A stretch of 64,000 nt of DNA from a virus: IMG/VR virus record IMGVR_UViG_3300006310_000773, one strand, 5' to 3'. How positions within the stretch are numbered: position 1 is the first letter of the stretch; the number at the start of each line of letters is the position of its first letter. The notes beneath the pieces were generated by a model that worked only from the letters and a program-made list of their open reading frames with translations, was not told the DNA's origin and did not search any database. Shown here one piece after another: positions 1-64,000 of this stretch. A program made the translations under genes and the position numbers.

Positions 1-2
1 TT

Positions 3-248
3 GATGATGTTAAAATAGAAGACGGTATAATTGTAAATAAATATTGTGAAACATGTTATCCTGTTGGTAGAAAGTTCTCAGGAAAGTTTGTTTTAGTTGG
101 TTCTGATAATCCACATCTATCTTGTATTAATCCGATAAATAGTTGTCAACAAATTATAGATCAAAATCAATTAACAACAATTCATTATAAAACTGAAATA
201 AAAGGTAAACATAATTATTATTTGGTGGTAGGATGCAATCAACTATAG
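3..248 (+). CDS. Partial CDS (5' truncated), paralog of the C-terminal part of the downstream methyltransferase-like protein
   Basis: Open frame from position 3 to TAG at 246-248. CINPINSCQQIIDQNQL aligns with HINCVHNVEELIEKNQI of 233..1126. Confidence 0.6.
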   Translation, partial: DDVKIEDGIIVNKYCETCYPVGRKFSGKFVLVGSDNPHLSCINPINSCQQIIDQNQLTTIHYKTEIKGKHNYYLVVGCNQL

Positions 249-1126
249 AAAAATTAAAAAAATTTGAAGATAATATTGAAAAGAAAAATCAAGAAATTAG
301 AGATTCTGCAGGAAATATTAGAAAAACTATTGGAAAATTAAAAAATGATGTTAGAAAAACTATTGGAAAATATAAAACAAATATTGGAAAAAATAAAAAA
401 CATGTAAGTGATACCACAAAAAAAATTAATAAATTACCATATCATAAAATAGAACAATGGATAATAAACAATCAGGTTGGTAGTTTAGAAAGTTATCAAG
501 ATTCTTTATCACATGGACAATTATCTTCAAAACAATGGTTAGTTAACAAATTACCCAAAGGAAAAGATTTATATCTTGAAGTTATTTCAGACGGAACGCC
601 AACTATTTTAGGATATACACAACATTTGCCTTTGGTCAATAGTGAAGGTAATACTGACCCATACCCTGAATCATCTTTATATATTGAAATTATTGGTGGA
701 TGGTTTGGTTGTCCATTAATAGATCTGTTACATTCTAAATTAGAAATAAAAAAAATAGACTTTTATGAAAAAGATGAATTATGTAAAAAAATATTAGCAC
801 AATATCTAAATCATTTTGAATTTCCCTTTGAGGTTTCTATTTTCGGAGATTTTTTTGAAAGAAAAGAAATTAGACGTAGAGATTTAATCATTAATACCTC
901 AGGAGAACATATGGAAGATATTATAAAAATGAAACATTATTTTAAAGGAAATCCTGTAGTTGCTATACAATCAAATGATTATTTTGGATTAGATGAACAT
1001 ATCAATTGTGTTCATAATGTTGAAGAATTAATTGAAAAAAATCAAATTAAAAATGTGGTATATAAAGGTGAATTAGATTTTCCAAAATATACAAGATATA
1101 TGACCATAGGTCACTGGTATGTTTAA
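233..1126 (+). CDS. SAM-dependent methyltransferase-like protein
   Basis: GQLSSKQWL, IIGGWFG glycine loop and INTSGEHM motifs; Lys-rich repeated N-terminus. Confidence 0.6.
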   Translation: MQSTIEKLKKFEDNIEKKNQEIRDSAGNIRKTIGKLKNDVRKTIGKYKTNIGKNKKHVSDTTKKINKLPYHKIEQWIINNQVGSLESYQDSLSHGQLSSKQWLVNKLPKGKDLYLEVISDGTPTILGYTQHLPLVNSEGNTDPYPESSLYIEIIGGWFGCPLIDLLHSKLEIKKIDFYEKDELCKKILAQYLNHFEFPFEVSIFGDFFERKEIRRRDLIINTSGEHMEDIIKMKHYFKGNPVVAIQSNDYFGLDEHINCVHNVEELIEKNQIKNVVYKGELDFPKYTRYMTIGHWYV

Positions 1127-1754
1127 ATATGCGGTTGCATGTATATGTGTTGGTGACAAATACAATGTAAAAGATGTAAAACGTTTAGAAAAAATGGTTT
1201 TTGAAAATACCACATATAATATAAACTTTCGAGTATTTGATGAACCTATTCTTCCCAAATGGTGGACTAAAGTTTTATATCATTCCCCAATGATAGAACC
1301 ATTTGAAGAAGAAGTCGTTTTAGCTTTTGATTTAGACGTGATCATAAAAGGAAACATAGATCCCCTATTTGATTGGGTAGAACAACAAGATTATTTGTGT
1401 GCATGTTGGTGTAGGTGGAGAGAACATATGGAAGATTTTGAAAAACGCCGGTCACAAAAAGAATGTTGCACCCCCTATAACTCTTCTATATTAGGATGGA
1501 AACCAAACAGCAGTTTAAAAGTGTGGGAGAAATTTGAATTTGAAGATATTGAAAAATGTGGTGGATTTGATACATATCTTTGGATGAAATATCTTGATCC
1601 CATTCGTATACCAGACCATTTTTATTATTCTGCTAGTTATTCTAATTATCAAGAATTAGATTATCCAATAGCCATTTTTAATAAAGGATATTCTGATGGA
1701 CTAGAAAAGGAAGAAATATATTCTACTGTTCCTTGGACTAAAAAATATATCTAA
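1119..1754 (+). CDS. Glycosyltransferase (GT-A fold)
   Basis: CVGDKY, WWTKV, FDLDVII (DxD) and YNSSIL motifs. Confidence 0.75.
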   Translation: MFKYAVACICVGDKYNVKDVKRLEKMVFENTTYNINFRVFDEPILPKWWTKVLYHSPMIEPFEEEVVLAFDLDVIIKGNIDPLFDWVEQQDYLCACWCRWREHMEDFEKRRSQKECCTPYNSSILGWKPNSSLKVWEKFEFEDIEKCGGFDTYLWMKYLDPIRIPDHFYYSASYSNYQELDYPIAIFNKGYSDGLEKEEIYSTVPWTKKYI

Positions 1755-2422
1755 TACCAAACACCATTAGGACTTTCATGAACTAATCCTATATCCTCTT
1801 TTAAAACTTCATTACAAAATTCCACATCATCATGAAAATCATTATTCATCATAAATCCTATTGAAAATCTATTACAGTCCGTTCCTGCACAATGCCAAGC
1901 ATATTCTTTTTTTTCTTCAACATGATCTAAATGACTAGTAATTTTCATAGATTTAATATTCCATCCTGCAGAATCTTGATATTCTTCAATTTTTTTTGAA
2001 TCACCATAAACTTTAAAAATACCATCACCTGTTTCTGACCAAGAAAATATTATATTTTTGCCTGGGATATTCGCATTATGATGCCAAGCAATATATCCAC
2101 CAGGAGGATAATGTTGACATAAAGGACTTCTTCTTGCTCCCACTAAAGAAGCTAATTTAGTTGACAATTTTAAAAGTTCTTCATGAGGTTCAGAAGCTTC
2201 CAGACCAAAATCATTTGATAATATATGTGTAGGCCCGCCAGAGCCTGAATCACCTTCCATTATATTAAACAAATATTCATCAGAAATAGCCTCTTCTTTT
2301 GAAATTATTTCTCTTTTATTTCTATCTTCAATATTTCCATCACTTTTAATAAAATCGAATACAAAAGGTTCAAATAATTTTAAAATTTTTAAAATATCTT
2401 GTGGTATATCTTTTTCAATCAT
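1751..2422 (-). CDS. 2OG-Fe(II) oxygenase-like protein
   Basis: YPPGGYIAWHHN ... WHCAGTDCNRFSIG. Confidence 0.55.
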   Translation of the reverse strand: MIEKDIPQDILKILKLFEPFVFDFIKSDGNIEDRNKREIISKEEAISDEYLFNIMEGDSGSGGPTHILSNDFGLEASEPHEELLKLSTKLASLVGARRSPLCQHYPPGGYIAWHHNANIPGKNIIFSWSETGDGIFKVYGDSKKIEEYQDSAGWNIKSMKITSHLDHVEEKKEYAWHCAGTDCNRFSIGFMMNNDFHDDVEFCNEVLKEDIGLVHESPNGVWY

Positions 2423-3146
2423 GCCAACCTGTTCCTTTGGGATAACTTAAAAATACAATATCTGAATAATTAACATTTTCTATTTCACAATCATATCCTG
2501 GTGCTGTAAAATTCCATAAACAATCGTCATTTTTTGTTGTATTAAAATACCAATTCCATTTTATATCATTTCTGTACCATTCATCTTCTTTATCACATAA
2601 CATTAAATGTAATGGAAATTGATCCCACATTTCAACAGGACCTTTCTCATATTTAAAATCCCATCTTGAATGCCAATTATGCTTCATCTTCCATTGCCAA
2701 TTATTCCACCATTCCTCCATAAATGTTTTCATTTTTTTATTATTTTTCCAAACAAAAGCACCACCATGAGGTCTTTCTTCTTCATGAATGTTCCACCAAC
2801 ATGCTGATGCACAATAAGGTCTAATTTTCGTAAAAACTATATCATTATCACAAAGTGCTTCAAATACATTATTTGCATTGTCTGATAAACAAACTACATC
2901 AGCATCTAAAAAACATGTAATATCATAGGGGGTTTTTGTTAATGCCCACAATTTAGCCCTGATTGTTTTAGGAGCACCACCAATAACATTGTCAAATATA
3001 TGATTTCCTGGATCTAAGATCCATTCATTGTCAGTAACTAATGTGATTGGATATTGTGTATATTCTTTTATGCTGTCGGCGAGGAGTTGTGCCGCAGTAA
3101 GAAATCTTTTATTTTTGGAAGCGACAACAAGAAATCCATTATTCAT
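2415..3146 (-). CDS. Glycosyltransferase (GT8-like)
   Basis: TPYDITCFLDAD (DxD) and WDQF motifs. Start moved to MNNGFLVV to avoid a long overlap. Confidence 0.7.
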   Translation of the reverse strand: MNNGFLVVASKNKRFLTAAQLLADSIKEYTQYPITLVTDNEWILDPGNHIFDNVIGGAPKTIRAKLWALTKTPYDITCFLDADVVCLSDNANNVFEALCDNDIVFTKIRPYCASACWWNIHEEERPHGGAFVWKNNKKMKTFMEEWWNNWQWKMKHNWHSRWDFKYEKGPVEMWDQFPLHLMLCDKEDEWYRNDIKWNWYFNTTKNDDCLWNFTAPGYDCEIENVNYSDIVFLSYPKGTGWHD

Positions 3147-3606
3147 TTTCTTCAATTGCTGGTTTGAGAACATTTCCCCATTCAGTAAGACCATGAATTG
3201 GATCACTGATTGATTTTAGTAATAATACAGTAACCCATGCATTTAATTCTACAAGATTTGTTGATTTTCTTATTTTGGAACGAAGAATTTTATCTTTAGA
3301 CTCTTTCACTTCTGATATTTCAAATGCTTTTAATTTTGTATCAAATAATGTTTTTAAATCATCTTGAGCTTTATCTGATTCTTCTTCTTTTTTTTGATTT
3401 ATTATTTTTCTTTGAGAATGGGCATGTGAGAAATCATCTATTTCTTTAGGAGTAAATTTTTTGAAAAATTCTTCCCAATGTTCTGTTCCTACAGAGGTTT
3501 GTATCGAATATGTATCATCATCATTTGCGTTTTTTAATAAAATTGCAATAGAGGTTTTTTCAGAATTAGTCCAAATTCCTTCAACCACTTCATCACTAAA
3601 TATCAT
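3139..3606 (-). CDS. Hypothetical protein
   Basis: ORF tiles the minus-strand operon. Confidence 0.6.
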   Translation of the reverse strand: MIFSDEVVEGIWTNSEKTSIAILLKNANDDDTYSIQTSVGTEHWEEFFKKFTPKEIDDFSHAHSQRKIINQKKEEESDKAQDDLKTLFDTKLKAFEISEVKESKDKILRSKIRKSTNLVELNAWVTVLLLKSISDPIHGLTEWGNVLKPAIEENE

Positions 3607-3622
3607 AATTTATCCTATTATA

Positions 3623-4717
3623 TTATCCAATTCTCTTATAAAGATTATAAGCGTTTATAACGTTAGAGCTTCCATCATTTTGAATTGTAGCTCCTGTCCA
3701 ATACCCAGTATATTGTCCAGTATATTGCCCGCTATATTGTGTACCATATTGTCCAGTATACCACGGCCCGTATCGAGCTCCACCAAAATTTCCATATTGT
3801 ACTCTATATTGTCCTGACCACTGACCAGTATATTGTCCGGTATATTGTCCGCTATATTGTGTAGAATATTGTTGATTTGCTACAGAACACATATAGTCAG
3901 TGAATCCCCCAACTTGTGTCCAAGTTCCAGATCCAGATGCTGATCCCGTTTTTATTTCATAATCTCCCACATTATTTCCACCACTGCCTCCAGTAATACG
4001 ATTTATCCAATGTGCGACTAATGTTTCTATTTCCGCATCTGTCATTTCTTGAACATCTCCACCAGTTCCCTTATATTTTACTGGTTGAAAGCTTCCCACA
4101 CTACCTGTAGAAGTTTTTCTCCAAAGATAAATATTTGTGCTATGTGAATCTTGTGCGGTGGTTTGTGCATAGTCTATATGTTCTCCACCAGAAGGGGGGT
4201 TAGTTCCTGTTGTAACATTTATCCACGTTCCTCCTAATGAACCTGAGGGCTCGCTTGCTCCCAAATAATATGTACCAACTCCTGTATTACTTCCCGTTAA
4301 AACATATACTTCTTGACAACATCTCATAATATCATCTACCAATTTAGCGGCATTCATTTCTTGTAAAACGCCCGATCCTTCCCAAGCTAAAGGCCACACC
4401 TCTCCTCCTGTGGCTTCTGCAGAATTATCATTCGCTGCAAGACCATATTCACTGATTGTAGAAGATCCACTACCAGTAGGATGATACCCCACAGCATCAT
4501 CTCTTTTAGTATCAATGAAGTATCCTAAATTTCCAGTTGTAGTTGTTGCTCTTAATTGAATGTTTCCGCGTTGTGCATCAGATTGGTCACTTGCCCATTT
4601 TGCTAAAATAACAGGAACAATTTTATCCTTTATATCAGCATCTGTCATTTCTCTTAAACTGCTGTTACCTGGGTCTAAATCTGATACCCACAACGGTCTG
4701 TTATCACCTGCCGCCAT
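3623..4717 (-). CDS. Virion structural or tail-associated protein with C-terminal Y-x-G-Q repeats
   Basis: Three (L/V)(R/Q)EM(T/N) modules, Gly/Thr/Ser-rich; follows the tail fibre genes. Confidence 0.65.
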   Translation of the reverse strand: MAAGDNRPLWVSDLDPGNSSLREMTDADIKDKIVPVILAKWASDQSDAQRGNIQLRATTTTGNLGYFIDTKRDDAVGYHPTGSGSSTISEYGLAANDNSAEATGGEVWPLAWEGSGVLQEMNAAKLVDDIMRCCQEVYVLTGSNTGVGTYYLGASEPSGSLGGTWINVTTGTNPPSGGEHIDYAQTTAQDSHSTNIYLWRKTSTGSVGSFQPVKYKGTGGDVQEMTDAEIETLVAHWINRITGGSGGNNVGDYEIKTGSASGSGTWTQVGGFTDYMCSVANQQYSTQYSGQYTGQYTGQWSGQYRVQYGNFGGARYGPWYTGQYGTQYSGQYTGQYTGYWTGATIQNDGSSNVINAYNLYKRIG

Positions 4718-4730
4718 ATTTTATCCTTTA

Positions 4731-5717
4731 TTATGGTCCTAATCTTGTTCCTGAGGTATTGAATACACCAAAAGTAACCCATTGTGCTAATCCATTTCCG
4801 TCAGAATCTTGTAACAATTTATACTGTGCGGGAGATCCGCCTGAAATTGTAACAGTATTAGATAAAGTTACAGTATTTCCATGTCCCATTGTTATAGCTA
4901 CATCTCTACCCAATCCACCAAGAAGACCACTATCAATAATGACTTCTTGTGCTGCATTCATTGTAATAGTATCTTCTGCTTCAGAATTTTGAATAATATT
5001 TCCGGATAATTTAAGCTTATCAGCAGTTACTTGTACGGTTCCGTCTACAGCATTATCAATGGTTTCTCCGTTGCCAAATGTAATAGTATTTCCACCAAAT
5101 GATACATTATCTGTTATCTCCCATTTGGATCCTGAATCATTCCACAATATACTATGATCAGTCGCTCCATCATTTACTTGAATTCCAGCACCAGTAGCAG
5201 TTGCTGTAGTTTTTATCGCCGCATTTGATAATTCAATAGTTTTGTCTGTAGTTACAAGAGTTGTTGATTCTACTTTAGTTTGTGTACCCTGAACAGTTAA
5301 ATTTCCTGTAATAACTGTATGGGCCGCCGCTAATTGTAAATGAGAAGTTGTGGCTGTGATTTGAGATGTATTAACAAATATTCTCTCATTCCCTGCACCA
5401 GCATCTCCTGCATAAATTTTTATTTCATCTTCATCATTACCCCATCCTTCATGGACTGTAATTTTTGTATCTTGATCTTTATCTATTAAATCATTTAATG
5501 CTATCCACTCCGCATCATGATATCCTTCATATTTTCCTAAAGTTGAATTATATCTAACTTGACCAGTGTTCGGACCATACACTCCCGCGGGTCTTTGAGC
5601 AGTGGTTCCAACAGGAACGGTCATATAACCAGTAGTGTTAAAAATCGTGTTTCCTGTAATTACCTGATCACCATCGATATCAACTGTTTGTGATAATTCA
5701 TAAGCTCGTGATGTCAT
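4731..5717 (-). CDS. Tail fibre-like protein
   Basis: PVGTTAQRP...VRYNSTLGKYEGY and DQDTKITV modules shared with 6228..8672. Confidence 0.7.
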   Translation of the reverse strand: MTSRAYELSQTVDIDGDQVITGNTIFNTTGYMTVPVGTTAQRPAGVYGPNTGQVRYNSTLGKYEGYHDAEWIALNDLIDKDQDTKITVHEGWGNDEDEIKIYAGDAGAGNERIFVNTSQITATTSHLQLAAAHTVITGNLTVQGTQTKVESTTLVTTDKTIELSNAAIKTTATATGAGIQVNDGATDHSILWNDSGSKWEITDNVSFGGNTITFGNGETIDNAVDGTVQVTADKLKLSGNIIQNSEAEDTITMNAAQEVIIDSGLLGGLGRDVAITMGHGNTVTLSNTVTISGGSPAQYKLLQDSDGNGLAQWVTFGVFNTSGTRLGP

Positions 5718-5722
5718 TTTTA

Positions 5723-6238
5723 TTATTCCTTCGTTTTATTTTTAGTAATCCAATTGTCGATGGATGTCCAATCGACCCAATCTTCTAATTGATTTAATGC
5801 TTTAAAGGTCATATTTTGTAATCCTCCAAAATTAGGAGAAAATAGATCATTGTCTATCATATCACCCGCATCCATTTTTGTAATATCTAATTCTACAATA
5901 CTATCATTTAATATATTTATGTCATTTAATGATTCTTCGTGCTTACTCTGATCAACTGCCCAAGTATTTGTAGCTGGGTCATGTGTTCCATATTTATTTA
6001 ATATTTCTGCTCTATTATTTAAATAAATTTGATGATGTTGTTTAATTGCTCTTGCGCATATAAACAATTTCCAAAAAATTGCAGTTTTGTCCCAATCTCG
6101 TTGTAAATATGCACTTGTCTGAAAATATTTTGTCCATAATTCATTTATAAAAATGACATATTCTTCATCAGTAAAATATGCATATCTAATTTTCACATTT
6201 TTATCATTATTTACAACTTTTTCTTTTTTATTCTTCAA
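5723..6238 (-). CDS. Hypothetical protein in the tail fibre operon
   Basis: ORF between two fibre genes. Confidence 0.6.
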   Translation of the reverse strand: MKNKKEKVVNNDKNVKIRYAYFTDEEYVIFINELWTKYFQTSAYLQRDWDKTAIFWKLFICARAIKQHHQIYLNNRAEILNKYGTHDPATNTWAVDQSKHEESLNDINILNDSIVELDITKMDAGDMIDNDLFSPNFGGLQNMTFKALNQLEDWVDWTSIDNWITKNKTKE

Positions 6239-8672
6239 TTTCTTCCATTAATATTTTATATTTTTTACCTGTCAAATTATTTGTTAATGACAAGTAATCA
6301 CTTTCCTCGACGACTTTCCAATCGCCACGTTCATTTTTCAAATTTAAGTCAGAAGTATATATGTTAGCCCATCTTAAAGAATCACTTCCCATATCTCTCG
6401 TTCCATTAGCATCAGGTAAAACATCTGAAGCGAAAAAACCTCCAGACATATCAATATTCGAGTTAAATGTCGCTAATCCTGTAAAAGAAGATGTAGTTCC
6501 CACCAAAAGATTATCTTCAATTTCTATTGCTCCACAATGGAAATTTTCATAATCCGCTATTGTTATATTTCCTGCTGCTGATCCATCATCTCCTACACGA
6601 CATGTTGAAAATTCATCCAAACTTTCATCCCAAATAAATGCCGTATTTCCAAGATCATTAGTTCCTCTAATGAATACAAATCCGGTATCATAAGCATTAT
6701 TTGTTGGTACTGCTGAAAAATTATTAAGAACTATAAACGGATCTGTTATAGTCATAGTATCAGAACTAACTTCAGTAGTTGTTCCTGTAATATGTAAATT
6801 ACCAATAAGAGTTGTGTCTTGACCTGACGGGGTTATTGTTAATTCACCAGCCGCATTCGTCGCAAAAGTAGTATTTGCCGCAAAACTATGTAATAATTTT
6901 AATTGAATTGCATCAGTTCCATTACCCTTAACATCTAATGTAACTGCTGGTTCTTTAACGCCAATACCAACTCTATCATTATGTACATCAACAGCAAATG
7001 TCGCGTTAGCATGTGATACAGGATCAACACCAATATAAGTATTAGCTTGAACAGAAGACCATCCGGCGGTGTTTGCCCATCTATCTTTAGTATAAACATC
7101 AGTATTTTCAAAAGAAGTCCACGCCCAAGATTCAACTATATTACCTACTGTTTGAGCTGGAATAGTAACAGAAGTTGCATTAGTTGCTGTCAATAAACTT
7201 TGATCAATTTTCACTCCTTCACTAAATACTTCAATCATTCCAGGAGTATATCCACCATTAATCGTAAACGTTGTCTGACTAGCGGTTGCTACAAATCTCT
7301 CTTTTGTCATTGCCGCTTTGGATAAATCTGTTGCAGCCATTGACATAACATCTATTATATCATCTACTCCAACGGTAAAGTTAAGAAAAGTTATAGCACT
7401 TCCTAATACATCAGTGTCATAATCAGCAGAATCCAGTTTAATACCGTTCACGAATACTTGTAACCAATTTGGATTATATTGTGCACTTACTGAGGTAGTT
7501 GAATCTGTCGGTGCCTCAATTCTTGTATTATATACTGTTGTGGATGGAGAGAGTTGATACCACGCCGCTGCTGTATTTGAGTAATACTCCATTTGTCCTT
7601 TACCGGCATCATACTCTTTATTAAATCTAAGCATACCATCTTCAAGATCAGTCGATGGTCTTTGTGCTGAAGATCCTGATGGAACAGTAATAGAAGTCTC
7701 ACCATCTCTTCCTAAAATATTATGACAAAATACGTTGTTAGCCCATACTGATTGTACTCTCTGGTCTGTTTTTCCTATATGAAGTTCAGTTCCGCTACCG
7801 GACCAACTACTTGGTAAAAAATATCCATCATCAGTATCACTTCCAATATACCATCTCTCTGTTCCTTCAGTATAAAATTTAATTTCGTCTTCATCTCCGC
7901 CATGAGTAGTTTCAACAGTTATTTTTGTGTCTTGGTCTGAATCAATAGCTCCACCTAATGACATAAAAGTATTAGAAACATGATCATAACCCTCATATCT
8001 GTCTAATGTTGTATTATATCTAATTACTCCGCGTAAAGAATGATCTGCATTTGTGGTACTAGATAAATCTGTAATTTCTGGTCTATCTGAAGTTTCGCCA
8101 GAAGGTATTTTTAAATGTGAAGTTGTGTTTGCTCCAACCGTGTCCCATACATAAAGGTTTTTCCATCTTTCCCCATTATTACCTAAACTAATTGCAGTAT
8201 TTGTTAAACCAATTGGAGGTAATGGTGTAATATCTGCGGCAATGTCTCCCACTATTGTTACAGTATCTACGTCTGCATCATCACCTAATTGAATATTTCC
8301 TTCTGCTTTAACTACTCCTGCTACGTAAACTGATCCGCCGACATTTAAACTTTTTTGAACTGAAATACCACCTTTAAATATAGCGGAGCCTGTGGACAAA
8401 CTTGCTCCAAAATCATCACTTGTACCATCTGTCACATCTCGTAAACTATTGGAGGTTATTCCACCTTCTCCTGTTGTATTGAATTCTATTGATCCATTTG
8501 CTATTAAATCACCAATTCTTATTCCACCATTTCCATCATCATCTCTTCTTACTACTGTATTTGCGATACCTGCGTCTGTTCCAGCATTAACGTCGGCAAT
8601 GACCAAGTTGGTCTGATTACGCCACGTTTCAAAGGTATCAGTTAAAGCTACGTTTGCGAATGAAGTTGCCAT
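6228..8672 (-). CDS. Long tail fibre-like protein
   Basis: N-terminal TDTFETWRNQTN, repeated P-x-G...RP...R(Y/F)N modules, C-terminal RWANIYTSDLNLKNERGDW domain typical of marine phage fibres. Confidence 0.75.
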   Translation of the reverse strand: MATSFANVALTDTFETWRNQTNLVIADVNAGTDAGIANTVVRRDDDGNGGIRIGDLIANGSIEFNTTGEGGITSNSLRDVTDGTSDDFGASLSTGSAIFKGGISVQKSLNVGGSVYVAGVVKAEGNIQLGDDADVDTVTIVGDIAADITPLPPIGLTNTAISLGNNGERWKNLYVWDTVGANTTSHLKIPSGETSDRPEITDLSSTTNADHSLRGVIRYNTTLDRYEGYDHVSNTFMSLGGAIDSDQDTKITVETTHGGDEDEIKFYTEGTERWYIGSDTDDGYFLPSSWSGSGTELHIGKTDQRVQSVWANNVFCHNILGRDGETSITVPSGSSAQRPSTDLEDGMLRFNKEYDAGKGQMEYYSNTAAAWYQLSPSTTVYNTRIEAPTDSTTSVSAQYNPNWLQVFVNGIKLDSADYDTDVLGSAITFLNFTVGVDDIIDVMSMAATDLSKAAMTKERFVATASQTTFTINGGYTPGMIEVFSEGVKIDQSLLTATNATSVTIPAQTVGNIVESWAWTSFENTDVYTKDRWANTAGWSSVQANTYIGVDPVSHANATFAVDVHNDRVGIGVKEPAVTLDVKGNGTDAIQLKLLHSFAANTTFATNAAGELTITPSGQDTTLIGNLHITGTTTEVSSDTMTITDPFIVLNNFSAVPTNNAYDTGFVFIRGTNDLGNTAFIWDESLDEFSTCRVGDDGSAAGNITIADYENFHCGAIEIEDNLLVGTTSSFTGLATFNSNIDMSGGFFASDVLPDANGTRDMGSDSLRWANIYTSDLNLKNERGDWKVVEESDYLSLTNNLTGKKYKILMEEIEE

Positions 8673-8682
8673 GTGTTAATCC

Positions 8683-8886
8683 CTAATAGTTAATAAATTT
8701 TTTAATTTCTAATATTTCCGCTTTTATTTCAGAAATTTCCGTCTTTAGTGTATTTATCTCCGCTTGTCTACTGTCAGCTTGCCTTTTCACTAATCTATGG
8801 GCAGTTAATGCATCTATATCATTTCTTAATATTGCATTGCTTTCAGTATCTTTCAGAAATCCTGGAGCGTCTGTTAAAATTTTCAT
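8683..8886 (-). CDS. Small conserved hypothetical protein
   Basis: KDTESNAIL followed by a coiled coil; overlaps the stop of the VrlC-like gene. Confidence 0.6.
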   Translation of the reverse strand: MKILTDAPGFLKDTESNAILRNDIDALTAHRLVKRQADSRQAEINTLKTEISEIKAEILEIKKFINY

Positions 8887-11800
8887 GAATCTAATGCTAC
8901 AGCTCTTAAATCCTTAATTTTTGGTGGATCTATATTACTTGAAGATGTTAAAACAACTTTTATTGCAAAATATTTAAAATCTTTAAAAGTTGTAGATCCA
9001 ACAGTATATGCAGCAGAATCATCTGCTGTTTTATAATTATATGTCAAGAAATCTGACTCATTTGCAGAATATACACTTGAATCGGTTTCTTGTGTCATTT
9101 TATTCCAATATTTATCATCAAATGATTCAGAATCAGTTGAACTAAGTGCTTTATAATAAATATTAATATTTGAGGTACTAGGTTTATATGCTCTTATATA
9201 TACTCTAACATCTTCAGCGTCAAACCCGTCTTGTAATGTCACTCTTCTTGTTATATATCTCGCTATTCCATTTCCACCTTCTCTATCCGTTTCTGCTGAA
9301 ATTGTTACAGATCCACTTGTACCACCAGACAAAGTAGCAGTAATATTATCAAAATATCCACTTCCCTCCGCTGAAGCATATGCATCTGTAATTGCTCCTG
9401 TACCATCTGTGACTAATGTAACTCCCGCTCCCGTTCCTGTTGTTCCAGAAAGTGTGATATTACTAGTACCGTTTGCATATCCTGTTCCTCCCCCAACTAC
9501 AGCCACATTATTATTACTAATTCCACCATTGTTAATATTATTTTCAACAGTTATTAAATTTAATCTAGATAAATCTATAATTGGTGAAACATCTGAATTT
9601 GTTGTGGACATTTTCACTTGTATTTTCATATCTGGATCAGTACCACCATCATATTTACCTGTTCTAATAGTTTTTCTACTATCATGCTTAATATTTTTAT
9701 TTGATGTAAATTTAGTAAAAGAATTATCTCTAACAGCAATATGAGGATATGCTTCATTTTCAGTAGTTGTTTGATAAAAATAATCTATTACTGAATCTGA
9801 AAATTTCAATTCTGATGTACTTAATTTCATCAAATCATATGCCGTATTAGCTGTTCCATTTGAAAGAGGATGTGGAATTACATCAAATTGACATAAATTA
9901 GAATTAAAAGATGTTAATTGAAAAGAACATTTTTGTGTTTTAAACATCAAGCTTCTATTAGTAACCGGAGTCCATTTACTAGAATTATTTGTAACAAAAA
10001 AGTCTCCAACTTCAGGACCCTTTCCTGCTTTTGTATTTGTAGTATCAGTGTTAGTTACCATATTTCCTTCAACAGCGCTATAAACTTTATATTTTGGACT
10101 ATTTGTCATTAAAACAATAGCGAATTCGCCAGGTGGTAAATATACTGGTGATGGAAATTTAAATGTCGTTCCACTTGATGATTTTGTTGTATCAGGAGAA
10201 GAAGAGTCAACAGTTATTTCATCAGGAACAAGAACTTTTTCACCAAATGGTAGGACTTGAGCAACGCTTGGTGTTCCGTCTGTCATTGGTCTTACTTGTA
10301 CTGTTACAGGCAAATAAGTATCCTTTTGTGAAAAATAGAATGTAACATTTCTTAAAAACATCCCATTTGGATATCTAGACTCATCTATCACTATAGACTG
10401 TGCCATCGGATTCACAAAATTCGAAGAAGAACTTTTATCAGAAACAGCTGATTTTGTCACAACAGCGGATCTAATATCTTGTCTTCTCACTAAAGAAGAT
10501 CTTGTAGAAATTATACTTCCATCTGATACAGACTCCATACCCTTTATATGAAATGTTTTTTCAGCTACAGAATTAGTTTTAGATAATGTATTGTCAGCAT
10601 GATCAGTAAGTCTTACTAATCTTTCTCCCATTCTAAATTGTCCAGCTGTAAATTCAAAATTTCCAACTACAGTACCATTTATATCAGATTTAAGATTATT
10701 AACATATGTTGTTGGTACGGCTGATAAAGTCGCATTTGCTGTTACTGTTCCACTCGCAGAAACATAATCTGCTTCCACAATTGTTGATGTACCTGTCGCA
10801 GTCCAATCACCAATTGTATTCGCAAGCATTAATGTAGTATTTCCCGTATAATCTACATGAACCAATGTTCCAGAAATTGAACTATTCGCACTTACTGTTA
10901 CATATTCTCCCTCATTCGCTATAAATTCTGAGTTTCCTCCGTCAGTAATGGATAATGTCACTCCAGTATTAGCCTGCTCTGTTAAATTTACACCATCTAC
11001 ATATAAGTAATGATCAGTACTTGGTTTTAATCCTTGTGCTTTAAATAAAACAGTTTGTTTTCTATTCCATGAAACAATAGTATCATTAACTTGTTTATTG
11101 TTTACTGTTTTCTTAACTGATTCTGGTTGATCTTTTGATAAAATCCCATCTCTTGTATTTTGTTGATCTATAGTCTTGGCTGATCTATCTACTTTAGTAG
11201 AAGATGTTGATTTTTTATTCGCTTTTGAAACATCATCATTATTAATCTCTACACCACTCCAATTTTTTGACCAATTGTCCCATTGTGTACCAAATCCATA
11301 ATTATATTTACCAGATTCCCAATTATCACTACCTCCAGTTAAATTTATTAATACCTCTGGGCGCCTTCCATCATAAAACCAGGTATCACTAGGATTTGTC
11401 ATAGTTAAAATTCCATTAAACATACCAGAACCAAATGGATTTACTTCTTCAGTCGTTGTTGTAGCGGGTTGATCAATAAATCCCGTGTCTGTATAAGCAA
11501 CAGAAACCAAATCTCCTGTTTTCATTATATTCGCACTATTAACATCAAGTTTAAATTTAAAATTATCAGATTCAAATGTCGGTCTTAAAAGTGTTTGATC
11601 AAAATCTATCGCTATTCTATAATCATCATCTAAAACATCACCTATTGCATGTCCCGCAAATTGGTCTACAAGTATACCATTCTTAAATCTTTCCACTCCA
11701 CCATCTGTAAATATCGCTTGTTCCTTTGCATCTTTTTCCAAAAATGAGAGAGAAGTAAAATATTCAAGTTGTTCAACTCTTTTTTCTATTTTACCAATAT

Positions 11801-14800
11801 CCCTCATAGTAAATCTTTTATTTTCAATATATTGTAAATTTACATCAGTAACCTCAAATGTATATTCAGGAATATCTGCGATATAAATTGTCATAGAATC
11901 TTCATCATCTGCCGGAACAATAGGATCAACTGAAGGATTTCCTTCAATTACACCAAATTCCCTATCTTTTGTTACAACAATTTTATCTTTTCTTGGTAAA
12001 TAAAATTGTACATCTGTCGTTAAAACAACATCTGAATCTGGTAATCTTGGTAGAACTACAGATTGATTAATTGTCGCAGAATCTAAAGCAAATGACGCAG
12101 ATTCATCACCATTTGTTCTCTTTGGTCTAAAATCTAAACAATCTCTTAAACTTACTGTTTTTCCAGTTATAGGACTTGTGTATGATGGGATATCAGAAAA
12201 TTCTACGCCCGCAGTTGCTCCAAGATAAGTATCTACAGTAAATGGGCCGTCTGCAGCCTGATGTACAAAATAATCAAATACCGCCACTATTGGCACCGCC
12301 GGTGCGGATTGACCTGGTTTCAATTTAACAAATCCAAAATCATATAAATTATCTCTCTGGCCAGTTTCAAAATTATATTTGTCCGTTATATTATTAGTAT
12401 CACCAGCACTTGCACATGCTGTTGTAAACAATTCAGTAGTAAGGCTTGCAATATCAGTGTCTGGAGATTTAACAATTGCTTTCAAAGATTTTACATCTGA
12501 TGTTCTTAAACTAATCGTCGTATTAGCATAATCCGCAGCAGTAGTTGCTTTATATTGTCCTAATCCTCTTAAAGTTGTATTAGTATCACCACTAGTAAAG
12601 GATGTTGTATTTGAATTAACAATAGTTTTAGTTCTAAAGGTAGATGCGAGAGGAGATAATGAAATAGCCGCAGTTATTGTGGCAGTGAAATTATCATTAC
12701 TTCCCACACCCGTATCTAAAGCCATTGAAGTACCAGCTGCGTCTACTGAAGAGGTAGCACCAGCACCAAAATTAATAATGTCTCCAATGTTACGCGGACA
12801 CAATGCACCAATACTCCCTGTAATAGTACACACAACATGATTAAGTAAATCTGCAGATCCTAAAGAAGAACCCTTACCCGGCAAAAACACTCCACCAGTT
12901 TGAGTAATAGATGCAAGACCATTAGTAAAAGTTACACTAAAAAATTGCTGTTTTACTGTGTAATCAAATTTAGAAGTGACAAGAGGATTTAAGGTTTTTA
13001 CTACTGCTTGTGGTAATTCATATATTAAAGAACTTCTATCAGTATCAAATATTTTAGTAAGACTATTTGGATCTAATTGATCAACTTTACCAAATTGTGA
13101 AATGTCTGCATACTTTTCAATATTTCCAGAACCATCTGATTCTATAACACTTTCCAAATATTTTGCGGTAAAATCAATTTCACACGTATCACTAACTCCA
13201 ACATCTGCTAAAAATGCATTTGCTAAAGTAATAGTATTTCCTTGATGATCTGTGATGAGTCTTGATACTCCATCATTATAACCACTTGTCATTTTAATTG
13301 AAGCACCAGCATATGCTAAAGAAACATTAGTGGATTTTGTAGAATTTAAAACAAGTGTTGTTCCTCCTGCAGCAATGCCCGTATGAACATTAGACGTTAT
13401 ACTTGACATTTTGGTATCATACAAATATAAATCATAAGTACCATTTGTTGCCCCAGGAGTACCAGAAAAATAATCTAATTGTCTAGGTCTAGCAGTTCCT
13501 ATCTTTGATGTATTATATGTTGCTGCGGAAGTAGTATTGATATTTACTGTTCTTACACAATGTAAATCTATTGGTGCTTGTGTAGCGACATTAAATGAAC
13601 CATTCGCACTATCAATTCTCAAATTATTTCCAAAATTTGTATTCATAACAAATTCTATCGCATTGTTAGTGTCTCTACCCTTTCTTATATCAGCATATTC
13701 TACGGCAACACTTTCATAATCATATCCTCTTACATAAGCTTTGCCTGGTTCCAATCCAACAGACAATTTATCTAAATTATGAATAAATTGTGTTTGTCCT
13801 GATCCAATAGGAGCAGAAACAGTCATATTCTCATCATCTGCGATTGCCGTAACTGTAGTTGTTGCAGAATTAAAAGATCCATTTGTTAAATAAACAGAAT
13901 CACCAATTCTAAAATCTTTTAAAAATTTAGATTCAAGTCCAACTATTGATGCTGTTGTACTGGCTAATGTCCATCCACTCGCATTTTTATGAGTATTTAA
14001 ATTAGCCAAAAATGGTTTAACAGTATAGTTTCCTGATTCATCATAAGTTCTTCTTGCTAAAGTGTCATCTAATGCGGAATATACTGGATATTTTACAATT
14101 TTTGTTGGAAGACCATTAACAACTCTTAATAATTCTATAAAATTTTGTTCTGAAATAGTAGTGAGTGATTTTTTACCCAATATTAAAGCAATTTTATATC
14201 TATTTGCTCCAGGTGCATTAACGTTAAAAGACCCTGAAGCATTATCTAACAATGAAGAATCATCAGTATTATTTGTAATACTTTCAGTTATAGTTAATCC
14301 AACTTTATATGATGGTGTCGTTGCAAATTTTTCTAAAACAATAGTTTGGGCGTCAACTGTGACAAAAAATCCGTTTATATAATAAATTCCAGCAGAAATA
14401 CTTGCAATAGAACCATCTCCTGTAATGGTTCCGGCATCTGCGGTTTGTGCACTTATACCAGTACTGCCTGCAACATGTATCGTTGCTGATGTTGTAGTAA
14501 TTGTATCAGAACCAGAATATACTCCTATTAAAACGGGAGCATCGCTACCTTCAGCCTCTACAGTAGTAATTACATCAAAGGTAATTGTGTCTGCACCACT
14601 AAGTTGAATTTTTTGATTTGCGAATGTTGATGCAGTTTCAGTTGATGCTAATCTAATATAACTAACGTTAGTATTTAAATTAATCTGTCCACCTGTAACA
14701 ATACTACCATCCTTATAAAAGGAATCGCCCAATCTGGATATTTGATTTTGTAAAATTGTCTGAAGTTGTGTTAACTCTCTAACCTGAAGAGAAACTCCAG

Positions 14801-14894
14801 GTTGAAATAACATTCTAAGAAATTTCTTAGTTTCATCATAATCATCAAAATAAGGACTTTGCTGTAAAGATGAAAGTAAACTTAATGTAGCCAT
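8883..14894 (-). CDS. Large virion structural protein (VrlC / DUF4815-like)
   Basis: SPYFDDYDETKKFLRMLFQPGVSLQVRELTQLQTILQNQI N-terminus, LARRTYDESGNYTV, RFTMRDIGKIEKRVEQLEYFTSLS and C-terminal PKIKDLRAVAL. Confidence 0.9.
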   Translation of the reverse strand: MATLSLLSSLQQSPYFDDYDETKKFLRMLFQPGVSLQVRELTQLQTILQNQISRLGDSFYKDGSIVTGGQINLNTNVSYIRLASTETASTFANQKIQLSGADTITFDVITTVEAEGSDAPVLIGVYSGSDTITTTSATIHVAGSTGISAQTADAGTITGDGSIASISAGIYYINGFFVTVDAQTIVLEKFATTPSYKVGLTITESITNNTDDSSLLDNASGSFNVNAPGANRYKIALILGKKSLTTISEQNFIELLRVVNGLPTKIVKYPVYSALDDTLARRTYDESGNYTVKPFLANLNTHKNASGWTLASTTASIVGLESKFLKDFRIGDSVYLTNGSFNSATTTVTAIADDENMTVSAPIGSGQTQFIHNLDKLSVGLEPGKAYVRGYDYESVAVEYADIRKGRDTNNAIEFVMNTNFGNNLRIDSANGSFNVATQAPIDLHCVRTVNINTTSAATYNTSKIGTARPRQLDYFSGTPGATNGTYDLYLYDTKMSSITSNVHTGIAAGGTTLVLNSTKSTNVSLAYAGASIKMTSGYNDGVSRLITDHQGNTITLANAFLADVGVSDTCEIDFTAKYLESVIESDGSGNIEKYADISQFGKVDQLDPNSLTKIFDTDRSSLIYELPQAVVKTLNPLVTSKFDYTVKQQFFSVTFTNGLASITQTGGVFLPGKGSSLGSADLLNHVVCTITGSIGALCPRNIGDIINFGAGATSSVDAAGTSMALDTGVGSNDNFTATITAAISLSPLASTFRTKTIVNSNTTSFTSGDTNTTLRGLGQYKATTAADYANTTISLRTSDVKSLKAIVKSPDTDIASLTTELFTTACASAGDTNNITDKYNFETGQRDNLYDFGFVKLKPGQSAPAVPIVAVFDYFVHQAADGPFTVDTYLGATAGVEFSDIPSYTSPITGKTVSLRDCLDFRPKRTNGDESASFALDSATINQSVVLPRLPDSDVVLTTDVQFYLPRKDKIVVTKDREFGVIEGNPSVDPIVPADDEDSMTIYIADIPEYTFEVTDVNLQYIENKRFTMRDIGKIEKRVEQLEYFTSLSFLEKDAKEQAIFTDGGVERFKNGILVDQFAGHAIGDVLDDDYRIAIDFDQTLLRPTFESDNFKFKLDVNSANIMKTGDLVSVAYTDTGFIDQPATTTTEEVNPFGSGMFNGILTMTNPSDTWFYDGRRPEVLINLTGGSDNWESGKYNYGFGTQWDNWSKNWSGVEINNDDVSKANKKSTSSTKVDRSAKTIDQQNTRDGILSKDQPESVKKTVNNKQVNDTIVSWNRKQTVLFKAQGLKPSTDHYLYVDGVNLTEQANTGVTLSITDGGNSEFIANEGEYVTVSANSSISGTLVHVDYTGNTTLMLANTIGDWTATGTSTIVEADYVSASGTVTANATLSAVPTTYVNNLKSDINGTVVGNFEFTAGQFRMGERLVRLTDHADNTLSKTNSVAEKTFHIKGMESVSDGSIISTRSSLVRRQDIRSAVVTKSAVSDKSSSSNFVNPMAQSIVIDESRYPNGMFLRNVTFYFSQKDTYLPVTVQVRPMTDGTPSVAQVLPFGEKVLVPDEITVDSSSPDTTKSSSGTTFKFPSPVYLPPGEFAIVLMTNSPKYKVYSAVEGNMVTNTDTTNTKAGKGPEVGDFFVTNNSSKWTPVTNRSLMFKTQKCSFQLTSFNSNLCQFDVIPHPLSNGTANTAYDLMKLSTSELKFSDSVIDYFYQTTTENEAYPHIAVRDNSFTKFTSNKNIKHDSRKTIRTGKYDGGTDPDMKIQVKMSTTNSDVSPIIDLSRLNLITVENNINNGGISNNNVAVVGGGTGYANGTSNITLSGTTGTGAGVTLVTDGTGAITDAYASAEGSGYFDNITATLSGGTSGSVTISAETDREGGNGIARYITRRVTLQDGFDAEDVRVYIRAYKPSTSNINIYYKALSSTDSESFDDKYWNKMTQETDSSVYSANESDFLTYNYKTADDSAAYTVGSTTFKDFKYFAIKVVLTSSSNIDPPKIKDLRAVALDS

Positions 14895-14897
14895 GAA

Positions 14898-16646
14898 TTA
14901 AAACTCTATTATTAATTTGATATCTTCGGTTTGATCTGAGGCTCTTACAACAGGAGACCTATTTTCCACATACAAAAGTGTTCCAGAATATGGTTTAAAT
15001 TCTCCAGCAGTTAAAGAGGTGACGGTAGCCGTACTTCCATCACATGTAACAGTTTCAGCTTCCTGGAATCCTCCCGGCTTGCCAGCAATATCAGGACCTT
15101 GATTAGGATTTGTCAAATTTGAACCAGTACCTGCCGCAGTTCCTAGTAATCTATTTGCATTTGTTGGACCCAAAGACATTGATACTAATCTCAAATCTTT
15201 TACACCTGATGAAACAACTACTTCATCAACAATTCTTCCTATTGCGCCTGACGTATTTCCTTGAACATATCCATCATCAATAAAATTTGAACCATTTATT
15301 GAAGAAACCCGCATTGTTACAGCCTGAGTACCTGCCTGTGCCGTAAATCTATGTGTTGTATTAGCTGAAACAGGATTTTTTATTAATCCAACTTTTCTAA
15401 AATCATTTACTACTGGAAATTTACCACTCTCACTTTGTTCTATTCTTTGATTAATCATAATAAAATTTCCCCCCAATTCTTCAACAATATCATATGCATG
15501 ACCACCTGACGGGCCAATTCTTGGTACAATCACACCACCGGAACCAGTTGCTCCTGTACCAGATTGTATTACTTTAACTTCTGCAGTGTTATAACCAGAA
15601 CCTACTACTCCCGCAAAAACCGCACCAAGTGTACCAGAAGTTCCCCCCTCTACACATCGAGCTGTTGCTCCTGTACCATCACCATAAACGGCGAGTCGAG
15701 GTTGAACTGTAAATGATCCTGTTGCATCTCCCGCTAATGCTTCAGTTAAAGTAAATTGTCCTTTAGACTGTCCTTCATCATATACATAAGTATCTATTAT
15801 TCGAATATCATTATTAATATAAACTGCTGAACCATCATAAATTCCATCTGTAGTATTAATTCCCGCTGTCGCAGTTTCAAAGAAAGTCGTAGTTGTAGAA
15901 CCTACTGTTGCTCCGGTAAAAAATAAATAATTTGATCCTGCGTCTGTAATATTATAAACATCTATCGCACCTTTTACAGAATTCACCTCAATATCATATT
16001 GATTAGATCCATCATCCAAAGGCATTCCCGTAGATCCCGTTAATCCTATAGAATTAGCATTTCTTAATGTCTTACAAGGAATATAATTTGGTGTCACAAA
16101 TTTTAATGCTTCAGCTGCAGTAATTGTATACAAAAACTTCCATTTATAATTATCCAATCCATATTTGTCTTCTATCGCGCTGGCCTCTGTACTAACAGAA
16201 GTTGGTACCGAGGTTGATGTTGAATTATTAGCATTATCCATACATTTGTATACATTAAAATCTGTAGTCATAACATGTATTGGGTTTGCAGTATTAGAAT
16301 ATAATGTATCTACATCTTCCTTATACATCGCATATACTGATCCTGAAGTCCAATTATTTCTTGGTATTACATGTGAAGTATATGATTGTGTAACTTTTTT
16401 CGCGGCAATCATGGAGTCCCAAGAATCATGAGTATTTTCAAATACACTATCTCTTGGTGTGGGTGGAGCGTTATCATCAGACCATGCCGTTGTATTACCA
16501 ATATACAAATAAATATGATCATCCAATGTCGTTGAATCTTCAGAACCTGAAACGTCCGATCCGCTCCAATCTATAGTTTCACCCAAACCTTCTCTAAATT
16601 GTTTAGCTTGATGAGTTCTAAATTTTCTTGTTACTAAAGCTGGCAT
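14898..16646 (-). CDS. gp8: Baseplate wedge subunit gp8
   Basis: VYKCMDN, YKWKFLYTI and C-terminal YSGTLLYVENRSPVVRASDQTEDIKLIIEF. Confidence 0.9.
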   Translation of the reverse strand: MPALVTRKFRTHQAKQFREGLGETIDWSGSDVSGSEDSTTLDDHIYLYIGNTTAWSDDNAPPTPRDSVFENTHDSWDSMIAAKKVTQSYTSHVIPRNNWTSGSVYAMYKEDVDTLYSNTANPIHVMTTDFNVYKCMDNANNSTSTSVPTSVSTEASAIEDKYGLDNYKWKFLYTITAAEALKFVTPNYIPCKTLRNANSIGLTGSTGMPLDDGSNQYDIEVNSVKGAIDVYNITDAGSNYLFFTGATVGSTTTTFFETATAGINTTDGIYDGSAVYINNDIRIIDTYVYDEGQSKGQFTLTEALAGDATGSFTVQPRLAVYGDGTGATARCVEGGTSGTLGAVFAGVVGSGYNTAEVKVIQSGTGATGSGGVIVPRIGPSGGHAYDIVEELGGNFIMINQRIEQSESGKFPVVNDFRKVGLIKNPVSANTTHRFTAQAGTQAVTMRVSSINGSNFIDDGYVQGNTSGAIGRIVDEVVVSSGVKDLRLVSMSLGPTNANRLLGTAAGTGSNLTNPNQGPDIAGKPGGFQEAETVTCDGSTATVTSLTAGEFKPYSGTLLYVENRSPVVRASDQTEDIKLIIEF

Positions 16647-16677
16647 TTTTAATTCCTTTATTATAGTCTATGTTTAT

Positions 16678-19600
16678 TTATGTCCGTTTCATAATGGAAA
16701 TATTCTCCACTCCAAATAATGCAGGAGTCTGTGATGGAGAATATGCCCAATTACCTTGATTAAGTTTATATCTTATATCTTGATCTAAAGTTATTTTTCG
16801 AGAAGCTATCGTATCAATTGTATGTAGTTGATAATCTGTCACAAAAATTGGATTATCGACAAAACCTTTCGATGGTCTGCCCTCTAAAGCTAATTCATAA
16901 GTCTCATCGCCCATTAAATCTATTTTTCCACCTCCGGACGCGGTTTCTAATAATACATTTTCATTTAATCCAATATATTGTCTATCAAAAAATACTTCAG
17001 TATTAGCAGAATAATTTGAAAATTCAACATTTTGCAAATCATTTGTCAAACTATCAAATCTATAATCACTTATCTTAAAATCTTTATAATATGACCAATA
17101 TTCTGATGATAAATTATCTATAGTAGATTGAGTAATAAGTTCTTTTGACAATCTAATAATTCTATATGAAACATCATCTAAAACTGTTACTCCTGTATAA
17201 TCTTTTACTGGTAGCCCATCTACTTGTAATAATATTCCTGTATCTGCAGCGAGGTCAATATTATTTATTATAAATTTTTGATTATTTAATGTTATTGAAG
17301 TATTACTAAATTCTGGAAAACCATCTATTTGAACGATATCATTATTACGCAACCATAAATCTGTATCAGTTTTAATTTTAACATAACTTTCAACCACTCT
17401 CAATTGTTCCGTGTGTGAAGCTGATGCTGTAATCGGAATTGTGAAAGCTGTGCCGCTAGTTTGAGTTATATCCGCATGAGGAATAATTTTATCATTTATA
17501 AAAACTGTTAATGTACTAGGTTCATATGTTTTAGTAAGTATGTGAGATGTTGCAACAGAACTGATTGTTTCTCCAGAAAGATCAAAATAAGAAGTTTCAT
17601 ATTTTGTTGTAATACCATCATTTGTAGCCGCGTCTTCTTTTATAAAATATGTCTGACACAAAGACCAAAATCTAACATCATCATATGTTTGTTCTAAAAA
17701 GGATTCTTTCATTACCTGTTCTGTGGTCGCTGTATGCTTAACTTCACACTTATCTGCCTCACTTAACCAAACACCATCAATTCTTTCATCATCTGATCCT
17801 GTTGTCCATTCAATATGAGACAGATCAAATTTTGGTTCAGGAACAGGCACCACTATAGGAATATCAAAAACTAGTAAAAAGGATCTATATTTTATATTTT
17901 GATTAACATTTGAATTCTCAACAGTATTGACAGTTGTTGCTGGATCAGTTTTAAACAATGACAGATCCAAATCATTTCTCATAATTACTTCACCAAACAT
18001 ATTTAATCCTGCTGGATGAATTGTATTTAAAATTAAATCCCTAAAAAGTTCAACTGATTTATCTGATTTTATAACATAAGAAAAATCTTGATAATATACA
18101 CTATCTTGCAACTTCTTTTGTGAACTACATTGTCCATCCGCCCCCGCATAAAACCCAGGATAATATCTAACAGAATCCATAATGAGCGAAGCATTAGCAA
18201 GACCATTTCCAAAACCAGTAAAATCAAACGTTGGTGGAATTGGAGTTCCCCATTTATCCGTGCCATATCCTGTTCCAGGATTATCAATGCGGACTGATGT
18301 AACACCTCCCCCCATAGTATCAACAATAAATACCGCATCCTGTCCTATAGGATAAGATCGACCACCAGTTGAAGGATATCCATTAGTTTCTATGTAATTA
18401 AAATTAGTATCTATTGAAAGAGTTGGCGTTGATTGATAACCTTTTCCATAATCCATTATTTCTATAGTTTCAATTTTACCTACCGTAACATCTGAAAATG
18501 TAAGAGATTCTAATGTTGATGTATTAGTATTTGAAAGAAATATGGCCGTGTGTCCCACATTAGCAGAAATTCCCCCGTAATCACCATTTATTGCGACAGA
18601 ATTTGTATATGGATGATCACTTTCAATTTCAGAAATTAATGTAGGAGTAAATGCAAATCCATCTCTTCTAAAAGCATAAACAGTATCATCTGAAGTAAAA
18701 GCCAGACTTGTATCTGCAGATGAATTTGCGGTTGGTGCATATCTAATAACAGTATTACTCAATACTTCAACTACAACTCCCCTCTTTGTTGATTGAGACG
18801 CATTATTCTGTATAAAATAATTTGAAAGTAAAAATTCCTCTCTTATGGGAATATCTGTTTCTGAAGAGAGTGTCATAACATGAGTATTACACAAATCAAA
18901 AATTTTCTCATTACTTATTTCTACAGTAGAAAGTGTAAATTGATCTAATTCTGTAACTTTCGCTCTCGCGCTTTCCGTAGGAAGTGATAACGTATTATCA
19001 AAATCTACCCAATCTCCTACTTGATATCCTGAACCGTCATTAATTCTTCGTAAACTTGTGACTTGATCCTCTGTAGTACTACCGACTTTTGCTATAGCAC
19101 CTACACCAACTCCACCAATTAAAGGAATAGTTTCCTCTTTTGTATATTCTCTTCCCTCAGTGATCATAGTAGCTACATTCACATTTGGATTAGAAGAAAT
19201 CATTCCTAAAACTGCGGAATTCGCAAAAGAACCATCGTCGCTTTCTGAAGTTGCTTGAACTATTTCTCCTATATCAAAACTTCCAATTTGATTTTTTAAA
19301 TATAACTCTGTAACATACGTAGTAGATACTTTATTAAGAGCTAATGAAGTTATAAATGCACTCGATCCAGTAGTTTGCCCTACTATAGTTCTACCTAAAA
19401 ATTCACGATTTACAAATTCATCATTAACATGTAAGGTTATATTTCTAATCCAAGCTCCATGAGAAGGTTTAAGCATATCAACTTTTGGATAATAAAAGTC
19501 TACGCTTTCTGTTGACAATGCTGCTCTAAAGAGTGTTTGATATGATCTTTCATCACCCTTTTCCATGTAAACTTCTTTAATTTTCGATGCGAATATTTTT

Positions 19601-20070
19601 TTATCAATATCTAAGTCTTCTGGCCAGTTTTCAAAAAATTCATATCTAAAATTATAAAATAATTCATTATTAGGAGATGGAAATTCACTCCAATCAAGAG
19701 CAACTTTCGAAGCATTTAATGGATTTCTTCTATAATGATGTATTGTCCCTGTCGCACCATTACTACCAGTTATAGTTTCACCAGCTTCAAATATTACATT
19801 ATTAGTTTGTGACACATACAAGTATACTCCGGTTCCCAAATTCGTAGAAGTATCTATTGATAATATCTTAGCAGTAGCACTGTTCGTATCACTTGTAATT
19901 ACTTCTCCCTCAGAAAATGCGCCAGTATTCGCGCTAAGATGTACTTGAATTGATTCTAAAAATTGATAATAGCTTTTTAGAAACTGGACAAACATCGTGT
20001 TTTCTTTTCGAAAACTAACGGGAAGCTGATTTTCTACAATACAAGATAAATTATTATTAACTACAGCCAT
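16678..20070 (-). CDS. gp7: Baseplate wedge initiator, gp7-like
   Basis: FVQFLKSYYQFLE, KLQDSVYYQDFSYVIKS and IHPAG motifs; lies between gp6 and gp8. Confidence 0.8.
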   Translation of the reverse strand: MAVVNNNLSCIVENQLPVSFRKENTMFVQFLKSYYQFLESIQVHLSANTGAFSEGEVITSDTNSATAKILSIDTSTNLGTGVYLYVSQTNNVIFEAGETITGSNGATGTIHHYRRNPLNASKVALDWSEFPSPNNELFYNFRYEFFENWPEDLDIDKKIFASKIKEVYMEKGDERSYQTLFRAALSTESVDFYYPKVDMLKPSHGAWIRNITLHVNDEFVNREFLGRTIVGQTTGSSAFITSLALNKVSTTYVTELYLKNQIGSFDIGEIVQATSESDDGSFANSAVLGMISSNPNVNVATMITEGREYTKEETIPLIGGVGVGAIAKVGSTTEDQVTSLRRINDGSGYQVGDWVDFDNTLSLPTESARAKVTELDQFTLSTVEISNEKIFDLCNTHVMTLSSETDIPIREEFLLSNYFIQNNASQSTKRGVVVEVLSNTVIRYAPTANSSADTSLAFTSDDTVYAFRRDGFAFTPTLISEIESDHPYTNSVAINGDYGGISANVGHTAIFLSNTNTSTLESLTFSDVTVGKIETIEIMDYGKGYQSTPTLSIDTNFNYIETNGYPSTGGRSYPIGQDAVFIVDTMGGGVTSVRIDNPGTGYGTDKWGTPIPPTFDFTGFGNGLANASLIMDSVRYYPGFYAGADGQCSSQKKLQDSVYYQDFSYVIKSDKSVELFRDLILNTIHPAGLNMFGEVIMRNDLDLSLFKTDPATTVNTVENSNVNQNIKYRSFLLVFDIPIVVPVPEPKFDLSHIEWTTGSDDERIDGVWLSEADKCEVKHTATTEQVMKESFLEQTYDDVRFWSLCQTYFIKEDAATNDGITTKYETSYFDLSGETISSVATSHILTKTYEPSTLTVFINDKIIPHADITQTSGTAFTIPITASASHTEQLRVVESYVKIKTDTDLWLRNNDIVQIDGFPEFSNTSITLNNQKFIINNIDLAADTGILLQVDGLPVKDYTGVTVLDDVSYRIIRLSKELITQSTIDNLSSEYWSYYKDFKISDYRFDSLTNDLQNVEFSNYSANTEVFFDRQYIGLNENVLLETASGGGKIDLMGDETYELALEGRPSKGFVDNPIFVTDYQLHTIDTIASRKITLDQDIRYKLNQGNWAYSPSQTPALFGVENISIMKRT

Positions 20071-20081
20071 TAAAAATTACC

Positions 20082-21920
20082 TTAATATGATGTTGTCGTA
20101 GTTGTTGTTGAATTTGCGGTGACACTTCTTCTTTCTAAAATATTTACGTCTGTGACATTAACTGTAATATCACTATCTAAAATTTGAAAAATTTGTTCTC
20201 TTACTGGAATCATATCCTCTTCAACTGGTTCAAAATATATGTGAACAATATTATTTGTAATAGCTTGTGGTGCAAAAGCTACTAATGTTACTTGTCCTGT
20301 AGTATAATCAATAGATCCAATATTATTTCTTATTATAGTTTTTATATTGTTTTGCTTTCTATAAACTCTTATAACTCCATTATAATCTTCCATTTTACAT
20401 GCATCATATAAAGTGCCTGCCGTATCTTTATATGAAAAACTTGAACTAGATATAGCACCCAAATATCCATCAAATGCGTGTGCTATCGCATTATTAAAAT
20501 AAAATCTATAGGTTACTGCCGTAAGCAATGAGGGAATAAATGATGTATAAATTTTAAGTGTCATAAGACTATTAGTAATAGATTCATCTGATTTATCTAT
20601 TTTTGTCAATAGTTTTGAAAATTTAAAATTAGTATCAAATAATCTTAAATCTGTGCTATTATAATTCTGCACTGTAGTTTTTACTTTTGCCGCAATCGCC
20701 GATGAAGATCCTGTAGTTAAAGCGGAATCATATTTTACTGTTATTGTTGGTTGAACTTTATAAATGATTGGGTCAGTTATTACTGGTTCAATTGCTACCA
20801 TTTTTCTATCAGACAATAACGCTATAACCGTTTTTCTTTGTGCTGTTGTTAAAAATTCCGCACCTTTTGGTTTTATCGCAATATACACTTTACCATAAAC
20901 AGGAGTTGCGGAAGTTTCTCCTCCCCAAGACTGTATACTTTCCGCATCTGGAAAATTTGCGAATATTAATGCTTTATAATCTTCTACTGTTACCGCTCGT
21001 CTTTGAGAAGAAAAAGTTTTTGGTGCATTAAATTTTACTGATTCAATCGATTCTCTTTCCGCTCCACCATATGCCGCGGTTGAAGTTGATATGGAAATAT
21101 TATCAAATCCCCCCACCGCATCTAATGATTTAAATGTTGAAGCTCCATTGGGTCCTGCTCCATTACATACTAATGCTCTAACCTGAACTTGGTTTCCATG
21201 TGTTAACGCTCTTCCAATAGAACCATCACCAAATTGAATTTCATATCTACCATTAGACACTTCTGAAGTAAAATATATATTTGCTGTGCCAGATATGGCT
21301 GTAAAATCTCCCGCCTTTTCATATACATAAGATGTTGCATCAGATGGAGATACTTTAACAGTGACTTCTGCTGTCGATATATCCACATTTGAATTTGGTA
21401 ACACAAATCTTTGTTCTTTATCTGAAGTATTTTTAGTGAATGTATATACTGAAGGGACTCCCTCTTTTACATCTATTTGTTTTACATAAGCCCCCGCTAA
21501 ACTTCTATCTATTTGAAATGCCTGTGTTGTAGCGAACACATATTGTTTTCCTTTAATTGTTGAATTAAATTTTGTAAATTTATCACATGTAACAAAGGAG
21601 GGGGTGCCCGCCGGCACAACAGTAACAATGATTGTCGCACTTGCTCCAACTTGAGATCTTGGTGTATAATTTAACATTGCGGCTTTGGATGCAACTGAAT
21701 TTCTTATAGAAGCACTGCCTAAATACATTTCATTCGCTATCATATTTAAATAAAATGAGTTATAATGTGTATTATAAGCCAAAACATTAAGAATCGTATT
21801 TATTCCTGAAGCTGTAAAATCATAACCAGAAAAAACAGTCTGATTACCTAAAAATGATTTTAGATTATCTTTAATTTGATCAAAATCTAAATCTGTTACA
21901 TCTAATTTTTCTGTTGACAT
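20082..21920 (-). CDS. gp6: Baseplate wedge subunit gp6
   Basis: LDFDQIKDNLK, LAYNTHYNSFYLNM and QRRAVTVEDY. Confidence 0.93.
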   Translation of the reverse strand: MSTEKLDVTDLDFDQIKDNLKSFLGNQTVFSGYDFTASGINTILNVLAYNTHYNSFYLNMIANEMYLGSASIRNSVASKAAMLNYTPRSQVGASATIIVTVVPAGTPSFVTCDKFTKFNSTIKGKQYVFATTQAFQIDRSLAGAYVKQIDVKEGVPSVYTFTKNTSDKEQRFVLPNSNVDISTAEVTVKVSPSDATSYVYEKAGDFTAISGTANIYFTSEVSNGRYEIQFGDGSIGRALTHGNQVQVRALVCNGAGPNGASTFKSLDAVGGFDNISISTSTAAYGGAERESIESVKFNAPKTFSSQRRAVTVEDYKALIFANFPDAESIQSWGGETSATPVYGKVYIAIKPKGAEFLTTAQRKTVIALLSDRKMVAIEPVITDPIIYKVQPTITVKYDSALTTGSSSAIAAKVKTTVQNYNSTDLRLFDTNFKFSKLLTKIDKSDESITNSLMTLKIYTSFIPSLLTAVTYRFYFNNAIAHAFDGYLGAISSSSFSYKDTAGTLYDACKMEDYNGVIRVYRKQNNIKTIIRNNIGSIDYTTGQVTLVAFAPQAITNNIVHIYFEPVEEDMIPVREQIFQILDSDITVNVTDVNILERRSVTANSTTTTTTSY

Positions 21921-21921
21921 T

Positions 21922-22374
21922 TTATTCTATTTCCAAAAATTCTGTAATAGTTATTGTTATCGGTTCTTTAACTGGTTTTACTATGATTTGTACACTATAT
22001 CCATTTTGATCTGGTCGCGGAATACATATAACATTTTGAAGTTCAACTATACCGCTTCCATTTTCTTTAATTGCATCTGTAATGGTATTTCTAATTGCTT
22101 GTGCAGTAATTTCATTAACCATTTCAAATAAATGATGGCCAATATCACAATAAAATTGTGAATTAAAAGGAACTTCATATCTTCTTGTTTTTAATAAATG
22201 CTTTATTCCCTGTGCAATAGATTCTGTTTTATTTTTAATAATAACATCCCCCGTCAAAGGATGTTTTGCGAAAGTTAAAGAAACGTCTGAAATCGTTTCT
22301 GATTTATTTAATTGAGTTTGGACATCTTTTTCGAACAGCCAATCTCTTTCTAAGTTTCCGTGTGTATATGCCAT
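21922..22374 (-). CDS. gp25: Baseplate wedge subunit gp25
   Basis: HPLTGDV...IKHLLKTRRYEVPF; upstream of gp6. Confidence 0.85.
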   Translation of the reverse strand: MAYTHGNLERDWLFEKDVQTQLNKSETISDVSLTFAKHPLTGDVIIKNKTESIAQGIKHLLKTRRYEVPFNSQFYCDIGHHLFEMVNEITAQAIRNTITDAIKENGSGIVELQNVICIPRPDQNGYSVQIIVKPVKEPITITITEFLEIE

Positions 22375-22382
22375 AATACTAA

Positions 22383-22390
22383 TATTTATA
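22383..22390 (-). promoter_or_regulatory. T4-type late promoter TATAAATA for the gp25-gp6 operon
   Basis: Exact consensus 9 nt upstream of the gp25 ATG. Confidence 0.75.
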
Positions 22391-22405
22391 TGTTATCTAA
22401 CTAAA

Positions 22406-25400
22406 CTATACTAAACCCGCCGCTTCTAATAGTTTTGCGGTTTTTTGACTACCATCCCCTCCTAAAAATAACATCATACCATAAGTAAAATCTATATTTT
22501 CTGGTGGTGGATTACCAGCGTTAATTAATTTATTCCTTACTCTCTCAGTTCCACCATTCGCAGGAGGAATATAAAGAAAATATATTCCAGCATCAACAAT
22601 TCCTATTTTTATTAATGCTAAAAATTCTTCCATCAATTTTAATATTTTTACTAATTTTGGTACAATTTTTTCTTCAATAAATTCAATTAGATCGTCTATT
22701 TTTTTAATTAAACCTGAACCTATTCCTTTTAATCCTTCTAAAAAGTCTATTAATAATTCTAATATTGGTCTAAGTGCGGGCACTACATCCTCTACATTCA
22801 TGCTCCAAAAATCAGGATAAACAGATTCAGGTATATCTTCCTTTTTGAGTGTATTTTTATTAATTGCCTGAACAGAACAAACTCTTGGTGCGGGAAGATT
22901 AGCACTACCTTGATTTTTCCAATTAGGAAGCCATAGATATCCATCCAATATAGCTTCAAAATGTCTCAATAAATCAACATTAATGTCTGCAGCATTTAAA
23001 CCTGATCCTTCTAATATCATTTGTGCTGCCCATGTACTTTCTTCATCTGTCAAATCTCCCAATTCATCGTCATCATAATCCGGTTTATCTGGATCTTGGT
23101 CATCATCATCATCATTAACTAACTTGTGAAGAAGTTCTTCCCATAGTCTTGCTCCTTGTGCATCTGGTGCACCGGTTAATACTGGTGCACCGTGATGGCT
23201 ATCAGTCACTACACCAAAACCCATAGATTGGGTAGTATGCTCACGTAAGCTTCGAACACTTCCCCCCTCCCACACGATTCCTTCATTCGATTTTCTTTCT
23301 GCCTCTTTTGCCGTTTCTAGTTGTGCTGTTTTATTTGTGAGAGCTAACTCCAACTCTTGAATTTTATCTTCAAATCTGCTGTGAGTAGATGATATCTCCA
23401 AGTTCCTAAGTGCAATGGCTTCATCGAGTTTTACTTTTTCCTCTTCTAAAGTTTCTATTTTAGTTTGTGAGGATTGTTTGTCCTCCTCAAAGCCATTTAT
23501 CTCTACTTTCAGTTTTTCTATTTCCGCGTCATAATATTCTATTTGACCAGAATACTCTCCGGAACTGCCATCCTCATTTCGGCCTTCGACCGCGGCTGTT
23601 GCTGTTTCTAATGTTTGTGAAGCTTTTGATTTTTGGGATTTTAAGCTTGCCCACTCTAGGGAAATATCTCGATAATGTTGATCGTCTCGATATAATTTTT
23701 CTTCAATCTTCGCTGGAGTCGATTCTTTAACACCATATTTGTAAGCGAGGACGTCTGCTTCACTAAATGTCATTGAATTGCCTATTCTCGTCATTTCTAC
23801 GTCATAAGCTTGCTGAAATATTTCTTGCCGTTTGGATTCTTCGTAGTCGCGTACCTCTTTCTCTATATTAATTAAATCTGTTTCTAAACTAGTTAAATTT
23901 TCTTGTGCATTTACTTGTTTAGATTCTGATTCTTGCACAGACTTCATTTCAGCTGATAGCGTTTCTAAAGCCTTATCCTTCTCCTCTTCCCTTGTTGATA
24001 TTTCTGCTTCTTTTTCTTTAATCCTAGTCTCAGTACGTTCTATGCTTGATTCTATCTCAGCAATTTGTTTGTCTTTTTGAACTTTGTCTGCTTCATGTTG
24101 TTGTAGTCTATCTGTAGGAGCTCCTACAGAGTGTTCAGGGACTTTTAACTGTCCTATTTGAGTTTTAATTTTCTCGATTTCCGCCTCAGTAGTACCAACC
24201 GCAGATGTTGCAGCAAGTGCTGAATTTTCTAATTGCTCCTCTCTTTGAGACGTTTCTTCCTGACTAAGTTTCCTATGATATGTTAAACTTTCTTCATATC
24301 CTCCTTGACTAATCTTATCATTATAATATTGATATAAAGCTACTTGTCTACTGTCCGCGCCTGAATCATGTTTCCATCGTCTCATCGCCATAATTCGTTT
24401 CATTATATCTTCTTTTTGATCATCCTCACCAAACACCTTTGTTCCGTTTTTTAATACATAAGAATTCCAAACCTTAAATGCGTCACCTCCTCCTGGATCA
24501 GGTTTAGTGGGCTGTCCTTCTTCATCAATTACTCCAAGTCTATTATCAAGTTCGACTTCAACCAAAATATCTCCAGGTCTAGTATTTGGAAATATAGTCT
24601 CATGTAAGACATCAATTGATTGTTCATATCTCTCTGTTGTTCCTTGAGTAAAAAGATCTACACTAGCATCACCTGCAGCTGTTTCGACTCCTGGAGTAAT
24701 ATGATCATACCATTCCGTGTTTGATGTTTCATCAGTTCCGCCACTCGTCGGAGCTTCAAATTTTGTTGCCGTTCCAGATGCAAGTATTTGCATTACTTCG
24801 CGAGTTCTTAAATTTTTAAAAAATACCTTATCCTCTTTATTAGAATTAATGTCAATTCCTCTTCTTCTAAATTTTTCTTTATTATCACTATTTGTTCCTA
24901 TTTTAAATATATCTCGTTCTGCTTTTATGCTTGATTTTTTTCCGGGCTTGATTGGCCATTTTTCTATTGGCGGATTTGTCATGCCAGGATTAGGTGCACA
25001 TAAATTTGTAACAACAATCTTTTCTTCTCTTAAAGCGTCTAAATCATTTGTCAATTCTACAGCTATATCAAATGCATCTTTAATGGGTCTTATATCTGCA
25101 AAATAGTTATAAAGTTTAGCTAATTTTTCTACTATTTTAGCTGGATCTGACGTACCAAGAATTATTACTAATGCTCCAGCTATTCCATCTTCTGATATTA
25201 CTGGCCTGTTCACATCACCTTTATCATCAAAGGCTGCGTTCATTATTTCTATCATTTTACTTGGTTTGCAGATTTGCATTTCTCCTCCAAGAGCCCAAAT
25301 AGAATCTGGATAAGTAATATCATGATACCCATCACCAGATTTCTCTAAAACCGGTTTTCCTTGAGCTGATCCGGATACTCCAGGTATAGCTCTATTATAA

Positions 25401-25996
25401 AAAACCTTTCCATTCCAAATTACATAATTTGTATGATTATTTTCATACATTTCCCAAGATTTTTCATGAGGAATACCTGGCCTGTATGGTTGATTTCCTT
25501 CTGCTGCCTTCATATCATCAATATCAACTATCGGGTAAGCTGTAAATTCAATTTTATTCGTAAAGGGATTAACGTATATTCCTGATATTGCTGCTTTTTT
25601 TATTCGAAGATTTGGTGTTCTAGATTTGACTTTATAGATTGATAATTTTGGATTTTGACCATTGATAAAAATAGTATATATTCCTGACCCCATAAAATCG
25701 TCAATTTGATTTTGAATCTTTGAGATCATTGCATCTAAAATTAAAAATAATGGATTTATCGACGCAAGAAGAAAAGCCTTATTTGCCTTCAACAATAACT
25801 GACCAGTTTCCATTGCTTTTTTATATGCTGATATCGCCTCTGTTACATTTTCTATCAGGTCTGGAAAAAGTTGATTAGTTTTAACACTTGCTGCTAACCA
25901 ATTTCCCTCCTTAATAGCTTTTTCCCGCAGCGCTCTTTTCTCTTCTGAACCGCCCTCAACTAAACGACTAACATTTCCACCTTTTCGAAAAGTCAT
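22406..25996 (-). CDS. Large hypothetical baseplate-region protein with a central coiled coil
   Basis: 1196-aa ORF with a long E/K/Q-rich heptad region. Confidence 0.7.
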   Translation of the reverse strand: MTFRKGGNVSRLVEGGSEEKRALREKAIKEGNWLAASVKTNQLFPDLIENVTEAISAYKKAMETGQLLLKANKAFLLASINPLFLILDAMISKIQNQIDDFMGSGIYTIFINGQNPKLSIYKVKSRTPNLRIKKAAISGIYVNPFTNKIEFTAYPIVDIDDMKAAEGNQPYRPGIPHEKSWEMYENNHTNYVIWNGKVFYNRAIPGVSGSAQGKPVLEKSGDGYHDITYPDSIWALGGEMQICKPSKMIEIMNAAFDDKGDVNRPVISEDGIAGALVIILGTSDPAKIVEKLAKLYNYFADIRPIKDAFDIAVELTNDLDALREEKIVVTNLCAPNPGMTNPPIEKWPIKPGKKSSIKAERDIFKIGTNSDNKEKFRRRGIDINSNKEDKVFFKNLRTREVMQILASGTATKFEAPTSGGTDETSNTEWYDHITPGVETAAGDASVDLFTQGTTERYEQSIDVLHETIFPNTRPGDILVEVELDNRLGVIDEEGQPTKPDPGGGDAFKVWNSYVLKNGTKVFGEDDQKEDIMKRIMAMRRWKHDSGADSRQVALYQYYNDKISQGGYEESLTYHRKLSQEETSQREEQLENSALAATSAVGTTEAEIEKIKTQIGQLKVPEHSVGAPTDRLQQHEADKVQKDKQIAEIESSIERTETRIKEKEAEISTREEEKDKALETLSAEMKSVQESESKQVNAQENLTSLETDLINIEKEVRDYEESKRQEIFQQAYDVEMTRIGNSMTFSEADVLAYKYGVKESTPAKIEEKLYRDDQHYRDISLEWASLKSQKSKASQTLETATAAVEGRNEDGSSGEYSGQIEYYDAEIEKLKVEINGFEEDKQSSQTKIETLEEEKVKLDEAIALRNLEISSTHSRFEDKIQELELALTNKTAQLETAKEAERKSNEGIVWEGGSVRSLREHTTQSMGFGVVTDSHHGAPVLTGAPDAQGARLWEELLHKLVNDDDDDQDPDKPDYDDDELGDLTDEESTWAAQMILEGSGLNAADINVDLLRHFEAILDGYLWLPNWKNQGSANLPAPRVCSVQAINKNTLKKEDIPESVYPDFWSMNVEDVVPALRPILELLIDFLEGLKGIGSGLIKKIDDLIEFIEEKIVPKLVKILKLMEEFLALIKIGIVDAGIYFLYIPPANGGTERVRNKLINAGNPPPENIDFTYGMMLFLGGDGSQKTAKLLEAAGLV

Positions 25997-26148
25997 TCAT
26001 TCTCCTTCTTTTTTTCTTTTAAAACATCCACTTCTTTTTTCAAACTAACAATAGTTCCTTTTATTATATCAATCATAGATTCTATTTGATCAGCCATTGG
26101 ATTTGGTGGCAGTTCTTCTTCTGTAGTTTTCCATTTATCAGTTTCCAT
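25993..26148 (-). CDS. Small hypothetical protein (51 aa)
   Basis: METDKWKTTEEELPPNP...KEKKKENE fills the gap and has an ATGA overlap with the next gene. Confidence 0.55.
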   Translation of the reverse strand: METDKWKTTEEELPPNPMADQIESMIDIIKGTIVSLKKEVDVLKEKKKENE

Positions 26149-28705
26149 AATATTTACTCCTTCCTTTCAACATATCATATTCATTTCTTTTATCTCTAAC
26201 TTCTTTATATTTAAACTGTAAAGAGTCTGCCTCTGCTACAACTTCATTAATTAACCCTATATCATCACCTAAAGCAACATTTACCGCTTCATATATTGTT
26301 CTTCCATAAGGAACCAATGTCCCTGAAGCTTTAGCGGGAAGAGCTGAAACTCTTATACCAGGTTCAGTTCCATTAGATGATTGACCTCCACTATAAGTGG
26401 GATTTCCAATTCTAGCATTCAATTCTGTCAATCTTGTAGACATTTCAGAGTTACATGTATTTAAATCATCTCGTAAGGCATTAGCATCTGTCATAATATA
26501 TGTTACATTATCAATCTCTTCATTATGGTAACTTTCCAAATCAGTAAATTCTTGTTTACAATTTCCTACAGCGGTATCAAATGTTTCCGCCGCCGTTTTC
26601 TTTGCTGCATCATATTCTCCTCCCCCGTCAACTTCTAAAAGAGGATCTCTATAAGATACTAATCCATCTAATGTGTCAATTTTTCCTTTTGCGAATGAGT
26701 AATCATTTGCAGCGGTAACTTCATCTCCATTTATTATATGTTGAACATCATTAAATAAACAATCAACTTCATTAATAGTATATGAAGTGCTATGTGTACT
26801 ATGTGTAGCATTTGCTGAAGAACATCCCGCGCTGAATGTATGAATTTCAATCAATTTACTTGAAGGATTTCTCTCATATATACTAATGGGAGATACGGCG
26901 CTCATACCACTGCAAGAGCCTCCGCCAGTTGTATTTGTTTCGTTTCCTGGATTGGATGCTGAACCCCAACTAAAATAAGTACTATAATTATCTCCTTGCC
27001 ATCCTTCTACAGCAGGCACAGTTCCACCCGTTCCTATATAACCAGCCGTAGAAGTTACTTTGGTTGTTGAATTGGTAGCTCCATCTAATGCATTCGCAAC
27101 ATTTGTCATTGCGGGCTGTAATTGTGGAGTGAATGTTGCTTGTGGTTCTGTTCCTCTAGCCGTTACAGTATTTGGTAATGTAGTAACTGTTGGAGTATAA
27201 TTATGAGCTCCCACAAATGGACTCACCAAATAAAAAAAATGAGCACCGAAATCTATCATATATCGATAATCACCAATCAACGCTCCAGTAGTATCTTTTC
27301 TTTTTTCTTCATATTTTACAAACCTTCCTGCAAATATATCTTTCATTCCTAATCCAGTCGGCTGTAATCCCCCATCATCATAACTATCTCTGGCGCCTTG
27401 AACGGCAGGAAAAAGTGGATTTAATACGTTACCACTATAATCGCCCGTATCTTGTCCTATTTCTGAACTGGAGGAAACCAATTCTGTAGAAGCTGATTTA
27501 AATAAATCTAAAGAACTTGATTTCGCCGTTGGAGGATTAAATACACTAAGAGCGGTTTCAAATGCGGATTTATCCATAACTGTTAAATCTTCAAATGATT
27601 CATTAGTTCCACCATAATTTCCATCATCATCACCAACAGGTTTCCAGGATGAATCAGGAACCATTCCCTCAGGAACAATTTGTGCAATTGCGAACATTGT
27701 ATTTTCTTCTCTTGTTGGCATAATTTGTTTTGATGTAATCTCTAAATTAGTATATACCTTATCAACATTATCATTAAGTACTACCACATTTAAATCTGTA
27801 TCAATTGCGACTACAGTAAGATTAGATGTCCATGCCGTACTTGATAATTCTGATCCCATTACTAATTTCGATGCATCAGAAGTGGTTATAGTATTTCCTG
27901 TAATATTTGTTACTAAATCTAATGTTGTATTAGCAGTTATAGTAAATGTTTCAAAATCATGAGTAAATCTTTTTAATCCAAAAAAATCTCCAATTTTAGG
28001 TGGAGAAACATCAACTTCTGCAGAACCTTGTTCTAAAGTATGAGATAAGGTAACAAACTGATCTAAGGTAGAATTAAATTCTACAGAACCGATATTAGCA
28101 TATGCAAATTTTTCATTCCAGTTTCCCACTTCTGTAGTAACACTATCCCCAAATGTAACAGTGTTTCCAAATGCCATGTCGACTCCAGGATTGACATATG
28201 GAGTTGTATTAGCCATTAAATCTATTAATTTTCCCGTTTCTCTACTTCTAACAAAATAATAATCACCAATATAATTACTATAAGTATTAGACGTTCCATC
28301 CGCCTCAGTTGATGATACGGTACTTCCAGGAGTATCACTTAAAGAAATTGTATAATTAAGATCTTTATCTCGAATTAAAACACCGAATTTGGGGTTTCCT
28401 CCCGCTCCACCGGTTAAAGAAGGATATGTAAAAGATGTTACTCCTGCATAATCACTTGGAGAACCTAAATTAAATTTTAAAATATCACTACTACTTGCTC
28501 CCAAACAATTTGCTCTTATTTGGGCATTTGCTAATGCTAATGCAGGAACATCTACCGAAGCAGCTACACCTGCACATAAATTAGCAAACGCATCTTCAAA
28601 TAATTCCAATTCTCCGATAATTCCCAATCTCGCATCTATCAAACTTTGAGGTAGAGCTTCAATATCTTCTTTAGTTTCTAATATTTTTTCAACTTGAGAT
28701 GTCAT
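26138..28705 (-). CDS. Virion structural protein (hypothetical)
   Basis: 855 aa, Thr/Ser/Gly-rich, downstream of gp5. Confidence 0.65.
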   Translation of the reverse strand: MTSQVEKILETKEDIEALPQSLIDARLGIIGELELFEDAFANLCAGVAASVDVPALALANAQIRANCLGASSSDILKFNLGSPSDYAGVTSFTYPSLTGGAGGNPKFGVLIRDKDLNYTISLSDTPGSTVSSTEADGTSNTYSNYIGDYYFVRSRETGKLIDLMANTTPYVNPGVDMAFGNTVTFGDSVTTEVGNWNEKFAYANIGSVEFNSTLDQFVTLSHTLEQGSAEVDVSPPKIGDFFGLKRFTHDFETFTITANTTLDLVTNITGNTITTSDASKLVMGSELSSTAWTSNLTVVAIDTDLNVVVLNDNVDKVYTNLEITSKQIMPTREENTMFAIAQIVPEGMVPDSSWKPVGDDDGNYGGTNESFEDLTVMDKSAFETALSVFNPPTAKSSSLDLFKSASTELVSSSSEIGQDTGDYSGNVLNPLFPAVQGARDSYDDGGLQPTGLGMKDIFAGRFVKYEEKRKDTTGALIGDYRYMIDFGAHFFYLVSPFVGAHNYTPTVTTLPNTVTARGTEPQATFTPQLQPAMTNVANALDGATNSTTKVTSTAGYIGTGGTVPAVEGWQGDNYSTYFSWGSASNPGNETNTTGGGSCSGMSAVSPISIYERNPSSKLIEIHTFSAGCSSANATHSTHSTSYTINEVDCLFNDVQHIINGDEVTAANDYSFAKGKIDTLDGLVSYRDPLLEVDGGGEYDAAKKTAAETFDTAVGNCKQEFTDLESYHNEEIDNVTYIMTDANALRDDLNTCNSEMSTRLTELNARIGNPTYSGGQSSNGTEPGIRVSALPAKASGTLVPYGRTIYEAVNVALGDDIGLINEVVAEADSLQFKYKEVRDKRNEYDMLKGRSKYYGN

Positions 28706-29184
28706 GCTGGTGGTCCTGTTACTACTACTGGTGGTGAACCAGGAATCATTGCTGTTATTACTATTTGTGTTGTATAATTATTTATCGCATCTGCAATATC
28801 TGAGCCAAATTGTGCTCCAGAAGCTGGCTGTTTTGAAAAAATTTTACCCATTTTTGTTAAAAACATTGGAAGACCCGCTGTCGTTACTATAGAAATTTGG
28901 TTTGAACATTGTAATGTCATAAAAGCTCCATCAATTTTCTTCGCAACCTTTTGCCCTATCAGTGCTGGTATTGGTGATTGCTTTTGCATAATTTTCCCTA
29001 TTTCTAAATTTAATGTTTGTAATTTCGGCATAGCTGCGTAATTTCCCCCAGCCGGATCCATTGCATTAGAAATATACTGTTCTACTCCATCCTTAATTAT
29101 CTTCCCTACATCTAATCCTGTTGTATTAGCTTTTGCGAATCCGGATTGTAATCCTGCTTTTATTTGTGGCATTCCTAAAGGCAT
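28702..29184 (-). CDS. Baseplate/spike-associated hypothetical protein
   Basis: Directly after gp5; internal duplication (GKIIKDGVEQY / GSDIADAINNY). Confidence 0.55.
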   Translation of the reverse strand: MPLGMPQIKAGLQSGFAKANTTGLDVGKIIKDGVEQYISNAMDPAGGNYAAMPKLQTLNLEIGKIMQKQSPIPALIGQKVAKKIDGAFMTLQCSNQISIVTTAGLPMFLTKMGKIFSKQPASGAQFGSDIADAINNYTTQIVITAMIPGSPPVVVTGPPA

Positions 29185-29191
29185 ATTGTCC

Positions 29192-31042
29192 TTACATTAT
29201 ACATTGCATAATTTTTGTTTTAACTAAATTTAGTGCCGCAGTATTTAATGGCATTCCACTATTTCCTGAACCAGTAGGCACTGTTATCTTTGTAATTTCA
29301 TCTATTAAATCATCAAAACATGATTTTAAAGACTTTCCTGCACCACTAATAGATAACGGTGCACCAGATTTTAAACTATACGTTCCAAACGTTCCTGAAA
29401 ATGCGACGGGTGATTGCATCACTATTCCAGCTGGAGAAATTACAATTTTTCCAAGAGTTCCAGTATTACCTAAAAATAAATTAATATAACCTGTGGCGCC
29501 AACCGCACTTTCTGCCGCATTGATCTCTATGGGTGCTAATCCTGTATGTAATTTAATTCCAGATCCCGCAATAAATGGCGTTCCTATAGTTTGAATATCG
29601 ATGGCGCCTATAGATGTGGTAATATTGACATCACCAGATCCAGATAATCCAACAGTACCTTCTGATCTCATCTTAATTTGTGAAGCATCTGCAAATAGGG
29701 GGCCTTCAGCGTCAAGTCGCATTAATCCTGTTGTATTTAATTCTAAAGTACCACCACCAGAAATAGTAGATCCTTTTTTTGTACCTACCATAAAACTAGT
29801 TGTATTCGATTCATATCTATCAGAAGTAATATAATAATTTCCACCATCAACATTTGCATAATATGATCCACCCGCTCCAACTTTTAAAGAAAAATTTCCT
29901 TGTGTGGATTGTTGATCTCTATTAACAAATAACTGAAAACTCTTATCAATTGTTTCAATCTTATGTCCTTCAATATGTTCATATGAATTTGAATGGACTA
30001 TATTATACGCCTCATTTACTGATTTTGTTACTACAGTTCCGTCAGGATGATATTCTAAAAATGATCCTGACCTATGATATAAATGTACTCTTTCAGAATC
30101 AGGAGTATCATCAAATTCAAAAACATGTCCACTTTCCGTTTGTTGTACATGATTATATGGATATACTGCATTATATGGTGGTAGAGGTTCAGAAAATCTA
30201 TTTATTATTGGTTTAAGTAATGCTTCTTTAAATTTATCAGAACTGAGCTGAAGTGGAGTAAGAAAAGGCAGGTTCATATTCTTTCTTATATTTACTATTG
30301 AACCAAAATCACCACCAGTACCCACATTTACTTGGCCCGCATTGCGTGAATTTTTCTTTCTTTTTAAAATAGAATACTGACTTTCTGTTCTTTTTCCATC
30401 TTCAGAAGTTCTTAATTTTGATGTTGGATCACTATATCCTCTTGCTAATCTATTTGTAGTTGGTTCATTCAAATAATGATAAGAAGGAAAAGGAGAAAGT
30501 TGTTCTTGTTCAGTAATTATTACACCATCACCCGCACCAGAATATTCTAATATTTCCGGTTCTCGAGGAACTTTATCTGATTGTCTTGTATCAGCGCCAA
30601 GTAATAAAGATCTAACTCTTTTTTTAGCGGCTTCTAAACTAAATGGGTGTGTATCAGATGCAATTGCATTGTCATACATCCTAGCATCATAAAAACCTAT
30701 TTGAGCCGTATAAATTTCTCTCACATCTTGTTCAGGAACTCCGTGTAATGTACCCATCATTACTGGTTCTTGTGCTTCTCTTCCATCACGAAAAAATCCC
30801 ATTACCCAAGTTCCCTCTACAGGCCCAAGTGGGGTTTGTCCAACTCCCGTCTGAGAAGCAGAGGTTATTGGCATCAATGGAAAAGCCCACGGCAAATCTA
30901 TAGGAGGCATTAATTTTTTATCATCAGTATGCCAACCCAAACAGCGAACTTTACATCTACCTAAGTACATTGGATCATGTCTATCTTCAACAACACCAAC
31001 CCACCAAATAAATTCCATTCCCATAGAATCAGAAGTTAACAT
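29192..31042 (-). CDS. gp5: Baseplate hub / central spike gp5
   Basis: WWVGVVEDRHDPMYLGRCKVRCLGWH OB-fold and YPYNHVQQTESGHVFEFDDTP. Confidence 0.93.
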   Translation of the reverse strand: MLTSDSMGMEFIWWVGVVEDRHDPMYLGRCKVRCLGWHTDDKKLMPPIDLPWAFPLMPITSASQTGVGQTPLGPVEGTWVMGFFRDGREAQEPVMMGTLHGVPEQDVREIYTAQIGFYDARMYDNAIASDTHPFSLEAAKKRVRSLLLGADTRQSDKVPREPEILEYSGAGDGVIITEQEQLSPFPSYHYLNEPTTNRLARGYSDPTSKLRTSEDGKRTESQYSILKRKKNSRNAGQVNVGTGGDFGSIVNIRKNMNLPFLTPLQLSSDKFKEALLKPIINRFSEPLPPYNAVYPYNHVQQTESGHVFEFDDTPDSERVHLYHRSGSFLEYHPDGTVVTKSVNEAYNIVHSNSYEHIEGHKIETIDKSFQLFVNRDQQSTQGNFSLKVGAGGSYYANVDGGNYYITSDRYESNTTSFMVGTKKGSTISGGGTLELNTTGLMRLDAEGPLFADASQIKMRSEGTVGLSGSGDVNITTSIGAIDIQTIGTPFIAGSGIKLHTGLAPIEINAAESAVGATGYINLFLGNTGTLGKIVISPAGIVMQSPVAFSGTFGTYSLKSGAPLSISGAGKSLKSCFDDLIDEITKITVPTGSGNSGMPLNTAALNLVKTKIMQCIM

Positions 31043-31048
31043 ATTTTC

Positions 31049-32800
31049 TTATCTCCCACTTTGACCTTTCATTCTTCCAGATACAGCAAGTGCTTCATCT
31101 GTATCTTTGCCTTCCCATGTGCCAAAATTAGATGGAACATAATCAGTTCCTGGTAATTTTCTAGATAATCCATCTTTCATTACATGTAAGCTTAAAGAAT
31201 GTTCAATTCTACTCTGCGTTTTTTGAAAAACATGTGATAATCTTGTTACTACAAATTTTCCAGAAGCCAAAGTCGACTGCCTCATTGTCATATTACCAGT
31301 GAGCTCACCTAATTTGGTCGGTAATTGTAAATTTATAACATCACCAACCTCTCTGTGTGTATTTCCTGGAACCGTTATTTGATATATGAAATTATTCAAT
31401 AATTGATCTTGCATTTTTCTTTTAGCATACCAATTTTCTATGTGTGTTTCTCTTAATCTAGAATCTTGAGGAGCTCCTTCACTATTAATATCCGTAAATC
31501 TCACATAACAACCTTCATTCGTCGATTTTAATGAAACATTCGCTTGAGGTTTTCCTATTACGTCTGATCCTCTAGATATTACAGGGGCATCAGATAAATG
31601 AAATGTATCATCATCAATGACATATGTTTGATGTTGATGTTTAGAATTATTTTCAACAGTATTTCCAAAATCATTTGCAGTAGTGGGAGGTAATACTTGA
31701 ATCAGTGCACCAGTTTCAGCATCCGTTCGAATATTTCCAGCGTCTAAATAACCTTTCTTATAATATAAATCATGATAATCATGACGCATTCTTATAATAT
31801 TATGGGTTATTAATCTATTTCCATACATACCATTTTTTAAATTGGTATCAACAGATATTGAAGATACTCTTTGATAATCGAGAATCTTATGGCTTTCAAT
31901 AGCTACTTCATCATATGCATTTTTATAAGATAATCCCACAGGAGCAGAAACATATTGAATTTTTTCATTTCCTTGCATTAATGTCTCTAAAGATTTAAAT
32001 TTAAATCCTCCTCTTATTGTATCATAAAAACAATAAAATGCTCCCTTTGTATCTTTTCCTTCTTCAGTAAGTCCTGCAGCTTGGAATAATCCCGGATCAA
32101 CTTGACCAGCATCATAGCCTTGAGCTGCGGTTCCCGATCCTGCTGCTTCAGCTCTGGATGCTAAAAATAACATTGCCTGAAAAGGTGTTAAATTTGGTAT
32201 AGTGAAATTGTGCTCAGACTTTGTGGTTTCAACATCTAGAACTCTTTCCGGAATCTCCAGATTTGCAGTCGCGGCACCAGAAGTGTGTGGATTGATATAA
32301 TCTTCATATATATTTTCAACCATATCACTAATTTTCATTCCAGCATAACATTTTTGAACTTTTGTTGCTAAATTAATAACATATTCAATACTAGTGAAAT
32401 TTAAAGTATAGGTAACTAATCTATCATTTTTGGGATCTATATTAAAATTTGTTACTTTTACAACTCGAAAATATCTATCTATTTTATCTTCAGGTATATC
32501 TGCTCCAACAGATTGAAAGGATATATGAAGAACCTCTTCTCCAATAATAGGTATTCTTTCAAATAACCCAGTTGCATCACCAATATCTATATATCCACTA
32601 ACATAAGGAGAAAATATATTTTCAGTAATCTCACATCTAGTAAACATTTTTGTAAGATCAACAATACCTCCGGGAAAATTATTAGGACTAATTATACTAA
32701 AATGGTTAATTTTAACATGTCCCGCATACTTAGGGATTGTATGTGCCGTTTGTAAACGGTCACCATTGAAAATAATTGAATCATAATTATTAGATGCCAT
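31049..32800 (-). CDS. Baseplate hub protein, gp27-like
   Basis: ITENIFSPYVSG, IPIIGEE, FKSLETL and ITVPGN...GDVI; lies between gp53 and gp5. Confidence 0.65.
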   Translation of the reverse strand: MASNNYDSIIFNGDRLQTAHTIPKYAGHVKINHFSIISPNNFPGGIVDLTKMFTRCEITENIFSPYVSGYIDIGDATGLFERIPIIGEEVLHISFQSVGADIPEDKIDRYFRVVKVTNFNIDPKNDRLVTYTLNFTSIEYVINLATKVQKCYAGMKISDMVENIYEDYINPHTSGAATANLEIPERVLDVETTKSEHNFTIPNLTPFQAMLFLASRAEAAGSGTAAQGYDAGQVDPGLFQAAGLTEEGKDTKGAFYCFYDTIRGGFKFKSLETLMQGNEKIQYVSAPVGLSYKNAYDEVAIESHKILDYQRVSSISVDTNLKNGMYGNRLITHNIIRMRHDYHDLYYKKGYLDAGNIRTDAETGALIQVLPPTTANDFGNTVENNSKHQHQTYVIDDDTFHLSDAPVISRGSDVIGKPQANVSLKSTNEGCYVRFTDINSEGAPQDSRLRETHIENWYAKRKMQDQLLNNFIYQITVPGNTHREVGDVINLQLPTKLGELTGNMTMRQSTLASGKFVVTRLSHVFQKTQSRIEHSLSLHVMKDGLSRKLPGTDYVPSNFGTWEGKDTDEALAVSGRMKGQSGR

Positions 32801-32809
32801 TTATATACC

Positions 32810-33418
32810 TTAACTAAACATATTTCTTGCTGTTTCCAAAATCTGCTCGACCCAAGAATCATCTATCAAAGCAATTGTCTTTTTACTATCATTGCGTAAA
32901 ATCTCATATTCATAATCAGACACAGTTCTTTCCATACCATCACCCTGTGCGGCAACAAGTTGATAACGAGTTGCATCTACTTCATAAAATCTCTCTTCTA
33001 TTCTTTCTTGTCCTGCACTTGCTGGAACTAATTTTTGTAGTATTTCTTCATAATGATGAACTCCACTATGGGCGGCATCTAAGCTTCCATATTTACATAT
33101 TATATGTTTTCTTAATTCGTCTTGAGATAATGGCCAATCAAAGATAGGATCAAGAATATTATTTGCTAAGAATATAAGCCAAACATATTCAAATCCACCA
33201 TAATATCGAAGAGATAATGTATCAGCCCGTTCTCCTTCAGGAATATTATAAAGCTGCTTAGTATATACAGCTGATTTTATAGAAGATTTTAATCTATGTC
33301 TTAATGATATATCAGTTACTAATTTTTGATGAATTATATCTATTTTTTTTCCAGCATGATTTGTGCCGGTATCAAATTTATAATACAATGCTGGCATATT
33401 TTTAAAATATTCTGACAT
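32810..33418 (-). CDS. gp53: Baseplate wedge subunit gp53
   Basis: YF, GERADTLSLRYYG, WLIFLANNILDPIFDWPLS and YEYE. Confidence 0.9.
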   Translation of the reverse strand: MSEYFKNMPALYYKFDTGTNHAGKKIDIIHQKLVTDISLRHRLKSSIKSAVYTKQLYNIPEGERADTLSLRYYGGFEYVWLIFLANNILDPIFDWPLSQDELRKHIICKYGSLDAAHSGVHHYEEILQKLVPASAGQERIEERFYEVDATRYQLVAAQGDGMERTVSDYEYEILRNDSKKTIALIDDSWVEQILETARNMFS

Positions 33419-34647
33419 TATTTGTAAGGCCCTTCACCTGTTTGATAAGAATGATACACGCCCTTTTCTTTGCCATCGCCACCTTCCCACGTGAAATTTA
33501 CCGGGCCTCCAGCAAGTCTCGCCTTACGCGCTCTTATAAATGCCGCCGTCCAACCGCCCGGGCCCGCGCCTGCGCCGTTGGGCGAGGTGCGTGCAGGTGC
33601 GGGTTTTTCACGTGTGGGTGCAACTTCGGATGATTGGACTGCATCAGAAGTAGAGTTGTCCAACAGATCTATATTCTCTAAAATAAATTCTGTTTCTTGA
33701 AACACTAATGATAATTTTGTATGTACTGGAAGTGGATCTCCAACTGGATTATCATAAAATGTCGGGCCTGATGCTGATGCATCAAAATTTATATCCATAG
33801 CTGTTAATACAGACCTTCTTATTCCCATTTGATCAAATCTTTTAGGTCCAGCTGATGTACCAATATAAAAATCAATAAAAAATTCGTGTGGAAAATCAAA
33901 ATACACACTCTTCATTCCATAAAAATTATTCATTTTTGGTAACATTCTTCTTTTAAAGGTTTGAACGATATTTCTTACCGCAACAGCTTCTGTATAATTT
34001 CTTGGCCAAAAATCGAATGTCATATCATGTGTTCTAAATGCTCCAGGGCCTTGATATATCATAGCAATGTGTGGATTTATCCCTACTCCAAACGTAGCTG
34101 AAACCGGCGCTAAAGATCCACCAAAATTTGCTATCGCTAATGCTCCCGCACTTGATGCAAAATCTTTTACATCATCTGAAAGGCCTTCCACCCCCGCTGC
34201 TATTGCTTCAGATACGGACTTACTACCTAGACCCTCGCCCACAGCCTTCATTCCTATTCCCGCTAAAACACCAACTACTGCAGCGACTCCTTTAAACCTT
34301 TTTGCTAATGTAGACGCAACAGCGGCACCGGTCATACCAGCACCCATAGTAGCTCCAGAAGATTCAAAAATTGCTCCACCTGTTAGGGGTGTAAAATTTC
34401 CTGTAAATTTAGTTTTCATTGATCCAGGTGGAATATGTAATGCTATGTCAGATGCCCCGAATTCAGCCCCCCTACCGCGATTTCTAGGTCCTCCTGGTTG
34501 TGCATGAAATAATATAAAATTTTGAGTATCTGTCTGGACTTCTCCTAAAGTTAATGGATATTTTAATACTGATGCTCCTTCACCCATCGTGACACCACCA
34601 TAAGCTACCGTTGCTGCTCTACTATTCATCAAATTTGGATCTGACAT
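33418..34647 (-). CDS. gp48: Baseplate tail tube cap gp48
   Basis: NPHIAMIYQGP, FDFWPRNYTEA and LSLVFQETE. Confidence 0.8.
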   Translation of the reverse strand: MSDPNLMNSRAATVAYGGVTMGEGASVLKYPLTLGEVQTDTQNFILFHAQPGGPRNRGRGAEFGASDIALHIPPGSMKTKFTGNFTPLTGGAIFESSGATMGAGMTGAAVASTLAKRFKGVAAVVGVLAGIGMKAVGEGLGSKSVSEAIAAGVEGLSDDVKDFASSAGALAIANFGGSLAPVSATFGVGINPHIAMIYQGPGAFRTHDMTFDFWPRNYTEAVAVRNIVQTFKRRMLPKMNNFYGMKSVYFDFPHEFFIDFYIGTSAGPKRFDQMGIRRSVLTAMDINFDASASGPTFYDNPVGDPLPVHTKLSLVFQETEFILENIDLLDNSTSDAVQSSEVAPTREKPAPARTSPNGAGAGPGGWTAAFIRARKARLAGGPVNFTWEGGDGKEKGVYHSYQTGEGPYK

Positions 34648-34695
34648 TTTGCTTTTCTTTCTAAATATAAATGTATCTTAAAAACTATTCATTTC

Positions 34696-34703
34696 TATTT
34701 ATA
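34696..34703 (-). promoter_or_regulatory. T4-type late promoter TATAAATA for the gp48-gp53-gp5 operon
   Basis: Exact consensus in the divergent gp48/gp4 interval; a near-match TATAAATG lies on + at 34666-34673. Confidence 0.7.
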
Positions 34704-35158
34704 TGGCATACAAAGGAAAATACAAACCAAAGAATCCTAATAAATATAAGGGTAATCCCACAAAGATCATTTATAGGTCTGGTTGGGAAAGAAAAGTGAT
34801 GGAAAAATTGGATTTAAGTTCTCAAGTGGAGCAATGGGCGTCTGAAGAAGTCATTATTCCGTATAGATCACCAATTGATAGAAAAATTCATCGATATTTT
34901 CCGGATTTTTGGGTCAAATTTGCGAATAAAAAGGTTGTGATTATCGAAGTCAAGCCGAACAAAGAGACAAAACCGCCCAAAATGAAGGAAAAATCGAGAA
35001 AATTCATCAGGGAAGCCAAAAAATGGGGCGTGAATGAGGCGAAATGGAAAGCCGCGACCGAATTTTGTAAAAATAGTGGATGGAATTTCTTAATTCTAGA
35101 TGAATATGACTTAGGAATCAGAAAAAGAAGGAAAAATGGCGGAAACACCGAAAAATAG
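34703..35158 (+). CDS. gp4: Head completion nuclease gp4
   Basis: YKGKYKPKNPNKYKGNPTKIIYRSGWE, HRYFPDF and NEAKWKAA. Confidence 0.95.
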   Translation: MAYKGKYKPKNPNKYKGNPTKIIYRSGWERKVMEKLDLSSQVEQWASEEVIIPYRSPIDRKIHRYFPDFWVKFANKKVVIIEVKPNKETKPPKMKEKSRKFIREAKKWGVNEAKWKAATEFCKNSGWNFLILDEYDLGIRKRRKNGGNTEK

Positions 35159-35732
35159 TGGAAATTTAATAGATATTTTACAAGATGTGATAAAAAGAAA
35201 ACAAATTCCACAAGAAAATATAAAATCTGCTCAATGGTTGCAAAATAAAATTAGAAATTTTAGAAGAAATTTAAATGTTAAATTAGATGACTCTAGTATG
35301 TCCGCTGATCAGTTTATGGAAGGGTCTAATTTGATACAAAAGAGAAGAATGACCAAAGCTAGATTAACATTATTCTCATATAAAGCAAAACATGAAAAAA
35401 CTTTACCATATTATGACAGATTTCCCTTATCAATGATCATAGGTAAAGAAGTAGATGGATTTATAGGATTAAATTTTCATTATTTGCCGTATCAACATAG
35501 AGCAAGACTATTAGATGCCGTCGCATTTGGAAATGTGATTAATTGGAATACATTAAAGAGAAATAAAGTGACTCGACCATGTATTAAAAAATATTTAACA
35601 AGTCATGTTCAAGGAGCAAATGGTATGGTAATAGAAGGAATTGAACAATTAAAATTTGCAATATTTTTACCAATAGAACGTTTTAACACCAGAAAAGAAA
35701 AAGTCTGGGAAGATTCAAAAAGGATGTTATAA
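35136..35732 (+). CDS. gp2: DNA end protector gp2
   Basis: LPYYDRFPL, GLNFHYLP and CIKKYL. Confidence 0.92.
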   Translation: MAETPKNSGNLIDILQDVIKRKQIPQENIKSAQWLQNKIRNFRRNLNVKLDDSSMSADQFMEGSNLIQKRRMTKARLTLFSYKAKHEKTLPYYDRFPLSMIIGKEVDGFIGLNFHYLPYQHRARLLDAVAFGNVINWNTLKRNKVTRPCIKKYLTSHVQGANGMVIEGIEQLKFAIFLPIERFNTRKEKVWEDSKRML

Positions 35733-36343
35733 TGCCAGCAGGATTTAAACAATCAGAACATTTTATCGCAGCGATAAACAAACATAAAGGCCCCTCAAAG
35801 GCAAACAAATATCAACTTACAGGTCCATATGGTGTTATTGTAAATGGAATTGCAAACAATCTTGGATTTGATATGCGGGATTTTAAATTTATGTGTGATG
35901 CCGCAAATTTACCTGGAAGAAATTTGGCGACTACAGAATTTAGAACAGGTAGTGTATCTAAATCATATGTCCACTCTAATAATTTTAACCCAACAATAAC
36001 TTTATCTTTTATACTAACTGATGATATGTTTATTAAAAAAGTTTTCGATAGATGGATGGATGATATCATCGGTCTCACTGATGCAAAATTGCAAGGTGCC
36101 GTAGTACAAAACTTAACAAATTATCCAGACGAGTATTGTGGAAGTTTTGGTATAAAAAAACTTGCAACAAATTTATCTAGCAGTCCTGCAAGTGCTTCAC
36201 ATATAGATACTTATCATGTGGAAATAATGGAAGCATTTCCCAAACAGATTAATCCTATCACATTAACTTACGGTTCTCAGGACATAGTGAAATTACAAGT
36301 CGTGATGGCTTATTCCCGGTGGAGAATAATACGTGGTTATTGA
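35732..36343 (+). CDS. Tail tube initiator, gp54/gp19-like
   Basis: CDAANLPGR, FDRWMD and EAFP motifs. Confidence 0.75.
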   Translation: MPAGFKQSEHFIAAINKHKGPSKANKYQLTGPYGVIVNGIANNLGFDMRDFKFMCDAANLPGRNLATTEFRTGSVSKSYVHSNNFNPTITLSFILTDDMFIKKVFDRWMDDIIGLTDAKLQGAVVQNLTNYPDEYCGSFGIKKLATNLSSSPASASHIDTYHVEIMEAFPKQINPITLTYGSQDIVKLQVVMAYSRWRIIRGY

Positions 36344-36393
36344 CAATGACCGGTTTGATACATAAAATAATAATTATATAATTAGGAGATATT

Positions 36394-37122
36394 ATGAGTT
36401 TACCCAAGATTGATATTGCAACATTTAGCACTACTCAACCTTCTGCAAAAAATAAAAAACTTACATTTAGACCATTTTTAGTAAAAGAAGAAAAAATACT
36501 AATGATGGCAATGCAAGGGGAAAATATAGAAGAACAAGTGGTTGCAATTAAACAAATCATAAACAATTGTTCACAACAGGAATTTGATGTTGATTCAGTT
36601 CCTTTATTCGATTTAGAATGGATATTTTTACAATTAAGAATACATTCTGTTGGAGATCAATTAAATTTAAAATTTAAACACAGAGACGGAAAAAATAAAA
36701 ATGATGAAGAATGTGCACATGTATCAAATGTAAACGTGGATCTAAAAGAAGTTGAAATGGTATATGATGAATCACATAATAAAGAAATTGAAATAAATGA
36801 TAAGATTACCATATTTCTAAAATATCCAAATATAGAAACTGCTAATAAAATCAAAAATACTGAAGATGTTGAAGGTATTATGGCTTTTCTATCTTCAGGA
36901 ATAGAGTTTATTAAAGATGAAGAAACTTTACATGAAACAAAAGATTTTACACAAGAAGAAGTAATAGAATTTTTTGAACAATTTAATCAACAACAAATGC
37001 TTAAAATTCAAAACTTTTATCGAACTCAACCTGTAATACAACATGACATAAATTATACTTGTGAAAAATGTGGTGGAGAAGAATCTGTTATTCTTAGGGG
37101 TTTGCAGGATTTTTTAGAATAA
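36394..37122 (+). CDS. gp26: Baseplate hub assembly protein gp26
   Basis: MSLPKI, FRPFLVKEEKILMMA, FDLEWIFLQLR and GLQDF. Confidence 0.92.
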   Translation: MSLPKIDIATFSTTQPSAKNKKLTFRPFLVKEEKILMMAMQGENIEEQVVAIKQIINNCSQQEFDVDSVPLFDLEWIFLQLRIHSVGDQLNLKFKHRDGKNKNDEECAHVSNVNVDLKEVEMVYDESHNKEIEINDKITIFLKYPNIETANKIKNTEDVEGIMAFLSSGIEFIKDEETLHETKDFTQEEVIEFFEQFNQQQMLKIQNFYRTQPVIQHDINYTCEKCGGEESVILRGLQDFLE

Positions 37123-37310
37123 CGCTTTCTCATGATTCTTTAGAATCTCATTATTTGACTAATTTCGCATTAGTACAACATCATAAATACTCTTTAACAG
37201 AGTTAAATGAGATGATTCCTTGGGAAAGAGAAATTTATATTGAATTATTAAAAAATTGGATACAAGAACAAGAAACTGAAGCTAAACAAAGAGAAGCAGA
37301 AAGACATTAA
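37113..37310 (+). CDS. gp51: Baseplate hub assembly catalyst gp51, in the -1 frame and probably reached by frameshift
   Basis: The -1 frame reads FRITLSHDSLESHYLTNFALVQHHKYSLTELNEMIPWEREIYIELLK...RH*. Its stop overlaps the next ATG. Confidence 0.85.
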   Translation, partial: FRITLSHDSLESHYLTNFALVQHHKYSLTELNEMIPWEREIYIELLKNWIQEQETEAKQREAERH

Positions 37311-39265
37311 TGGCAGCAGCACCGAAACCATCTGGAGGAAGAAAACCAGGACAATTTGGTACAACAGAACTTCGACTAGGACGAGCAACTGGAATCGGAG
37401 AATTTTTTGATGTTTTAGAAGATGCGACCGCTAAAAGAATGGAAAGAATGGCAAAAGGATATCTACACGCCATTACAGCTTCTGCTCTTTCTCCATTACC
37501 AACATTTGCACAAGCTAGTATATATGATGCCATTACTGATCCTTTTGGGGGAGGAAGAGATACTGCACAAGATCCAACTGGAACTGCTGAGAGGGAACCT
37601 AATTTAGATAAATTATATAATGTACCTTTACCTGTTATAACACAAGAAGGAGAAGAACATGGAACAGCACAAAAAGTAGCAAGTGCGATTGGTATAGGTG
37701 GTACAAGGGTTCCATTATGGCAAAGTAATTTAGAAAAATTATTTAAGGTTCCTCTACTTATTACAGAGAAAAAAGATACATTAAAATTAATAGAAACAGA
37801 GAGAGAAACAGAACCAGAAAAAGTAAAAGACGACGAAAAACCCAAATTCAGCATGAAAGATTTTTTTAGTAGTCTTTTTGGAGGTATTGTTGATCTTGGT
37901 GCATGGATTTTAAAGGGTATTGGAACTTTAGCAATAGGTGCTTTAAAGTTTACAGGGGGTCTTGGTATTATGGGTCTAATGGCAAGTTTGCTCTTTAATA
38001 AAGAAATTGTAGATCAATTTAGATTAAAATGGGGTGAGGAAGCTGAAAAATTAGGAGCTAAAACTGAATGGGGTGCAAGAATAGCTAAATTTCTTGGTGG
38101 CGGTGAAGCAAATGGTCAATCTTTTGAAAAAGCGGCAATTGCAGGTCTAAAGGGTGGAGGAATCGGAGCTATAACAGGACTTTTCTTTGGAGGACTGCCT
38201 GGTGCATTGGTTGGATTTCTTTTGGGAAGCGCTTTTATGGGTCTTGGTGCAGCTTTAGGAGAAGCGAAAATCACATTGGGTACAAATTTTCTCGCAACTT
38301 GGTTGGAAAAGACTTGGGAAGCCGCGCGGATGGAATGGGAAGATGCGAAACAAGTTCAACTAAATGCTGAATTAAAGGAATTAAGAAATAGATTAAACTC
38401 CGGAAAAGAAACCGAAGAAAGTCTAATATTAATTCAAATGCAAATCAGAGCGAAAGAGGCGGAGCTCCTTGAATCAAGAATGGAACATGCAAAACAATGG
38501 CAAGAAATGGTTGATGATGAATATGCGAAAAAGGGTGTAGGAATTGAAATACAGAAAGAAGCTCAAGACCGGTTAAAGGAATTTAAAACTGAATTATTTG
38601 AAGCACAGGAAGAAATAGAAAGTCTCACAAGGAAAGGGAAAATTGATAAGAAGGAAACGTATTTGGGGATTCCTGGGATAGATACTTATAGAGAAAACAT
38701 TCATGATGACTTGAAAGATAAATTAATAAGTTATTTTCAACGTGGAGATGTGGCTGGAAGACAAGCATTAAATTTAATGAAGAAATATGGAATCATTAAT
38801 GACAAATGGGAGGTTACTGATCCAAGACTATTAACTGACCATGTTTACCGTAAAGATCTGTTCGAAGCATTAAATAATGTAATTCAAACACAAATCGATA
38901 AAGATGAAGAATGGCGGAAAGGGAGTGGAGCAGGAGCCAAAGCATTTAGAGAAGCTCAGAAAAATCTAAAAAAAGTTATAGAAGATAGAAAAACCAGCAA
39001 TGCAGTACTTGATACTACAGGACAGAAGACAGAGGTAGTTGAAAAAACTATCGACTGGACTAAAACGCTGGACAATACAATAAGGTTCGGAATGTTTGAC
39101 ACATCAACAATGGGCGGGGGAGCAGGAGGGGTGATAATGCCAAGTATGATTAACAATGATGGATCAGTACATACTAACAGTGCTTTGACCATTAATACAT
39201 TTTCGGACGTAAAATTCTCTACTGAAAATTTAAAGATAGTAGGAGCTTTTGACGGTCACGTATAA
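37310..39265 (+). CDS. Tape measure / gp29-like protein
   Basis: Follows gp26/gp51; Gly/Ala hydrophobic segments and a long helical region. Confidence 0.6.
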   Translation: MAAAPKPSGGRKPGQFGTTELRLGRATGIGEFFDVLEDATAKRMERMAKGYLHAITASALSPLPTFAQASIYDAITDPFGGGRDTAQDPTGTAEREPNLDKLYNVPLPVITQEGEEHGTAQKVASAIGIGGTRVPLWQSNLEKLFKVPLLITEKKDTLKLIETERETEPEKVKDDEKPKFSMKDFFSSLFGGIVDLGAWILKGIGTLAIGALKFTGGLGIMGLMASLLFNKEIVDQFRLKWGEEAEKLGAKTEWGARIAKFLGGGEANGQSFEKAAIAGLKGGGIGAITGLFFGGLPGALVGFLLGSAFMGLGAALGEAKITLGTNFLATWLEKTWEAARMEWEDAKQVQLNAELKELRNRLNSGKETEESLILIQMQIRAKEAELLESRMEHAKQWQEMVDDEYAKKGVGIEIQKEAQDRLKEFKTELFEAQEEIESLTRKGKIDKKETYLGIPGIDTYRENIHDDLKDKLISYFQRGDVAGRQALNLMKKYGIINDKWEVTDPRLLTDHVYRKDLFEALNNVIQTQIDKDEEWRKGSGAGAKAFREAQKNLKKVIEDRKTSNAVLDTTGQKTEVVEKTIDWTKTLDNTIRFGMFDTSTMGGGAGGVIMPSMINNDGSVHTNSALTINTFSDVKFSTENLKIVGAFDGHV

Positions 39266-39267
39266 TG

Positions 39268-39299
39268 ATTAACTAACGGACTTTCGCCCGCTAGTTAAT
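39268..39299. terminator. Hairpin between the convergent tape-measure-like and gp32 genes
   Basis: attaactaacgg-actttcgc-ccgctagttaat inverted repeat. Confidence 0.6.
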
Positions 39300-39304
39300 A
39301 TAAT

Positions 39305-40213
39305 TTATGCAGCTTCTTCAGCTAATTTCTGAAAATACGTCAATGATTCATCATTTTCATTTTCAGCTGTTGTAACACTTTCAACAACAGGTTCTACATG
39401 TGGAGTGGTCATAGGTTTACCACCATCAAAGGGAGGTTCACTTACTGGAACAACTGATTCTGGTCCTTGTGCACCAAGAACTCTATCAAGTCTGGACTTC
39501 AATTCAGAAAATTCCTTAAACCTACTATCATCTGTAAATTCAGAAAGTGGAAATTCTTTCTTCCAAAGTTCTTCAAGTTTTTCATCCGCACCTTCAAACA
39601 ATGGTGAAACTGAATCAAATTCAGATTTATCAAAATTATTAAATCCATCTACCTTACGAATCTTCAAACGAAAGTTCGCTCCTTCCCAAAGATCAAAAGG
39701 ATTAATAGGATTTTCATCTTCAAATTGTGGATTCATTTGATCATTGATTTTATCAAAAATCTTCTTACCATATTTGAAAAGTTTAAGTTCTCCCTCATTT
39801 TGAGGATTGGCGGGATCTTTGAGAACTAAAATATTTGACATATAAACAAGACGCCGCTTTTGTTTGCGAGCGATTTCCTTATTTGCCTCAATTCCAGAAT
39901 TCCAAAGTGAGGAATTATATTCACATACTGGACACTTTTTTCCAATAGTAGTTGGACATTCCTCAATGTACCATCCACCAACACCTTGAAATCCATGATT
40001 CCAAGTTTTTGCCCACGGCAGATCTTCTCCTGTTGGTGCTGGGAGAAACCGGGTAACAGCATATCCATTACCAGATTTATCAAGTTCCGCTTTCCACATA
40101 CGAGTGTCTTCCGCGAAACCCTTTGAACTATCTGCTTGTTCTTGTAGTTTTTTATTGATTTTGTCAATTGACTTTTGACGTGACTTTTTTAGATCAGAAA
40201 ATGATTGTGACAT
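39305..40213 (-). CDS. gp32: Single-stranded DNA-binding protein gp32
   Basis: DKSGNGYAVTRFLPAP, WYIEECPTTIGKKCPVCE and an acidic tail. Confidence 0.96.
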   Translation of the reverse strand: MSQSFSDLKKSRQKSIDKINKKLQEQADSSKGFAEDTRMWKAELDKSGNGYAVTRFLPAPTGEDLPWAKTWNHGFQGVGGWYIEECPTTIGKKCPVCEYNSSLWNSGIEANKEIARKQKRRLVYMSNILVLKDPANPQNEGELKLFKYGKKIFDKINDQMNPQFEDENPINPFDLWEGANFRLKIRKVDGFNNFDKSEFDSVSPLFEGADEKLEELWKKEFPLSEFTDDSRFKEFSELKSRLDRVLGAQGPESVVPVSEPPFDGGKPMTTPHVEPVVESVTTAENENDESLTYFQKLAEEAA

Positions 40214-40274
40214 CTTATATCCTTATATTTTTATGGTTAACATTATATTTCATCTGATTCGCACTATACATACT

Positions 40275-40303
40275 ATTATACACTATTTATCATCCCATGT
40301 CAA
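40275..40303 (-). promoter_or_regulatory. Sigma70-type promoter for gp32
   Basis: TTGACA-17 nt-TATAAT, perfect match. Confidence 0.75.
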
Positions 40304-40937
40304 GCCCCCCCTTCATTATTTTTTTGAATTTAGAAATATCATCTATTTTTAGAAAAGGTTCATATTTAATCATCAGACGATAAACATCTGGCCAAACTAC
40401 TTTATCTAAAATATTTTTATTCCAGAACTCTGTAAATTGTAAAATTTTATCCATTATAATTGCTGATTCTATATTGATTCTTTTTCCTAATATCTCTTCT
40501 AATAAAATTGGGTGCTGTCCTTCTTCAACAGTAAATATTCTATTAAATCCCAACTGTAATCCCAATTCTCTATTGTTAAAATTCTCAATTAGAGATCTTA
40601 ACTCATTTATATCTTGAGTAAATTGATATGTTAATGATTCAATTTTATTCTTCCATTTATTATGAGTTCTTTTCGCGTCATCACCATACATTTCTCCAAC
40701 CCACATATCAGAATTATAAACAAAATTGGAAACCAAAAATCCTTCAACTTCTTCATGTTTTCTTAATTCTTTGGCGAGATTTTCAAAAAAATACCTATCA
40801 TTTCTATTTTGATAAGTAGTATATCTTGCAGAAACGCCCCTATTCTTAAAAGAATAATTAAAATAATTGTATCTATCTGAATTAAAGTGTCTTTTTAATG
40901 CAAGATAAGTTTTATATACATCAAACCCTCTTAACAT
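40290..40937 (-). CDS. gp59: Helicase loader gp59
   Basis: YKTYLALKRHF, RNDRYFFENL and KYEPFL. Confidence 0.9.
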   Translation of the reverse strand: MLRGFDVYKTYLALKRHFNSDRYNYFNYSFKNRGVSARYTTYQNRNDRYFFENLAKELRKHEEVEGFLVSNFVYNSDMWVGEMYGDDAKRTHNKWKNKIESLTYQFTQDINELRSLIENFNNRELGLQLGFNRIFTVEEGQHPILLEEILGKRINIESAIIMDKILQFTEFWNKNILDKVVWPDVYRLMIKYEPFLKIDDISKFKKIMKGGLDMG

Positions 40938-40939
40938 AA

Positions 40940-41434
40940 TTAAAATTTAGATATAAATCTTGCTATAGGTTGGATAAAGGGAAGTAAGGCAACTGCCATA
41001 ACTGTATTCACTCCTGTATGTACAAGTGCTACTTGTTTTGTGACTCCTGAGGGCATACCATCACTCACTAATATTCCTGCTATCCATATCGTTCCAGTTG
41101 TACCCACATTCGCTCCTAATATTGCTGCAATCGCTGATGGTAAAGGTAAAGCACCAGATGCAACAAGTCCGATGACCGCAGTTGTAGTGAGTGAGGAAGA
41201 TTGCCAAAGGAGGGTACATACAATTGCTCCAGAGAACATCCAGTAAGGGTTTCCTAAAAACCATTCAAGTTGTTCTAAGTGGCTCATTGATTTCATTCCA
41301 CCTGAGAACATCTTTAAACCAATGTAAAATATGACAAGACCCAAAAGAGTTTGAAAAATGGGGTTATTAAATTCCATAAAATTTCTCGACTTATATTTCC
41401 ATGAATCGTAAAGTTTTCTATCTTTCTTTTTCAT
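40940..41434 (-). CDS. Na/Pi cotransporter (NptA/SLC34-like) single-repeat membrane protein
   Basis: QSSSLTT signature and ILGANVGTT. Confidence 0.85.
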   Translation of the reverse strand: MKKKDRKLYDSWKYKSRNFMEFNNPIFQTLLGLVIFYIGLKMFSGGMKSMSHLEQLEWFLGNPYWMFSGAIVCTLLWQSSSLTTTAVIGLVASGALPLPSAIAAILGANVGTTGTIWIAGILVSDGMPSGVTKQVALVHTGVNTVMAVALLPFIQPIARFISKF

Positions 41435-41685
41435 TAAATCGGGAGTTTGGATGTCTTAGGAAAGAAATTTAATTTCTCTGCGTCATCTCTAAGTCGTTCT
41501 TTATTTTCAGCACTAAGTAAAGACTTAATTGTTTCTGCTTCAAGATTATTTTCTTCACAATAACATAAAATGGCATCTAAGTAATTCATATTAGACGTGG
41601 AATTCACTAAATGAGTTATTCTTTCATTAAATGCTTCTCTATCATTAATATTAAGCATATTCTTTTTTTTATCGGATTTTGCCAA
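41434..41685 (-). CDS. gp33: Late transcription coactivator gp33
   Basis: YLDAILCYCEENNLEAE...LNFFPKTSKLPI. Confidence 0.9.
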   Translation of the reverse strand: MAKSDKKKNMLNINDREAFNERITHLVNSTSNMNYLDAILCYCEENNLEAETIKSLLSAENKERLRDDAEKLNFFPKTSKLPI

Positions 41686-41688
41686 TGA

Positions 41689-42075
41689 TTAAATTGTAGA
41701 TTGTTTACTTTTATAATCTTTTATTGCAGCTTTGATTGCATCCTCTGCAAGTACTGAACAATGAATTTTCACTGGGGGAAGAGATAGTTCTTCAACTATC
41801 TGAGTATTATTAAGAGCCATAGCTTCATCTACAGACTTGTTCTTAATCCATTCTGTTGCTAGTGAAGATGCTGCAATCGCAGAACCACAACCAAATGTCT
41901 TGAATTTAGCATCGATAATTTTGTTGTCATCATTAACTTCGATTTGTAGTTTCATAACATCCCCACACTCTGGAGCACCCACAAGACCAGTACCGACATT
42001 ATTACTCCGCTTATCCAAACTACCAATATTTCTTGGTTTTTCATAATGTTCCAATACTTTATCTGAATATGCCAT
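41689..42075 (-). CDS. iscU: Fe-S cluster assembly scaffold IscU
   Basis: GAPECGDVMKLQI, FKTFGCGSAIAASS and LPPVKIHCSVLAEDAIKAA. Confidence 0.97.
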   Translation of the reverse strand: MAYSDKVLEHYEKPRNIGSLDKRSNNVGTGLVGAPECGDVMKLQIEVNDDNKIIDAKFKTFGCGSAIAASSLATEWIKNKSVDEAMALNNTQIVEELSLPPVKIHCSVLAEDAIKAAIKDYKSKQSTI

Positions 42076-42440
42076 TAACTACCTTCACCAACTGCCGCAG
42101 ATTCCTTTTGTTCAGGATCATCTTTATCCTTGAACCAGTAATCCGTTGACTTAGCCAACACTGCGACATATGCGCCAACCATAATATTAATTAGATCGCG
42201 AGATTCAGCAGGTAATGCTCCAAAAAACAATAACCACACTAAAAACAAAAATGTACATACTATAATCATGGACAATAAAAATCGTGCCCACCAATTCAAC
42301 TTCTTTCTTGTCTCAATTCTTTCATGTCTAAGTGCTTCCATTGGATTATTCTCCCATAATTTTTCTTCTAAATTTTCAATCATTTCAACTGAAGTGTTAA
42401 TTTTTCCATCACCAATTCTATCTCTGGTTTTTTGATTCAT
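42075..42440 (-). CDS. Two-TM membrane protein
   Basis: Two hydrophobic helices followed by DYWF. Confidence 0.65.
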   Translation of the reverse strand: MNQKTRDRIGDGKINTSVEMIENLEEKLWENNPMEALRHERIETRKKLNWWARFLLSMIIVCTFLFLVWLLFFGALPAESRDLINIMVGAYVAVLAKSTDYWFKDKDDPEQKESAAVGEGS

Positions 42441-42959
42441 TTAATTTTCATCCCATTGTAATAATTCATGAACTCCTTGTTCTTCTAGAAGTAAGCGATT
42501 CTGCCAATGTTGATCTTTAACATCATCTTTATTCTGTCCATGATATCCAACTGCGTAACCATTTTCACACATCCATTTGTTTATGTTTGTCCATCCACCA
42601 AATTCATGTCCATCTTCAGTACAGTTAATCCAAAGCTCTCCTAATACCCTACCAAACTTACCTCGACTATCTGACTCTGGACATCTACATTGAATTTCAA
42701 TATCATCTCTATCTGACAATATTGCCCAATGCACCCACGATGTTAATGCGGTCTTGGATAACTTACCATATATTTTTTCGTTCTTGTGTCTTGTTCTGGA
42801 TTCTGGTGTGTCGATTCCTAGTAATCGAATTCTATTACATATTCGTACATCGAAACCTAAATCAAAAACTGCATCGATAGTATCTCCATCGACAATCTTT
42901 TCTACAGCAGTTATGTTGTAAATAAATTCACATGGTTCTTCGTTTATATATTCTGCCAT
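42441..42959 (-). CDS. Thermonuclease (SNase) family nuclease
   Basis: IVDGDTID, RIRLLGIDTPESRT and GKFGRVLG. Confidence 0.92.
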   Translation of the reverse strand: MAEYINEEPCEFIYNITAVEKIVDGDTIDAVFDLGFDVRICNRIRLLGIDTPESRTRHKNEKIYGKLSKTALTSWVHWAILSDRDDIEIQCRCPESDSRGKFGRVLGELWINCTEDGHEFGGWTNINKWMCENGYAVGYHGQNKDDVKDQHWQNRLLLEEQGVHELLQWDEN

Positions 42960-42962
42960 ATA

Positions 42963-43106
42963 TTATTTTCCTTGCCCTCTATATTTCTTCCAGCATTTTT
43001 TCTTGTGTTTATTTGTTGGTCGAGAATATTGTGATTTACCTATACTAGTTCTTTTTGGTGTAGGTCTTTTTCTAACGGTTTGTCTTATTGTCTTAGGTCT
43101 CGCCAT
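42963..43106 (-). CDS. Small basic protein (47 aa)
   Basis: MARPKTIRQTVRKRPTPKRTSIGKSQYSRPTNKHKKKCWKKYRGQGK; tiles the operon. Confidence 0.7.
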   Translation of the reverse strand: MARPKTIRQTVRKRPTPKRTSIGKSQYSRPTNKHKKKCWKKYRGQGK

Positions 43107-43190
43107 CTACCCACACCCACAATCACCATTTTTACATTCACAAGGATCACAAGTACAATTTTCACACTCGCATTGTTCGTTATTACACAT
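43107..43190 (-). CDS. Metallothionein-like Cys-rich peptide (27 aa)
   Basis: GGAG RBS; MCNNEQCECENCTCDPCECKNGDCGCG has 9 Cys; its stop abuts the next ATG. Confidence 0.7.
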   Translation of the reverse strand: MCNNEQCECENCTCDPCECKNGDCGCG

Positions 43191-43199
43191 ATTTTTCTC

Positions 43200-43706
43200 C
43201 TATTTAAATCTTTCGTCTGTTTGCCAAATTTTATCATCATCATAAGCCCAAGCTACTAAAGAATATCTAGCTCCAGATATTACTTTTTTCACTCTATGAT
43301 TAATATTTGAATCGTAAGTAATACAGTCACCAATATTTAACTTTAAATCATTCAGCCCTTCAAATTCTAATTCACCACCAGTGAAATCATTATTAAGTAA
43401 TATTATATGTGAACGAATTTTACTTTTATCATTATGCCAATGAAAACATTGTCCTACTTTATATTCAGAAAATTGTAATGCTAAATTACTTTCCAATCCT
43501 ATTAATTCATCTTTATCACTAATTTCATAAAGTTTACTTATTAACTCTTCTTCTTTATAATTATACCAACTTGAATTTCTAAGTTCTTTAACTATTCCTC
43601 GATCATTTACTGGTGCAGCCCGCACATATTGATAATTTTTTAAAATTATATTAAAACAAGTTTCCTCGTCAAGAAATTCTCTTCTTATTTTCGGTTCAAA
43701 TGTCAT
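43200..43706 (-). CDS. 2OG-Fe(II) oxygenase (prolyl hydroxylase-like)
   Basis: FHWHND, DFTGGELEF and HRVKKVISGARYSLVAW. Confidence 0.9.
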   Translation of the reverse strand: MTFEPKIRREFLDEETCFNIILKNYQYVRAAPVNDRGIVKELRNSSWYNYKEEELISKLYEISDKDELIGLESNLALQFSEYKVGQCFHWHNDKSKIRSHIILLNNDFTGGELEFEGLNDLKLNIGDCITYDSNINHRVKKVISGARYSLVAWAYDDDKIWQTDERFK

Positions 43707-43769
43707 AAAACTCTAAAATATAATGGGGGAATTCTTCTGTTCCTAAGTGATTCCCCCCAAACTCGCTAA

Positions 43770-43997
43770 TTACTGCTTCTCTACAAATTCATAGAGTTCT
43801 GTAGCCTTCTTCTTAATATCCTCAATGGAATAAGAATCTGGCTGAAGTTCTTCAAACAACTTCATATTTGCATCGCCTTGCTCTTTTGCAAATTCCCATG
43901 CATCAATAGCAAAGTGTTTTTGTCTTTCTTGTTGATCATAGAGATAACTTTGTGCCATCTCTAAAAGTCTAAATCTTAATTCATATGGATTAGACAT
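43770..43997 (-). CDS. Conserved hypothetical phage protein
   Basis: MSNPYELRFRLLEMA...ATELYEFVEKQ with AAGGA RBS. The upstream ATG in the ORF track lies inside the tmRNA. Confidence 0.75.
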   Translation of the reverse strand: MSNPYELRFRLLEMAQSYLYDQQERQKHFAIDAWEFAKEQGDANMKLFEELQPDSYSIEDIKKKATELYEFVEKQ

Positions 43998-44033
43998 ATT
44001 GTTCCTTTCATTTGTGTGTGTGTTGTGTGTAAT

Positions 44034-44378
44034 GGTCAGTTCTTCTGTTCCCAAGTGACTGACCTGAACTCGGCTATAGTCTACGCAGCGAGTGCGTAAG
44101 AGTATGCGGTATAATCGTCATTGTTTGCGATTAATTTAATGGACCGTTACGGTGGTGCCTCTACCGAATACCTCTATATCTACCTTCACAATCAATCGAA
44201 ATCTATTTCAGCCCCATCAACGAAAGTCATATCCAAAATAAAGTGTGACATAGGTAATACCTAAAGCGAGCAATATCATTATTGTGAGCCACATTAATTT
44301 CTTTTCCATAACTTCCTTTGGTGGAGCTGATCGGAATCGCACCGATGTCTTAACTGTTATCTAGATATGTCAACAGTA
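44034..44378 (-). ncRNA. ssrA: Circularly permuted two-piece tmRNA
   Basis: Acceptor piece ends ATCGGTGCGATTCCGATCAGCTCCACCA at 44319. Coding piece starts GGGGCTGAAA at 44215. G3-U70 pair present. Tag ANNDDYTAYSYALAA* at 44128-44081. Outer ends are approximate. Confidence 0.92.
44217..44309 (-). CDS. 30-aa single-TM peptide within the tmRNA intervening segment
   Basis: AAGGAAG RBS; MEKKLMWLTIMILLALGITYVTLYFGYDFR. Confidence 0.6.
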   Translation of the reverse strand: MEKKLMWLTIMILLALGITYVTLYFGYDFR

Positions 44379-45026
44379 TCAATAACTATTTATAACCTCC
44401 TGTAATCTTTCTACATGTTCATCAGGATCCGCATAAAAAATTTGTGGTGTTCCATCAACTACTGCAATAACTATAACTACTTGAGTTACTTTATTTCCTG
44501 TTCTTTCTTCATACATCTTTGCATATGCAGTTCCCTGTAATTTATAACTTTCTATCCATTCTTCTTTTTTTGGTTTAGAAGAGGTTTTCCAATCTATTAT
44601 AGAAATTTCATCATCATATTCAGCAATACAATCACATCTACCAGCTACTCCAAGAAATTTAGACCACAAAGATACCTCAAGACCATAAATTTTTCCAATA
44701 TGAGTATTTAAAATTGATTGAACTGATTGAAATAACTCAATAGAATCAGGCATATGCCCACTCAAATAATCTTGCTGATTTTTGAGATAGTCTTCGATAA
44801 TCGAATGCGTTCTTGTTCCTCTTCGCGAAGCTTGTGTTGAGATTCTATTGGCTTCTTCTTCTCCAACCCGCTTTCTCCAAGCCTGTATACCAGCTTTGGA
44901 CAAAGATGATAATACTGTAGTGATACTCGGGAAATTTCCATCTGGTGTCTCGTATAATCTTTTTCCTGAAGTATTTATTTGTTTTATTTGACCAGGAATA
45001 TCAACTGTTTCGTGTAAAAAATTCAT
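44379..45026 (-). CDS. PD-(D/E)XK (Cas4-like) exonuclease
   Basis: PSITTVLS, RGTRTH, AGRCDCIAE, IIDWKTS and QGTAYA. Confidence 0.9.
   Translation of the reverse strand: MNFLHETVDIPGQIKQINTSGKRLYETPDGNFPSITTVLSSLSKAGIQAWRKRVGEEEANRISTQASRRGTRTHSIIEDYLKNQQDYLSGHMPDSIELFQSVQSILNTHIGKIYGLEVSLWSKFLGVAGRCDCIAEYDDEISIIDWKTSSKPKKEEWIESYKLQGTAYAKMYEERTGNKVTQVVIVIAVVDGTPQIFYADPDEHVERLQEVINSY
44387..44394 (-). promoter_or_regulatory. T4-type late promoter upstream of the tmRNA
   Basis: TATAAATA immediately before the acceptor piece. Confidence 0.6.
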
Positions 45027-45027
45027 A

Positions 45028-45282
45028 TTAAGGTATATTCATAGTGCTTCCGGCATGAGAAGATTTAATTTCTTTTAATCTATCTCTAAATCCATCATCT
45101 GGTTTACGCATACCCATCTTAATTGTATCGCCAAACGCCGGAGCCGCTAACATTTTTATTATTGTACCATGACATGATCCACATGGACAAGGGTATTCTG
45201 TTGGTTCATTCATTTTAGCGATAGATAACTGACGCTCAAATTCATGTCCACATTTTTCACATTTATAATCGTATGTTGGCAT
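45028..45282 (-). CDS. FmdB family zinc-ribbon protein
   Basis: MPTYDYKCEKCGHEFE...CPC. Confidence 0.88.
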   Translation of the reverse strand: MPTYDYKCEKCGHEFERQLSIAKMNEPTEYPCPCGSCHGTIIKMLAAPAFGDTIKMGMRKPDDGFRDRLKEIKSSHAGSTMNIP

Positions 45283-45283
45283 A

Positions 45284-45601
45284 TTATTCTGATTCTCTTA
45301 ATGTTACTAGTAAAGGGTATTTATTTTTCTTAGCTTCTTCTAATGTATCAACCGCTTTTTGCTCTGCTATTTGATATGAATAAAGTCCCGCCACACCTTC
45401 TCCTAATTTATGTACATTTAACATAATTCTTTCAGCATCAGGTGTAGTTTTATTAAAAATACTTTTTAATATATAAATAACAAATTCCATAGGAGTATAA
45501 TCATCATTTAAAAGTATAACAAAATAAGTTTTAGGAACTTTTGAATTTATACTTTTCTTTTTCCTAACCTTAATTTTATCTTTTACATCTATGTTTGACA
45601 T
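45284..45601 (-). CDS. clpS: Clp protease adaptor ClpS
   Basis: VILLNDDYTPMEFV, IMLNVHKLG and YPL. Confidence 0.95.
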   Translation of the reverse strand: MSNIDVKDKIKVRKKKSINSKVPKTYFVILLNDDYTPMEFVIYILKSIFNKTTPDAERIMLNVHKLGEGVAGLYSYQIAEQKAVDTLEEAKKNKYPLLVTLRESE

Positions 45602-46441
45602 TTAAAATTCCTGATGCCATTTAAAATTACAAACCTTCATATCTTTCCAAGTTTCAGGATGCTTTATTCTATCTTCTACTAAAGCATTTATTTCCCTTAT
45701 ATTTGGTGTTGATATTGTATATAATTTTTCTTCTGGTCTATTTTCAGGATGTATTATTATCATTTTTTCATCATCATATTCTGTAATACCACCACGTTTA
45801 TAAACAAACTTTCTACCCTTTCTTCGATAATGTACAAAGGAATCGAGTATTTTCATATTCATATATGAGTTTATTTTTTCAAATAAACGTGTGTCTCCAT
45901 GATGCATTCCAACATACTCCTCATCATATCCACCAGACTTCCAAAAATCTTTTTGTTTTATACAAAACACATTTACTGATTGTTTTTTTCTTTTTCCAGT
46001 TATAAAAGAATAATATACATTGTCAAGAAATTCTCTTCTTAAAATAAATTCACATGGTTCTTCGTTTATATATTCTGCCATTTTAGATTTATTATTTCTG
46101 GAGTCATAAACAGAAGTCCTGAAAATATTTTCAACTAAATCTTTTAATGTATTTGGTGGAATCTCCACATCAATATCAGCAAAAAATATCCAATCAGTTT
46201 CTACATGTTTTGCCGCTAAATTTCTTGCTCCATGAGAATTAAATCCCAAATCATCATCTACCACAAATAAAGAAATATCATCTTCTTCTACTAATACATC
46301 TTTCGCTGGTATTTTTTGTGATCCATCATCAACAACTATTAATCTTTTAATTAAAGAATTTCGTATAAAATATTTAGCCGCCTCAACATATTTTTGTAAA
46401 TGATCAGGCTCATTATAATATGTTGTTACTAAAGTAATCAT
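45602..46441 (-). CDS. Glycosyltransferase family 2
   Basis: IVVDDGS, GARNLAA, DID and GGYDEEY. Confidence 0.88.
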   Translation of the reverse strand: MITLVTTYYNEPDHLQKYVEAAKYFIRNSLIKRLIVVDDGSQKIPAKDVLVEEDDISLFVVDDDLGFNSHGARNLAAKHVETDWIFFADIDVEIPPNTLKDLVENIFRTSVYDSRNNKSKMAEYINEEPCEFILRREFLDNVYYSFITGKRKKQSVNVFCIKQKDFWKSGGYDEEYVGMHHGDTRLFEKINSYMNMKILDSFVHYRRKGRKFVYKRGGITEYDDEKMIIIHPENRPEEKLYTISTPNIREINALVEDRIKHPETWKDMKVCNFKWHQEF

Positions 46442-46449
46442 TTAATTTA

Positions 46450-46523
46450 TGGAGCGAGTAAGAGGAATCGAACCCCTATCATCAGGTTGGAAACCTGAGG
46501 TACTACCTTTGTACGATACTCGC
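46450..46523 (-). tRNA. tRNA-Gly(TCC)
   Basis: GCGAGTA acceptor, TCAGG-TTTCCAA-CCTGA anticodon arm, GTTCGATTC T-loop, encoded CCA. Confidence 0.93.
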
Positions 46524-47153
46524 TTATATTAACCATTCATTACCAAATGTTTTAAATGCCCAATTCTTTTCAAAACACCACCAACATCTTCTACATGCTT
46601 TTGTAAATCCTTCACTTTCATCAAAATGCCCAATACAACTCACAGTTAATTCAAATATATTTTTTAGATTAAGTTCTTTATAAATTAAAGCAAGATCTTG
46701 TTTATGCATATTAGTAAACGGAACCCATTCACCTTCCTCATTAACTTCTGGTTCTTCCGGAGCTTCCCATGCTCTATCTTTTTGATCACCTGGCATTACC
46801 ACTAAAGGAGGATTTCTCGTTGTTCCTCTACATATAATATCTACATTTCTTTCTTTTGGATTTAAATATTCTTTTAAAATTTCTGTTGTTTTATGTTTAG
46901 CATATCCAACATGTGGACGCTCTATAGGAAAAAGAGAACCACTAGATCTCTCCACTTCCATAATAACATCATATACTGGTTTAATCATGGAAGGTCTATC
47001 TATATGACAAAATATTAAAGGATGTATAGTAACATCTAATAAATTATCTTCAACAATTTGATTACATAACAAATATAACAATAAAGAAGAGTCGCACCCA
47101 CCTGACATGGCAAGTCCTATCTTTTTAACATTTTTTGGAATATTTAATTTCAT
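46524..47153 (-). CDS. QueC-like PP-loop ATPase
   Basis: SGGCDS PP-loop; TVSC...CRRCWWCFE zinc site. Confidence 0.75.
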   Translation of the reverse strand: MKLNIPKNVKKIGLAMSGGCDSSLLLYLLCNQIVEDNLLDVTIHPLIFCHIDRPSMIKPVYDVIMEVERSSGSLFPIERPHVGYAKHKTTEILKEYLNPKERNVDIICRGTTRNPPLVVMPGDQKDRAWEAPEEPEVNEEGEWVPFTNMHKQDLALIYKELNLKNIFELTVSCIGHFDESEGFTKACRRCWWCFEKNWAFKTFGNEWLI

Positions 47154-47530
47154 CTATGAAATGGTTGACCAGCAAAAAACTCTTGTAAATTAATAAATGG
47201 TTTATATGTTCCATCTTGATCTCTATTAGTTACCATCCATTCACCATTTATATAAGTATAGATATGTTCCACACCAGTTTCATAACCTATATCCATTAGG
47301 TCATAGTAATCTTCAACTGTTCCTCTATCATCATCATATACTTCAATTTCATTTTCATTTGCCCACAAAGAGCGATAATTGCCCCCAGCAGTTAAACGTG
47401 ATATTTTTTCTATTTGATCATAATAATGATACAGAGTGTATCCTGTTTCTTCAATCTCTCCATTGAATTCTGTAGTACAATAATCGAATCCATTATCAGA
47501 TTCACTTGCTATTATTGTTATATTTTTCAT
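47150..47530 (-). CDS. Hypothetical protein, distantly similar to 54426..54956
   Basis: G.TL and EHIYTY..GEW versus G.TL and EFAYLY...DEW. Confidence 0.6.
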   Translation of the reverse strand: MKNITIIASESDNGFDYCTTEFNGEIEETGYTLYHYYDQIEKISRLTAGGNYRSLWANENEIEVYDDDRGTVEDYYDLMDIGYETGVEHIYTYINGEWMVTNRDQDGTYKPFINLQEFFAGQPFHR

Positions 47531-47549
47531 TTTAATTTATTCAAAAGTG

Positions 47550-47622
47550 TGGAGCGAATGCATGGAATTGCACCATGATCTCAAGGTTGGAGCCCTGTAT
47601 TCTGCTTTTGAACTACATTCGC
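47550..47622 (-). tRNA. Atypical tRNA (Gly-like body, irregular anticodon loop)
   Basis: GCGAATG/CATTCGC acceptor with TCCA end; intact D and T stems; anticodon arm CAGGG-CTCCAA-CCTTG; T-loop TGCAATT. Confidence 0.7.
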
Positions 47623-47639
47623 ATTTATCATAATATACC

Positions 47640-47668
47640 ATTATACCATTATAATTATATATTGTCAA
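47640..47668 (-). promoter_or_regulatory. Sigma70-type promoter upstream of the atypical tRNA
   Basis: TTGACA-17 nt-TATAAT with an extended TG. Confidence 0.7.
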
Positions 47669-47677
47669 GTGAAATAT

Positions 47678-47887
47678 TTATTTTAATATTTCTATAGTGA
47701 GTATTATCGCAATCCATAATAATAAAAAATTACATATTAATAATTCTATTGCTAGAATTGTATGATACCATACCCAATTTGTTTCATATTTTTTATCTCT
47801 TTCAAGTTCAACTTTAGTCTTCCCTTCTTGTAATCGTGGCATCCAAAGTCGTGCAAATTTTTCTTTGGTTTTATTGATAATCCCCAA
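47678..47887 (-). CDS. Small membrane protein
   Basis: C-terminal hydrophobic helix. Confidence 0.6.
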   Translation of the reverse strand: MGIINKTKEKFARLWMPRLQEGKTKVELERDKKYETNWVWYHTILAIELLICNFLLLWIAIILTIEILK

Positions 47888-47895
47888 TTTACCCC

Positions 47896-48216
47896 CTACA
47901 TTTCTGGCCCTGTTGCATTATCACTATCTGAACATCCTTGTGAATTATACCTGCTTTCTCTCCATGTATGTTTGCCTTCATTATATCTCAACCATTTCTG
48001 ATTTCCGTTTGGATCACAAAATTGTACATATATTTTACCATTTATAGTAAATAATCCTGCTCTACTGAAACCTTCCACTTGTGGTAATGTCTCTGTCGCT
48101 CGTAACCATAATGGAGCACTATCAGGTGGAGCACAAGAAGTAAGTAACAAAATGGTAACAACTGTCAATATTACTTGGATTAAATTAAGGATAATTAAAT
48201 TTAAAATTGTTTTCAT
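47896..48216 (-). CDS. Putative lipoprotein
   Basis: Signal peptide with LTSC lipobox. Confidence 0.65.
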   Translation of the reverse strand: MKTILNLIILNLIQVILTVVTILLLTSCAPPDSAPLWLRATETLPQVEGFSRAGLFTINGKIYVQFCDPNGNQKWLRYNEGKHTWRESRYNSQGCSDSDNATGPEM

Positions 48217-49190
48217 GTTTCATCTTCTATTAACTTAGCCTCAAATTCTCTTAAACGCCTAAAAACACTCATTAATTCAATAATGGTAGGCCACGCTTTT
48301 AAAAGATATTGCATTGATCCTTCTACTCTACCAAATGCTCTTATTATTTGTTGCATTACACCTAGAGTCATCACTCCAGCAACTATGGCTGGTGCTAGGA
48401 ATACATAAGCTGATAATACGTTTGCTTGTAAATATGCCATTCGACCAACATTAAAATATAGATAACGTATATAACTTAAAAAATGAATTTTACGAACATC
48501 ATCAAAGAATTCTTCTATTTTCTTTGGTCTAACAGTTCCATCATCTTCTGCAATAACAAGTATTTTTCTATATGCCGCTTCTTTTGCTTGTATATCATAT
48601 TCTATACCAACTAAACGCAATATGTACCCTAATCCAATTAAAAAGGCAGTACCACCTAATGTCCAAAGTAACGCACCTGTAATCAATCCATATTCCCAAT
48701 CACCAAAAAAGAATATTGGAATACCCATTGACAATCCAAATAATATAGGAATAAACTGAACTAAAACCATAACTGATTCAATTAAAGCTGTTCCCAAACC
48801 TTCCATTATACGAGTAAATTTAATTGTATCTTCTTGAACTCTTTGCGATGCACCTTCTATTGTTCTGGCTTTGTCATACACACTATGATACCATTCAACC
48901 ATTGCTGTACGCCATCTAAACAAATAGTGAGCTGTAAAATAACTTATTACAACATAGAGTCCAACATATATTCCTGCTAATGTAATAAATGAGAATAAAC
49001 TTGCAAAATATTCTTCTATTGTTACTGCATTTGGTGTAGCAAGTGCTTTTTGAATCATGTCATAAAAGACACCAAACCATTCATTTATTTTTACATCAAT
49101 CTTTACTTGAACCCAAAGTGATCCTAAAATAATCATTGAACCAAGCCAAGACCATAACCACCATTTTTTGTTTGTAAAAAATCTAAACAT
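48213..49190 (-). CDS. sbmA: SbmA/BacA-like peptide transporter
   Basis: INEWFGVFYDMIQKAL, FRWRTAM, IEGASQRVQEDT, EAAYRKILV and WPTIIELMSVFRRLREFE. Confidence 0.92.
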   Translation of the reverse strand: MFRFFTNKKWWLWSWLGSMIILGSLWVQVKIDVKINEWFGVFYDMIQKALATPNAVTIEEYFASLFSFITLAGIYVGLYVVISYFTAHYLFRWRTAMVEWYHSVYDKARTIEGASQRVQEDTIKFTRIMEGLGTALIESVMVLVQFIPILFGLSMGIPIFFFGDWEYGLITGALLWTLGGTAFLIGLGYILRLVGIEYDIQAKEAAYRKILVIAEDDGTVRPKKIEEFFDDVRKIHFLSYIRYLYFNVGRMAYLQANVLSAYVFLAPAIVAGVMTLGVMQQIIRAFGRVEGSMQYLLKAWPTIIELMSVFRRLREFEAKLIEDET

Positions 49191-49199
49191 AATATTCCT

Positions 49200-49424
49200 T
49201 TAATCGTTTGTTAAAGTTGGTTCGCCTCTATCGTAAAATTTCCAGCCTGTTCTACACGGCTTTTGTTTTCTTTTACCCCAAGCCTTATCTGTATATACAC
49301 CATCTCCGTGTTGATCGTATTCACACTCTGCAAAAAATGGTGTCATACCTCTTGGCCAATTATTTGTGTTGCTTGAACAACTACTCAAAAATAACATTAC
49401 AAAAACCAGTAATGCTATTCTCAT
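49200..49424 (-). CDS. Small lipoprotein
   Basis: LSSC lipobox and two further Cys. Confidence 0.65.
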   Translation of the reverse strand: MRIALLVFVMLFLSSCSSNTNNWPRGMTPFFAECEYDQHGDGVYTDKAWGKRKQKPCRTGWKFYDRGEPTLTND

Positions 49425-49657
49425 CCCCAGGGCCTCCGTTCTAAATCTAGATGTGGTGCTTTTTCATCCACACATTGTCTATAAGGTGTAACATTATGTC
49501 GATTAGACCAAATAGTACCTTTCTTATGTCCGCTTCTAGATCCATCGGTGTGTTCCACCCAATGACCAAAACAACCGGCCTTAACTTGTCTTACTGTTTC
49601 ACATCCTACAACCATCCATGTCGCCATCACTATAAAAATTAATAATAGCATTTTCAC
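49421..49657 (-). CDS. Small lipoprotein, paralog A
   Basis: VVGC lipobox; GCFGHWV...PYRQCVDE. Confidence 0.7.
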   Translation of the reverse strand: MKMLLLIFIVMATWMVVGCETVRQVKAGCFGHWVEHTDGSRSGHKKGTIWSNRHNVTPYRQCVDEKAPHLDLERRPWG

Positions 49658-49866
49658 AAATATCTCCGTTCTTTTAAATTGTTACCTTTGTTATTCTCAT
49701 CTACACATTGATAATAAGGCAAATGGGCATCTTTAAGAAGAGTTCGTGTTCCTCTATGATGTCCAGGTCCCTTAACCCAATGTCCATAACAACCTCCTGT
49801 ACTTATTCCACATCCAACAACTATCCATGTCGCCATCATTACGAAAAGTAATAATAGCTTATTCAT
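49654..49866 (-). CDS. Small lipoprotein, paralog B
   Basis: VVGC lipobox; GCYGHWV...PYYQCVDE. Confidence 0.7.
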   Translation of the reverse strand: MNKLLLLFVMMATWIVVGCGISTGGCYGHWVKGPGHHRGTRTLLKDAHLPYYQCVDENNKGNNLKERRYL

Positions 49867-50360
49867 TCACGCTCCTCTGGATTCTTTTGTTGACTATCAG
49901 TTTTATAGTCCCATTCATAGAAACTAATATCTCCACCAATTGTGATTCCACCATCTTGTTCTTTTTTACCTTCTTCGTCTCCCGGCCCCTCTTCTATTTC
50001 TTCACGTAAAACCATGAATTTTCCTTCTCCCTCTGATTTCTCTTTCACACCCTCTAACGCTTTATGTGTTTCTCTTGAATACACCAGCTGGTAAGATATA
50101 GGAATTTTTTCTTTATATACAATCCACAAATAAATCCAATTTGGTTCATCAATATAATGTTTAAGATACAATCCTTCTTTTGGTTTTTCAACTCTTGGAT
50201 ACCCCAATATTGAGGTATATGTTACATAAGTTGATGCAACCAAAACGAGAAAAAGTGGAATAAACCAAACCAAAAACTTTGGACTCTTTCTTTCTTCAAT
50301 CAATACCCATAGACATATGACTGCGAAAACAACTAATCCTAATATTAAACTCACTATCAT
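49863..50360 (-). CDS. Two-TM membrane protein
   Basis: Two N-terminal helices followed by LGYP and IYLW. Confidence 0.7.
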   Translation of the reverse strand: MIVSLILGLVVFAVICLWVLIEERKSPKFLVWFIPLFLVLVASTYVTYTSILGYPRVEKPKEGLYLKHYIDEPNWIYLWIVYKEKIPISYQLVYSRETHKALEGVKEKSEGEGKFMVLREEIEEGPGDEEGKKEQDGGITIGGDISFYEWDYKTDSQQKNPEERE

Positions 50361-51043
50361 CTTGCTGGATCTCCATCTTCATATGCGGCAGCGCCTGTTG
50401 GTGGAGCTGTATAGTTTCCCAATGCCTGCATCGGAGTCACAAACTTTTTCTTTTCAAATGTAAATGGTGGAAGAATTTTTCCGTCTTCATCTAATCTAAA
50501 TCTCAAAAAAGTTTCTTCTTGTCCTCTATGATTAAATTGTTTCTCTCCTACCCACAGTATTGAATACGGATTTACTTTGTGTAATTCAACCCTTACCGTT
50601 ATATTTGGTTTTGGAGGATTGACCTTATCATAACTTCTTAGTGAATAATAATGTCCATTGACAACATATTCACCCTTAATGATTCCACGAATAGTTACTA
50701 CTTCCCTATTAATTTTTACAGTTGAAATTGATCCATCCGCATTAACTACAGTATCATTCATTGCTCCCAAATCATCTTTATCCAAATGCATAAAGTTATG
50801 ATTATGATATCTGAAACTAACTTGTTTGCTCGTGGGATCTTCTACATAAAGATCAATGTCTCCACTAGCATCATGATCCCATTCCATCACAACAACAAAC
50901 TCAGCTCTTCTATTGAAATCTTCTTTTTTCGCTTCAGGTTTTATTAGAAGAAACGCGATAATGAAAAGAAACGCAAATCCAACAAGAATGTTAAAAAGCA
51001 GATCTGTAAAACCAATAGTGGATTTATATTTTTCATTATTCAT
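50357..51043 (-). CDS. Single-TM MotB/ExbD-like partner with a periplasmic domain
   Basis: FTDLLFNILVGF helix with a membrane Asp; WDHDASGDIDLYVEDP and LDKDDLG. Confidence 0.65.
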   Translation of the reverse strand: MNNEKYKSTIGFTDLLFNILVGFAFLFIIAFLLIKPEAKKEDFNRRAEFVVVMEWDHDASGDIDLYVEDPTSKQVSFRYHNHNFMHLDKDDLGAMNDTVVNADGSISTVKINREVVTIRGIIKGEYVVNGHYYSLRSYDKVNPPKPNITVRVELHKVNPYSILWVGEKQFNHRGQEETFLRFRLDEDGKILPPFTFEKKKFVTPMQALGNYTAPPTGAAAYEDGDPAR

Positions 51044-51494
51044 TTAGCGCTACTTCAAGATTCACTAATTGAACCTTGATGAGAAGTGAACATACCAATC
51101 CAACCAGAGTTGTCCAAAGGGCAGTACTCATCCCTATTGCCATGTCTGATAATGCTTGTTGCAGTGTCGATGCATTTGATACATCAACATTTTCAAATGC
51201 CGTCCCTAGCATTATTAGAAAACCTGTAACAGTTCCCACCATTCCAAGTGCAAGACATGATTCAGATATGAACCACCCTACATCACTTTTTTGATCATAA
51301 TCTTGTTGTACTCCAACCTTATAAGTTTTTGCACCTATCCAAACTGAAGTACATACAAAAATAGAAAGTATAAAAAAGCTTAAACGTGTTACATCAGCTT
51401 CATATAATTCTTTATGTATATTAAAATAAAAACATGTACATAATCCTAATGCTGTAACACAAACTATTAACCACCATTTTAGTAAAGATGACAT
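51036..51494 (-). CDS. MotA/TolQ/ExbB proton channel family protein
   Basis: LGMVGTVTGFLIML and GMSTALWTTLVGL. Confidence 0.88.
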   Translation of the reverse strand: MSSLLKWWLIVCVTALGLCTCFYFNIHKELYEADVTRLSFFILSIFVCTSVWIGAKTYKVGVQQDYDQKSDVGWFISESCLALGMVGTVTGFLIMLGTAFENVDVSNASTLQQALSDMAIGMSTALWTTLVGLVCSLLIKVQLVNLEVALNE

Positions 51495-51594
51495 CTAACT
51501 CCTTTTTTATATGTCCATATTGATTCATGATTATGTCGCCTGATTCGGCGAAGCGCTATTCTTTAAGAATATTCCATTTCATCATATATTTATG

Positions 51595-51876
51595 CTATCT
51601 ATGACCAGACCAGTTCAAATAAGGGTCATCATACATTTCCATTTGCTCTTGTTCCCGTCTTTGCATTCTCATTTCATCTGCTCTTTCTTCATCAATTACA
51701 TGTTGAGGTATCGCCCATTGCATTGTTTCTTCTTCACCTGTCCATCTAGCAGAGACTATTGGATAAGTTTCCCAAGCTCTTGCTACTGCTTCTTCACCCC
51801 CACGACATAACTTTTTTGTTCCATCTTCAAAAGTTAGTTCTACTACTTTAACTTTTTCTGTCCAGTAATTACTCAT
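51595..51876 (-). CDS. Hypothetical protein
   Basis: ORF; start moved to MSNYW after a GGA RBS. Confidence 0.6.
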   Translation of the reverse strand: MSNYWTEKVKVVELTFEDGTKKLCRGGEEAVARAWETYPIVSARWTGEEETMQWAIPQHVIDEERADEMRMQRREQEQMEMYDDPYLNWSGHR

Positions 51877-52234
51877 GTCCTGTTGTCCTATAATAAGCAG
51901 TTGAAGGTACGATTCCACCATGTTTTCGAAGAACTTTATCAATTATACCCACAGGAACATAAGGATATACAGTTCTTGTATAATCAATGTCATCTTCAAA
52001 ACCATGTCCTTCGGCATATGATTCAATTAATGATTCGTGTTCTGAAGGAAATCCAATTTCAACTTTAGAATATTTTTTAGATGTTTTTCGTAGTTCAGAA
52101 TATATACCTGTACCCACCTGTATTGACATAGAAAATCCATCAGCACAAGTAACGCGTGGAAGTGGCATACCTATACGTGGAGATATTTTACTATCCAAAT
52201 TTTCTGTTATATATTCATTTATATTTACTTTCAT
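51869..52234 (-). CDS. Conserved hypothetical phage protein
   Basis: CADGFSMSIQ, VEIGFPS, TVYPYVP and KHGG. Confidence 0.7.
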   Translation of the reverse strand: MKVNINEYITENLDSKISPRIGMPLPRVTCADGFSMSIQVGTGIYSELRKTSKKYSKVEIGFPSEHESLIESYAEGHGFEDDIDYTRTVYPYVPVGIIDKVLRKHGGIVPSTAYYRTTGHE

Positions 52235-52475
52235 TAGTGCCTTTCTCAATAAAACATTCATTTTTAACCATGTTCTCAAATACATTAAACAACTTCTTGC
52301 ATCTAATATCATGTAATTCACTTAGCCCAATCAGAACATTCGTAAGTTGATCTTCTGTCATTGGGCCGTCAGGGTCATCCATCATGTGACTAGTTATTGA
52401 TTCAAGATCGTCTTTAGTATTCCAGACTGTCATGATTTCTGCTTCTAAATTAAATCTATCATATTTTTGTGTCAT
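52215..52475 (-). CDS. Conserved hypothetical phage protein
   Basis: DRFNLEAEIM.VW motif. Confidence 0.65.
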   Translation of the reverse strand: MTQKYDRFNLEAEIMTVWNTKDDLESITSHMMDDPDGPMTEDQLTNVLIGLSELHDIRCKKLFNVFENMVKNECFIEKGTNESKYK

Positions 52476-52614
52476 AATATTAATTCCATAATTGTTGGTT
52501 TACATACATAGACTGCCCCATTCAGGTGAACAAGTGTTATCAATTGTTACCCAAATTAAGATTATAGGAAGTCCATATTTCCAAATAAACAGAGCAATAA
52601 AATCTATTCCCATA

Positions 52615-52827
52615 TCATTCTGGATATTGTAATCCTTTTTGTTCTATCTGAAAATTTAGTTCATTTCTAACAAGTTGTAATACTCCATCTCTATCTTGTT
52701 CATATTTGATCTTGTTTCGAATAAACTCATCTAAGTGCCAAACAAGAAGTGCCCAATCCATACCCTTATTAGCGGCATTAAATTGTTCTTCTTCTTCTGG
52801 TAAATTAAATTCTAATATTGCTTTCAT
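52615..52827 (-). CDS. Conserved hypothetical phage protein
   Basis: MKAILEFNLPEE motif. Confidence 0.65.
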   Translation of the reverse strand: MKAILEFNLPEEEEQFNAANKGMDWALLVWHLDEFIRNKIKYEQDRDGVLQLVRNELNFQIEQKGLQYPE

Positions 52828-52831
52828 AATA

Positions 52832-53482
52832 TCATCCTATAAATCGATTTCCTTTACTCATATTCCACTCAGCCCACTCTGGTTTGAGATTACTTAATGC
52901 GAAACATTCTTTTATTTGGTCTATACTAGTGAAGTATGATTGAGGTATTCGATGATCTATGTGCCATTTCCCTTGATTTTCCCATGTCATACCGTCTTTG
53001 AATAATGATTCTAAATGTACCTTTAGTTCTTCTGCTGTGTATCCTAGTAGCTCTTCTGTTCTTCCTGTCTTTGTTCCTCCTACTTGTTTGAGGAAATGAT
53101 GTAAATGTCTTTTTCTAATCTCTTTTAATCTATATACCGGCTCACTATGGTATCTTTTCATTTTATATTCAGTTCTCCATTTCTTTGCGGCCGGTGTAGC
53201 CTCCCAAACCCTCGCACTCTCTCGTATTTTGTCTGGATTGTTTTTTCTATATTGTTTCCCATACAATAATCGTTCTTCACGATTCTCTTGGTAGTATCGT
53301 TTCATACCTTCATCAATGAGTTTTTTATTATTTTTTCTCCAAAGGGCCCTACATGGTTTACACGCACCACTGTGTCTACCTTTCGAGTTTGATGTCTCAT
53401 GTACTGTCTCTTTATCACATCTTTTACAGAATGCAATATAGGTTTTATCTTTATTCTTTATAGCTTTTTGTCTTGGACGCAT
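52832..53482 (-). CDS. HNH homing endonuclease-like protein
   Basis: CxxC pairs, GMTWENQGKWHIDHRIP and NLKPEWAEWNMSKGN. Confidence 0.85.
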   Translation of the reverse strand: MRPRQKAIKNKDKTYIAFCKRCDKETVHETSNSKGRHSGACKPCRALWRKNNKKLIDEGMKRYYQENREERLLYGKQYRKNNPDKIRESARVWEATPAAKKWRTEYKMKRYHSEPVYRLKEIRKRHLHHFLKQVGGTKTGRTEELLGYTAEELKVHLESLFKDGMTWENQGKWHIDHRIPQSYFTSIDQIKECFALSNLKPEWAEWNMSKGNRFIG

Positions 53483-53499
53483 TTCAATCCTTTAAATTT

Positions 53500-53576
53500 T
53501 GGTAGGCGAGGTTGGAATTGAACCAACGACCTCCACCGTATCAGAGTGGCATTCTAACCTGCTGAACTACTCGCCT
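53500..53576 (-). tRNA. tRNA-Ile(GAT)
   Basis: CCACT-CTGATAC-GGTGG anticodon arm; CCA encoded. Confidence 0.93.
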
Positions 53577-53577
53577 A

Positions 53578-53656
53578 TGGCGGCTCCAATGGGATTTGAA
53601 CCCATGTTACAGGATTGACAATCCTGCGTCCTAGGCCGAAACTAGACGATGGAGCC
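53578..53656 (-). tRNA. tRNA-Asp(GTC)
   Basis: CAGGA-TTGTCAA-TCCTG anticodon arm; CCA encoded. Confidence 0.93.
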
Positions 53657-53658
53657 GT

Positions 53659-53744
53659 TGGTGGGAAGGGATGGAGTCGAACCATCACAGTCGTTAGACG
53701 GCAGATTTACAGTCTGTTGAGCTCCCCTTTTGCACAGCCTTCCC
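53659..53744 (-). tRNA. tRNA-Tyr(GTA)
   Basis: ACAGA-CTGTAAA-TCTGC anticodon arm, long variable arm, CCA encoded. Confidence 0.9.
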
Positions 53745-53746
53745 AT

Positions 53747-53822
53747 TGGCTCCCCTGGCCGGACTCGAACCAGCGACCCGATGATTAACAGTCATCTGCT
53801 CTACCAACTGAGCTACAGAGGA
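53747..53822 (-). tRNA. tRNA-Asn(GTT)
   Basis: TCCTCTGTAGCTCAGTTGGTAGAGC start and GATGA-CTGTTAA-TCATC anticodon arm. Confidence 0.95.
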
Positions 53823-53825
53823 ATA

Positions 53826-54347
53826 TTAATTTTTTTCATATGATTCTTGAAACTCTTTGTAAAAAGCATTAAACATTACCATCAATCCTTCTTCTCTACC
53901 AAACGCTTCTATTTCCCAAGGAAGATCATAATATGCATCTAATCTCAAATCTTCACCAATTACAAATCCTGAAGGAATGCCCTTCCAACACATTTGATGT
54001 TTACGATAACACAATTCTTTTAAAATATACTGCTTAGCATGAACCAATTCATGTACAAGCGTTCTAAAAAATTTATATTCATCTTTTAACATTAAAGAAT
54101 TGATATAAATTTTTATATGATTCTTATTAATCTTTTCTATCGTCTCTTCTTCTAATCCTTCTGGCCAAGTAACACCAAACTCATGCTCTTCCATCTTCTT
54201 TAAATGAACATCTATCTGTACTTTATTGTAAATATAATTACTTTCAATAAATCTATTCATAACATAATGGCAGATTAAGGAAACCCTCAATCTAAAATCT
54301 GTTATATGTGATGTTTGGTTACATCCTGAATAAGTGCTTATAATCAT
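53826..54347 (-). CDS. Zinc metallopeptidase-like protein
   Basis: HELVHAKQY (HExxH) and PWEIEA. Confidence 0.8.
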   Translation of the reverse strand: MIISTYSGCNQTSHITDFRLRVSLICHYVMNRFIESNYIYNKVQIDVHLKKMEEHEFGVTWPEGLEEETIEKINKNHIKIYINSLMLKDEYKFFRTLVHELVHAKQYILKELCYRKHQMCWKGIPSGFVIGEDLRLDAYYDLPWEIEAFGREEGLMVMFNAFYKEFQESYEKN

Positions 54348-54363
54348 ATCATTTTTATTTATG

Positions 54364-54409
54364 AAAAAGGCCGAGGACGCGAGAGAAATTGAGAGAAACG
54401 CCCCCGACC
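54364..54409 (-). terminator. Intrinsic terminator with a large pyrimidine-rich loop
   Basis: GGTCGGGGGCG...CGTCCTCGGCC followed by TTTTT. Confidence 0.7.
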
Positions 54410-54425
54410 GAAGGAGGGAATGATT

Positions 54426-54956
54426 TTAATTAACTGCTGAATCCGCAATAAATCCTGTTGCCCACTCTCTTAACTCGACAACATAATCATCATATTCACC
54501 GTTCCATTTGGAACCTTCTAAACGAGATGCAGTTTCAAGTACATCTTTCAAAACATCATCAGACATTGCTTCAAACTCAGACCAATAATTTTCAAAACCA
54601 CCATCAGAAGTATCTCCCCATCCGGTCATTTTCGCATACAACCATTCATCTCTATCAACATCATAAAGATATGCAAATTCCCAATCAGAATGTGTACAAT
54701 CGTGTTTAAATTCTTCCATATTCTCATATACAGAAGCCTCTTCTTTATTTGCTGAACCTGATAAAGACTCTTCAAGATTTTCACTTAATGAAGAATAATA
54801 TCCACCTTCAACAACTTTTCTAGCACCTTCTGCTGAGTTGAATTCACTTAACAAAGTCATTCCAACACCAGCCAAATATCCATCATAATGAACATAGGCG
54901 GAAGTAATCTCTACTGAATTACTTTCTCTTACTGCTACAACTGATCTAGTTCCCAT
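54426..54956 (-). CDS. Conserved hypothetical phage protein
   Basis: MGTRS...YVHYDGY..GVG..L; first gene after an early promoter. Confidence 0.75.
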   Translation of the reverse strand: MGTRSVVAVRESNSVEITSAYVHYDGYLAGVGMTLLSEFNSAEGARKVVEGGYYSSLSENLEESLSGSANKEEASVYENMEEFKHDCTHSDWEFAYLYDVDRDEWLYAKMTGWGDTSDGGFENYWSEFEAMSDDVLKDVLETASRLEGSKWNGEYDDYVVELREWATGFIADSAVN

Positions 54957-54990
54957 TTTTTTTCTCTCGTTAGGGGTTAATCATTTTTTA

Positions 54991-55047
54991 TTACAGGTAT
55001 ATTATACCAGGTTCCAGGCACAAAGTCAAGTTTTATTCAGGCTTTTT
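54991..55047 (-). promoter_or_regulatory. Early promoter repeat, copy 1
   Basis: AAAAGCCTGAATAAAAC-TTGACT-17 nt-TATAAT. Confidence 0.85.
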
Positions 55048-55270
55048 AATTGAGAACATAGGGGATTTCTTCATTTATAGTACCATAAAGATCACTCCAA
55101 ATAGTTGAGAATACACTATCCACATTATCTCTATCCAATATCAAAAAATCTCCATAAGTATCAATGATGATATAGTTACCGCCATCTTTAAATTTGCGGA
55201 TCAAATATTCTTCCGCCACATCAACCTCATCAGAAATATCGATTAACTCTTGAAAGTTTTTTATATTCAT
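55046..55270 (-). CDS. Hypothetical protein
   Basis: ORF tiles the operon. Confidence 0.6.
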   Translation of the reverse strand: MNIKNFQELIDISDEVDVAEEYLIRKFKDGGNYIIIDTYGDFLILDRDNVDSVFSTIWSDLYGTINEEIPYVLN

Positions 55271-55497
55271 TTATGCAAATTTTTCTTTGTGTTCTCCAAA
55301 CAAGTTTTGGCTCTCTCAAGTTTCTTCTTTCGAATCTTTTCAATCAGTTCATGATTCGAAGGATTAACTTTAATAACATTTTTATCTTTCAAAATCTTTG
55401 ACACAAATTCACTATTTGCTTTATGTGCAGAAATTTGTTTTTCAAGTAAACTAATCGCAGATTCTCTTCTTAAATGTCTTCCTTGTGCACCTTTCAT
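55267..55497 (-). CDS. Hypothetical basic protein
   Basis: ORF with AGGAG RBS. Confidence 0.6.
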   Translation of the reverse strand: MKGAQGRHLRRESAISLLEKQISAHKANSEFVSKILKDKNVIKVNPSNHELIEKIRKKKLERAKTCLENTKKNLHK

Positions 55498-55627
55498 AAT
55501 CTTTCTCCTTTCATATAATCTATAAAACCAAACGCTAAACCAAGAAATAACGCAGACACTATTATATCACCACCCATAAATCCTATCCAATATAATCCAT
55601 ACATACCAATTACATATCTAAGATATT

Positions 55628-56254
55628 TCATGGATTCCAATTCTTAACATGTGTTTTAAATTCTTCTAATGTACAATCAATTAAAAAACTCTCATCTTCT
55701 ATACCCTCAGGTAAATATACTTTTGCTGATTTTGAATTATTAAGTTGAGCATCAAGTGGTCTTAGGTTCTCCAAGCTCCACGTCTTTTGAAATTGTTTAC
55801 AAAAGTCATAAGGCTCTTTCATGTGAGGGCCAAAAAATGCTCTAGGAATTTTATGTTCTATTTGCCAATGTCCATCACCACGTCCATTATTTTCCCAAGT
55901 CATCCACGATTCAAATAAGGATTCCATATGTTTATCAAAATCAGCTCTATCATAATCTACTTTAGAATAAACACCAGAAATATAATTATGTACTTTTTCC
56001 CAGGGCTGACGCTCCAATCTCATTGCCGTTGTTAATGCTCTACGTTCTGATGTATCATACTTATGATCCTTTTTAGATCTTTGTATTCTTACACACGGTA
56101 TACAATAATTGGGATGCTTATATCCCTTACTAGAAGTGACTGCAGAAAAATTCCCATGCTCTGGAAGAATACCACAATTTTTACATTCACGCATTGCTTC
56201 CATTCCAGGAAGAGATTGCGTTTCAAAAAATATTTTATCCCAAGGTCTATTCAT
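55628..56254 (-). CDS. HNH endonuclease-like protein
   Basis: WMTWENNG...WQIEHKIP and ENLRPL...NNSKS; same family as 52832..53482. Confidence 0.8.
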   Translation of the reverse strand: MNRPWDKIFFETQSLPGMEAMRECKNCGILPEHGNFSAVTSSKGYKHPNYCIPCVRIQRSKKDHKYDTSERRALTTAMRLERQPWEKVHNYISGVYSKVDYDRADFDKHMESLFESWMTWENNGRGDGHWQIEHKIPRAFFGPHMKEPYDFCKQFQKTWSLENLRPLDAQLNNSKSAKVYLPEGIEDESFLIDCTLEEFKTHVKNWNP

Positions 56255-56275
56255 AATTAACCTAACATAATATGT

Positions 56276-56470
56276 TTATAATATAAATCTATCTTTCAAT
56301 TTAATATCAGCGAGTGTTCCACATTCAGGACAATGTGCTTCTGTTTTAGGAAGTTTTAAACTTTGTGAATTTTGTAACATCTGCGCGTTTGGAGTCATTG
56401 CGTATGACCACCAATTTTTACACTTACTGCAAGTATAATGATATAAAATCTCAATTGTATATTCGTGCAT
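56276..56470 (-). CDS. Small zinc-ribbon protein
   Basis: CSKC...CPECG. Confidence 0.65.
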   Translation of the reverse strand: MHEYTIEILYHYTCSKCKNWWSYAMTPNAQMLQNSQSLKLPKTEAHCPECGTLADIKLKDRFIL

Positions 56471-56494
56471 TTTTTCCTATAGGCGCGGGAAAAA

Positions 56495-56734
56495 AAGAAC
56501 CATGCAGTTGCCCTTAGCCTTCGATACCTAAAACCTTTGGTCTGCGAACTTCTCACGAATCGTCATCACCGCTCTAGTGTATGCATTTCTGCAACAACTT
56601 GCACATAACATTCCTACCTCAGAGTCACGAGTGGGGGAGTTACCCCTAGTAGAGCAGTACACGAACTGTTACTATCTCTGAACCATTCCAACCATTGGGT
56701 TTAACCCCATCTTACTCAGAATGCTTAGGTTCTT
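56495..56734 (-). ncRNA. Candidate structured ncRNA (about 240 nt)
   Basis: No ORF of 60 aa or more, raised GC, closing helix AAGAACC/GGTTCTT followed by a U-run, several internal helices. Confidence 0.6.
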
Positions 56735-57064
56735 AATTTTTATAAACTTAAAACAACAACTGATGCAAGGTAAAACATACCAAACAATAATACAGCTGTT
56801 GCAATTTCTTCTAACCACATTTTCATATCTAACTTATATATAAAATATTGTATCAAATATCATTACAAACATTGGTAATAAAATCAATGCAAGAAATAAA
56901 ATATGATATGTTGTTCTTTCAATTCTCTCAATCATAATGTAAATAATTTGCCTGTTTGAAGTACATACATTATATACCAATTCCATTTCTCGAAAAAAGA
57001 TATATAAGAATATGCTATAATCAATAAAATAATAACTCTTAAATTAAAAATGTTTAGTACCATA

Positions 57065-57370
57065 TTAAAATAAACTCGTATACATTCCAGTATGAGCAGT
57101 AAACTGATCTGTCAACATATCATTGTAAATATTATTATATTCTGTGACAGATTTTTTCTCACCCATTTTGGAAACTTTAGCAAATTCCATATCATAAGTA
57201 TCCATTGAGTTCAATGTGATTTTCAAATAATTAGAATTTGAACTGTTTCGACCAATCTTCATTACAAGACCTTCAGCAAAACCCATAAAGTGTTTCGCTC
57301 CGGTCATCATACGGAATTTGTTTCCACCTAGTTGTTCTAGAATTGTTTTTGCTACTGACATATTACTCAT
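57065..57370 (-). CDS. Conserved hypothetical phage protein
   Basis: AKTILEQLGGNKFRMMTGAK...TGMYTSL. Confidence 0.75.
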   Translation of the reverse strand: MSNMSVAKTILEQLGGNKFRMMTGAKHFMGFAEGLVMKIGRNSSNSNYLKITLNSMDTYDMEFAKVSKMGEKKSVTEYNNIYNDMLTDQFTAHTGMYTSLF

Positions 57371-57564
57371 GAAATTATCTCGGCTAAAAGTGCATCATTT
57401 TCCATTTCAAGTCTTTCAATCCTTTCCTTTAGAAACTCTATGTGATATCGCTCAGCTGGATAGTTTTCATTCCAAGCAGTTTCTTCTGTATCATTTACTG
57501 GATCAAAAATTGCTTCAGAATCTTCTCCAAAGTCTTCTTCTATTGCCCTTACATAATTGCTCAT
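57367..57564 (-). CDS. Hypothetical acidic protein
   Basis: ORF with GGAG RBS. Confidence 0.6.
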   Translation of the reverse strand: MSNYVRAIEEDFGEDSEAIFDPVNDTEETAWNENYPAERYHIEFLKERIERLEMENDALLAEIIS

Positions 57565-57749
57565 ATTGCTCCTAAATCACTAAGGTAATTTTCTAATACA
57601 TGATAATCACTTATCTCTTCTTCAGAAGAATCATCATCAATATCTACACCGGCTCCATGAGCCTCAAAATAAGAACCAACTAGTTCTTCTAAACTTCTAT
57701 TTAAACTTAAATCAATTTCCATAATTTTCTCTCTTTCTCAATTATTAAC

Positions 57750-57807
57750 TTACAGGTATATTATATCAGGTTCCAGGCACAATGTCAAGTTTTATTCAGG
57801 CTTTTTT
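57750..57807 (-). promoter_or_regulatory. Early promoter repeat, copy 2
   Basis: Near-identical to copy 1; TTGACA-17 nt-TATAAT. Confidence 0.85.
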
Positions 57808-57883
57808 TGGTAGGCGATGCTGGAATCGAACCAGCGACAATCTGCGTGTAAAACAGGCGCTCTCCCTACTGAGCTAATCGCCT
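57808..57883 (-). tRNA. tRNA-Val(TAC)
   Basis: AGGCGATTAGCTCAG start, loop TTTACAC, GTTCGATTC T-loop, CCA encoded. Confidence 0.92.
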
Positions 57884-57896
57884 ATTAAACTATCTC

Positions 57897-58109
57897 TTAT
57901 GAATATTTCGCAACAATTGCTGCGAGATCTTCTTTAGATAGTGAATCCTTAATGGAAACACATTTACCATTTTCCTTCTTCATCGCCGCAGGGGTCATCT
58001 TCGCCCATGCTGCTTTTGAAGAACCAAGTCCCTTATTATTTGAATAAGAGGTAATGAACATTGGATCACATTTTTCGTGATTCGTAGAACGGATATTTGA
58101 ACCTGCCAT
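57897..58109 (-). CDS. Hypothetical protein
   Basis: ORF after promoter copy 3. Confidence 0.6.
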   Translation of the reverse strand: MAGSNIRSTNHEKCDPMFITSYSNNKGLGSSKAAWAKMTPAAMKKENGKCVSIKDSLSKEDLAAIVAKYS

Positions 58110-58149
58110 ATTTTTTCTCTATTAAAGGTTTCTCATTTACTCATTTAAC

Positions 58150-58208
58150 TTACACTTATATTATATCAGGTTTCAGGCACAAAGTCAAGTTTTATTCAGG
58201 CTTTTTTT
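58150..58208 (-). promoter_or_regulatory. Early promoter repeat, copy 3
   Basis: Near-identical to copies 1 and 2. Confidence 0.85.
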
Positions 58209-58411
58209 AGCCCGCCTCAGTTATTGTATGTATGTAGTCTACTATGGCATCACCTAAAGCTGACACCAAATTCGCTGCACCTTCAACACCAGCTTCAACA
58301 TTGTCTGGAAAATAATATCCCAACACAATACCAAATCCTATAAAAAGGACAGGAGTAAATACCTCTCTAAAAATAAACATATCTTCTCTCTTTAAAATTA
58401 ATGGAAGAACG

Positions 58412-58873
58412 TTAGTCCATCCAAGTTATTAAAACACGTCTGGTTCCCTCAACAACTTTAGCAACCCCGTGTTTCACGGTCTGATCATAAAAATAAGTTT
58501 CACCAACCTGCAAGTCTATGCGGGAAGTCGAAACATTATCTGATATAAGAAGTTCTCCACCTCTCAAATCCTTACTCTTATTTAATATTGTAACGGTGGT
58601 TAACTTTGATCTGTGATCATGATGTAATTCAGCAAAGGAACCTTTACCATATTCCAGCATGTAACAAGTGTCCAATTTATAGAATGGAGAAACTTGCTCA
58701 ATATATTTTATTTTATCAAAAAATTCTTTGTGTGTGGAATACGGATGTAGTCTGCGAACATTGTGTAGTTTATGATATTTTTCGTCAAACAATAATCTAT
58801 CCGTATCACAATGCTCAAGCCAATACTTATTAAAGTATTCTATAACATCGTCTTCAAACAGGCAGGTTTTCAC
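58412..58873 (-). CDS. 2OG-Fe(II) oxygenase
   Basis: HHD, GGEL and HGVAKVVEGTRRVLITW. Confidence 0.85.
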   Translation of the reverse strand: MKTCLFEDDVIEYFNKYWLEHCDTDRLLFDEKYHKLHNVRRLHPYSTHKEFFDKIKYIEQVSPFYKLDTCYMLEYGKGSFAELHHDHRSKLTTVTILNKSKDLRGGELLISDNVSTSRIDLQVGETYFYDQTVKHGVAKVVEGTRRVLITWMD

Positions 58874-59102
58874 TATTCTTAATTATCTCTTCTGATGAAA
58901 TCTCATAACCAAAAAAGTGTTTATCAATTTCAACAATGACATCATCAGCTTTACATTTTCTCAAAAAAGAATCTGAAACTAATAATTTGGTTTCTTTCAT
59001 CGCCCACAATCTTGCGGCTTCTAATGTCTCAAAAATATCTGATGAAAGGAATTCACCTTCCTTAGATAATTTCGCAATGTAATATGTTTCGTTCTCACTC
59101 AT
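58854..59102 (-). CDS. Hypothetical protein
   Basis: ORF tiles the operon; start moved to MSENET. Confidence 0.55.
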   Translation of the reverse strand: MSENETYYIAKLSKEGEFLSSDIFETLEAARLWAMKETKLLVSDSFLRKCKADDVIVEIDKHFFGYEISSEEIIKNSENLPV

Positions 59103-59268
59103 AACAATATCCCTCATCTATTAAATTTTTAGCGGTTCTCCCAAACCATCCTTGTAATGACCATACAATACCTGTATTAATAAGGTGTTGCCATGCCCTA
59201 ATAAATTCTTCTTCTGAAGATGCTTCCTCTGCACCTTCTGCAATCATCACTGCTTCAAAATTTTCCAT
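59095..59268 (-). CDS. Conserved small phage protein (57 aa)
   Basis: AWQHLINTGIVWSLQGWFGRTA motif; below the ORF-track cutoff. Confidence 0.7.
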   Translation of the reverse strand: MENFEAVMIAEGAEEASSEEEFIRAWQHLINTGIVWSLQGWFGRTAKNLIDEGYCYE

Positions 59269-59470
59269 ATCTCTTATACTAAATCAATATGTTCGGTGAT
59301 GACAATTCGACCACCAGTTTTCCAATGTCTGATATGGCCCGCAATGTCATCTTCATAGGAAAGGACAATCTCAGCCCATCCCATTGTTCCATCTGAACAT
59401 TCATAAAAAGTTCTCAATCTACACATAATATTTTCTCTCTTATTTAATTAAAGGACAATTCCTCACTTAT

Positions 59471-59517
59471 TTAACTTACACTTATATTATATCAGGATCC
59501 AGGCACAATGTCAAGTT
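59471..59517 (-). promoter_or_regulatory. Early promoter repeat, copy 4
   Basis: TTGACATTGTGCCTGGATCCTGATATAAT. Confidence 0.8.
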
Positions 59518-59728
59518 ATTTCTTCATTATTTTATCATAAGGATTAGCAAGTATTCCACCTTCCCACGATTCGATAGCGGCACCTGCTTCTGAGAGAGTG
59601 CGGTGAAACTCTCCACCCATCTCGACACCATCCTCATATCTTCTTACCATATATTCTCCTGAAGTTGGAGAACCAAATATAGTTTCACCTTCATTTAAAA
59701 TTTCAATGGTTGCTATTTTCTTACTCAT
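59516..59728 (-). CDS. Hypothetical protein
   Basis: ORF with an ATGA overlap. Confidence 0.6.
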   Translation of the reverse strand: MSKKIATIEILNEGETIFGSPTSGEYMVRRYEDGVEMGGEFHRTLSEAGAAIESWEGGILANPYDKIMKK

Positions 59729-59973
59729 TTTATTTCACCTTTCAATTTTTCAATATAGACACAGGCATCCATAAGTTCTTCCTGAAAATGTTGGAGCCAT
59801 TCTAGTGTGCTCAAATCCCCCCTCTCAGTAGTTACGCCGTATTTTATATAACCTTTCATTTCTCTAAACTCAAGTTGCTCTATTACACTCACAACATTCT
59901 TATCCCTTTTGGGATTAGCGGAAAGTCCACTAACTATTATCTTATCTTTACTCATGCGTTCTTTTCCTGGCAA
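59725..59973 (-). CDS. Conserved phage protein, possibly an all-alpha NTP pyrophosphatase-like protein
   Basis: KGYIKYGVTTER.DL...EWLQHFQEELMDACVY. Confidence 0.55.
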   Translation of the reverse strand: MPGKERMSKDKIIVSGLSANPKRDKNVVSVIEQLEFREMKGYIKYGVTTERGDLSTLEWLQHFQEELMDACVYIEKLKGEIK

Positions 59974-59998
59974 AAATTAAAAAAAAATTTTCATTCTC

Positions 59999-60211
59999 TC
60001 AATGGTTATGGTTTTTTAGAAAAACATCAACCGAGTCAATCCAATTATTCTTAGCGCTCTCAGCACACTTATTAGAACATGCCCAAGCTAATTCCTTAGA
60101 CAAGTTCCAAAACTTTCCAATATCTATTTTACATTCAGACCGGAGAAATACTTTCTTACATCCGGAACAAATTCTCGAAGACGGGTAAGACATTATCCAA
60201 TCCCCGTCCAA
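59999..60211 (-). CDS. Small Cys-containing protein
   Basis: CSGC...CSNKC. Confidence 0.5.
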   Translation of the reverse strand: MDGDWIMSYPSSRICSGCKKVFLRSECKIDIGKFWNLSKELAWACSNKCAESAKNNWIDSVDVFLKNHNH

Positions 60212-60618
60212 CGAACATTACCTTCGAAAGTATCCTTACGGAAAACATTCCCGCGACTAAAATTTCTGGCGGGGGCTTTCCAACCAGCCGGTTTCAACAT
60301 ATCCCCGCGACTAAACTTTCTCTCATCTTCCTTAACAATGAAACCTTTGACACTCTCTTGAGTACCGCCACCGTTGCTTCCAATCAGTTTGTAATACTTG
60401 CGCCCTTCTTCTACTCTCAGGCCATTACAGTAATTGTGTATCATTTCATTCTTGACATCCATATTTTCTGAATGTGCATTAGGTTTGTAATTACTACTCC
60501 AGTTGCTCCACTCTACATAGTTCTCTCGCATGAAATCTAATACGCTCTCTATCGCATCTTCTATATCCACTGCTTTACCATCTATGAAATTTTCTTTTGT
60601 AATTATTTCACTTCTCAT
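60193..60618 (-). CDS. Conserved hypothetical phage protein
   Basis: GRKYYKL and GDMLKPAGWKAPARNFSRGN. Confidence 0.75.
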   Translation of the reverse strand: MRSEIITKENFIDGKAVDIEDAIESVLDFMRENYVEWSNWSSNYKPNAHSENMDVKNEMIHNYCNGLRVEEGRKYYKLIGSNGGGTQESVKGFIVKEDERKFSRGDMLKPAGWKAPARNFSRGNVFRKDTFEGNVRWTGIG

Positions 60619-60678
60619 CTAAACTCTCTCTCTTTTTGTTATTATTATTCACATCCGCTGAATTGAGAATGTACTCCT

Positions 60679-60712
60679 ATTATACCATAGTCCTGCGGAG
60701 ATGTCAAGTTTT
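60679..60712 (-). promoter_or_regulatory. Sigma70-type early promoter
   Basis: TTGACA-17 nt-TATAAT. Confidence 0.8.
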
Positions 60713-60782
60713 ATTTCAAGATTGAGAAGGGCGTGCCGCTGGAACGACACTCCAGGCCCCTCTCAAATAATCGGTCTTCTCT

Positions 60783-61130
60783 TTAAAGCATATCTTGTTT
60801 CCAGTTATAATCATATGTTTCATTATTCATTGGTATGTCTGGCAGAATTTTTTCTTTGGAGACTGTGATAACTTCTTTCTCCCAAAACTCTAACTCTTTC
60901 ATGAGTTCATTGTTTGCTCCTATTAGATATTCAATCCGCTTTTCATATTTGGATTCTATCTCTTTTTTTATCTGTGCTCTTAATCCTTTTTCGTAGACAA
61001 GTGCTGCTAGACGTTTTGTTCTGTGTTGGTCTACTTTATTCATATTCTTTTTATTTTCTATTAATGTTTGGATGCTGGTTACTGCTCTTGCGAAAACCCA
61101 CTCTACTTTTAACCCAACCCTCATCAGCAT
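60783..61130 (-). CDS. Hypothetical coiled-coil protein (start uncertain)
   Basis: ORF; the likely start is MNKVDQ. Confidence 0.55.
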   Translation of the reverse strand: MLMRVGLKVEWVFARAVTSIQTLIENKKNMNKVDQHRTKRLAALVYEKGLRAQIKKEIESKYEKRIEYLIGANNELMKELEFWEKEVITVSKEKILPDIPMNNETYDYNWKQDML

Positions 61131-61159
61131 ATATGCTCAGGAAATTTTTTATTTATTAA

Positions 61160-61800
61160 AGAGTCGTGACATGCCCAGGATTTTTCATATACAACCCCCC
61201 CGGGGTCCCCCTCGCTATCTGAACCAGGCCCCCCGCCCCGTCGGTCGGCGACACACATAGCTCAGCGTGCGAAAAGCCCCAGCGTGAACCCCGCCGGTGA
61301 CTAATTTTAATCAAATTTTCATAGATCTTGTATAGGGGGTCGACGGGGTGACGTACTCTAGCGACACATCTTCCCTCACCCGTGTCTGAGAGGTTTGTTC
61401 CCTCTCTCTAATCCCTGATACTCATCTCGCTCGCCGTCACATCAGCCGTCTACGTCCCGTTACTCCGCGTTTTACAATTGTCCCTTAGTCGAACAACACC
61501 GCAATGGGTACTCTGTAGGTGACTAGCGGGGAATGTCCAGAGAATCCACACTCCCTATTTCTAATGGTCATTTTACGCAATCATTATTGACCTATTTGCT
61601 TTCTATCTTTCTAGGGTTAATTTAAAAGGGTTTCTTAATGTCTTATCTTGAGGAGCTTCTACTCCCGGCGCTCCCCCATCCGGGCCGACCTATTTGCATT
61701 AGTGCCGATTTAATTTGTTGACCCAACATGTTCGCCGAGTCTCCTCAGTAGGAGCCGGGTCGTTCCCATTCAAAAGGGATTCATTCATTTATTTAACTTA
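61160..61800 (-). ncRNA. Candidate large structured ncRNA or cis-element (about 640 nt)
   Basis: GC-rich, no long ORF, many helices, directly downstream of a consensus promoter. Confidence 0.5.
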
Positions 61801-61807
61801 CAGTTAT

Positions 61808-61836
61808 ATTATACCAGGACTGTGCGGAAATGTCAA
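61808..61836 (-). promoter_or_regulatory. Sigma70-type promoter driving the GC-rich non-coding region
   Basis: TTGACA-TTTCCGCACAGTCCTGG-TATAAT. A second promoter, TTGACA-17 nt-TACAAT, lies at 61926-61954. Confidence 0.8.
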
Positions 61837-62254
61837 GTTTATTCGTGCTCGCATTAATCTTTTTTTTGTCTCCAGATATTATCAGATCAATTAAGTCATG
61901 TCTGATTTATCGGATCACACTGTATATTGTATCATCATAACGGGTCAATGTCAAGTCTTTTCTTTCGAGTGGGCGTTTTTTTCGAAACATTCAATGTGAC
62001 GTTCTTATGTCACCCAGATTGCATGCGAGGAATGGCAGACAGAGTTCTCAGATTGCTCTATATGCTTTCTTTTTTCGTCGTTTGATATTTGGTACGGGCA
62101 GCCCGGTGTAGGCAGCCCATCGTCGGGGGGTATTTGGGAGCTTGGATTGTTTTGCTGGATTTTTCGCGGCGCTCGCGGGCGCTCCACTTACTTCTGTGGT
62201 CTATTATCTGATACTGAATGAGTAATAAATTGACTTTACGTGGGGAGAAACGCC

Positions 62255-62305
62255 ATGTATCATTAGGAAACGTGTATCATTAGGGAACATGTGTCATTAA
62301 GAAAC
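62255..62305. repeat. Three tandem 17-bp direct repeats
   Basis: atgtatcattaggaaac / gtgtatcattagggaac / atgtgtcattaagaaac. Confidence 0.85.
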
Positions 62306-62324
62306 ACTTTTTTCGCTCTCTGTT

Positions 62325-62639
62325 TCATCTTTCTTCTGCTCTTATCTGAAACCATGCCTCATCAGGGAATTTCTTTCCAATCAAAGGGTCATTATTAGTC
62401 TTCTTGAGCATATGAATAGTGTCCTTTCTTTGATGTTCTGGCAGTTCTAAAATCATCTTTCTAAGAAGCGACCAATTTTCGCTTAATGCATGTCTCTGTA
62501 GAATCTGTAGCATTTCATGTTGCTCTAGATGTTCAGGGTGTTTCACTTGACCATCAGGATGTGGCAACAGTATATGTCCTAGTTCTTTATCTGCTGCTCT
62601 CTTTTCTGTGGCGTTTTCAAAGTTGTATTTGTGTATCAT
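62325..62639 (-). CDS. Hypothetical protein
   Basis: ORF with an ATGA overlap. Confidence 0.6.
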   Translation of the reverse strand: MIHKYNFENATEKRAADKELGHILLPHPDGQVKHPEHLEQHEMLQILQRHALSENWSLLRKMILELPEHQRKDTIHMLKKTNNDPLIGKKFPDEAWFQIRAEER

Positions 62640-63157
62640 GCTATTCCTACATTAAAAGCGATTACATATCTCTCTTTACTGAGGTTCTCTTCTGTTCCGT
62701 GTTCTGCCCAACTCGGAAACAAATATAGATAGCCTTCTCTTATGTCTATCTCTTCGCCTTCTATTATAAGATTTACGCTACCCTTTGGAAAATGTGGATA
62801 ATATACGCCGGATACTATACTTCTCTCATGTGCATGGAATGATAATTTTTGTCCTTCTCCCATTATACTGTGCCATGATGATTCTATCTTTAGATTTTGT
62901 TCAGGTAAGTATGGAAGCTTTTGGACAGGCAACTGGAGTGTGTATTGTTTCCACTCTCTTATATACTTTTTGATTCTCTTTTGAAATTGTGCTTTGAGTG
63001 GTGTGAATTCTGCGCTGTCTAGTAGAGATACGCATATTTCGCATGAACATCCTAGTACGTGTTCTGGAATGTGTTTGTATTTTTCGTGTTTGAGATGGTT
63101 TAATATTATGTGAGGCGCTGGGGTTAATATTCTGGACCTCATTAGTCTTTTCTTCAT
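62636..63157 (-). CDS. 2OG-Fe(II) oxygenase-like protein
   Basis: SWHS, HAHERSIVSGVYY and LFPSWAEHG...ERYVIAFN. Confidence 0.85.
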   Translation of the reverse strand: MKKRLMRSRILTPAPHIILNHLKHEKYKHIPEHVLGCSCEICVSLLDSAEFTPLKAQFQKRIKKYIREWKQYTLQLPVQKLPYLPEQNLKIESSWHSIMGEGQKLSFHAHERSIVSGVYYPHFPKGSVNLIIEGEEIDIREGYLYLFPSWAEHGTEENLSKERYVIAFNVGIA

Positions 63158-63888
63158 GTATATTCTATTCTGTCAAGCCACTTGAAATTGTAGTCTGGTA
63201 ATTTCTCTTTTATTACTTCAACATTTCTTTCAGTGTATACTTTATACTTTTCCGCCAAGCCTTCATCAATGAGATCTAATTCAGCGGGTGTAATGAGTTC
63301 TATATCATCTTGTTTTATTCTTGCTTTATAATCTTCGTAAAGTGGTTTATCTTTAGTTTCTAAGTCGAGATAGTAATCGCCATCGAGTTCGCCCAATGCA
63401 TTCATCCATTCAATTGTATATTTGTTATCTAGTCCTTCAGTAAAATGTCCACCCGTCTGCAGCCAAAGATGGGGATTCTGTTTAATTTGGCCAGCCATAG
63501 TCCATACTAATCTTAATGCGAAATTATTAGATATCAAGCCATATGCTTTAATATCTTTAAAAAACTTGTGAATGTTAAAATGATTATGTAGAATTAAAAT
63601 TGGAGTTCCCAGGGTCAGCCCGGGTTCACAGAACACCTTATCTTTAATGTCTGCCTGATGGGTATATTGGTATTGTAAAATGGGTTGCGAGTCATATGAT
63701 TCGATTTCCGCTGCTGCTTCCGCATTTTCTGACTCAAGTAGATCATTCAGCCGAGTCCCTGACAAGTGTCCATGATCGGCAAAAAATAGGGGAGTGAAAA
63801 TATACCCTGTGAATCCTATTTCTTCGGGCTGTTCTGCTGGTGAGTAATTTTCTCTTGGTTGTATGTTCGGAGCAGATTCGGAGTGCAC
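63154..63888 (-). CDS. Hypothetical protein (start uncertain)
   Basis: 244-aa ORF overlapping the next gene by ATGA. Confidence 0.55.
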   Translation of the reverse strand: MHSESAPNIQPRENYSPAEQPEEIGFTGYIFTPLFFADHGHLSGTRLNDLLESENAEAAAEIESYDSQPILQYQYTHQADIKDKVFCEPGLTLGTPILILHNHFNIHKFFKDIKAYGLISNNFALRLVWTMAGQIKQNPHLWLQTGGHFTEGLDNKYTIEWMNALGELDGDYYLDLETKDKPLYEDYKARIKQDDIELITPAELDLIDEGLAEKYKVYTERNVEVIKEKLPDYNFKWLDRIEYT

Positions 63889-64000
63889 ATTCCAGCCATC
63901 GTCAGCCCAAGATCTCCATCCTTCCAGAGAGAAATGATGAGATTCAACATTTATGAAATCATTGTATGATTCATAGTCCTCTTTGCTTCTCTGTTGATCC

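Follow-up and report, generated by a model that had tools for sequence, protein, structure and literature searches.

In the window, a 64-kb stretch of DNA from a marine T4-like phage that is read here on its minus strand, a small open reading frame of 75 codons (ORF75) stands between two structured elements, the first of which closes a tmRNA gene. The two elements share their loop and differ in their stem. Why should the tail of a tmRNA be repeated behind the protein gene next to it, in a form that still pairs with other letters? An earlier note made from the sequence alone had described two minus-strand hairpin elements around the small ORF; both are present as described, and reading the minus strand bore out its count of 16 matching nucleotides in the 17-nt loop. 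The features discussed below are collected in Table 1.

Table 1. Features of the tmRNA-ORF75 locus in the window, in minus-strand order.
Feature	Position	Strand	Remarks
Two-piece (alpha-type, circularly permuted) tmRNA gene	44034..44380	-	Rfam RF04321 and RF01849
tmRNA acceptor piece	44380-44319	-	CCA at 44321-44319
tmRNA tag ANNDDYTAYSYALAA, then stop	44128-44081	-	frame GCA...TAG; tag stop TAG 44083-44081
Copy 1 (tmRNA PK2 pseudoknot)	44034..44077	-	alpha_tmRNA consensus and covariation
Copy 1 a-strand CCGAGT	44073-44068	-	followed by linker TCA
Copy 1 stem GGTCAGT / ACTGACC	44064-44058 / 44040-44034	-	
Copy 1 loop CACTTGGGAACAGAAGA, 17 nt	44057-44041	-	ACTTGG 44056-44051 pairs with a-strand
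308-nt cassette segment: copy 1 3' part, CA leader, ORF75, copy 2 5' edge	43765..44072	-	from alignment with L089
CA-rich leader (ACACACAACACACACACAAA) and ribosome-binding site AAAGGA, 5' of ORF75	43998..44033	-	
ORF75, 75 codons	43770..43997	-	stop TAA 43772-43770
Copy 2 (PK2')	43725..43768	-	57.0 bits; stem allele equals the tmRNA PK2 of L089
Copy 2 TAGC-GAGTT	43768-43760	-	a-strand CGAGT 43765-43761
Copy 2 stem GGGGGAAT / ATTCCCCC	43757-43750 / 43732-43725	-	
Copy 2 loop CACTTAGGAACAGAAGA	43749-43733	-	
2OG-Fe(II) oxygenase gene	43200..43706	-	ATG 18 nt past copy 2

The gene upstream of ORF75 is a two-piece (permuted) tmRNA, an architecture for which Keiler et al. 2000 is said to be the source. 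Rfam covariance models for tmRNA_permuted (RF04321, 111.8 bits at 44380-44081, gathering score 47) and alpha_tmRNA (RF01849, 62.9 bits at 44431-44034, gathering score 50) both matched above their curated thresholds, and the matches covered the acceptor piece, the coding piece and the tag. A T-arm, a CCA acceptor end and a tag frame running from a GCA start to ...ALAA-stop are all present, and the acceptor piece is followed by a spacer and then by the coding piece with its tag and 3' pseudoknot. ARAGORN called no tmRNA in the window or in the related locus L089, whereas Rfam does call the one in the window. Searches of the locus DNA against a phage collection and against virus record G001 returned no match. 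A patchwork gene built of copied 5' ends of neighboring genes is also visible here, as would be expected where recombination is very active.

The 36-nt gap before ORF75 is taken up by the CA-rich leader, which was seen in every lineage including the tmRNA-less ones, and by a ribosome-binding site, with no space left for a promoter. No promoter-like site was predicted in or beside either copy. Neither copy was called as an intrinsic terminator, defined as a GC-rich stem with a loop of 3-8 nt followed by a U-tract; both have 17-nt loops, and ATTACACAC follows copy 1. These three observations are why we infer that ORF75 is probably co-transcribed with the tmRNA precursor.

The first element is a known part of the tmRNA, because its 3' 30 nt align base for base with the end of the Rfam alpha_tmRNA consensus, ...GGAGgcACCuGGCAACAGAAacCucC. 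The coding piece of a two-piece tmRNA keeps two pseudoknots, PK1 and PK2, one on each side of the tag (PMC3985003). In copy 1, CCGAGU (44073-44068) can pair with ACUUGG in the loop (44056-44051), giving an H-type pseudoknot directly 3' of the tag stop in which GAACAGAAGA, the rest of the 17-nt stretch, forms the A-rich third loop. An inner helix CUU/AAG in the minimum free energy fold was rejected, as it never covaries and breaks exactly where a pseudoknot pair is compensated. Judged by its alignment and covariation, copy 1 is PK2, the predicted 3' end of the coding piece of the two-piece tmRNA, and the H-type pseudoknot accounts for the conservation of its "loop". The earlier note had placed a hairpin after the tag stop; the element is indeed there, but the TAG of TAGCCGAG (44077-44075) is not the stop of the tag.

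A covariance-model check across relatives, as the earlier note had suggested, confirmed strong constraint on pairing. The model was built from 31 sequences, and 84 matches were collected from 90 sources, with 82 distinct sequences. Across these 82, all seven pairs of the hairpin stem had changed on both sides and 92.5% of cells were paired, while the core of the pseudoknot helix (columns 34-36/64-66) was paired in 99.2%, with two pairs changed on both sides. The pseudoknot showed true compensatory switches, with A-U in 70 sequences versus G-C in 12 for one pair and U-A in 41, U-G in 30 and C-G in 9 for the other. When the window was scanned unfiltered with a covariance model built partly from these same two sequences, copy 1 scored 73.2 bits and copy 2 scored 57.0, and the next match reached 13 bits. 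The 17-nt loop likewise occurs only twice in the 64 kb, even at 3 mismatches. Both copies fold as hairpins, with stabilities that are not significant alone against shuffled sequences (z -1.2 and -1.7).

The second element is built in the same way, with TAGC(C)GAGTT before and ATTA after the hairpin in both copies. It keeps four of the six pseudoknot pairs of copy 1, one C having been lost and a loop G having changed to A at 43744. The earlier note was right that this element follows the stop of the small ORF, starting 1 nt past its TAA, and the element is more than the hairpin described there. It lies after the ORF75 stop, 308 nt downstream of copy 1, outside the tmRNA molecule and not behind the tag frame; it is therefore a paralogue of PK2 and not itself PK2. 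In 185,579 species genomes, the CCGAGU/ACUUGG variant was found only in two phage-like contigs binned into unrelated metagenome-assembled genomes and in one chance match.

We then compared 80 IMG/VR loci encoding ORF75 homologues. Copy 1 is present in almost all close relatives, with many compensatory stem alleles. A PK2-type copy 2 is found in a minority of them (L001-5, L007-9 and L026), and the others carry a plain short-loop GC hairpin past the ORF stop. At the copy-2 position of the 58 unique ORF75 loci that have an upstream PK2, we counted 27 plain hairpins, 23 elements of other kinds and 8 of PK2 type. The earlier note had made its reading depend on a structured second copy in relatives, and the outcome was divided: most close relatives have the plain hairpin instead of a PK2-type copy, and several very divergent lineages do have such a copy.

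The relative L089 has no ORF75 and is otherwise collinear with the window (tmRNA ~94% and oxygenase gene ~92% identical in pairwise alignment), so that the oxygenase gene stands immediately 3' of the tmRNA PK2. The two loci differ by one clean 308-nt gap whose boundaries are ambiguous within the repeated CGAGTT, and the single PK2 of L089 consists of the copy-1 a-strand joined to the stem, loop and 3' flank of copy 2. An analogous indel, ~306 nt in L188, separates L188 and L166 from L026 and L009 in another downstream context with a breakpoint at the foot of the stem, and L188 again has no ORF75 and a single chimeric PK2. The stem allele of copy 2 is a genuine tmRNA PK2 allele in L089, L104, L171 and others, and therefore came by recombination. 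This changes how the differing stems should be read. The earlier note had taken stems that differ yet pair as a sign of selection on RNA structure; the two are homologous structured modules whose pairing is strongly selected, as the covariation indicates, but the stems did not co-evolve in place, since the copy-2 stem is the PK2 allele of relatives.

Contigs from RNA libraries of three studies span the tag, copy 1 and ORF75, although as assembled contigs they carry no RNA ends, strand or expression level and may include DNA carry-over. None of these assembled contigs skipped the 308-nt cassette, and none contained a 308-nt joint. A joint of 44133>44317/8 with short sides of 25-36 nt appeared in two studies; its likely source is relatives whose spacer differs. 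Depth dropped past ORF75 in two runs, in a measure that is unsuited to ranking genes.

Copy 2 is itself a mosaic. Its 5' half is constant (CGAGTTTGGGG... here and AAGGTATGGGTTCC in another lineage) and travels with ORF75, and its 3' half tracks either the downstream gene context or the genome's own PK2. The G-rich 5' arm pairs with C or U, and varied pyrimidine-rich 3' arms are therefore tolerated. In L007, copy 2 is a hybrid with a G-rich 5' arm of the copy-2 type and a loop, 3' arm and flank identical to the copy 1 of that genome; from this alignment, the hybrid arose by crossing over within the loop. Stem changes between copy-2 alleles are compensatory (GGGGGAAT/ATTCCCCC, GGGGAGT/ACTCCCC and GGGGGGT/ATCCTCC), while within the window's own clade copy 2 has no variation that could test constraint. 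The loop is degenerate in L108, and some stable stem-loop stands directly past the ORF75 stop in every lineage, even where the loop has wholly changed. Among the IMG/VR matches listed, at least 93 were type-A PK2s behind a tag stop, followed by ORF75 in at least 43 and by other genes in at least 50, and at least 9 were further PK2 copies after an ORF75 stop. By this count of gene contexts, PK2 is a general module junction.

The arrangement recurs far from the window. ORF75 relatives at 31-35% identity lie directly behind the tmRNA in L063, L066, L069 and L077, and these distant ORF75 loci carry right after the ORF75 stop a copy of their own, quite different PK2. In L063, L069 and L077, this copy is 86-89% identical to the PK2 of the same genome, and lineage-specific loops (UUGUAAUCAAAC, UUAUAACCAAAUG and UCGAAACAGAACG) are common to both copies. 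As in the close relatives, the downstream copy has a constant 5' half (AAGGTATGGGTTCC across the distant lineages), while its loop matches the resident PK2. The potential of copy 2 for pseudoknot pairing is kept in all lineages, with GGGGU/ACCUU becoming AAGGU/ACCUU as G.U is replaced by A-U.

Other loci show how far the elements and the gene can part ways. A short-loop version of copy 2 (GGTATGGGYWCCACCTTAACGGGCCY, 27 nt) was found in seven contexts, including after a WhiB-like gene and after a winged-helix gene, and is 96% conserved compared to 53-55% in its flanks. This element could not have been copied from the long-loop PK2 of those genomes, and its conservation suggests that it is itself under selection. 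L061 has ORF75 upstream of its tmRNA; in L078 and L079, where no tmRNA was detectable, ORF75 is still flanked by a repeated small hairpin capable of forming a pseudoknot, behind a promoter-like site. Some ORF75 genes occur without a tmRNA, and many tmRNAs occur without ORF75. On the ORF75 tree, loci with the PK2-type state are dispersed, with five changes of which at least two are forced by well-supported branches; recombination has affected this tree too much for it to tell when copy 2 arose.

ORF75 has 519 homologues, none of them named, which align with an invariant N-terminus MSNPYELRF, and its AlphaFold2 model has three helices (pLDDT 76.8). No Pfam family scored above its cut-off (DUF7822 reached 17.5 bits against a cut-off of 27), and there was no significant PHROG, NCBIfam or PDB-sequence match. 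A tblastn search against phages returned one hypothetical protein of Roseobacter phage CRP-9, and matches in the Atlas fell in unnamed viral clusters only, in a cluster of ~6,000 members. Identity with the "transcription coactivator" (gp33) of phage Melnitz was considered and left unconfirmed; in that phage the coactivator is gene 90 and ssrA is gene 86 (PMC9004378). Conceivably, ORF75 could be a tmRNA partner that recognizes the PK2-type pseudoknot, or the recognition could be by a host factor that binds tmRNA, for example S1 or RNase R, with the copy at its own gene putting the ORF75 message in the same regulon through autoregulation or co-degradation with the tmRNA. We consider this unlikely, but if true it would explain why gene and pseudoknot have stayed together and alike even though ORF75 proteins share about one third of their residues.

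Our preferred reading is that copy 2 is probably a paralogous PK2 at the far side of a cassette made of the leader and ORF75, with the PK2 repeats acting as recombination junctions, much as promoter-early stem-loops (PeSLs) do, and with copy 2 serving as a generic mRNA 3' structure. The comparisons among relatives show two paralogous PK2s as direct repeats around the leader and ORF75, a presence/absence polymorphism in which the state without the cassette has one chimeric PK2, and, in addition, mosaic copies and concerted evolution. Homologous or microhomology recombination at these direct repeats would add, remove and re-sort the cassette among co-infecting phages. Each exchange would restore a complete PK2 on the tmRNA side and would leave a chimeric copy on the other, with its 5' half from the cassette and its 3' half from the downstream context. 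Cassette exchange at PK2 repeats would thus account both for stems that pair despite their differences and for the matching loops, and because one repeat is a working part of the tmRNA, selection on the tmRNA would filter recombinants to those that restore a paired PK2.

For the ORF75 message, copy 2 may provide a structured 3' end at which 3'-exonucleases are stopped, or it may be an intercistronic stabilizer. A plain hairpin would fill this role in most relatives, so that the stem would be kept while the loop and the pseudoknot were free to decay. Relaxed constraint of this kind fits the fewer pseudoknot pairs in the window, the degenerate loop of L108 and the stable stem found everywhere. 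Homology at the crossovers extends over just 3-10 nt outside the loop, and no circular form of the cassette was seen; both count against the cassette reading, and the conservation of the short-loop element, the retained pairing in copy 2 and the gene order of L061 count against recombination alone, the last of these hinting at a functional link.

Those same observations could instead mean that both copies are selected as one shared RNA signal, which might serve in punctuation or processing or be bound by a common factor (a host RNase, S1, RNase R or ORF75 itself), and which would set the 3' ends of both the tmRNA coding piece and the ORF75 mRNA and so couple their fates. This is a tentative alternative that we do not expect to hold, although several lines of evidence are consistent with it: at least four very divergent lineages have past ORF75 a PK2-like copy that in every case resembles the genome's own PK2, copy 2 keeps its pseudoknot pairing with A-U in place of G.U, the short-loop element is conserved well beyond its flanks (96% vs ~54%) past unrelated genes as well, ORF75 and the tmRNA are linked in either gene order, and in type A the pseudoknot begins at a similarly short distance past the stop codon of the tag (7 nt) and that of ORF75 (4 nt). 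A signal required by both RNAs is harder to reconcile with the plain hairpin that replaces copy 2 in most close relatives, with the many tmRNAs that have no ORF75 and the ORF75 genes that have no tmRNA, and with the two pseudoknot pairs missing from copy 2 in the window. The likeness of the copies within a genome also reaches positions that are not obviously functional and comes with mosaic breakpoints, for which gene conversion is the better fit. At the other extreme, copy 2 could be functionless, a neutral footprint of a recent cassette indel that is structured only as the copy of a structured RNA. Relatives with empty sites and chimeric copies exist, both L108 and the window have a decaying loop, and copy 2 is invariant in the window's clade. 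The stable stem-loop that persists past the ORF75 stop in every lineage and the compensatory stem changes between copy-2 alleles both argue against a mere footprint, and we regard this explanation as improbable.

The two remaining explanations concern the tmRNA itself. The earlier note had proposed that the locus could give alternative tmRNA 3' ends or an mRNA that mimics the tmRNA, and we found no support for this. The coding piece would then extend to copy 2 as an alternative 3' end, or the ORF75 mRNA would be a mimic of the tmRNA message domain, as might be suggested by the layout of stop codon, 4-9 nt and pseudoknot common to the tag frame and ORF75, and by the RNA-library contigs that run from the tag into ORF75. 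We consider both forms very unlikely, as ORF75 has a strong ribosome-binding site and leader of its own and occurs in some phages without a tmRNA, and relatives function with a plain hairpin or without ORF75. We also know of no tmRNA with a 300-nt coding extension. Lastly, a glutamine riboswitch that controls the downstream gene was predicted with Riboswitch Scanner in the "3' domain of ssrA" of phage Melnitz (PMC9004378). For the element studied here this seems almost certainly wrong, because it aligns with the tmRNA consensus and folds as PK2, and the 421-nt region 43690-44110 gave no match to RF01739 or RF01704 (glnA RNA and Downstream-peptide) at the gathering score or at E<=10.

If the cassette reading holds, the 3' pseudoknot of a tmRNA doubles as a recombination junction and as the 3' structure of neighboring cassettes in abundant marine T4-like phages. 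It also corrects a possible misreading, in that compensatory stem differences within one genome can reflect allele exchange rather than co-evolution in place. The ORF75 family emerges as a habitual neighbor of phage tmRNA and as a candidate for study. Going by the descriptions cited here, it seems not to have been reported before that the element is duplicated around a conserved gene, that this recurs and that the copies evolve in concert; the pattern is best taken as a new form of motif-mediated cassette shuffling.

Several known systems share parts of this arrangement. Copy 1 occupies the same position behind the tag stop as PK2 in known two-piece tmRNAs, with a similar loop (ACCuGGCAACAGAA vs the consensus ACUUGGGAACAGAA) and a covarying H-type pseudoknot helix; the CCGAGU/ACUUGG variant is specific to phages, however, and we found no description of a second copy outside the tmRNA. 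For copy 2, a parallel in role may be the REP-type intercistronic stem-loops, which stabilize upstream mRNA segments against 3'-exonucleases. Like these, copy 2 is a stable structure right after a stop codon in what is probably a polycistronic transcript, with no U-tract, and by analogy we propose a similar role for it, but unlike them it is a pseudoknot borrowed from a tmRNA. Among phages, a comparable gene is the ssrA of the Methylophilales phage Melnitz and of the pelagimyophages (Buchholz et al. 2022, PMC9004378), an alpha-type two-piece tmRNA in an operon of a marine T4-like phage. Buchholz et al. interpret the 3' domain as a glutamine riboswitch and report no duplicated tail. The locus in the window has no riboswitch match, and PK2 offers a concrete alternative to what has been published on the 3' domains of phage ssrA.

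A precedent for the exchange itself is the PeSL (Arbiol et al. 2010; Comeau et al. 2014). In RB49, an ORFan lies between two PeSLs where phi1 has a single chimeric PeSL instead, with crossovers inside the stem-loop (PMC2839356), and excised circles of PeSL cassettes have been detected in T4-type phages (PMC2839356; PMC4122927). Here, too, repeated stem-loops flank a small ORF of no assigned function, and close relatives carry one chimeric motif in place of the cassette with crossovers in or beside the stem-loop, as seen for the window compared to L089 and for L026 and L009 compared to L188. The PK2 repeats differ from PeSLs in that the motif contains no sigma-70 early promoter, there are only two copies per genome region, and one of the two is the working part of a stable RNA gene. 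The locus would thereby extend the PeSL idea of motif-mediated modular shuffling to an element of an RNA gene.

A leader of CA repeats lies upstream of the 75-codon gene ORF75 in all lineages, whether or not a tmRNA is present, and in the related phage locus L258 the leader is also found upstream of a different gene, behind a tmRNA. The leader may act as a translational enhancer or binding site. No tmRNA was detectable at ORF75 in L078/L079 (2352-2700), where the gene has a promoter-like TTGCTT-17-TATAAT and the repeated hairpin CCTGAG(T/C)ATGTG..AAAACTGCTC is still found on both sides of it. The stretch upstream of ORF75 in these two loci may be a decayed tmRNA tail.

The 3' pseudoknot of the tmRNA (PK2) varies among relatives, many of which hold an additional small hairpin of 15-20 nt (e.g. 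AGAGGGTAGTCCTCC) in loop 1. This hairpin, found in L006, L017, L018, L026 and others, separates the PK2 stem from the CCGAGTT strand, and is absent from the first window copy of PK2, in the tmRNA itself, and from every element of the second, paralogous kind. Separately, the tmRNAs of L227 and L258 were seen to carry two tandem PK2-like elements 3' of the tag stop, with no intervening gene.

The tmRNA spacer, which is lost on maturation, is filled in the window by a 30-codon ORF (table). Its frame is intact in L089, where 13 nt differences from the window result in hydrophobic swaps only, and the L084 spacer has another ORF instead, of 53 codons. In two studies, RNA-library contigs connect window 44133 directly to 44317-44318, and the 183-184 nt left out take in the spacer as well as the 5' portion of the coding piece. 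Because the matching sides of this joint are only 25-36 nt long, the contigs are probably from relatives with divergent middles.

Sequence near the tmRNA also carries a sign of rearrangement, as MAEYINEEPCEFILRREFLD in a glycosyltransferase-like ORF fuses two N-termini, that of the nuclease gene (42959-) and a piece of that of the 2OG-Fe(II) oxygenase gene. These joined N-termini are evidence of copy-and-paste recombination near the tmRNA region. The other genes and RNAs recorded in the window are listed with these features.

Features of the window, with coordinates and strand
Feature	Window position	Strand	Remarks
CA-repeat leader ACACACAACACACACA + GGAG or AAAGGA	43998-44033	-	also in L056, L058, L078, L258
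30-codon ORF MEKKLMWLTIMILLALGITYVTLYFGYDFR	44217-44309	-	own ribosome-binding site; occupies tmRNA spacer
ClpS-like adaptor gene	45284-45601	-	same strand as tmRNA, ~1 kb away
Glycosyltransferase-like ORF	45602-46441	-	contains MAEYINEEPCEFILRREFLD
tRNA with abnormal anticodon loop ('cc')	47550-47622	-	ARAGORN
Ocean-VII RNA	61384-61424	-	Rfam, 60.9 bits

A 27-nt pseudoknot-like element with a short loop, GGTATGGGYWCCACCTTAACGGGCCY, was found behind unrelated genes as well as in a tmRNA tail, with sites in L231 (behind a WhiB-like ORF), L307 (behind an 89-aa winged-helix-like ORF) and L227. The element is 96% conserved, compared to ~54% in its flanks.

What the first reader, a model, noticed from the sequence alone, without database searches (positions are those of the whole stretch)
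47678..51594. Eight-gene envelope operon: ExbB/MotA-like motor pair, Cys lipoproteins and an SbmA peptide importer
Seen: a tightly coupled run of MotA/TolQ/ExbB-like, single-TM Asp partner, two-TM protein, three small lipoproteins, SbmA/BacA, a lipoprotein and a TM protein. Every product is envelope-targeted. The run is preceded by a late-like CATAAATA (51587-51594) and a TCGCC/GGCGA hairpin. Known: ExbB/ExbD-type complexes transduce ion-motive force, and SbmA/BacA are proton-coupled peptide importers. Inference: a phage-encoded, PMF-driven envelope system for peptide uptake, signalling between infected cells, superinfection exclusion or lysis timing. I do not know of such a system being characterised.
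Basis: partly seen in the sequence, partly recalled or inferred. Interest (0 to 1): 0.75.

Follow-up and report, generated by a model that had tools for sequence, protein, structure and literature searches.

The report
Phage mini-motor trio beside SbmA importer
An uncultured ocean T4-like phage transcribes nine envelope genes as one tight late run, but comparison with relatives shows a patchwork of separately exchanged cassettes (an undescribed miniature MotA-type ion-motor trio, small lipoproteins, and a host-derived SbmA importer), not one fixed machine.

Summary
Window 47678-51594 (minus strand) carries nine (not eight) translationally coupled envelope genes behind a CATAAATA late-type box.

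The products are:
- a 152-aa MotA/ExbB-family protein;
- a single-TM partner with an invariant Asp and a TerD-like periplasmic sandwich;
- a 2-TM protein;
- four lipoproteins;
- a 325-aa SbmA-core transporter that keeps all five proton-relay glutamates;
- a tail-anchored peptide.

The "single PMF-driven uptake system" reading is only partly supported.
- The trio always travels as a unit, in 80 phage loci and about 79 proteobacterial loci. Bacteria never place SbmA beside it, and 42 of 63 evaluable phage trios lack it.
- SbmA stands alone in at least 54 phage loci and lies 45 kb from the trio in one contig.
- SbmA is 81-82% identical to a chromosomal gene of streamlined marine Alphaproteobacteria that have no trio and no TonB-dependent receptors.
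- A 97%-identical contig breaks collinearity exactly at the p165/lp70 junction.

Even so, two SbmA types only 38% identical to each other sit downstream of trios, in unrelated phage backbones, so the pairing in phages is not random.

This scan has already reported the trio, and trio plus SbmA, on other DNA. I found no paper describing either in phages.

The parts
51587..51594 (-). CATAAATA late-promoter-like box, 92 nt before the motA-like ATG
   Evidence: Read. ATAAATA is enriched in intergenic DNA upstream of genes. A GATAAATA box precedes the trio in L003, L004, L008 and L085.
51536..51551 (-). 5-bp hairpin TCGCC-gaatca-GGCGA in the leader
   Evidence: Read. Not conserved in relatives, so its significance is doubtful.
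51036..51494 (-). Mini MotA/ExbB/TolQ-family channel protein, 152 aa, four hydrophobic segments, no large cytoplasmic loop
   Evidence: PF01618 at 29.6 bits against a cut-off of 22.9. A profile of homologues hits MotA 8gqy at E 1.8e-4, PomA and TolQ. G84, G87, G91, T128 and T129 are near-invariant in 68 phage and 77 bacterial sequences; T88 is near-invariant in phage copies only, being T or K in bacteria.
50357..51043 (-). Stator-partner-like protein, 228 aa: N-terminal TM helix with Asp14 (FTDLLFN), then a TerD-like beta-sandwich with a conserved acidic cluster
   Evidence: D14 is invariant in 66 phage and 77 bacterial distinct sequences, and D62, D64, D90, D91 and E114 are near-invariant. 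AlphaFold model has pLDDT 74.7. VIA-align gives Z 9.1 to TerD homologue 2qz7_B and Z 8.6 to TerD 2kxt.
49863..50360 (-). Third trio member, 165 aa: two TM helices, an LG(Y/W)P motif, a small beta domain plus helix, and an acidic tail
   Evidence: Always follows the partner gene. Alignment A2. Model has pLDDT 80.7. No convincing fold match.
49654..49866 (-). Small lipoprotein lp70 (lipobox VVGC), paralogue of lp78
   Evidence: Translation. A 97% collinear block with L001 starts exactly at its ATG.
49421..49657 (-). Small lipoprotein lp78 (lipobox VVGC)
   Evidence: Translation. The block lp78-lp74-SbmA occurs without the trio in L002 and L006.
49200..49424 (-). Small lipoprotein lp74 (lipobox LSSC)
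   Evidence: Translation. Present in 13 related loci.
48213..49190 (-). SbmA/BacA-family core transporter (TM1-6, no TM0), 325 aa, host-derived
   Evidence: PF05992 at E 6e-132. NCBIfam NF009036 at 412 bits against a cut-off of 385. Aligns to E. coli SbmA residues 78-396. The glutamate ladder and gate residues are kept, with Y285 replaced by Ile. 81-82% identical to chromosomal genes of streamlined Alphaproteobacteria.
47896..48216 (-). Lipoprotein lp106 (lipobox LTSC)
   Evidence: Translation. Homologues lie before, after or without SbmA near trios: L188, L189, L192, L193.
47678..47887 (-). 69-aa C-terminally anchored membrane peptide (TTG start)
   Evidence: Hydropathy. Homologue elsewhere in L092. 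The evidence that this is a real gene is weak.

Best explanation
The run is one late, translationally coupled transcript of a marine T4-like (pelagimyophage-like) phage. It strings together independently exchangeable envelope cassettes.

(1) A three-gene mini MotA-type unit. By analogy with MotAB, ExbBD and TolQR, the 4-TM channel protein and the Asp-bearing partner probably form an ion-driven 5:2 complex. Its output would be periplasmic: a TerD-like, probably Ca-binding sandwich together with the 2-TM third protein. Its target is unknown. This step is inferred.

(2) A host-derived SbmA-core gene. It most likely works alone as a homodimeric proton-coupled importer of peptides or other hydrophilic solutes into the infected cell, that is, as an auxiliary uptake gene. 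The residues needed are shown to be present; the cargo is inferred.

(3) Small Cys-containing lipoproteins of unknown role, possibly outer-membrane receptor masking.

Co-location gives shared late expression and perhaps an optional synergy, but neither module needs the other.
For: Coupling and late box.

The trio is a unit. It is intact in all 80 phage loci wherever the contig allows and in about 75-78 of 80 genome loci of Alpha-, Beta- and Gammaproteobacteria. In bacteria it is followed by a 235-aa lipoprotein (43 loci) or a VWA+FHA protein (15 loci).

Separability:
- No SbmA lies within 6 kb of any true bacterial trio.
- 42 of 63 evaluable phage trios have no SbmA downstream.
- At least 54 phage SbmA loci sit between tail genes without a trio.
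- In G010 the two are 45 kb apart.
- Rhizobium phages have the trio but no SbmA.

Mosaic breakpoints:
- L001 is 97.2% identical from window 49865 down to 44001 and unrelated upstream.
- L002 and L006 share only 49656-48225.
- L013 shares only the SbmA ORF, 49195-48230.
- L192 and L193 are 99.96% identical up to 22 nt before a type-2 SbmA gene, then diverge.

Different ages: SbmA dS is 0.11-0.66 while the flanking trio genes mostly give dS above 1, lowest 0.95, in the same pairs.

Origin: SbmA clusters (support 100) with genes on 380-1410 kb contigs of 1.3-2.1 Mb alphaproteobacterial genomes; the sampled flanks have 25-34% GC. Those genomes lack the trio.

SbmA competence: E193, E203, E276, E287, E378, R190, R280, K281, Y116, Y368 and D288 are kept in 86-88 of 88 copies (residue roles from PMC8442886).
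Against: Adjacency in phages is far commoner than random placement would give: 20 of 48 evaluable distinct trios. It involves two SbmA types only 38% identical to each other. It also occurs in backbones as unrelated as a 328-kb jumbo phage with no detectable gp32, with different genes in between (ClpS, lipoproteins, HAD-like). That pattern suggests selection for the pairing. No experiment exists for any of these proteins. The 5:2 assembly, the Ca binding and the cargo are all inferred. Most phage contigs are fragments, so absences are weak evidence.
Confidence: 0.65

Rival explanations
1. One integrated PMF-driven import route. The trio, with lipoproteins as outer partners, would move or release cargo across the outer membrane or periplasm, and SbmA would carry it across the inner membrane. 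The analogy is TonB/ExbBD-FhuA plus SbmA in microcin J25 uptake.
For: Recurrent same-strand adjacency in phages. Two divergent SbmA types both lie downstream of trios. The pairing is present in unrelated backbones. Bacterial trios are followed by a lipoprotein, so a lipoprotein partner is plausible.
Against: SbmA occurs alone in most phage loci and in its donor genomes, which lack the trio. The trio occurs alone in bacteria and in two thirds of evaluable phage loci. Breakpoints fall exactly between the modules. There is no TonB-like or TonB-dependent receptor gene in the run, and none was found in the five donor-like genomes. E. coli SbmA works without a dedicated motor (PMC8442886).
Confidence: 0.17
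2. The trio and lipoproteins form a late envelope-disruption or lysis-timing device. The motor would sense or dissipate the PMF, and the lipoproteins would act like spanins. SbmA would be an unrelated passenger.
For: Late-type promoter, all-membrane products, and small outer-membrane-type lipoproteins. An earlier scan note (e1-5854803, unchecked here) reports lysozyme fusions to one partner in other phages.
Against: The trio is chromosomal in many Proteobacteria, next to VWA+FHA or lipoprotein genes. The motor-type residues and acidic cluster are invariant, which argues for a regulated machine rather than a holin. Many phage trios have no lipoprotein gene next to them.
Confidence: 0.1
3. A superinfection-exclusion or anti-phage module of the Zorya (ZorAB) kind, with the lipoproteins masking receptors.
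For: Weak ZorA hits to the MotA core: PADLOC E 3e-5 and NCBIfam ZorA_4 at 19 bits. The tandem diversified small lipoproteins are reminiscent of receptor blockers; this comparison rests on my own knowledge of T5 Llp and was not tested.
Against: The hits cover only the shared channel core. The score is 19 bits against a cut-off of 500. There is no long ZorA tail, no ZorB-type partner and no ZorC/D/E genes, and no PADLOC hit for the other eight proteins.
Confidence: 0.06

Closest known systems
E. coli SbmA / S. meliloti BacA (SLiPT proton-driven importers; PDB 7p34, 9g3d; PMC8442886)
   Same: The full core TM1-6 aligns to SbmA residues 78-396 at E 1.5e-84. All five ladder glutamates and R190, R280, K281, Y116, Y368 and D288 are kept.
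   Different: It lacks the TM0a/0b domain, and the cytoplasmic-gate Tyr285 is Ile. It belongs to the short NCBIfam PRK12369 form (412 bits against a cut-off of 385), is phage-borne, and its cargo is unknown.
ExbB-ExbD-TonB and TolQ-TolR-TolA(-Pal) inner-membrane motors
   Same: A MotA/ExbB-family channel protein, then a single-TM partner with an essential-type Asp at the cytoplasmic end of its helix, then a third membrane protein, in one coupled operon. In bacteria a lipoprotein gene follows, as Pal does in Tol-Pal.
   Different: The channel protein is only 152 aa, with four TM segments and no cytoplasmic domain. The partner carries a TerD-like sandwich, not an ExbD/TolR fold. The third protein has two TM helices and no TonB or TolA features. 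By sequence the nearest solved chains are MotA and PomA.
MotAB / PomAB flagellar stator units (PDB 8gqy, 8bri, 6ysf)
   Same: Best sequence matches of the channel profile (E 1.8e-4 to 0.04) and a four-TM topology.
   Different: No FliG-contacting cytoplasmic loop and no OmpA-like peptidoglycan-binding domain on the partner.
TerD / YfaP (DUF2135)-type calcium-binding beta-sandwiches
   Same: Fold match to TerD at Z 9.1 and 8.6 over 122 residues. A conserved Asp-rich cluster is present. One family member is named YfaP/DUF2135 by JGI.
   Different: No Pfam TerD hit, and DUF2135 reaches only E 0.043 in one of 14 members. Here the domain is tethered to a stator-type TM helix.

Membership tests
SbmA/BacA (Pfam PF05992; SLiPT) | Family profile match over the whole core domain | tested here: met
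   PF05992 at E 6e-132, profile positions 1-314 of 315. Match to 7p34 at E 1.5e-84.
SbmA/BacA (SLiPT) | Glutamate ladder E193, E203, E276, E287 and E378 for proton relay | tested here: met
   E120, E130, E204, E215 and E305 in the window protein, kept in 87-88 of 88 phage copies. Residue roles from PMC8442886.
SbmA/BacA (SLiPT) | N-terminal TM0 domain (TM0a/0b) of E. coli SbmA and BacA | tested here: not met
   The alignment starts at SbmA residue 78. The donor-like bacterial genes are equally short, 329-333 aa.
SbmA/BacA (SLiPT) | Homodimeric, proton-driven import of peptides or bleomycin | not testable with these tools
   Needs a transport or sensitivity assay.
NCBIfam NF009036 (PRK12369 putative transporter, short SbmA form) | Score above the curated equivalog cut-off | tested here: met
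   412 bits against a cut-off of 385. Type-2 phage copies score 461-469 bits.
MotA/ExbB/TolQ 5:2 ion motors | Channel subunit matching PF01618 with conserved TM Gly and Thr residues | tested here: met
   29.6 bits against a cut-off of 22.9. T128 and T129 are near-invariant.
MotA/ExbB/TolQ 5:2 ion motors | Partner with a single TM helix bearing the protonatable Asp | tested here: met
   D14 is invariant in 143 distinct sequences.
MotA/ExbB/TolQ 5:2 ion motors | 5:2 stoichiometry and ion-driven rotation | not testable with these tools
   No multimer modelling is available. Needs cryo-EM or biochemistry.
Ton system (ExbB-ExbD-TonB) | ExbD-fold periplasmic domain, a TonB partner, and TonB-dependent receptors to energise | tested here: not met
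   The partner domain is TerD-like. The third protein shows no TonB-like match. PF00593 was found in none of the five donor-like genomes while the controls rang.
Flagellar stator (MotAB) | Large cytoplasmic loop on MotA and an OmpA-like domain on MotB | tested here: not met
   The TM2-TM3 loop is about 16 aa, and no OmpA hit was found.
Zorya ZorAB | Long ZorA with a tail, a ZorB partner, and accessory ZorC/D/E genes | tested here: not met
   ZorA_4 scores 19 bits against a cut-off of 500. PADLOC hits cover only the channel core.
TerD family | TerD profile match and Ca-binding motif | tested here: inconclusive
   Fold Z of 9.1 and 8.6 but no Pfam TerD hit. The acidic cluster is conserved.

The most novel reading that the evidence does not exclude
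In ocean phages the mini MotA-type trio and SbmA form an optional two-step, PMF-powered import route. The trio, through its TerD-like arm and a lipoprotein, would open or energise an outer-envelope step, and SbmA would complete uptake. This would give infected SAR11-like cells, which lack TonB-dependent receptors, a phage-made uptake pathway.
Probability: 0.15. Interest if true: 0.85.

Novelty: new variant of a known kind. Interest (0 to 1): 0.6.

Why it matters
The trio looks like an undescribed branch of the MotA/ExbB/TolQ motor family, with a new kind of periplasmic output. The partner-protein family has about 2,100 clusters at 50% identity, and the trio lies in hundreds of phage contigs and in many Proteobacteria. 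Its job is unknown, so it is a tractable target for structure and genetics.

The SbmA gene is a very mobile, host-derived auxiliary gene found in at least 162 IMG/VR contigs. It implies that phages of streamlined ocean bacteria alter what infected cells take up. That bears on dissolved-organic-matter cycling and on how SbmA-type transporters work without the TM0 domain.

The precise cassette breakpoints also show how T4-like phages shuffle single genes at gene boundaries.

Tried and rejected
- PHROGs gave nothing for eight of the nine proteins.
- Megablast of the region against GenBank phages found nothing.
- The SbmA hits in 'Acinetobacter phage MD-2021a' sit among bacterial genes (a YaaJ transporter, threonine dehydratase, PepO), so I discounted them.
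- The nearest held record, G001, does not cover the locus.
I used genome contigs instead.
- Foldseek and VIA-align gave no convincing match for the third protein: best Z 6.7 on the helical hairpin, about 5 for an OB-like core.
- DUF2135 and TerD membership could not be shown by Pfam.
- lp106 against the bacterial fourth-gene lipoprotein showed only a weak similarity around the lipobox.
- The leader hairpin is not conserved.
- Literature searches for a phage SbmA or a phage MotA/ExbB trio found nothing relevant. The pelagimyophage survey PMC7029224 mentions neither, nor does the SbmA distribution paper PMC12003926 mention phages.
- The names of the donor-like genomes are withheld, so calling them SAR11-like is my inference from genome size, GC content and flanking genes.
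Full report
**What the window is.** The window has 28-41% GC and is coded almost entirely on the minus strand. It carries T4-type baseplate wedge, hub and tail genes and a gp32 homologue. The closest cultured relatives of its gp6 are Pelagibacter phage HTVC008M (39% identity) and the Melnitz and Mosig myophages. Its own assembly is not held.

**The observation.** Nine minus-strand ORFs fill 47678-51494, with junctions of -8, -4, -4, -4, -4, +9, -4 and +8 nt.
- Upstream lie CATAAATA (51587-51594), a 5-bp hairpin (51536-51551) and an AAGGAG ribosome-binding site.
- The octamer count is not above chance. However, ATAAATA on this strand is concentrated in intergenic DNA before genes, including baseplate genes (9 of 19 sites in the 15% that is intergenic).
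- A GATAAATA box also precedes the trio in four relatives with otherwise unrelated upstream DNA. The hairpin is not conserved there.
- The scan found no terminator-like site on the minus strand inside the run. A perfect sigma-70-type promoter follows its end.

**The products.**
- Protein 1 (152 aa) passes the Pfam MotA_ExbB cut-off and has four hydrophobic segments. A profile of its homologues finds MotA, PomA and TolQ chains in the PDB, at E 1.8e-4 to 0.04.
- Protein 2 (228 aa) has one TM helix with Asp14 in FTDLLFN. That Asp is invariant in 66 phage and 77 bacterial distinct sequences.
- The periplasmic part of protein 2 folds as a beta-sandwich (pLDDT 74.7). Its best matches are TerD proteins, at Z 9.1 and 8.6. 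D62, D64, D90, D91 and E114 are near-invariant.
- Pfam does not place protein 2 in TerD or DUF2135.
- Protein 3 (165 aa) has two TM helices and a small beta-plus-helix domain with no convincing structural relative.
- Four products carry lipoboxes.
- The 325-aa protein is an SbmA/BacA core (PF05992 at E 6e-132; NF009036 at 412 bits against a cut-off of 385). It aligns to E. coli SbmA residues 78-396, so it has TM1-6 but not TM0 (domain names from PMC8442886).
- All five ladder glutamates and most gate residues are kept in 86-88 of 88 phage copies. Tyr285 is replaced by Ile.

**The trio is a unit of its own.**
- In IMG/VR, 272 stretches encode relatives of protein 2. In the 80 loci kept, the three genes are always together wherever the contig allows.
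- The trio is also present in Rhizobium phage P10VF, genes 191-193.
- In one-genome-per-species contigs, 312 stretches match. The 80 kept come from Alpha-, Beta- and Gammaproteobacteria, on contigs up to 5.8 Mb, again as a trio.
- In bacteria the trio is followed by a roughly 235-aa lipoprotein in 43 loci or a VWA+FHA protein in 15 loci.
- Protein 2 has 2,119 cluster representatives at E up to 1e-3.
- Neither Pfam nor NCBIfam names proteins 2 and 3.

**SbmA is a separate, host-derived, very mobile gene.**
- 162 IMG/VR stretches encode close relatives.
- About 54 loci, whose SbmA is 81-83% identical to the window's, place it between tail-sheath-stabiliser and structural genes with no trio within 8 kb. 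Five contigs of 71-222 kb from this clade have no trio at all.
- In G010 a 95%-identical SbmA lies behind purine-synthesis-type genes, 45 kb from that contig's trio.
- Among 401 alphaproteobacterial genomes, five small ones (1.3-2.1 Mb) carry a 329-333-aa gene that is 73-82% identical. For the three examined, it sits on contigs of 380 kb to 1.4 Mb, with 25-34% GC in the sampled flanks and housekeeping-looking neighbours that I read as MetG, transaldolase and a glycine-betaine transporter.
- In the tree these five genes join the phage type-1 clade with support 100, unresolved against the two phage subclades.
- Those five genomes lack the trio and have no TonB-dependent receptor match, while the controls rang. 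They do have ordinary MotA/ExbB-family genes.
- I read them as SAR11-like. This is an inference, because the genome names are withheld.

**Mosaic structure.**
- L001 is 97.2% identical in DNA to the window from 49865, the lp70 ATG, down to 44001. Upstream it carries unrelated ORFs, which I read as a glycosyltransferase-like gene and a lipase-like lipoprotein, in place of the trio.
- L002 and L006 share only lp78-lp74-SbmA (49656-48225), in other contexts.
- L013 and L008 share only the SbmA ORF at 92-96%, while the L008 trio is 68-74% identical.
- Synonymous divergence of SbmA is 0.11-0.66. For the flanking trio genes in the same pairs it is mostly above 1, lowest 0.95, so close to saturation.
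- L192 and L193 are 99.96% identical up to 22 nt before a type-2 SbmA gene and unrelated after it.

**Why the link is not dismissed.**
- On the protein-2 tree, 20 of 48 evaluable distinct phage trios have SbmA within about 3 kb downstream, and the state needs at least six changes.
- Linked type-1 SbmA forms one clade (support 99). That clade spans T4-like phages and a 328-kb jumbo phage with terminal repeats that has no detectable gp32 and only a 26% gp6 fragment.
- The intervening genes differ: three lipoproteins here, ClpS in the jumbo group, none in others.
- A second SbmA type, 38% identical and grouping with a Limnohabitans short form, also lies downstream of trios in L092 and L192.
- This is more than chance placement. 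It is compatible with co-regulation of late membrane proteins, with an insertion hot spot, or with an optional functional synergy.

**Verdict.** The genes are real and correctly identified. The run is best read as co-expressed but separable modules. The single-machine model keeps roughly a one-in-six chance.

**Earlier scan reports.** This scan had already described the trio, and trio plus SbmA, on other DNA (e1-5854803, e1-5390327, e1-3261129, e1-5363386, e1-5996632, e1-5324549). My independent tests agree with those reports. They add the donor lineage of SbmA, the exact breakpoints, the dS contrast and the bacterial fourth genes.

**Literature.** I found no paper on either module in phages.

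Noticed in passing
window 47640-47668 (-) and 47550-47622 (-): A perfect TTGACA-17-TATAAT promoter with a TG extension lies directly after the run. It precedes a tRNA-like gene that ARAGORN calls with a two-base 'cc' anticodon.
   Followed up: no
window 53500-53822 (-): Tight cluster of four tRNA genes (Ile-GAT, Asp-GTC, Tyr-GTA, Asn-GTT). Further tRNAs lie at 46450 (Gly-TCC) and 57808 (Val-TAC).
   Followed up: no
L017:7662-7985 (328-kb jumbo phage contig): A ClpS-like 107-aa gene sits between the trio and SbmA, and a DUF59/SufT-like gene and an aldehyde dehydrogenase follow. I identified these genes from their sequences by eye. The arrangement is the same as in earlier scan notes.
   Followed up: partly
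L105:7153-8625 and 14 similar gammaproteobacterial loci: In these bacteria the trio is followed by a 490-aa protein with VWA and FHA domains. This hints that the bacterial system is tied to phospho-threonine signalling.
   Followed up: partly
L100 and L101 (MAGs labelled Flavobacteriales and Legionellales): These short MAG contigs carry phage-type short motA-like genes. L100 also has SbmA and lp106, and looks like phage DNA binned into a bacterial MAG.
   Followed up: no
L001:924-1715: In a 97%-identical relative, a 263-aa lipoprotein that I read as lipase-like and a glycosyltransferase-like ORF sit just upstream of lp70, where the window has the trio.
   Followed up: partly
window 49421-49866: lp70 and lp78 are tandem paralogues sharing MATW(I/M)VVGC, GC(Y/F)GHWV and QCVDE but differing between the Cys residues. 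Copy number varies from 0 to 3 among relatives.
   Followed up: partly

Follow-up and report, generated by a model that had tools for sequence, protein, structure and literature searches.

Introduction

The minus strand of a 64,000-nt stretch of viral DNA (IMG/VR record IMGVR_UViG_3300006310_000773; the whole stretch is called the window below) contains a segment, at positions 56495-56734, that a preliminary description made from the letters of the window had flagged as a candidate pseudoknotted non-coding RNA of 240 nt. Is this segment a real structured RNA, does it belong to a class already described, and what might it do for the phage that carries it? Large natural RNAs whose complex folds are conserved are uncommon, and new biology has come from each class characterised so far, with RNA cages, guide RNAs and ribozymes among the examples. 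Fremin, Bhatt and Kyrpides (2023) drew candidate structured RNAs from IMG/VR, among them 8,495 unnamed candidates from DNA viruses (PMC10690425). The RNA family described here comes from the same data source and is the same kind of object, and it may be one of those 8,495 candidates; the main text of that paper contains no motif resembling it.

Results

Known RNA classes in the window

The window belongs to a T4-like myophage whose baseplate hub is at most 39% identical to those of isolates, and it carries seven tRNAs. A gathering-threshold scan of the whole window with Rfam 15 returned tRNAs, a tmRNA and Ocean-VII as its only matches. The tmRNA gene is circularly permuted (Table 1), and a permuted tmRNA is also found in the related locus L024; such genes have been reported in Melnitz-like phages (PMC9004378). 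The tRNA-like gene listed separately in Table 1 may be an aberrant or non-canonical tRNA. Ocean-VII is a second orphan marine RNA motif carried by the same phage as the 240-nt RNA.

The preliminary description had called the segment an unassigned structured RNA, possibly a ribozyme or a protein decoy, and had proposed that it be compared with Rfam and that homologs be collected and examined for covariation. The comparison with Rfam 15 gave no match between positions 56300 and 56900 at E values up to 10, and none at the RNA in three typical members of the family described below (L008, L024 and L074) at E values up to 1. The Rfam models of ROOL, GOLLD and OLE matched neither the window RNA nor typical members, and those of hammerhead, twister, HDV-like, pistol, hatchet and glmS gave no catalytic-core match at the RNA. 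The core string of the RNA was not found in the literature searched.

A family of marine phage RNAs

Near-identical copies of the window RNA occur on three IMG/VR contigs, in which the RNA is more conserved than its flanks. A 19-mer taken from the GUGA hairpin matched 65 IMG/VR contigs exactly, and the alignment of these contigs revealed a sharply bounded conserved block, running from CCUAAG to CAUGG, between flanks that are wholly unrelated. A pattern based on the 5' half of the RNA retrieved further IMG/VR contigs and at least 120 marine metagenome contigs, and the family from both sources comprises at least 130 distinct sequences. Against the covariance model R1, which was built from 50 copies, the collected copies scored 120-292 bits, with the window copy at 198.5 bits (E 1e-48). 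The same 19-mer had 7 matches in the genomes of 185,579 species, which is approximately the chance expectation, and only one of these (L074) was a true copy. That full copy lies on a 1730-bp contig (DQME01000035.1) binned into a Gammaproteobacteria MAG, and this contig is probably a mis-binned viral sequence.

The carriers of the family are uncultured marine T4-like myophages related to Melnitz and to the pelagimyophage group. Judged by RNase H, the closest isolates (50% identity) are the Methylophilales phages Melnitz, and the family model matched neither the whole Melnitz genome nor the nearest virus record (G001). BLASTN searches of 50,697 GenBank phage records with the window copy and with the best-scoring member likewise gave no match, and a cultured carrier was not found.

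The absence of a long open reading frame and a GC content above that of the flanks, both mentioned in the preliminary description, were borne out. The element has 47.5% GC compared with approximately 24-34% in the flanks, the longest stop-free stretch has a family median of 49 aa, and a frame open through the whole RNA was found in 0 of the 99 full-length copies, indicating that the RNA is non-coding.

Covariation supports a two-domain fold

Folded as a single sequence, the window copy is unexceptional (minimum free energy z of -1.1 for the minus strand and 0.0 for the plus strand), and support for a structure therefore rests on comparison with other copies. A MAFFT alignment of 50 copies, fitted to no structure, contained 57 pairs in 11 helices, with 96.8% of the cells paired and compensatory changes in 38 of the pairs, while sliding the partners reduced pairing to 34-44%. 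When 99 distinct full-length copies were aligned to the model, 97.9% of the cells were paired and 48 of the 57 pairs had compensatory changes, compared with 38-48% paired for slid partners; none of 500 shuffles reached the observed values. The 99-copy alignment is biased towards the model, hence the importance of the MAFFT test. The candidate that had been flagged is thus strongly supported as a real, unassigned structured RNA, and by the evidence of sequence comparison the object at 56494-56734 is a new RNA family.

The fold shown by this covariation, a predicted secondary structure, has two domains built on three three-way junctions, together with an arm tipped by a GNRA (GUGA) loop (Table 1). 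P1, P2 and P4 meet in the first junction, through near-invariant linkers (UAA in 96/99 copies and UAU in 90/99). P2 leads by way of a variable linker to P3, which opens into the second junction with the P3a/P3b hairpin and a GGG-UAAC-CCC hairpin, and P4 and P5 lead to the third junction, from which two arms extend, the variable P6 and the long P7-P8. Four of the five P1 pairs have changed on both sides, and an extra outward pair forms in 83% of copies. All six P2 pairs are compensatory (98.8% paired in the 99 copies), as are all ten pairs of P7. P3 is paired in 99.8% of cells, with the letters UCAGAG/CUCUGA kept in 84-87 of the 99 copies, and P4 covaries at pairs 149/326 (GC 89, AU 8) and 150/325 (five pair types).

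Table 1. Coordinates of the RNA, its parts and the other features discussed (window positions unless a locus is named)
Feature	Position	Strand	Remarks
Upstream 28-aa single-transmembrane peptide ORF	56740..56826	-	stop ends 5 nt before the RNA
Structured RNA, 241 nt	56494..56734	-	AAGAACCUAAG to GCAUGGUUCUUU; R1 model positions 1-255
P1, 5' strand GAACC	56728..56732	-	pairs with 56497-56501; closes the whole RNA
P2, 5' strand GCAUUC	56719..56724	-	pairs with 56608-56613 (GAAUGU)
GGGG-UUAAA-CCC hairpin	56697..56708	-	inserted into the P2-P3 linker; confined to the window and near-identical relatives (L001-L003)
P3 domain	56619..56681	-	UCAGAG (56681-56676) pairs with CUCUGA (56624-56619)
P3a/P3b hairpin	56649-56672	-	loop UUCGU...; within P3; compensatory changes
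P3c hairpin, GGG-UAAC..-CCC	56635-56645	-	within P3; compensatory changes
P4, 5' strand GUGC	56601..56604	-	pairs with 56502-56505 (GCAU)
P6 arm, UGCA-GAAA-UGCA	56582..56593	-	short here; long and variable in most other copies
P7 stem carrying the P8 arm	56525..56581	-	56571-56581 with 56525-56534
P8 arm, 32 nt	56539..56570	-	GNRA tetraloop GUGA at 56553-56556
Single-stranded P7-P5 linker, 12 nt	56513..56524	-	UCGAAGGCUAAG; tetramer GGCU at 56516-56519
P1, 3' strand GGUUC	56497..56501	-	partner of 56728-56732
U tract (7 U), terminator-like 3' end	56490..56496	-	directly after P1
Downstream 64-aa zinc-ribbon-like ORF	56276..56470	-	begins 19 nt past the U tract
Circularly permuted (two-piece) tmRNA gene	44034-44431	-	Rfam tmRNA_permuted 111.8 bits; alpha_tmRNA 62.9 bits
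tRNA-like gene	47550-47622	-	ARAGORN two-base 'anticodon' (cc); Rfam 49 bits, below the other tRNAs
Ocean-VII RNA motif match	61384-61424	-	60.9 bits; gathering score 53.5
Mini copy	L024:9231-9393	-	
Mini copy	L150:3669-3831	-	
Mini copy	L088:5057-5218	+	
Mini copy	L129:1106-1267	-	
Mini copy	L145:3913-4074	-	

Much of what had been read from the window alone reappears in this fold: the closing helix AAGAACC/GGUUCUU, the UCAGAG/CUCUGA helix and the UUC-GUGA-GAA hairpin are all present and are conserved with compensatory changes. Two further hairpins that had been listed do exist in the window copy, but the UGCA-GAAA-UGCA hairpin corresponds to the variable P6 arm, of which only a shortened tip is present, and the GGG(G)-UUAAA-CCC hairpin is an insertion confined to one lineage, aligning with a gap in all other aligned copies.

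The pseudoknot of the preliminary description fared differently. It was to be formed by a 9-bp helix, ACUGCUCUA/UAGAGCGGU, crossing UCAGAG/CUCUGA, and its strands are indeed perfectly complementary over 9 bp in the window copy. Over the 99 copies, however, these strands were paired in 56.6% of cells, compared with 56.0% for shuffled partners, and they belong to the covarying P3a/P3b and P7/P8 helices. The pseudoknot therefore falls, and we regard it as scarcely credible. A mutual-information scan of the alignment revealed no other supported pseudoknot.

These observations also bear on whether the RNA could be a new self-cleaving or catalytic class that cuts polycistronic phage transcripts at its own border. 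Such a role would suit its size, multi-junction architecture, putative GNRA tertiary contact and conserved unpaired nucleotides, as well as its sharply bordered position between cistrons. We nevertheless consider it very unlikely, because no known ribozyme core was matched and because both a conserved pseudoknot and the mark of a cleavage site are absent.

Several known motifs were considered and rejected. An 11-nt GAAA tetraloop receptor (CCUAAG / UAUGG) in P1 was dropped: its letters are present as CCUAAG...YAUGG, but they do not form one continuous helix and are assigned by covariation to P1, P2 and P4. P2 begins with the G of CCUAAG, while GUG of P4 is the partner of AU(G) in the 3' strand, and compensatory changes are seen in both helices. 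A K-turn in P8 was rejected on its non-bulged strand, which is AG and not GA. The sarcin-ricin-like AGUAC..GGAC is broken by the variants GGCC and GGCU, the likeness of GUACAAGGA to a CsrA site is lost in variants, and the GA needed to complete a hammerhead CUGA core is missing. The string GUUCGCAGACC is reminiscent of the group I R element. A group I intron was set aside, as there was no Rfam match and no covariation-supported pseudoknot, and as the flanks are unrelated, separate ORFs across loci.

The P8 arm and its GNRA tip

The P8 arm is identical to the letter in 49 of the 99 copies, and the remainder differ mainly by compensatory or wobble changes. Its tip is C-GUGA-G in 96 copies and still a GNRA loop in two more (98/99 in total); the divergent copies L082 and L084 have a different P8 stem with the same tip. 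GUGA loops are reported to prefer CU:AG helix steps (Costa and Michel, 1995), two of which occur in the highly conserved P3. We infer that the GUGA loop may dock there.

A palindromic tetramer in the P7-P5 linker

Two points go beyond the preliminary description, namely a palindromic tetramer in a junction strand and the conservation throughout the family of a terminator-like 3' U tract. The tetramer, in the P7-P5 linker, reads GUAC, GGCC or GGCU in 99 of 99 copies and is always self-complementary. Its two central bases are UA in 81 copies and GC in 18, with no mixed states, and across the whole alignment no columns correlate with this centre. Parsimony on a tree built without the tetramer columns gave 7 switches between the states, at least 2 of which are forced by well-supported branches, although the tetramer has two centre states only and phage recombination could inflate the apparent number of switches. 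In the context AA-GUAC-AA, unpaired adenines lie on both sides of the tetramer.

The conservation of a self-complementary tetramer through these changes points to self-association of the RNA, as judged from its sequence. In OLE and GOLLD, covariation between adjacent bases of a palindrome corresponds to intermolecular kissing contacts verified by cryo-EM (PMC12286853). Because adjacent bases are unable to pair with each other within one chain, and given this precedent, we infer that the RNA would form a symmetric dimer through the tetramer.

Comparison with these systems indicates how far the precedent reaches. OLE is a symmetric homodimer in which a palindromic tetranucleotide covaries from GGCC to GAUC or AGCU (PMC12286853), and it thus resembles the present family in having a self-complementary tetranucleotide with adjacent-base covariation. 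It differs, however, in being bacterial (Firmicutes) and approximately 610 nt long and in having known protein partners, and there is no homology between the two. ROOL and GOLLD, which are large ornate RNAs found in phages and prophages, form homo-oligomers by kissing contacts, for which palindrome-preserving adjacent covariation was used as evidence (PMC12286853); like the present family they are phage-encoded, often lie beside tRNA genes and have GC-rich multi-junction folds. On the other hand, at approximately 580 and 800 nt they are much longer than our RNA of approximately 240 nt, which their Rfam models match in neither sequence nor structure, and their palindrome is placed in a hairpin loop whereas ours is in a junction strand. 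The hosts of the present family are also unlike those of ROOL and GOLLD, being marine T4-like phages of streamlined heterotrophs. As the family has a single symmetric contact, a dimer is predicted and not a cage.

The HIV-1 dimerisation initiation site pairs two RNAs symmetrically through a 6-nt palindrome in a hairpin loop with flanking unpaired adenines. That site is part of a viral genome, whereas the palindrome described here has 4 nt and is placed in a strand of a three-way junction of a small non-coding RNA.

The U tract and the transcript that it may end

The preliminary description had noted a U-run after the closing helix. This run consists of seven U in the window and proved to be conserved in the family: among 91 distinct flanks, 85% have a T run of at least 4 in the 14 nt that follow the GG of P1, compared with 7.6% for positions chosen at random in these loci, and the T residues are retained even where the facing base is unable to pair. 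The U tract directly follows a stem, as in an intrinsic terminator. The stem here is made by the 5-6 AU-rich pairs of P1 together with P4, on which they stack, and approximately 230 nt lie inside it; the usual compact hairpin, GC-rich, with 5-20 pairs and a loop of 3-8 nt, is not present at 56490-56505, where a consensus terminator scan made no call because of the 230 nt that the stem encloses.

In most loci the upstream ORF has its stop codon within a few nucleotides of the start of the RNA, too close for a separate promoter to fit between them, and no consistent promoter motif was seen immediately upstream of the RNA, as would be expected if the upstream ORF reaches it. With a stop codon near P1 at one end and the U tract at the other, the RNA is most simply the terminal part of the upstream ORF's transcript, and we suggest from this arrangement that P1 and the U tract would end that transcript.

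Neighbouring genes

The genes adjoining the RNA are always in the same orientation as the RNA. In the window, the gene upstream encodes a 28-aa peptide (MKMW.EEI...) that is conserved and is also directly upstream of the RNA in L002, L087, L093, L122, L142, L154 and L024. Small peptides of this kind, with 28-60 aa and a single transmembrane segment, make up 32 of the 76 distinct upstream ORFs and belong to at least six families. Their frequency, along with the position of the RNA, which always closely follows a stop codon on the same strand, could be explained if the RNA were a protective or processing element at the 3' end of the upstream mRNA, with its bulky fold blocking 3' exonucleases and tuning expression of the small ORF. 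We think this quite unlikely, however, because more than half of the upstream ORFs encode unrelated soluble proteins, and because a 240-nt fold with junction nucleotides kept in at least 130 copies exceeds what such a role would need, simple hairpins being sufficient elsewhere.

The 64-aa zinc-ribbon-like ORF downstream of the RNA in the window has a related cluster with members in 21 loci, mostly at other positions with respect to the RNA. The genes downstream of the RNA in the main clade encode a basic 197-aa protein (C0), a glycosyltransferase, a T4-type RNase H and DUF6433, none of which is universal. C0 is the most frequent of them (28 loci); it has 190-198 aa and a very basic N-terminus (for example, L026:2727-3320, minus strand), often starts 18-32 nt after the RNA, and had no match in Pfam or PHROG. 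It may be an RNA-binding partner in the main clade. As a universal conserved protein partner C0 was rejected, since it is absent from 34 loci with at least 700 nt of flank, the window included.

The downstream genes are also where a riboswitch-like attenuator would act, that is, an RNA in which a ligand or protein stabilises the junction core and P1 and, with the U tract, sets read-through into the next early or middle gene. The conserved U tract directly after P1, the many near-invariant junction nucleotides, which recall ligand-binding RNAs, and the presence of the next ORF 18-32 nt downstream in many loci would all agree with this, and the use of a glutamine riboswitch has been reported in a related phage group (PMC9004378). 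Yet the downstream genes vary widely and fall into no consistent functional class, the commonest of them being absent from the window, and there is no conserved antiterminator pairing. As attenuation would also account for neither the self-complementary tetramer nor the invariance of the P8 arm, we consider it rather unlikely.

In 9 of 66 loci, tRNA or tmRNA genes are located within 4 kb of the RNA on the same strand, and in L042, L017 and L031 a permuted tmRNA lies 37-94 nt downstream of it, also on the same strand. The tRNA region of phage T4 encodes stable RNAs as well, the species 1 and species 2 RNAs (rnaC and rnaD), which are 119-139 nt long. A search of the T4 68-76 kb region with R1, filters off, gave a best score of 6.3 bits and no match at rnaC or rnaD.

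Variant members of the family

Five loci carry a 'mini' form of 162-163 nt (Table 1), in which the 5' domain and P4 are kept and P5-P8 are replaced by one hairpin, whose stem covaries and whose loop of 15-18 nt, GGCAGUGUUCAGUAACGG, is conserved. One phage has both forms, with the mini copy placed 700 nt downstream of the full one. As the mini copies are without the 3' domain, the palindrome and P8, neither the palindrome nor P8 is essential to every member of the family. In one other copy, P8 is replaced by a different insert of 100 nt. The contig of L166 contains two head-to-tail copies (L166:1-363, minus strand) separated by U8 only, the second of which is identical over 117 nt and runs off the end of the contig; this tandem may be a true duplication or an assembly artefact.

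Discussion

In the account that we consider most likely, and to which we give about an even chance, the RNA is stable, brings an early transcript to its end, adopts a compact fold, dimerises and acts in trans on a partner. The RNA would be transcribed together with the small ORF just upstream, as the 3'-terminal piece of that transcript, ended by P1 and the U tract and perhaps trimmed to approximately 245 nt. Two such molecules would then pair through the P7-P5 tetramer to give a symmetric dimer, while docking of the GUGA loop on a helix of the other domain would lock the fold. More speculatively, the dimer particle could act in trans during infection, with the near-invariant P8 arm binding a conserved partner, and the RNA could be placed with ROOL, GOLLD and OLE as a self-assembling RNA. 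Counted against this account are the mini copies, the short AU-rich P1 at a site that the terminator scan did not call, the palindrome with its two states, the failure to find the RNA in cultured phages, and the unexceptional z of -1.1.

A bolder version of this account, which we put forward only tentatively and hold to be doubtful, is that these phage RNAs, which abound in ocean viromes, form a new self-assembling class. The 240-nt two-domain fold would dimerise or build larger assemblies through the junction palindrome, and either its invariant GNRA-tipped arm would capture a conserved component of the host or phage or the RNA would itself be catalytic. If this were true, then among RNA-only quaternary structures, so far known from ROOL, GOLLD and OLE, the present RNA would be the smallest and the first of marine T4-type origin.

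The palindromic tetramer leads to a directly testable prediction of a dimer, and at approximately 240 nt, with a natural mini form of 163 nt, the RNA is amenable to crystallography, cryo-EM, chemical probing and in vitro assays. The family is abundant in marine viral metagenomes, with at least 130 distinct copies, and the phages that carry it are related to those infecting the most numerous heterotrophs of the ocean. Its presence in these genomes suggests that T4-type phages carry stable RNAs beyond the tRNAs, the tmRNA and the still unexplained rnaC and rnaD.
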